A stretch of 37,135 bases of DNA from Bigelowiella natans CCMP2755 (taxonomy: Eukaryota > Protista > Cercozoa): NCBI GenBank assembly GCA_000320545.1, contig ADNK01001813.1, forward strand, positions 1-37,135, given 5' to 3'. A model generated the notes under the pieces. It searched no databases. It was not told the origin of the DNA and saw only the letters and a list, made by a program, of their open reading frames with translations. This document shows, piece after piece, positions 1-37,135 of the stretch; position 1 is the first letter of the stretch, and the number at the start of each line of letters is the position of its first letter. The position numbers and the translations under genes were made by a program.

Positions 1-9
1 ATGCTTCAT

Positions 10-358
10 GGCACCTGTACACCTCTAGCTCACCAATTATGTTTTGAAGATGCTCGTTTAAAGCCAAGTCCCGAGCAAATGAGCGGCGTATTTCAGAAAA
101 TCTTTTATAGGGGAAGAATGTCATTGAGGACTACTAAAGTTGGGAATATAAATATTTATGATTAAACAACTAAAATGTAAAACTAGATATTTATTGCGTG
201 CTAGGATAAACATTAATATGATGCTGAGGTGTGTAAGGATGTCTCGGGCATGCCTGGTTTGTCCATATTCTTTTTCATTGCTTCAATAAGCGCTTTGATG
301 TTCTTTTCTGTCGCAAGTTTCTCAGCCTTTTGAGTAGAGTATGGATAATGATTCAAAG
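10..358 (-). pseudogene. Degenerate ARM/armadillo-repeat-like gene fragment (2 exons)
   Basis: Exon 358-254 reads LNHYPYSTQKAEKLATEKNIKALIEAMKKNMDKP. A GC-AG intron (253-102) follows. The exon from 101 reads DFLKYAAHLLG, then a stop in frame; a 1-nt shift restores LALNEHLQNIIGEL and a second shift gives GVQV, an ARM-like pattern. Confidence 0.45.
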
Positions 359-663
359 CTATCTATATCATATGGAGAGCCCTTTCAGTAAAAGGGAGAA
401 CATAATCTCGATGAACGATACAATTTTAATATTGTTTGTTAATTATTTCAAACGTTATGGGACATGGGGGCACATAGAGAGATTATAGCAGCAGCAGCCG
501 CAGTAGAAGACTGCATTAGCAATCTTTTGGCAATGTGATTGCTATCATTTCTCTCCCGACAAAGGCCATTCATTAGCATTGGTGCAGCTCCAGAGCTATC
601 ATCGTTAGCACCATGCGCACTCTCATGATGATCGCATTGCAACTACTCAAAGCAAGTTAGCAC

Positions 664-2652
664 CTAAGGTCCGCTCGGTCTTTCCGAACCACGTGGCCGC
701 GATCAGAGGGGGGGGGTTGACGAAGAAGGGCTGGGCGAGCGACGCAACCAGCTGGCCAGCGAGCACGCAAGGGAACTCCGCGTCTGATATGACCCGATGG
801 CCTAAGCAGCGAATGGAGTTTCCGAGCACTTGCAGCCATGCCCCAACCTGAGGTGGTGGTGGTGGGCAGGCAGCGTGGACACGACGCAATGTATGGAGAG
901 GAGGGTGGGGGCGATGATTTCGCATTAATGGAGATGTGAATGGTAAACATCCAATACTCACAACGTCCACACACACACTCACTCACTCACTCACTCACAC
1001 ACATACACACTTGCATACATCTGCCCCCCCCACCCCCCCCCCTCCCACACTCCCCAATGCTGCCGCATACTACCAGGATGCCAGAGCGCAGTCCGTACTT
1101 CTCCACGAACCGAGAGGACGGGAAGGAAAATATTATGTAAGCCAGGAAGAAGAACGCGACTAAGTGCCCCAGATTCACCTGCGAAAAACGTCCAATGTTA
1201 CGAAGACACGCTCTCTTCATGCAGTGTATATGCTTCCACCAAACCAAAGCCGCAGCCACCACCTTGGGAACTACTGCTGTCGTTTGGGCATTGCGCCGCG
1301 CTAATCTCTATCTGTGCATTATATCGAAAATAGTTGCCGTAGTTGTTAATGTTTGGCGTTACGTCAGTGCCGTAGTAGAGCTTGGACGCGGAACTGATAG
1401 GCGCGAACGTGAAGCACACGACGTTGTTGAAGAGCGACAACAAGGAGAATATGGACAATATCCACCAGCGCTGCCAGTATAGCCTGATCGCAGATGAACA
1501 TCGGTTAGCTCATCGGATATCATCATCTTCAGCACGCTGTCGGCTGTTGTTATAGCTTCAGGCGACGGCACACAATGAGCGAAGAAATGTACTTGTATTT
1601 CGGCTCGACATGCTGCGGCGTCCGCAGGTTCATCTTGTGAACGGCCTTGGCGATCTCTCCGCGAAGTTCCTGTATCATAAGGTTGTTGTTGCATTCAGAC
1701 GATGGAGCCCTCTGCTAGTAGCCTCTCTAGGCGAAGGCCCAAAAAACGGAGAACGCCAGGGAAGGAAAGCATACATGAAAAGAGAAACGAGAGAAAAGCG
1801 GTGAATCAACCTTCAGTACTGGGTCATCGTGAATGGCGATAGGAGTCGATTGGGAGGAGGTGGGAGTTTGATGGTAATAAGGGCTGCTCTGCGCCGAACC
1901 ATCGAAACCCTCAACCTGCAAGCGTCGCTCCAGCTTCTTTACGATGCTTTGCATTGCCTTGTTGTTTATTATATTCATCATTCTTGGAATCAGCCGCAGC
2001 GTATGAGGAGGAGAAGGGGGGGGGGCGCATTTTTGTGGCAAAATGGTCAAATTTAACAGGCATGTATATTGTAGTACCTGGGCATTGAGGGCGACAAACA
2101 ACTGCAGCGCTCGCACATCGTCCTATTGTTATGTGTACGTCAAATATACAACGGGGTGGGTAGATGTCCCGTATCGGGTTGTGATGCAAAAGTATTTCAG
2201 AGCAACATCTGTGATTTCATCGTTCGGTGCGTCCGTAAGATTTGCCATTGTAGCATGGAAAACAGGTAACATTTTCAACAAACATCCATCCAAAACTTGA
2301 TTATCCGTTTTTGTGTATTTGTACCTCTGCGTCCTCAAGAGCTTGCGCCAACTTATTGTCGGGGAGTCTCATCACCCGCTTTAGCACTTCAATATACCCA
2401 TGCGCATATAACTCTTTGACCTACGGGATGTAGAGACGCCAGGTAAATACATGACCGTGTCGCGACTGAAACTTTGTGGTTTTGTTTCCGATCATTCCGC
2501 GAATTATATCTACTACGAAAATAGAAATCGCGACAGTTTTTGGGGTTATGATTTGATTGAATAACGTTCCATCTTGGTTTTTAAAGGTAGGGTGGTTTTC
2601 TGACCCTTCGGAACTCTCTCTTTACAAGGCCCTTCACTTCGGCGAGGTTGTC
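664..2652 (-). CDS. SPX-like domain fused to FLVCR/SLC49-type MFS transporter (partial; start and C-terminal helices not resolved)
   Basis: Phase-consistent GT-AG exons: 2652-2605, 2420-2325, 2122-2078, 1957-1811, 1711-1593, 1483-1363, 1178-1074, 847-664. SPX-like motifs: VKREFRRVKELYAHGYIE and LQLFVALNAQAMQSIVKKLERR. FLVCR-like motifs: YKLYWQRWWILSIFSLLSLFNNVVCFTFAPIS, FVEKYGLRSGIL, GQLVASLAQPFFVNPPPLIAATWFGKTERTL. Further 5' exons probably lie in ~2840-3350. Confidence 0.8.
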
Positions 2653-3501
2653 CTGTGAGGGGAGGGTTTGGCAAAAGCTTTCGTTGTCATCTCTAAACTT
2701 CGTGTTTGCTTATCACGAGGGAGGCAATCAATCGTAACGGGATACGATATGTATATATTAGTACTTTAACCCACACTTTGCATAAACCTTTGATACACGG
2801 CAAATTTTGTTGTTACAGTATTTCGAGAGACTATATACCTCAGAGTCCACACGGGTCAAGCCTGCTTACAATGCAACATTGATAAGTAAGGGCCATACTG
2901 CAGACATTTGGAATATTTATGATACAAATTGTATGACTGCGACGCACCTCTACGCCTCATCGTTCTGTTACGAAGATACCGAGCCTTCGATTTCTCTTAC
3001 TTTGGTGCGAGAGAAATATAACGGATCCTCGAGCACCAGCGCCTCTCCTCAAACCGGCGCTGCAAAGATGTCTTCTGGCTTAATCAAAAAAGCACCTTGA
3101 AGAGGAAAGTCTCCTCAGAAGAGTCCTCCTGATTGAACGTGGTATCCTTTTATCGAAAAATGATGAGGGTAGTACCGTTAAATGCTAAGCAAAAACCGTA
3201 TCTGAACCTCACACGCCCACTCTACCATGAATTTCCTTCCCGGAGATTTTTATCTCAGAGGTTATGAACTTACTTTCTCGTAAATGCGTCGACCAAGGAC
3301 GGCAGGGCGTGGGAACGGAGGGGCCCGGAGGAGGGGAGGTGGGGCAAACTAAAAGTAGCTGTTTGTATTCCTCCTTTTGCCAAAATGGTGGAAACGAATG
3401 CGGTTTTTATATTACGTCAAGAAATATAACCTTGTCGTAATTTTATTTTCAATGCGAGCGTCGAACGGAAATACCCCTTCTCGGTAAATTTCTTCGCTCC
3501 A

Positions 3502-5743
3502 ATGGGGCCGGTGACAAAGAACCTGCTGCTGCTAGCAGCCATCGCTCGGTGCGCGATCCTCGATTTCGAGGACATTGGTGGTGTACCTGGTATAATTTGA
3601 ATGTATTTACTATCGTAAATGTAGACGACCGGCCGGAGAAAAGGGATTGGGACGTGGAAGGGAAGGGGGGGGTTTCGGAAGATACATGGAAACCCTTCTT
3701 CACCCAAAATATGCATCTTGTCCTTTGTTGGATATACGAAGGATACAGTGTTTATCAATAATGCATGATACAAAGGGTTTTCGGTGAAGAATATGGATTG
3801 AATGTTTAAATGTGAAGACTGAGACGATATTCTTCGGGGTTTCTAGTAAAATATCTTCTTTCCATGGCGCAGATTTCGAACATCATCATACAGCGTCCGT
3901 ATTCTTCACCTTTTAAATTCCGCATATCAGACTCAAGTTCGCTAGACACTGTGGTGAAAAACGGGCGCCTACTGAACCAAACTCTCAACAACGCCACTTT
4001 TCTCCCCGGGGACGTTCTCGTGTTCCCAAACAAGACCTTCCACATCATGGGAGGTATTATTGCCGACAACCTGGACTCCGTGACGATTTCCTTCGACGGG
4101 ACCATCGTACTATCGAACGATTTGAAGCATTGGCCGAGGAGTAGTGGTAGCAAAGTACTGGAGTGCTTTCTCTTCAACAACGCCAAAAACTTGACTCTCA
4201 CCTCGTCCGGCAAAGGCTTGATCGACGGCAATGGCGGAAAGTGGTGGGGAATTCCCGGTATCGGTTATCTTGTTAGGCAGGAAAACCGACCCCGTCTTAT
4301 GCGATTCGAGTATTGTTCCGACTTGACAGTTGAGAACCTGATTCTCAAGAATTCGCCATATTGGACCTTCTTCGCTGGCCAAGTCAACGGCCTTACGGTA
4401 CGCGCACTCTCGCAGCGAGCTGATTTCCTTTTTGTTCATTCGCTATTCTTTTCGAACGGATAAGAATAGAAGGAAGAAGACATTCTCTTGAGTGAATACG
4501 ACGAGATTCTAAATGCTCACTTGCTGGAATCTTCGCTGTTTGTTGGCTCACTCTCTTAGGTTCGATACACGGATATCGATGTCCGCCGCACGAATATAGA
4601 CAGGCACGATATCATTGACCTCACAGCCTTCAACACGGACGGTTTTGATGTGACTGGAAGGAACGTACATATTCACGACTGCAACGTTTGGAACCAGGAC
4701 GACTCCATCGCGGTGAGCAGAGATGCTGCTTGATTCATGTGATGAATAAACCGGAATGCAAATGTAGCCTCGTCCGATCGAAGAAATAACAGATAAGATA
4801 ATTATAGTTCTCCACCGTGTACTCATTTTCTTCTTGCCCGTGCCCCGAGGCTCATGCTCACTACCATTGTCGCCACCCGCACACTTACCCACTCACTCAC
4901 TCGTCTTCCCAATAGGTCAAGGATGATTCTCAGGACATGCTTTTCGAAAGGGTAAATGTGAGTGGCTTGGGCCTGGCAATTGGCTCGATTTCAGGATCGA
5001 TCGTGCGCAATATAACGTTCCGCGACTGCTATCTTCACCATACGTTCAAAGGCATCTACATGAAATTTCGCGACGGAGAGAAACCCGGATTCGTGGAGGA
5101 TATCACCTACGAGAATATTGTCATGGACGAGCCCGAACAGTTAAAAACCAAAATAACTTATAGATATGCTTTTAAGAAATGAAAATAAACATAGCCTTCC
5201 TTCGCGCACCGTTGGTGCTGTGTTTGCCGTGCGACTGGGGTCTAATCCTCTTATACAGAGAAGATTGATCGGTTTGCAGTAGCTAACTATCTCCTAGTGT
5301 ATATGGAAACAAATGCCTTTTTATCCAGTCACTGTAGCATATGCACAAACAATACAACCACACAAGCAGCACACAGCCACACGTACAATAACAGGTGGCC
5401 AATTTGGATCGGACCGGCGCAGCAGAGCGACTCAAACAATTTGTGTGCCGCCCACCCATGCTCAATTTGCTGGCCGCATTTCGATTTCAAGTGCAACATG
5501 CCAAAAGCTGCGCTGTACCGGAATGTGACTCTTCGCAACGTGCTCATTAACAACCCGAAATCTAGCCCCGGCGTCATTCTAGGGAACGCTGACAACCCGA
5601 TGCAAAACATCCTTTTCGATAACGTAGTCGTCAAGGGAGCGAAGAAAGGCTCGGAAGACTATCACACGTGCGTTGGATCCCAGGGCATAGCCACGGGGGG
5701 TACTTATCCTGTCCCCAATTGCTTTAAGGAGGTTGATAATTGA
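3502..5743 (+). CDS. Secreted glycoside hydrolase family 28 (polygalacturonase-like), 5 exons
   Basis: Exons 3502-3589, 3931-4397, 4560-4712, 4916-5139, 5395-5743. Signal peptide MGPVTKNLLLLAAIARC. GH28 motifs IDGNGGKWW, RPRLM, NSPYWT, FNTDGFD, NQDDSIAVK, GLAIGS, NITF. Confidence 0.92.
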
Positions 5744-5879
5744 TTCAGAACTAAGTTGCCTTCATCCAAAATGATACAGAGATCGAAAGAATTTCAGCTA
5801 ACAATGCATGAAGCTCACTGTTTGGTATAATTCCGCGAACGATGTCTCACAACGCCACTGCGCACATTTGCCTCCTACT

Positions 5880-6600
5880 TGTGCCATCCACGCTAGTACG
5901 ATGTAGATGGTAGGGTTGCATCAATAGAAGTAAATCTAGCCATCATCAAATAAACCTGTTGTCGATATGCAACGAACATTATGTAGTCGCCCATGCATTA
6001 TCTAGATTATGCTGCACAACTCTAGACTTGTTTGTATGACAATCTAGCAATGTTATGCGCTCGCATTTTAGCAAAATCTTCACATTTCATATGTTAAGTA
6101 GCATCAGAAATTCTCGAATTGTCATCACAGGCTAGCAGGTTGTTGGGTTGTGAGAGCCTACATATAAGGGCTCTCTCGGTTGCGAGCTATATTTCTAGGC
6201 TAGTTTATTATTACTGCTTAGATGTGTGAATCATACTGCGACTAGCTAGCTAGCTAGCTGTGCTAATAGTGTGTTTAAAACATGCTAGCATGTAATGAGT
6301 ACTGTGTATCGCCTTTGTTCGCATCGGATCGCAAAAAATACAGTGTTGGGGATGTATACTCATTAAAAAGGGTAGCAGCACGCAGCTAGAGATCTAGTAT
6401 AGTTAAGGACGGCAAGCGTGGTTTTTCATGTTAATTTTTAGGTGTTTGAATTGTTCATGCACCTTGACATTTTCTACAGATTTTATAACACAAAATAGGT
6501 ACTTTTGTATGTACATCTTATTCGAGGTCCTCGTGCGTGTGTACATTAAAAACATGCAAAGGCTAGCTAGATGGCTGGGATGATGACTAATTTAGTGATA
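5880..6600. repeat. CTAG/CATG-rich palindromic intergenic tract
   Basis: (CTAG)n run at ~6242-6259, CATGCTAGCATG at 6281-6292, many TCTAGA/GCTAGC sites. Lies between converging 3' ends. Confidence 0.7.
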
Positions 6601-6677
6601 ATAGGAAATGCCAATGGAAGTGGTTTCTCGTTCTATTTCAGCAGAGCATACGATAGCTAACTACTATCGAGTCCATT

Positions 6678-8576
6678 TTAAAAACTGCCATAGAGTGGCA
6701 TCTGTGAAGTGATCGGCTTCTTATTTTCCTTCCTAAAAAGATTTTAGTGGAACAAGCAAATAACAGACAGATGGGAGATGAAGCATTAAAATTTCCAAGG
6801 TCAAACCGTGAAAAGGGGACATGGCGAATGTATACCTCATACATTTTTCTGGATTCCTCTCATCATATTCAAGAGTAGCTATTGAGTCATCAATTAGGCT
6901 TGACACGGACGGCTTACTACTGCAGTTTCTTCCGTTGTTCGAACAGCAGCAGCACGCACTGCAACCGCAAAGATTGTACACAGGATACCCGGCCCAATAT
7001 ATGACCCACCTCAGCATGGGGAATTGTAAGCACCTATTTGTTAATTATTTTAAAATCAATGCATACCTATTTCTTATATTCATCTTGAACAATAAATATC
7101 GCTCATCTAAGCCTCAGACAGTTTCATTCTTCAAACATCGAATGATTTGCCACTCGTCGAAACGCAAAAACTAAAATTGGAATCAAATACGTCTTGACGA
7201 CGCAATGGTACTCACCACTGGTCTGCATCATCATCGATTGCGACGGATCTGTTTGTCCAGGAAGAAGTTGTGGAGTCAGGTGTCGTCGATTCTTTCTTCC
7301 CAAGAGAACGACTTCTTTGCCGCCGCTGTCGTTTTGACTCACGCCGAGGTTGATGGATCCTTGGCATTGCCTAATGATCCCTGAGTAACAAATTTTGAAT
7401 ATATTTCGCTCGATCTTCAAATATAGGTGAGATAGGGGCTTGTTGATTCGCATGGGGTGTTCGCAAAGCCGAAAGGGAGGTTGACTCGGGCACTTAAAAC
7501 CGGACATAATGAATCTCTACAACGGATAGAATGGACACGGTTATCGCATCTATTGTCCCGTGTATCCATCCTCGATCAAAAGCCCGATTGCTCTGTACAG
7601 GACTTATTGAAATTTGGACAGCTAGATACGACCTAGGAATGGAGTCCGAGTTCCGAACGAAAGACAACGAACGGAAGGAGGCGGCGACGTACTGGTCCCG
7701 ATTCTCAGGAAAGATGGCACAAATGTGTTGTCGCAACGGAAAATGAGAGCTAATTTAATATAGATATATTTTCATCTGGACAATATCGTAAGCAATTATT
7801 TTTTTAAACCGAGGTTTTTGGAAAAACAGAGTAAACAGTATAAGCACCTCCAGATCTAGATTCTCTTCTTCGAAGTTCTCAGGGCTAAAAAATATCCCTC
7901 TATCCATAATTCTGCAATATTATTCTTTAGATGTTCTTGGGATGATATTTAATCCAAGATGGACTTATATTTCGGCATCGAAAGCAGACGTTGCCACCAC
8001 GTGACGATGAAAAGGCATCTGTCCCTCCAATTTAAGACCTGATTTCCCGTATAGTTCAGTACTTTCCAGTGTCCTCGGGTAATATATTGCATGCTAATTT
8101 TGATTTGCATAGATAAATAATGATGTCGCTATAAATAATTATCATGTTTTAAATGGCCGAAAAGTACCTCGAATCGTGAGTTGTGTTTGGTTGTCCTCGT
8201 TACCATTCCAATGACTTTCCTAGTTGCGATTATTCAGCCTACCTTTGTTTTGTATATGCGACAGCTTTAATTCTCCCGAAATTCCCTTCAACGCAGGGGA
8301 TAAAACCAATATTGCCTTTGAGAATTTTTGTTCGTTGCTCCTAAAGCCTGCAATGCACATCAATTCGCATGATGTAATTTGACAAAAGGAAGATAATTAT
8401 ACACAAAGACAACGCTTTGGGGGCTTAAATATGTCAAAAGCAACTCATCTCTTCAAGTAGAATCAAACTTCCATAATCTGACCTGACTCCGAATGACGGA
8501 TCTCCGGTTTGCACTCGTACACCAATGGACCACAGCACGTTGCCCTTAAGCATGAGCCTTCCCATGAACAAAACAT
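6678..8576 (-). CDS. Hypothetical multi-exon protein with Cys-rich segments near both ends
   Basis: Spliced reading: MFCSWEGSCLRATCCGPLVYEC...EQRTKILKGNIGFIPCVEG...WRDRCLFIVTWWQRLLSMPKYKIMDRGIFFSPENFEEENLDLE...DQWCLQFPMLRWVIYWAGYPVYNLCGCSACCCC...PLYGSF*. Exons in 7390-7750 are unresolved. Confidence 0.5.
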
Positions 8577-8661
8577 CCTAAACGGATCTTGATTTGATAG
8601 GTGATGTTGCAATCTGCGACTGTAGTTCAAGAAACGTGAGGAGAAGATAGAATTTCTGATC

Positions 8662-18715
<10,054 letters not shown>

Positions 18716-19389
18716 TAAAGATAGAGTAGCATAGTTAATCATCACAAGCATCATGGACGAAAGCGATGAGAGCTCTGTATCGTTTTCGAAAGGAAACACA
18801 CCCGAGTTTCGCTGGCCATGATGTAGAGCAGGGTTCATCTTTTTCATCATTTTTAACGACGAAAAATACCCTTTATTGTGCTCAGCAGTAGTAGAGTAAT
18901 GATAGACCCACTCCAGCTTATGCCCACTAACATGTCAAAAATGTTTGCTGTATGACTGTTGCACCAGATGTTTACGGTACGGAACAATGACGAAGACGCG
19001 GCAGGATTAAGGAGCAGCGTTCGAATATTTTCGAGAGTATGGCAGACAAGATTGTAATAATTATAGATTATCTTGAATGCGATATTCAAAGTCGGTTGAT
19101 ATAGCATTTCAGCCAGTATTTAAATCATGGAAGTTTGAAAGATAAAGCAACATCTAGCGGTTTGTTGCACTCGGGCACTGAGCTGAGAATTATAAGTCAG
19201 TAGCCTTTCAAATTAGAATAGCCTCGTGGGTACGAATACTTCGTTCCACGACAATGCATATTTATAAATGTATTATAATTAATCAGATGTTTGGTTTGAT
19301 GTGTACAACGCATGCAATGCCTCCTATGACTTTGGTATGCGTTATAATTTAGGACATTTCACCTGCATGTAGTAGGAGCTTGAAATTTG

Positions 19390-20125
19390 CTTAAGATTGA
19401 GCAACATCTCTAGATCTACGTAAATACAAGCTTGTGTCTAGCTAGCTAGCTAGCTAGCTAGCTAGATGTAGATCTAGAGATCATGCTGCAACTGCAAACC
19501 AGCATCATCTAGATCATGCCGTCTAGCCGTCTAGCCGTGCCGATTGCAGCAAGCGCAGCACACCTAGAGAAATTCATGATTTGAACATGCTGGCATGTGT
19601 CATCATCAAGCTAGCAAGCTAGCAAGAACACATGCACACACGAGCATCACATGTTGAGACACATCATCATCACATCAGCTGCGCTAGTGTAGCTTGCTAG
19701 CTTGTTCTACTAATCTAGGCATTCTAGCTAGCTACAGCTAGATCATTAAGAATCTAAGTCCACAGTGTCGATCTTGCTAGCTTGGCTAGTTGGTCAGTGG
19801 TCACTACCAAGACGTTCCCCATTAGCTAGCTAGCTAGCCCATTTCGTTTCACAGCTTTCTTTGTTGCATTCGTCGAGGACCGTCGTTCTAGACAATCTAG
19901 ACTGAACATGCTAGCATGTAGCATGGTGTCAGCACCATGCAAGTCATGACTGACGTACTCAAAGTGAGTTGCCTCTGTGGTTGAAAGGCAGCTTTGTGTC
20001 TAGTCAAGGTTTAGCAACATGAAAGTTTCTGCTACGCATCTGAACACAATGTACGCAATGTGCAATTGATGTACATCGCATGCTAAACATGTTTCACAAT
20101 CAGTTTAATTGACAGTACTAGCAAG
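19390..20125. repeat. CTAG/CATG-rich palindromic intergenic tract
   Basis: (CTAG)n at ~19438-19465 and ~19823-19838; CATGCTAGCATG at 19907-19918; short tandem duplications (GCCGTCTA, CAAGCTAG). Confidence 0.75.
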
Positions 20126-22584
20126 TGAAACTTCTAATGAAACCTCAACTCCTTCATCGGGAGCGCTCTCTTGGAGGTGACTTCCGCTGAAGATAGATTT
20201 TAGCTGTCCTTTACTGACAGCATTACTGTTTGAGCAATTATCTTGAGTTGTAGCATAGTGTTTACACTTATTCATACTTTCTGAATCATTATGTTTAGAG
20301 TGTATCCCTCTCTGGCTTATGTCCAAAGAAGACTCCTCTGTTAATATTTCAGCCAGTTTAGCTTCTGATGTAGTAAAGTCTGGAACCTACAGAATGAGTT
20401 AATGTCCAGAATTCTTATTAGGTTCATTGTAAGAGATGTAAAAAATACTATCCAACAAGATCCATAAGACAAAAGTTTTAATTAACTTGTGTAGAACCTC
20501 TAAAAAAATTTTTGCTCTTGTTGACAATATTTCTCCAAACAGTTCACGAATTCCAGACGTTTTTATAAATGTGTCCTACAGAAAAAATAATGTTACACAT
20601 TTAAACATCAATACAACAAAACCACGGATCCATACTGTCCGACAATTGACTAAAAACCGTTTTAGATTTGAAAGAAAGAAATTCCGAAGCCATTGCATCT
20701 CTTTGGAAAACGTAGCGACCCAGCTGTTCCTACAATGTGTTCAAATTGGTAGTATGTAGTAAGTAAAAAACAGAGCAAATGACCTTAAACTGATCCTCAA
20801 ACTTTTGAAGACCATCATTACTTAGCATCAAATCCTAAATCAAAAGGGTTCGCTAAGCTTCAACTTAGTTGTGCTCTTGGACTTTACCTCAGAGATCTCA
20901 TAGGCTCTTCTCGCTTTCAATGTAGACATTTCAAGATTAAGAATTCGTTTTCTACTTTCTTCAATTCGCTCTAAATGAAATTATACATGTATAAGGAAAG
21001 GTAAAGAACACATCAAGACTTTCCTACCCAGTCTTCTGACTACTTGTTCCAGATAGCGGGTATGAAAAGATTGCTGTGCGACATTTGATGTCCTCTGCAA
21101 TTGTAGAACACAAATTATTGTTTGAGCAAGGTGGACCTCAAATGAACGTTTCAATTTTATAATTGTTGACTCAGGTGACTCAAATTACATGAATTCTATT
21201 GAACCTATGGACGGTTCGAAATGCCTTGCATAAATAAATATATAATTGATATCAAAGAGAGTAGCAAATGACTGCACAGAAGAAATTACTTTTTCAGAAA
21301 CTTTTGAATGAGAGCCTATGATTGCTAATTGCCTCACAAAATGTTCCCTGGCCCCCAACAGCATATTGGCATAGTGCGCTTTTTCTTTCTGTAGAACATG
21401 ATGTCATGAGAAGATACTAATGCGTTAATCCGTAGATTTTGGTGGTAGTATTACACTTCGTCTCAGTATTATCCTCCAGCCTGTCACAATTTCGTCGAAC
21501 TAAGCGGATGACTTACTTAGAGATGCCTTATACAAATATATTAATTGAAACCTGCTGAAGTATAATTGCAACTTCGACATCCCTTTTTGAGGACTTAAAT
21601 CGAATTTTAGATTTAGCTTATGATGATGTATACTTTAGCAAAACATACCTTCCTCAGATTTACCCTGGCTCTAGTTTTGTCTCTCACTAAACTCCAACCT
21701 GATATTTCGTTTAGTATATTGATGGTTTCCGTTCTCAAAATTATTAACCTTTCGAATGCTTCATCCAATCGCCCTCACACATAATTTCTTCTATGAACGA
21801 ATCTCGTCTGTCACATTCGGCAAATGTAAAACTTCATGACACAATTGCATCAGACTTTCATAAAAACCTTAGATAACCCAGGAACTCCCTTTGTGCATTT
21901 TTAAAAGGACTGCTCCATATCTCCACATCATTCCTGTATTCAAATATTTATGTCTTCGGAGAAAACGAGTTAATGAAAGCGATACCTCCATGAGACCTAT
22001 TATAATTAAAGTTCATTCATTACACTAAAATAAGTCAGGCTCAACACAAGCTGCCTCTCACCCTCCAAATTGAGTTAGTGTAACTTTTAATCCTAGGAGT
22101 AGAAGGTTTCGAATCCAGGGGGATATCTTTCATTAAAAATAAATAAAAAGGTTTTCTATGTACTTCGTCTATCATCAAAATGTGTTATACCTAATAGGTT
22201 CCTCGGTGCAACCCTATCTTTTTCCATGGTATCTTCTTCATTTGCAGTCGTCTTGCTGTCCACCATTTCATTGCCTCTAGGAGTACCTTGGCCCGCTGTG
22301 AAACGATGTAATGCATCATTTTCAAATCTTTCATCTGGAAGCTTCTTGTGATTGGGATGACTGCTACGATCATTATCTCCTTCAGCACCCTTTAATACAG
22401 CACTCATGCCTCTTCCGTTATCACAACGAGAATTGCTTTCCCCGGTCGGAGTGGAAGGGTGATTAAAGCTTACAAACCGAGAGGACCCAAAAACAAACAC
22501 TGCAGGAGAATGGAGTGTTGCAATACCTTGCACAAAAAATTGAAAAAGTAAGCCATTTTCTGGTTGCGACAATGTTAATTTCAT
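20105..22584 (-). CDS. Hypothetical coiled-coil protein, possibly BAR-domain-like; many short introns
   Basis: Low-complexity first exon (22584 or a later ATG, to ~22191). Spliced helical region VAQQSFHTRYLEQVVRRLERIEESRKRILNLEMSTLKARRAYEISEDLMLSNDGLQKFEDQFKEQLGRYVFQRDAMASEFLSFKSKTDTFIKTSGIRELFGEILSTRAKIFLE. Last exon ends at stop 20105-20107. Some middle junctions are unresolved. Confidence 0.6.
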
Positions 22585-22638
22585 ACCGCATCTATTTAAT
22601 GTCGTAGTAAATCAAATTGAAAATCATTATTGTGAACA

Positions 22639-25600
22639 ATGGAGGACATCGGATCTGCGTTTAGGTTAGAACGTCTCACCGAATGGCGTTTAGATATTAC
22701 GAAGGTACTTCGACCGATCCAATTAGTCTTCGTTGCGGCTAGTATTCTATAGCACTGCTATGTAGTACAATAATTAGAAATGAGCGAATTTCATCAGATG
22801 CGCTTAGAATTCATGATTACAAGACGTACTTGAATTCTAATTTATTCTAATCTTCATTAAACAGTATTTTACTCATTTAATAGGGCTTAATAGTATCTGC
22901 AGCTGCAGCAAACAATGTTCTTTTTGCTGGAACTGATCTAGGTTGGCTTCTTGCATTTGAAATTTTGCAGGAAAAGGTCTCAGTAACTTGTGCATGTCTC
23001 CCATATGGTTCTTGCTCATGTAGTTTTACATCAATGATTTTTTCGTTGTTCATTGTTCATTGTTCATTGTTCATTGTTCATTGTTCATTGTTCATTGTTC
23101 ATTGTTCAACTTAGTTTTGTCACATCGTTATACATCATCTTTTTTTCAACAAACCAGCAACTCTTCGCGATTCAATGTCCAAACAAAGAGGGCGTTCATA
23201 AAATTTTTGTAGATCCAAGTTCCGTTCATGCTCTAATCTGTACCATCAGTGGATCTTCATTCTATCTTCACGTATCTTCGCAAAAGTTCACAGTCTTAGC
23301 AGATGTATGTTGTTTAAAACTTAATGGATGCCTGATTCTTCTCATACAATGAGTATACTACAACATCAGCTTAAATTCATATGGATCGAATCTGTTGCAT
23401 GGAACAAAAAAACAGTCATAGATTGGTATTCAACAATTAATTCAAATGCCAAAAAATCTCGCTGCACTACGAGACCAATACTTATTGGTACAAGACAAGG
23501 AGAAATATTTGAAATTGTAATTGAAGATAGGAAAGTAAGGTAATTCAATCTAATATGAAAAGATGTTGCATCGAAACAGTCTGCTTGGGACAGGAAATGT
23601 GAATGTGTTTGGGAACTTTCTGGATTTGGTGAAAATACAGCAGAAGGAAAATCAAGATCAATTCAAGGTTAAAACCAACTACGATTATTTCAAATATCGA
23701 GTCTTTCTTACATAAAATTTATGCTAAAACAAAGGAATTGAAGTAGAGCCCCTGGCAACAGCAAAAAAATCGTACTTTATTGTCTGTTGTACTCCCTCCC
23801 GATTGTACCATTTCTATGGGGGGCCAAATATCAGCGATGTCTTTCAACAAGCGGAAGGATTCTTACAAAGACGGGGTTTCCATGAGCTCCCTTCATCAAT
23901 TCGCCATACGGAAATGCACCTTGCATACAAGGAGTATGTTTTGCTTTTCATTATTGGCTTTATTTTCTGATTACATATATCGTTGTAGATATCCTCAAGC
24001 ACAGCCTCATGCACTCTGCTGGCTTACTCAGCCTGGAGTTTTTTATGGTAGAATTCAGCTGCGCGATGAGTCCGGTCAGACTAGTATTCAGTCGGATGGA
24101 TTACTTGAATATCCGTCCAAAAACGTTGCTACTCAAGATGATTTCGTCATCATCGAGGATGTAGACAAGGATATTAAAACGCAAGTTCCAATTTCAATGG
24201 GATCCTCGAAGCTGCATTCCATATTGCTCTATCAGGATCGTCTCGTATGCATTCATAGTTTAAGTAAGCGTACAAGTTTTAGTTATAAGCTCAACGAGAA
24301 AGAGTTGAAATCAATAGGCCCCTTCTGTAAAATTGCTCATGACCGGTAAATATTGGATAATTGTACAATTTTAATGTACTTCTTAGGATAACGAAGTGCA
24401 TACATTAGATGTCAAGATACCTTCTGGGTTTTTAGCACCAAGGGGGCTTGTTTCGAAGTTTTGATTGAGGATGAAGAGACAGACTCATGGCTATTCCTTG
24501 CTAGAGCAAAAAGATTTGATGAGGCCCTTGAGAATGCAGGTAGGAGATATAGAATCTATTTCGAACAACTAAATTTCAGAGTATTTATAGGGGATTCGAT
24601 TAAAAGAAGAAAAGAAATTTTGGCCATGAAAGCGGAACAGCTTTTTGAAATCGGACAGTACGAGGATGCTGCACAACTATATGCTGAGGTTTCAAAAGGC
24701 TGAGGATGTGAAATTCTATAATATAAATTATATTTCATCATCAGGTACCAACGATTTTTGGATTCTCAGAGGTGGCCTCTAAGTTTTTGCAGATTGGTAA
24801 CAGAAAGGCAGCTACTAGGTTTACGATGTAACGAAGTATCTCTACATTTTAAATAATGGATGGAATTATTTGCAGATACGGGCTTGCTCGTTTGAAGACA
24901 ATGCCCCCAAAAAATTTGATACAATCTACAATAATTGCAACCTGGTTAGTACAGTTGTTTCTGGATGAACTTCAAGCTGAGCGCATGATAGGGTTTAGAG
25001 GCCGGTCTAGAGCAGTAATTGATAGCAATAAATTCCAAAAATCTTCAATATCACCATCTTCTCAAGGCACAAGAAATTTCAGTGGTAGAAAAACCAATCG
25101 CGAGAGCAGTTTGAAAAAAAAATTACTAGGGTTTTTGGAGGATTATGAAGACTGTATAGATGCAAACACGGTCTTTAGACTTATTTCCGAACGTGGAATG
25201 GATGACATTTTAGAGAGGTAAGCCTGACAAGTGGCCAACTTTTGCAAGCGTTGACATATTAATAATTCCAGTTACGCCATACTGAAGGAAGAAAGAGAAT
25301 GGCTCATTGACCACTTCTGTTCAAAGATGCTGTACATTTAATTTACTTAAACGAACTAAAATTCTGAGCATTATTTATATTCCAGTTACAAGAGAGCTTT
25401 GCTGATTCTAGCAAAATACGTATCCTCGTTTGAGAATGGGCCGAAGGTACAGGAAGCATTGCAAATATTTCTTAGTATTGATGATATCGAATCTATTTAT
25501 ATCGAACATTTTCAAACTAGACAAGGAGCACCTTCAATGCCCAACTTTTTTACAAATACGCCGATATCTTCTTACTGCATCTTCCAGATAAAATGGTGAA

Positions 25601-27433
25601 TTTTTGGGAAAACCTGGACTTCAAACTTTCGACTCAAATACCTTTATACCTTAGGTTGATATATTATTAAAACTGAAGCCAGACAGACTAAACCCAAAAG
25701 CCTTGATACCTCCCTTCATGGTTTACGTTGAAAGGCTCACCAAATTGCGTGATATGCCATTGTAGCGATTTCTTTTGGAAATTTTGTCACTAAATAATAC
25801 TCTTTTGCTGCTTCATATAGTGAGTATAAGCAAAGTCTAAGAAGAGGCACAGTATCAATACCATTTCAAGAGTCTAAATCATCTAGACGGCGGATGTCTA
25901 ACATGCCAGTGAGTCAGGCAAAGAATATTCTTTTAGAAAATCAGGCTATCCGATATTATAAAGTAAGATTTATTTCGATAACAGTAATAAAACTTTTAAT
26001 GGTTTAATTGCTGTCTTTACCTATGGTCTGGATGGATGTTAACCAGGCGCTTATTCAGAGGAATGTAGTTATGGATAAATCTGTGCATAACCTCTACGTG
26101 TATCTTTGTATTGTTGAACCTGGAAATTCTTATCTTAATGAATATCTTGCGCTATCGTCTGGAAAGCCAAAGTTCGAATATCTTAGCGCAATTTCACACT
26201 GTCGAGCAAGGGGAAAGGTAAAGATATCTTTAACCATAACCGGTTCTAATGATATTGATCTTGGTTTGTGTAGAAAGAAGCCCTGATTCAGATACATATG
26301 GCATTTGGCGAAGTTGTGCTGGCTGCTGAGGCAGCTATAAAGGCGGACATTGAGCAGGCAAACAAACTTTTGCAACGACTGAAGCCTCCAGCATTTTCCA
26401 TCGACTCTGAAACTCTAAAAAGACTTCATACTCAATTTTTCAAAGCTACATTAGAGCGATATCCCGGAAGAGCTGGGATTACTCGAGTAATACTGTCGAG
26501 AATTTAATTATTCTATGCATTCGAATCTCGCTTCGAAACTAAAATACATACTTAAATGATTTTCAGATATTATCCTTTGTTGAGAGACATCCCATACTTT
26601 CGATGCAAGATGTTGTAAGTGAATCATGATCTTGGATTATCTCTTTGTTCTGAGTTTTATTTCACAGTTGTCGATGATTTCCGACCGAGTTGAGTCTCTT
26701 TCGATGTCACAACTAAACAAAATAGAACTATCCACCAAAAAAGTAAAAGATGAAATGAAATCATTAGTCAAGTTGATAGAATCCCCAATGGACGAACGAT
26801 CGGTATACATTAGCTTTTGTGAAATCAAAGCTTCAAATTAATGTTAACGTGTTTCCCAGAAGTTGGTTCTCTCCCCCGAAGAGATTCAGATCTGCGCCTT
26901 GTCCGGTTCCAAAATACAATCTCCGCTTGACCGACTTGTCTTTCCCTGTGGTCATGTTTTATCTCTCGCTGAGGTTGTAACCCATCTGATGGACCATGTC
27001 TTTAAGCATCCAGAAGTTTTGGTAAGACAAATATAAAATCCAATTGTTTGTGCTGAAGAAAATTTATTAGTATCAAGGAGCATACGAGCAAGAGCTGCTT
27101 CGGAATGAGCGACTGAAAGCAAATATTGACAGACATCTGGTTGCTATTTAGTTACCCCTGTATACTGTTCAACATCTAAACCTGTGGTTTTGTAGCAAGC
27201 ATTCAGTATGGGAAAGCCCACAAAAAGGGACTTGAATATGATAAGTTGGGCCCAGTGGGAAATACTGGCAAAATCCGAATGTGTGCTGTGTGGAGCAGTG
27301 ATGGTTTCTTCAGCTCAAGTAAATTAAAATAAAACTTTCATCGGAACAGCTTGGATTTGCCATCTCAATTTGATTTATTTAGGACCCATTGTTCTCTGAG
27401 GAGGAGCTTGCCACTGGGGAATTCAAACTATAA
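22639..27433 (+). CDS. VPS18: Vacuolar protein sorting 18 (Pep3/deep orange), HOPS/CORVET core subunit, ~20+ exons
   Basis: Motifs: AAAANNVL, VHKIFVDPSSVHALI, IESVAWN, PILIGTRQGEIFE, TPSRLYHFYG, CWLTQPGVFYG, SKLHSILLYQDRL, IEDEETDSW, GQYEDAAQLYA, IATWLVQLFLDEL, LNPKALIP, SVHNLYVYL; C-terminal RING region FPCGH...ECVLCG. Confidence 0.92.
23046..23108. repeat. (TTGTTCA)9 perfect heptanucleotide tandem repeat in VPS18 intron 2
   Basis: Nine exact copies counted. Confidence 0.95.
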
Positions 27434-27499
27434 TCATCATAAATCAATAATGTTCGCGAAAACTTGAAAACGGTGAAATTAGATAGATATAGACGGGAT

Positions 27500-28340
27500 T
27501 ACTTAATGCTTATGCCATGCTAGCATGAGTAAGAATCAAGCACCTCTAGATTTAAACTTTCCCTTAATACATGAACATTACTAGATTAGATCATTCACAA
27601 TGTCGCAGTCACTACATCGAATGTTGAACCAATATTTGGACTTCGCATTGTTGTTGCTGCAGTCGTTACATCATGCTAGCATGCTAGCAGGATGAATCTC
27701 ATCAGTAAATCATTATTTTGTGTGCTGCTTCCTAGCTGCGGCTTCGATCCGCAAATTGGACAAAACCCATTGCGGCTGCGGTTGACTAGAATTGTGAGAT
27801 TTGCTGTGACTCTCTAGCTTTGCATGCTAACATGCCAGCATGCTAGCATGTCTAGATGTCTAGATGTCGACTCCAGTAGCTGTCGGCTCCCATTCTAGCA
27901 TTCGCCAAACCTGACTAGCTAGAGGTGTGTTCAAATCTGAAAAGCGTGCCATTCATCGAACGCAATATAATTCGTTTGCGTCAAGCTGAGAGGAAGTGCG
28001 CGCCAAGCTGCAAGGCGGTCCAGCGGTGTGGATCTTTCAATTTCCTTCAGAAATGCCCCTTAAGCGCGCACATGTCATCGTCCTCCCACACAACTAGCTA
28101 GACTGCTAGACTGGCTAGCTCTAGAGCTGGCTAGCTGGACAGCTAGACAGGCCCAGAGCCAGCTAGCCAGCTCACAACGTTGATCAAAGCTTCAACATGC
28201 AGGTGCACATCATTGCAGGCTAGCAGGCTAGCAGGCTGTAGTCCTGGATAGTTGTGAGTGTTGCTTTTTACCTTTTGCCTAACCACACGTGAGATTGCAC
28301 TGGTAAGATGCACAGAGGTCAAGACTAACTAGTTGATGGA
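27500..28340. repeat. CTAG/CATG-rich palindromic intergenic tract
   Basis: CATGCTAGCATG at 27516-27527, 27672-27683 and 27839-27850; dense GCTAG cluster at 28093-28240. Confidence 0.75.
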
Positions 28341-28578
28341 GATGGCATCTGATGGCAAATGCACATTCACCGCTCCCGGGCATGAAACCTGTCCCAGCAC
28401 GTGTTTCGGTAAGTGGGAAAGAGAAGAAAGAAAGAGCTTTTTAGAACTGCGACATCCAAAAAATGAAAATCATATTAGTTCATAAAAATCCCATGGTTTT
28501 CTCCAATGCGACATCAGTTATTGGGCTGGAATCTTATCTCTTGCAAAAGAGCATTTCCCGAGATTTCCCTCAACTCGA

Positions 28579-29341
28579 ATGGCCCCCGAAGGGGGGCTGG
28601 GGCGTCGCCGATTGGGTGCGCATAGCCTCACGCTTCTTCTTTGTATCATCCAAGGTCTCACGGGTCAACAATCAATCGAAAGGTAGGCTTCTTCATAAGA
28701 AGAAATCGTATTAGGAACCTCTCTCGAGTGCGACTCATAATCCTTATCTTCCTGGGATCCACCCTTATGTTTAGACCAACACACCAAAGAGGCGCTGGGC
28801 ACTATAAAGGACGTGGGCGGGGCTTCCATCACAGGTCTTATGGAATGATCTTGCTCCGATTCTGAGCCTTATGTTGTTCTTGTGTTTAGACCAACACGTC
28901 CATATAGAAGGGGCGCCGGACATCACAGAGGACGTAGACAAGCCTTTCATTACAGGTCTTATGAGATGAGGTTGTTAGAAGCAGCACGTAGAGCATCGAA
29001 GGAAGCTGCTTTCACCGGGGCCCTCACAGCACGCTTTGAATTCGAGGTGGTGTCCAACACGGATAAAACATAAGTGTGTAAACACAGCTTGCGCCCTCAT
29101 TCTTTCTCCCCCCTTGCTTTCGAACACGAGAAGGAGGACGAAGATCGGATGATTCGAAGAGCTGCGAGAAGGATTCTGATAGGAGTTAGAAGGCCATTAA
29201 AGTACTCAGCTCTGAAAAGAAAGATTGAGTTCGTCGACAACGACTATCTTCTCGCGGAAATAGACGAGGACTTCCCCAGCAAAAGTAGAATAAACAATTT
29301 AGTATCTCGTTATGATTAAAATAATAGTTTTCTGACATTGT

Positions 29342-29409
<68 letters not shown>

Positions 29410-30737
29410 GGTTTTGACGGCAGTTATTGATAAAATCGCACATCTCTGAACCAAAACGGCGATAATTTACAACCTAGCACAGCAATTACATAGCATTCTT
29501 GCTTCTTCGCATCAGGAAATTATCAAGATGAAGAAGACGCTTACGGGGGTTTTAAGGACCTTGAGCCTGGCGCACCTATTGCTGACGAGGCATACATGAA
29601 CCTGCGGCCATTGCTTGAGCGTTGGGCGAGATTCCTCTGCAAGATTTCCGTGAGGCAGCTTCGTATTCTAGACCCTGCTCCTCCCGTTGAGATCCCCGCC
29701 CACTTGTTGGAGCACCACGTTCGAGGCAGGCACGAACTAGACGGCTTCAAGGCTCGGAGAGTGATATCGTGTGGAACAACCAACTCTCCTCTTCCCCTGT
29801 CAGGAGCACCGTCTTCGGCAGCATCGAAGTCATCTAACGAGACGGGAAGAAACCAGGGGGGGGATTCTGGACGAAGCTACATTCAACATCGCCCGCTACT
29901 GAGATCCAGTTGCGACATAATAGTAACTAGCATGCCGCCGGGGGGCGAATCAGCGCGCTCAGTAGTGTCAGCGTGTATGAACTCTGGGAATGCATGGGCC
30001 ATACACGTGCCGCTGCATATGCTACAATCTCCCTGGCTGGCGAGAGTTCTAAGGACTGCAGGTTCTTCCGCAGCTCCAAGAGCACTGTCGCAGCGGAATC
30101 GCGGTGGTGCTGCTGCTGCTGCCGATTCAGGGACGACACGGCCTCTTCTCTACACAATTACCTCGTCCAGTCACACTGCTATGGCCATCAAAAGCAGTCG
30201 GAGCTATGGCGGCACGGATCTCTGGGAGAGAATCGAGCCCCGTGTGTGGATGTGTTGGTTTCCACACAGGGCTACCAAGCGCTTCTCTCGCGAAATGCTA
30301 CTCAAAATACAGCTTGAGCAGCATCGAGGGCAAGGACAGGAGCATGCAGATGATGCTGGCGATGGTACTCTTCCGAAGCAGCAGGGCGAGCTTGGAATGC
30401 AGCAAAGACGAGCAAGCGGCGGGGAAATCGTGATCGCTCGATCGTACTCAGACCTGCCGAAGGTTATTCAGCACGTGGGAAGGGCGATTGGATTGGCAAA
30501 GGCGAATGAAGCTAGGGAGGCGATGAAGGCTCTCGATGCGGCCTTTCTTGCTTGGAACAGCAGCAGCAGTAGTAGCAGTATCACCAATAACGCCTTTGTT
30601 GCCTCGAGTCTCTCCGCGGCCCATGTCAGTTCGGACACCTCGTTGATTCATGCAATTAATGTGCCTCTTCGTCAGATAATAATGACTTTCTATCTGTGCT
30701 GCAAATATATACTCAATTGCTCTCTCTCTCTTTCTTG

Positions 30738-30771
<34 letters not shown>

Positions 30772-31442
30772 TATTTTATCTCCTACGTATATTTTGACAA
30801 CATTCGATCGAGCGGGGAGGGAGAGACAGCTTGTTAATCTGATAGATATCTGATTTCCCCTTCAACTTTCCTCTTCCCCACCCCCCGCCCCCCTCCCCAT
30901 TTTCAGACCGCGGTAGCGGCAAGTTTTGTTCGCAGTGGGAAGATCAAGGACGCAGCTCGGCTGGCTTCTGTCGCTCTCTCACGCAATCTTCCCCCAATAC
31001 CAGAGCTTTTCCTGACTATCACCTGGGCCTTTGCGAGTCGAGGTGACGTCGCTAGCACAAAGAAGGGGATTCAAGACCTCAGAGATCATCAACTAGGAAC
31101 CGCTGATGGCCGAGGAGGCGGGGACCACGTGCATGCGGCTGCTGCCATTCTAACCGCCCATTCCATTGCGCGCGAAAGAAGAAGGAGAAACAGCACTTCG
31201 CCCCCCGTTGAGGACGACGGCGATGCCATACCCCTTCGACTCCCTGACGGCGCCCTTCAAATCCCAGAAATGAAGGCTATGTTCGGTGAGGAGCTGGACA
31301 GCACAACCTCTGCCCCCGAGTGGCAGCAAAGGGTCTTCACGCTGTGCCTCGATAATTGCGCGGCGGCCAGGGCTCTCGCAGCTGCAGAGCAATGGTGCGA
31401 AGCCCAACTCGCTGTTGCGGATTGATGGCGATGGCGTGTGTT

Positions 31443-31481
<39 letters not shown>

Positions 31482-32627
31482 TGTTCGTCTGACATGAGCA
31501 CTACGAGCAGACAAAGAGAATGGTAGAACCGATCGATTCGCAATTGGCAGCTATCCAACACCTGCTTCGACTTGTATTATACGGCATCACTTCGTAACCA
31601 CTCACGTGTCGATCTTCACCTCTCTAAACGCCCCCCTCCCCTCCCCCCCCCTCTACCTCCCGACTCCCCATATTGCCATTGCAAGGTTTGAGCGCATACG
31701 AACGAGCACCAACCCCCCTCTCCGGGTCGAACGAAGCTCCTACGCCGCTCTTGTCAATTCCTGGGCAAAGAGCTTGCGTCTGATGCAGCAGCGGAGTCAA
31801 CCGCAGCAGCCAAACGATCGTCATTCGAGTGCAGGGGCCTCGTCCCCCTCGTTGCACAGCTACGGCAGGATACACAGGCAGAGAGTCTTAGGCGCCGCGA
31901 GGCGCGTCGAGTTCTGGTTGAAGCGAATGATCGAGGATGGGCTGAGGCCGGAACCGTCCCTCTTTCATACGGTAATAATAGCTGCTTTGTGTGCAAAGGA
32001 TGGAGATGGTGACGCCGTCGGCGGCACTGATGCTCCGCAATTTACCAGTTTTTCGGGGGGGGGGGGGTGCTGTTCGAATTCTTGCAATCAGAGCCAGTGA
32101 GCTCAGCTACGACACAATCATCTCCCTCTCCTTCCCTTCTCCCCCCCCATCCCTTTTCTCTCTCCGTTCCTCCAGACAATCTCAGCGCTCGGGATGGCGG
32201 GGAGCGTTGCTTCAGCACAGAGGTGGTTCGACGAGCTCCAGGAGCGCTCGGAGCACCTGCGAGCGACTCCGGTGAGCTACGGGGTTATTATCGGTGCGTA
32301 TGCCGCTAACGGCAACACAGAACGGGCTGCCTCGCTGCTCGCTGAGATGCGGGCGAGATCTATCGTCCCTGATGCAAGCTGCTTTCTGCCGTTGATCCTT
32401 CACGCGCACAGCCCGCATGAGGCGGGCGCGTGGATGCGCGCTTTGACGTCGCTCGCCGAGAAGGAGAGGCGGAGGGCGAGGAATCAGAGCTCGGCGCACC
32501 CGCTCGGTTATAATCACGCAAACCCAGCGCTTTCAATACCCCGAGAGGCTTATGAGGCTGTCGTTCGAATCCAGGCTCGGCATCACCAATGGGTGGAGGT
32601 AAGTATGAGCAGCGTGTGTTCTAAGGC

Positions 32628-32668
<41 letters not shown>

Positions 32669-33604
32669 TGACGCGACCGTCGTGATCTGCCGTGGGGGTT
32701 TGTGTGTGCGAGTTCTCATAAAGGAGCACGTATGGCTTGTTTATATCCGCAGTTTACAGGCTTTATCTTTTAGCAGCTTCTTGTTGTATTCCGCGAAACC
32801 TTGCATAGTTTTTCTTTAGCTCCTTTTCCGCCTTCACCCCCCCCCCCCCCTTCCCCTTATATCAATTAGGCGGAGTCAACGTTGCACAAAATGACGGCAC
32901 GCGCGGGGATAAAACCCAATGTTCCGCTCTTGCTTCCGATATCCGAAGCCCACTACAAAGAGGTGCTTCGCCATAGCGATGTGCTGAAGAGACACGTCAC
33001 CATTCGTTATGCAAAACAGAGCAAACGCCTGCCTTCATGTTACCCTGCCGCGCAGATGATCTAACGCTCTCTCCTTTCTCCACGCGTTCTGTTGTTGGCT
33101 ATGCTAATACAGGGCAGGTATCGACGGCTGGAGGACCTTTTCATCCGCGCGCTTCGAATCGTCAATAGCGATAACAATCGAGGCGGCGCTCGCTCTCGCT
33201 CAAGACAGCACACTGCCAACGTCAAAGCCACGGGCAAGGTGTTCTCCCTGCTGCTGCAAACGTATGCGAAGCTGCAGCTCGCGCCGCGGGCCGAGGCGAC
33301 ATTCCGCTCTATTTTTAAGAGCTCTAACCTATCTCAGCCAGACCAGCAGCGCACTCGCCATAGTAATGATTCTTCGAGATCCCTCTCCTCCCTTTCAGAA
33401 GAGCTACTAGGTGACGCTCACGTATGGCTACCCCACCTGAAGAAGCTGGTCGGAAATCATCGGTACAACGTCCTTCTGGAGGAAACAAGTACAAGTTTCT
33501 TGTTGGATGGCCGGCGGAGAGAGAGGCACAACGTCCCAGTGAGGCGTACGCGATCGGGTAATGTGATAGACTCTCGCAACAAACAAACAAGAGATGAGCA
33601 ATAG
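28579..33604 (+). CDS. Pentatricopeptide-repeat (PPR) protein with signal peptide/transit-like leader and a degenerate methyltransferase-like domain
   Basis: Start MAPEGGLGRRRLGAHSLTLLLCIIQGLTG, then R/G/H-rich exons. PPR motifs: SSYAALVNSWAK, WLKRMIEDGLRPEPSLFHTTISALGMAGSVASAQRWFDELQ, VSYGVIIGAYAANGNTERAASLLAEMRARSIVPD, KVFSLLLQTYAKLQLAPRAEATF. About 10 GT-AG joined exons; stop at 33602-33604. Confidence 0.85.
28762..28975 (+). repeat. Diverged tandem duplication of an acceptor site plus exon start (2 copies)
   Basis: TGTTTAG|ACCAACAC...GGCGCxGGxCAxxAxAxAGGACGT...TTxCATxACAGGTCTTATG occurs at ~28768-28842 and again at ~28883-28963. Confidence 0.85.
29339..29405. repeat. (GT)n(GA)n compound microsatellite in PPR gene intron
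   Basis: Directly visible. Further (CA)n, (GT)n and (AT)n tracts at ~30740, 31445 and 32631. Confidence 0.95.
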
Positions 33605-33699
33605 ATTCAAACTCAGAAATATGAGAACTGGCGCATGTAGATGGATGCCGCTATGCATGTAGAGCCCAGCAAGCAATGCCGCCGAACTGCGTGTCAAAA

Positions 33700-34570
33700 A
33701 CATGCAAATGACACATCCCAACGGATCATTGACTTGGCTCATGAGCTAGCAGCATTAATCGCATTCAGTGGTACAAGCCATGCATCATGTGAGCATGCCT
33801 TTATTGGCTGGCAGCACCGCTGCAAAATCTAGCAATGCGCGCTAGTGCGGCTACACCTTGCAAGTGAAACTGCAGTAACGCCAATAAAATAAGTTTCACT
33901 CAATCATGCACACACAACTAGATATATGTAGAATATCATCGCGTGTGCGCACGTCTAGGTGCATTCAATTTTATGATATTCAATGATTGCATGCTGCAAT
34001 AATCGGCGGCAGCTTCGATACTTCCGATCAATTTGTGCGTTGCCGTTGCACTTACTAGCTTATAAGCATGTCATTATCTACACAGCATAGCGCTAGGTAA
34101 GCGGCGCATGCGCGCATGTCTGGATGTGATAGCAACGCTAGAACGTACCTAGCTAGCTAGTAGTGTAGTTTGGCACGGCGGAAGCAAGAAAGTACTTCAT
34201 CAGCGCCGTGACTTCTAGCCTGCTAGCCTGATTTGCAATGTGACTAGTTGTTGTGCAACAATGATTTGCTATTTTGTATTGCATGTTCGCTCACTAGCTC
34301 ATTCGCACCCGCTAGCCCGGCCGAACTTACTGAATGCTAAAATGGTCGAACGCGACATGATAGCGTGTGCGTCAAGCATTCTAGCATTCTAGCATAGCTA
34401 TTACATGATTGGCGTGCTGGAAAATGCACAATGCACGCTTCGCGCGAGCACTAAAAATTATGAAAGCGCCTTGTATGCGCAGATCATGCTTGCTAGCGCC
34501 CACTGAATCACCAATATAAATGATCGAAATTAGCGTGCGGGAAGCATCATATGCTACACATATGATATGT
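33700..34570. repeat. CTAG/CATG/TGCA-rich palindromic intergenic tract
   Basis: CCTAGCTAGCTAG at ~34148-34160, GCGCATGCGCGCATG at ~34104-34118, AGCATTCTAGCATTCTAGCAT at ~34375-34395. Lies between the converging PPR and AAR2 3' ends. Confidence 0.65.
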
Positions 34571-34768
34571 GATCGACGATATTGAGATCTTAATTTCTCG
34601 TGAGCTGGCACCGGCAACATTATGATGTAATTGGTGCTTGCAGCATGCCAATACCTCTCCCCCCTCGAGAAGTACCCGCAATAATACTTAGCCTTAACAG
34701 TTTTTGTCTTCTGGAGAGATATACGTGGATTTGCTCACTACGATGTAAACTAGGGAACCTCGATTCTT

Positions 34769-35956
34769 TTATGTCTTCCATCCAAAACGACTTTTGAAGG
34801 CCTTTTTAAGTTCCCTGCCATACAACACACCATCGGTCATATTGGTCAGAGAAGGAATGAAATGTTGGAAGGGGGGAAGGGGGGGGAAGGGGGAGCTGGG
34901 ACAAGTAGAAATTCTGTCGATAGTACGCAGAAGTAGGGACCCTCTTCAACACTCATCTTACCCCGAAAGCAGCTCACATGACGAACAGTACACTATCTCA
35001 AATATAATACTTGGCCTGCTCACTGAAGACTGCTACATCCGAGTCCGCGAGTATCTCTAGATAGACCTCTAGCTTGTCGCGAATGATACCTGCGAGGCTC
35101 TGGGATAAGCCATCAATCAACAACAACCCAACGGGACGGCGCGAGTAGTAAAAAACCGGTCAGGAAAGCCATTTGGCAGCTGGGAAGCAGCAACGACAAA
35201 AAGCCGAAGATGCGCTGTTGGTGGTGCTGCTGCTGCGACAATCAAGAAGCGTTGGCAGCTTGAGATCGAAACTCTTACCTCGTAGTCGCGAGGGGAAAAC
35301 TTGATCTGCTGCAGCAGGACTTCGTTGAAATTGCGGAAGAGTTGGATCCTCTCCAGTAGCGCCTTTTCAGAATTATCACCACCAGTATCATCAGCATGCA
35401 TGTTGTGTATGGGATAAGGATGCAGAGAAATAGAACAGACATCTTTGCGGCGGCACGGATTGGCGTGCACCGCCTCGCAAGGGCCCGTTTCAAGTGTTAG
35501 CAGAGGGGTTTGGATTCGCCTTTGCTTATACTTTGGCGCTGCCAAAAGGAAGCAAGAATCGATCTCATGGCATAATCAGCGATTGCTTTGCGTTGTGGAT
35601 TTTGGCGGTGCCAAACCAACCATCCAGGAGGTGCTGCCTTTGAACTATTTTCTACTGTAATGATGAGGCTGCTTCGATGTATCAACCTCACTAATACAAT
35701 GTGTTCTTTTTAATACTCCCAGTACCTTCTCACAATTGCACATGAGCGCAAGGAGCTGTTTCCACTGGTGCAAGCTCGTCGTGCAGCCCCCGATCACAGC
35801 GGAGAGGAATGAGTATTGAACCTTTCGATTGAAGCAGCCATATTAAAAATCATCACACGTTTAAATCCAAACGAAACCCCGCAACAATACCGTTACATAT
35901 AGATATGCAAAAGAGAGACAAACACACGCACACGCACACACACACACACACATCCA

Positions 35957-36041
<85 letters not shown>

Positions 36042-37003
36042 CATATCATAATTCAACTATACATTCTCGAATATCCCACAATTTGGTATTCCCACTTTGG
36101 GAAAGTGCAGTATATAAAACCAGCCCCTGCTTTCGACCTGATCACCATCTTTCTTCGTGGAAGAAAGGAAAAACAGGCATTTCCTACCTCTCCGAGAAGC
36201 AAATCCGTGTCGTTCATCAGATATCGCTTCAACGTCAACTCAAGCAAATAGGAAGAGTCCATTGCCATCCTCGTCTTCTGCGCATTAGAAAGGCACAATT
36301 TCACCATCTCTAAGATCACTGCAGGCTGCCCTTGGTGGCACCTTCCATCGCCTTCCACCCCCCAAACCGTGATCATATTAAAATGAACCGGAAAATGAAA
36401 CTTTCCACGAAGTTATATGGCGGCGTCGGAAACACATTTAGGAAGAATTGTGATAGATATGTGAAAAGGGCTGTGATCATCGACGCGCTCAAAGACGGCT
36501 CTGACACATATAAGGCCTTCTCCATCGTTTTCTGATTCATCTGCGCAAATACACAACCTCTGCAGGAGTCAGCCCGCTCCAGTCGGTATGTTTCGGGACG
36601 CGCGTGTACGAAGCACTGACCGGGGGGGGGGGGGAGGGGGTGAGGGGGTGGGAGGACAAGGGTAAAACAATTTGAATTAAGGATGAGAAGGATGATGGAC
36701 AAATGATGGGGGGAAATGCGAAGACAGAGACTATTGAAAATATGGTAAACAGCAAAGAAGAGGGACAACACACCTATAGTAATATGGCCTCTCCAGAGGC
36801 CGAACTAAGACGAGCTGCTTCGACTGAATGTAGAGAGAGAACACATGCACAAAAAGGCGAGCAGCTCATATATGCATATAACCAAAGCTCACATATTCGT
36901 AGCCGCAGTTTATTGGGAAAATATCGAAGAGGCGTGGGATAGACCTCCATCAGCACCGTCACTTCATAATCTTTCAGCCGCACAGGCACCTTTGCGTTCA
37001 CTC
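34769..37003 (-). CDS. AAR2: AAR2-family (U5 snRNP assembly factor) protein, 3' part; 5' end outside window
   Basis: Spliced reading: YTRVPKHTDWSGLTPAEKTRMAMDSSYLLELTLKRYLMNDTDLLLGEVQYSFLSAVIGGCTTSLHQWKQLLALMCNCEKALLERIQLFRNFNEVLLQQIKFSPRDY...ELKKAFKSRFGWKT*. This fits the AAR2 C-terminal pattern (MDxSYxLE, LLGExQFxF, QWKxLLxLxC, FxW). Confidence 0.85.
35928..36040. repeat. (CA)n/(AT)n compound microsatellite in AAR2 intron
   Basis: Directly visible. Confidence 0.95.
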
Positions 37004-37135
37004 CTACGGATATTATCAGATATGCTACCCGCAGCAACTAACTACTACAGCGAGCTATATACGCATAGAAAGCGCCAAGACGGTGCGAACGAGGAGAAAT
37101 ATGTCCTCAGTTGAGAGTGTCAAACATAAAAGTGC

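What the first reader, a model, noticed from the sequence alone, without database searches (positions are those of the whole stretch)
664..3350. SPX-like phosphate-sensor domain fused to an FLVCR/SLC49-type transporter
Seen: eight phase-consistent exons join an SPX-like helical region (REFRRVKELY; LQLFVALNAQAMQSIVKKLERR) through a linker to FLVCR-type TM1-4. Established: SPX domains sense inositol pyrophosphates and are fused to XPR1/PHO1, VTC, Pho87/90/91 and plant PHT5 SPX-MFS phosphate carriers; FLVCR1/2 transport choline and ethanolamine. I do not know an SPX-FLVCR fusion. Inference: it could couple phosphate status to choline or ethanolamine transport, for example in lipid remodelling under P limitation. 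The lysine cluster is partly degenerate (SIVKK for KIxKK), so the ligand may be altered or binding lost.
Basis: partly seen in the sequence, partly recalled or inferred. Interest (0 to 1): 0.8.

Follow-up and report, generated by a model that had tools for sequence, protein, structure and literature searches.

The report
Half an SPX domain on an FLVCR-type transporter
A Bigelowiella natans gene, conserved and transcribed in related chlorarachniophyte algae, joins a cut-down relic of the SPX phosphate-sensor domain (two of its six helices, most ligand-binding residues gone) to a 12-helix FLVCR/SLC49-family membrane transporter, a combination that our two-term full-text search did not find described.

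Summary
They tile junction for junction onto transcript-derived orthologue proteins. I add a 13-nt first exon with the ATG (2960-2948). The missing 3' half lies at the end of neighbouring contig C1925, so an assembly gap splits the gene and "TM1-4 only" is an artefact. The genome is Bigelowiella natans, and JGI model 76732 of this locus is wrong at both ends.

The membrane part is clearly SLC49/FLVCR. FLVCR1 and FLVCR2 are its only PDB matches (E 5e-30 to 1e-25 over 12 TM). It belongs to a protist subclade that has lost both choline cation-pi residues (W102 to C, Y325 to N), so choline or ethanolamine transport is not supported.

The N-terminal region is invisible to Pfam, BLAST and fold searches. 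A broad 48-sequence SPX profile does detect it (hhalign 88%, P 3.4e-6, 0/150 shuffles; HMM scores 0/1000 shuffles). The match covers SPX helices alpha3-alpha4 only. Orthologue transcripts have in-frame stops just upstream of the ATG, so the alpha1-alpha2 hairpin with Y22/K26 is truly absent. Only two of the four alpha4 basic ligand positions are conserved.

This is most likely an SPX-derived regulatory hairpin with canonical PP-InsP sensing lost or much weakened. It is a new variant of the known SPX-transporter fusions.

The parts
2948..2960 (-). Exon 1 (13 nt): ATG plus four codons (MRRR) and 1 nt; donor GT follows
   Evidence: Found by eye. In-frame TAA at 2999-2997. Joins exon 2 in phase. 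The basic N-terminal tail resembles the orthologue starts MRHARK and MGRSK.
2605..2708 (-). Exon 2: acidic linker and start of the SPX alpha3-like helix (ends ...LVKREFRR)
   Evidence: AG/GT sites. Aligns to orthologue residues about 5-30 (A2). tblastn.
2325..2420 (-). Exon 3: rest of the alpha3-like helix, the turn, and start of the alpha4-like helix (VKELYAHGY...EDAE)
   Evidence: 69% identical to Norrisiella. Inside the hhalign SPX match.
2078..2122 (-). Exon 4 (15 codons): alpha4-like helix up to the conserved LN of the SPX motif
   Evidence: Profile A2 finds it in the genome.
1811..1957 (-). Exon 5: degenerate SPX lysine motif (SIVKKLERR, where SPX has KILKKHDK), then a low-complexity linker
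   Evidence: Residue mapping to Vtc4 K129/K132/K133/K136 uses and PMC9911596.
1593..1669 (-). Exon 6: second conserved cytosolic block (ELRGEIAKAVHKMNL), a predicted helix just before TM1
   Evidence: No SPX similarity.
1363..1483 (-). Exon 7: MFS TM1, with Cys where FLVCR has the choline-binding Trp
1074..1178 (-). Exon 8: MFS TM2 and the loop to TM3
   Evidence: Pfam MFS_1 on this piece..
664..847 (-). Exon 9: MFS TM3-TM4 including the conserved Gln (FLVCR2 Q191 equivalent); ends in phase 1 at a GT donor
   Evidence: Query. 95% and 89% identical to the orthologues..
1..663 (.). Intron running into the contig start. Bases 1-465 are a second copy (99%) of G000:C1923:65699-66164. No further exon here; the gene resumes on C1925.

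Best explanation
The locus encodes the 5' half of one multi-exon Bigelowiella natans gene; its 3' half is on the adjoining contig. The product is a 12-TM transporter of the SLC49/FLVCR family. It belongs to a protist subclade with a remodelled substrate pocket, so its substrate is unknown and is probably not choline bound in the FLVCR1/2 manner. In chlorarachniophytes only, the carrier has a conserved cytosolic N-terminal extension of about 140 residues. The core of that extension is a long helical hairpin descended from helices alpha3 and alpha4 of an SPX domain. A third conserved helix follows, next to TM1. The SPX alpha1-alpha2 hairpin is absent, and only two of the four alpha4 basic ligand positions are conserved. 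I therefore infer that the hairpin no longer works as a canonical inositol-pyrophosphate receptor. I think it survives as a regulatory, autoinhibitory or interaction module at the cytosolic face of the carrier. Shown here: gene structure, single ORF in orthologue transcripts, SLC49 membership, profile-level SPX similarity, loss of ligand residues. Inferred: common descent from SPX and the regulatory role.
For: Gene and fusion: exons tile onto orthologues. Nine exons give 297 codons with no stop, all AG/GT. Orthologue transcripts L020 and L022 carry hairpin plus MFS in one ORF, with in-frame stops 8 and 15 codons upstream of the ATG. The 3' exons are on C1925. SLC49: Pfam MFS_1; the only PDB matches are FLVCR2 and FLVCR1, E 5e-30 to 1e-25, across 12 TM. 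SPX descent: hhalign of A2 against the 48-sequence SPX profile A5 gives 87.7% probability, P 3.4e-6, with 78 collinear columns over alpha3-alpha4. Shuffles score 10.9 +/- 2.1 (max 17.1, 0/150) and reversed controls about 20, against 41.2 for the real pair. A5-HMM scores are 18.1, 12.9 and 12.1 bits against shuffle maxima of 9.5, 7.8 and 7.7 (0/1000 each). A5 is a valid SPX profile: it recovers 39 distinct PDB sequences (OsSPX1/2, Vtc4/Vtc3, XPR1, SYG1, PHO1;H1, Pho90). The same register appears in a weak Vtc4 hit (5iig, E 0.7). The language-model search puts SPX clusters in its top three (0.86, 170/256 features). Conservation: the hairpin is about as conserved as the TM core. Degeneracy: Y22/K26 absent; K129 to S/N/R; K132 to K/R; K133 stays K; K136 to R/K/T.
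Against: The Pfam SPX model finds nothing at E<=10 in the exons, the orthologues or their N-termini. BLASTP and phmmer find no SPX. A narrow SPX profile gave only P=0.036. Foldseek and VIA-align return only generic helical bundles, with no SPX in the lists. The N-terminal family profile rests on only three independent sequences (Neff 1.5). A coronavirus HR1 heptad repeat matched the same helix about as well as Vtc4 did at HMM-sequence level, so amphipathic-helix bias is a real concern. No B. natans transcript was available. The regulatory role is pure inference.
Confidence: 0.68

Rival explanations
1. One reading: the N-terminus is a working, if minimal, SPX-type PP-InsP/phosphate sensor. It gates an FLVCR-type choline/ethanolamine carrier and links phosphorus status to phospholipid head-group traffic.
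For: Profile-level SPX homology. The K132 and K133 equivalents stay basic in all members, and a basic N-terminal tail (MRRR, MRHARK, MGRSK) is conserved. Strong conservation of the hairpin implies function. FLVCR1/2 are choline/ethanolamine uniporters (PMC11168923).
Against: Half of the binding surface (alpha1-alpha2 with Y22 and K26) is absent, and transcripts have upstream in-frame stops. The K129 and K136 equivalents are not conserved. Mutating PBC or KSC residues reduces InsP6 and PP-InsP binding in true SPX domains (PMC9911596). The choline cation-pi pair W102/Y325 is replaced by C/N across the whole protist subclade.
Confidence: 0.15
2. The N-terminal hairpin is an unrelated amphipathic helical hairpin or coiled coil, for example a dimerisation or membrane-proximal module. 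Its resemblance to SPX alpha3-alpha4 is convergent or compositional.
For: There is no Pfam, BLAST or fold-search support. Generic BAR, apolipoprotein and designed bundles match the model at Z 7-9. A viral heptad repeat matches the same helix. The query profile is shallow (Neff 1.5). No relative with a full SPX plus FLVCR-like arrangement was found.
Against: The signal grows from P 0.036 to 3.4e-6 as the SPX profile becomes broader. It stays in one register across two helices with SPX-like spacing. It exceeds all shuffled and reversed controls, which keep composition and helicity. An alignment-free language-model search independently ranks SPX first.
Confidence: 0.2
3. Gene-model artefact or pseudogene: the upstream exons are chance ORF fragments or a separate gene, and the MFS is a truncated relic cut off at TM4.
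For: The window stops at a contig end. The JGI model 76732 is aberrant. Bases 1-465 are a duplicated segment. No B. natans transcript was examined.
Against: Every exon aligns to transcript-derived orthologues at exact junctions. There are no stops in 297 codons. The downstream exons are intact on C1925. Two or three sister taxa express the same architecture as one ORF.
Confidence: 0.03

Closest known systems
SPX domain (Pfam PF03105), as in Vtc4, XPR1/PHO1, Pho87/90/91, plant SPX1-4 and SPX-RING (NLA) proteins
   Same: There is profile-level similarity over the two long core helices alpha3 and alpha4, in the right order and spacing. It includes the F/Y-ending alpha3 motif and the alpha4 LN...I-x-K-K motif. 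The position is N-terminal and cytosolic, on a transporter.
   Different: There is no MKFG start and no alpha1-alpha2 hairpin, so Y22 and K26 are missing. No alpha5-alpha6 similarity is detectable. The K129 and K136 equivalents are not conserved, and the near-invariant D-K becomes E-x. The region scores below every Pfam threshold. B. natans' own bona fide SPX genes (for example C1996 and C1447) start with MKFGK and are recognised.
FLVCR1/FLVCR2 (SLC49A1/A2), human choline/ethanolamine uniporters
   Same: Same MFS family. These are the only solved-structure sequence matches, and they align over all 12 TM (E 5e-30 to 1e-25). The Q191 equivalent and many TM motifs are conserved.
   Different: The cation-pi residues W102 and Y325 are replaced by Cys and Asn, and F324 by Ile. 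A Glu is conserved in TM7 (AEA..N). The N-terminus of the animal proteins has no such conserved hairpin. The substrate is therefore probably different.
Plant and algal PHT5/VPT1-type SPX-MFS vacuolar phosphate carriers
   Same: Same general design: an SPX-type module at the N-terminus of an MFS carrier.
   Different: Those proteins carry a complete, Pfam-detectable SPX domain, and (from general knowledge) a different MFS family. Here the SPX is a two-helix relic and the MFS is SLC49-type. I could not compare directly with a PHT5 sequence, because none was available by reference and no PHT5-type chain is in the PDB copy.

Membership tests
SPX domain (PF03105) | Match to the Pfam SPX model at or above the gathering score | tested here: not met
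   No hit even at E<=10 on the window exons, on full-length orthologues or on their N-termini. The six-frame genome scan finds 16 SPX matches elsewhere and none in C1924.
SPX domain (PF03105) | N-terminal alpha1-alpha2 hairpin (MKFG... start) carrying the PBC residues Y22 and K26 | tested here: not met
   Orthologue ORFs start 15-20 residues before the alpha3-like helix, with in-frame stops upstream. The hhalign match starts at SPX profile column 71. Window exon 1 encodes only MRRR.
SPX domain (PF03105) | Core helices alpha3 and alpha4 with the LN...K-I-L-K-K-x-D-K motif | tested here: met
   hhalign 87.7%, P 3.4e-6, 78 columns. Shuffled and reversed controls. HMM scores 0/1000 shuffles. The motif is present but degenerate.
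SPX domain (PF03105) | Full set of alpha4 basic ligand residues (Vtc4 K129, K132, K133, K136) | tested here: not met
   K132 to K/R and K133 to K are conserved. K129 to S/N/R and K136 to R/K/T are not. Residue roles are taken from PMC9911596.
SPX domain (PF03105) | C-terminal helices alpha5-alpha6 completing the bundle | tested here: inconclusive
   A third conserved helix exists, but it shows no profile similarity to SPX.
SPX domain (PF03105) | Binding of InsP6 or PP-InsP | not testable with these tools
   This needs ITC or MST with recombinant protein.
SLC49 / FLVCR family of MFS carriers | 12-TM MFS fold, with FLVCR proteins as closest characterised relatives over the full length | tested here: met
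   MFS_1 at E 1e-22 to 5e-28. FLVCR2 and FLVCR1 are the only PDB matches at E<=0.01, aligned over residues 146-602.
SLC49 / FLVCR family of MFS carriers | Choline/ethanolamine-coordinating residues (FLVCR2 W102, Q191, F324, Y325, Q447) | tested here: not met
   They map to C, Q, I, N and N. Cys in TM1 and AEA..N in TM7 hold in the protist relatives aligned that cover those helices.
PHT5/VPT1-type SPX-MFS | Complete SPX plus a PHT5-type MFS core | tested here: not met
   The SPX is incomplete (see above). The MFS core matches FLVCR. A direct comparison with a PHT5 sequence was not possible.

The most novel reading that the evidence does not exclude
The two-helix SPX relic, together with the conserved basic N-terminal tail and the retained K132/K133-equivalent pair, still binds inositol pyrophosphates. 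It would then be a minimal SPX sensor that gates an SLC49 carrier according to phosphorus status. That would show that alpha3-alpha4 alone can carry SPX signalling, and it would extend PP-InsP control to a transporter family not known to be under it.
Probability: 0.15. Interest if true: 0.75.

Novelty: new variant of a known kind. Interest (0 to 1): 0.55.

Why it matters
SPX domains are the common eukaryotic receptors for inositol pyrophosphates. They are known on a small, fixed set of partners: EXS, VTC, SLC13-type, PHT5-type MFS, RING and stand-alone proteins. This case adds an SLC49/FLVCR carrier to that set. It also shows an SPX domain in a cut-down form that standard domain annotation cannot see, so domain-architecture surveys would miss it and any similar relics. 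It offers a natural experiment on what the alpha3-alpha4 core of SPX can do without the alpha1-alpha2 ligand-binding hairpin. Separately, it points to a widespread protist SLC49 subclade whose pocket lacks the choline-binding aromatics, which cautions against transferring 'choline transporter' annotations to it. The scope is narrow, a few chlorarachniophytes, and the function is untested.

Tried and rejected
1. I looked for the rest of the gene on C1923, which shares window bases 1-465 at 99%. It has no MFS exons there; the segment is only a duplicate.
2. I looked for an MKFG-type first exon between 2709 and 3860 by eye and with the SPX HMM. There is none.
3. Pfam on ORF pieces gave only a weak MFS_1 hit.
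4. BLASTP and phmmer of the N-terminus against B. natans SPX proteins and the PDB gave nothing. The best match was a coronavirus HR1 repeat.
5. The N-terminal profile searched against the B. natans genome hit only its own exons, with no SPX gene among the hits.
6. A narrow SPX profile of chlorarachniophyte SPX-RING proteins only was marginal: P 0.036, with 2-7 of 200 shuffles reaching it.
7. Foldseek and VIA-align on the AF2 model returned only generic helical bundles. The VTC hits at ranks 26 and 28 lie outside the SPX region.
8. I searched ten distant FLVCR-like proteins with long N-terminal extensions for an intermediate with a full SPX. None has one.
9. I tested whether the second conserved block corresponds to SPX alpha5-alpha6. 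It does not.
10. Earlier scan notes held nothing relevant.
11. I did not run a PHT5-versus-SLC49 phylogeny, because no PHT5 or animal SLC49 sequences were available by reference.
12. The joined spliced model was not sent to any search or fold. Searches used single exons and orthologue transcript ORFs by reference. One local script joined the exons only to count stops and check phase.
Full report
What is in the window. The window is the first 37,135 bases of contig C1924 of a 91-Mb eukaryotic assembly. The assembly is Bigelowiella natans, because a protein in the public collection that matches this locus is JGI model Bigna1|76732. Each motif exists only across a splice junction: REFRR|VKELY and LNAQ|AMQSIVKKLERR.

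Gene model. I derived exact exon boundaries from the sequence. There are nine exons: 2960-2948, 2708-2605, 2420-2325, 2122-2078, 1957-1811, 1669-1593, 1483-1363, 1178-1074 and 847-664. All internal boundaries are AG/GT, the phases agree, and the 297 codons contain no stop. The first is new. It is 13 nt long, carries the ATG, and has an in-frame TAA 13 codons upstream. Searches used single exons or orthologue transcript ORFs by reference, and the exons were joined once in a local script only to count stops and check phase.

Independent support for the model. I sent the TM3-4 exon to the exhaustive HMMER search. It found three close relatives: P0003, P0001 and P0002.
- P0003 is the aberrant JGI model of this locus. 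It has a wrong start inside an intron and a wrong 3' end inside a repeat.
- P0001, with its cluster-mate P0085 (found), comes from the Norrisiella sphaerica transcriptome MMETSP0113.
- P0002 comes from a JGI sample (3300017075) that I take to be another transcriptome, and P0086 from a further MMETSP transcriptome.
The window's upstream exons, given one by one, tile end to end onto these proteins with junctions exactly where I placed them (A2).

The transcript contigs L020 and L022 carry the helical region and the whole MFS in one ORF. In-frame stops lie 8 and 15 codons upstream of the ATG. This rules out 'two separate genes'. It also shows that the short N-terminus is complete.

Why only TM1-4 was seen. 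Below base 664 the window holds no further exon. Bases 1-465 are a 99% copy of an internal segment of C1923, which has no MFS exons. Searching the genome with P0002 finds the remaining exons, for orthologue residues about 413-628, on C1925:70749-72752. They are on the same strand, about 110 bases from that contig's end. The gene is therefore split by an assembly gap that hides about 125 residues (TM5 to TM7). It is not truncated.

The membrane part. Pfam gives MFS_1. Against all PDB sequences, the only matches at E<=0.01 are FLVCR2 and FLVCR1, at E 5e-30 to 1e-25 across all 12 TM. The SLC49/FLVCR assignment is therefore confirmed.

The substrate pocket, however, differs. In FLVCR1/2, choline and ethanolamine are held by cation-pi contacts with W125/W102 and Y349/Y325, and by Q214/Q191 and Q471/Q447 (PMC11168923). 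In the alignment these positions, in FLVCR2 numbering W102, Q191, F324, Y325 and Q447, map to C, Q, I, N and N.

The same Cys in TM1 and an 'AEA..N' motif in TM7 occur in the nearest relatives from other protists, including Colponema and Cyanophora. This is a distinct protist SLC49 subclade. Choline or ethanolamine transport cannot be inferred for it.

The N-terminal part: tests that found nothing.
- Pfam SPX finds nothing at E<=10 in the exons, the orthologues or their isolated N-termini.
- The SPX model scanned over the whole genome finds 16 SPX matches elsewhere and none in this contig.
- BLASTP and phmmer find no SPX.
- The AF2 model has a confident hairpin (helices 16-47 and 51-97, pLDDT 80-95) and a third helix at 118-133. 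It matches only generic helical bundles, below the noise level for helical models.
- A narrow SPX profile gives only P 0.036.

The N-terminal part: tests that support SPX.
- The family profile ranks the Vtc4 SPX third in the PDB (E 0.7), aligned on helix alpha4.
- The language-model search ranks SPX clusters first to third (0.86; 170 of 256 features, at the tool's threshold).
- A broad SPX profile gives the decisive result. It has 48 sequences from plants, fungi, oomycetes and protists, and it recovers 39 distinct SPX-bearing PDB sequences: OsSPX1/2, Vtc4/Vtc3, XPR1, SYG1, PHO1;H1 and Pho90. Against it, hhalign gives 87.7% probability, P 3.4e-6 and score 41.2. There are 78 collinear columns covering SPX alpha3 and alpha4.
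- Column shuffles score 10.9 +/- 2.1 (max 17.1; 0 of 150), and reversed profiles score about 20.
- Scoring the SPX HMM directly on the three orthologue N-termini gives 18.1, 12.9 and 12.1 bits. Shuffle maxima are 9.5, 7.8 and 7.7 (0 of 1000 each), and reversed sequences score 2-6 bits. The register is the same.
I conclude, at about 75%, that the hairpin descends from an SPX domain.

What is left of the SPX domain. Only alpha3-alpha4 remain. The hhalign match begins at SPX profile column 71. The orthologue ORFs have just 15-20 residues before it, and those residues are basic then acidic, not MKFG-like. The second conserved block before TM1 has no SPX similarity.

In Vtc4 the ligand residues are PBC Y22, K26 and K133, and KSC K129, K132 and K136 (PMC9911596). 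Here their fates are as follows:
- Y22 and K26 have no counterpart.
- K129 is S, N or R.
- K132 is K or R.
- K133 is an invariant K.
- K136 is R, K or T.
B. natans' own true SPX genes keep MKFGK and the full KILKKHDK motif. The hairpin is nevertheless about as conserved among the chlorarachniophyte sequences as the membrane core, so it is under selection for some function.

Distribution. The extension is found only in the chlorarachniophyte sequences. The nearest relatives from other protists lack it. Ten more distant FLVCR-like proteins with long N-termini have no SPX. It is therefore a lineage-specific addition.

Mechanism, as far as it can be committed to. The product is an SLC49-type carrier of unknown substrate. 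The conserved TM7 Glu hints at a cationic substrate or proton coupling, but that is inference only. Its cytosolic face carries an SPX-derived hairpin plus a juxtamembrane helix. By analogy with SPX-bearing transporters, the module most likely regulates the carrier through autoinhibition or partner binding. With half the ligand surface missing, canonical PP-InsP sensing is probably lost or much weakened. I give about 15% to retained sensing.

Novelty. No paper in the searched library holds both 'SPX domain' and 'FLVCR', and a recent FLVCR/CTL family comparison never mentions SPX. Because Pfam cannot see this relic, architecture surveys would not have counted it. I class it as a new variant of a known kind, the SPX-transporter fusions. 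It is interesting to phosphate-signalling and SLC49 specialists, but it is narrow in taxonomic scope and functionally untested.

Noticed in passing
window 1-465 and G000:C1923:65699-66164: The first 465 bases of this contig are a 99% copy of an internal segment of contig C1923. The JGI model 76732 wrongly takes its last exon from this segment (window about 216-362). It could be a dispersed repeat inside the intron or a contig-end assembly artefact next to the gap.
   Followed up: partly
G000:C1925:72664-72863 (end of contig): C1925 ends in long poly-G / GA-rich runs right after the last mapped exon of this gene. This is probably why the assembly breaks inside the gene.
   Followed up: no
window 3864-4463 (+), continuing in further exons to about 5000: The divergently transcribed neighbour encodes a glycoside hydrolase family 28 (polygalacturonase-like) protein (Pfam E 4e-8). 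It shares a 5' intergenic region of about 900 bp with the transporter gene.
   Followed up: partly
G000:C3697:20878-22193 (-): A second, distant FLVCR-like MFS gene in B. natans, 25-29% identical to P0002. It sits in largely uninterrupted ORFs, and no SPX-like match was reported for it.
   Followed up: no
window 960-1045 and many other contigs: A (CA)n / (CACT)n / poly-C microsatellite inside the intron between exons 8 and 9 recurs on dozens of contigs. It is a common simple repeat of this genome.
   Followed up: no
window 29596-30837 (+): A 413-aa ORF with no Pfam hit at E<=0.01.
   Followed up: no
P0005, P0006, P0009, P0012, P0033 (Colponema, Cyanophora and other protists): A widespread protist SLC49 subclade has Cys in place of the FLVCR choline-binding Trp in TM1 and a conserved Glu-containing 'AEA..N' in TM7. 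This suggests a substrate different from that of animal FLVCR1/2.
   Followed up: partly
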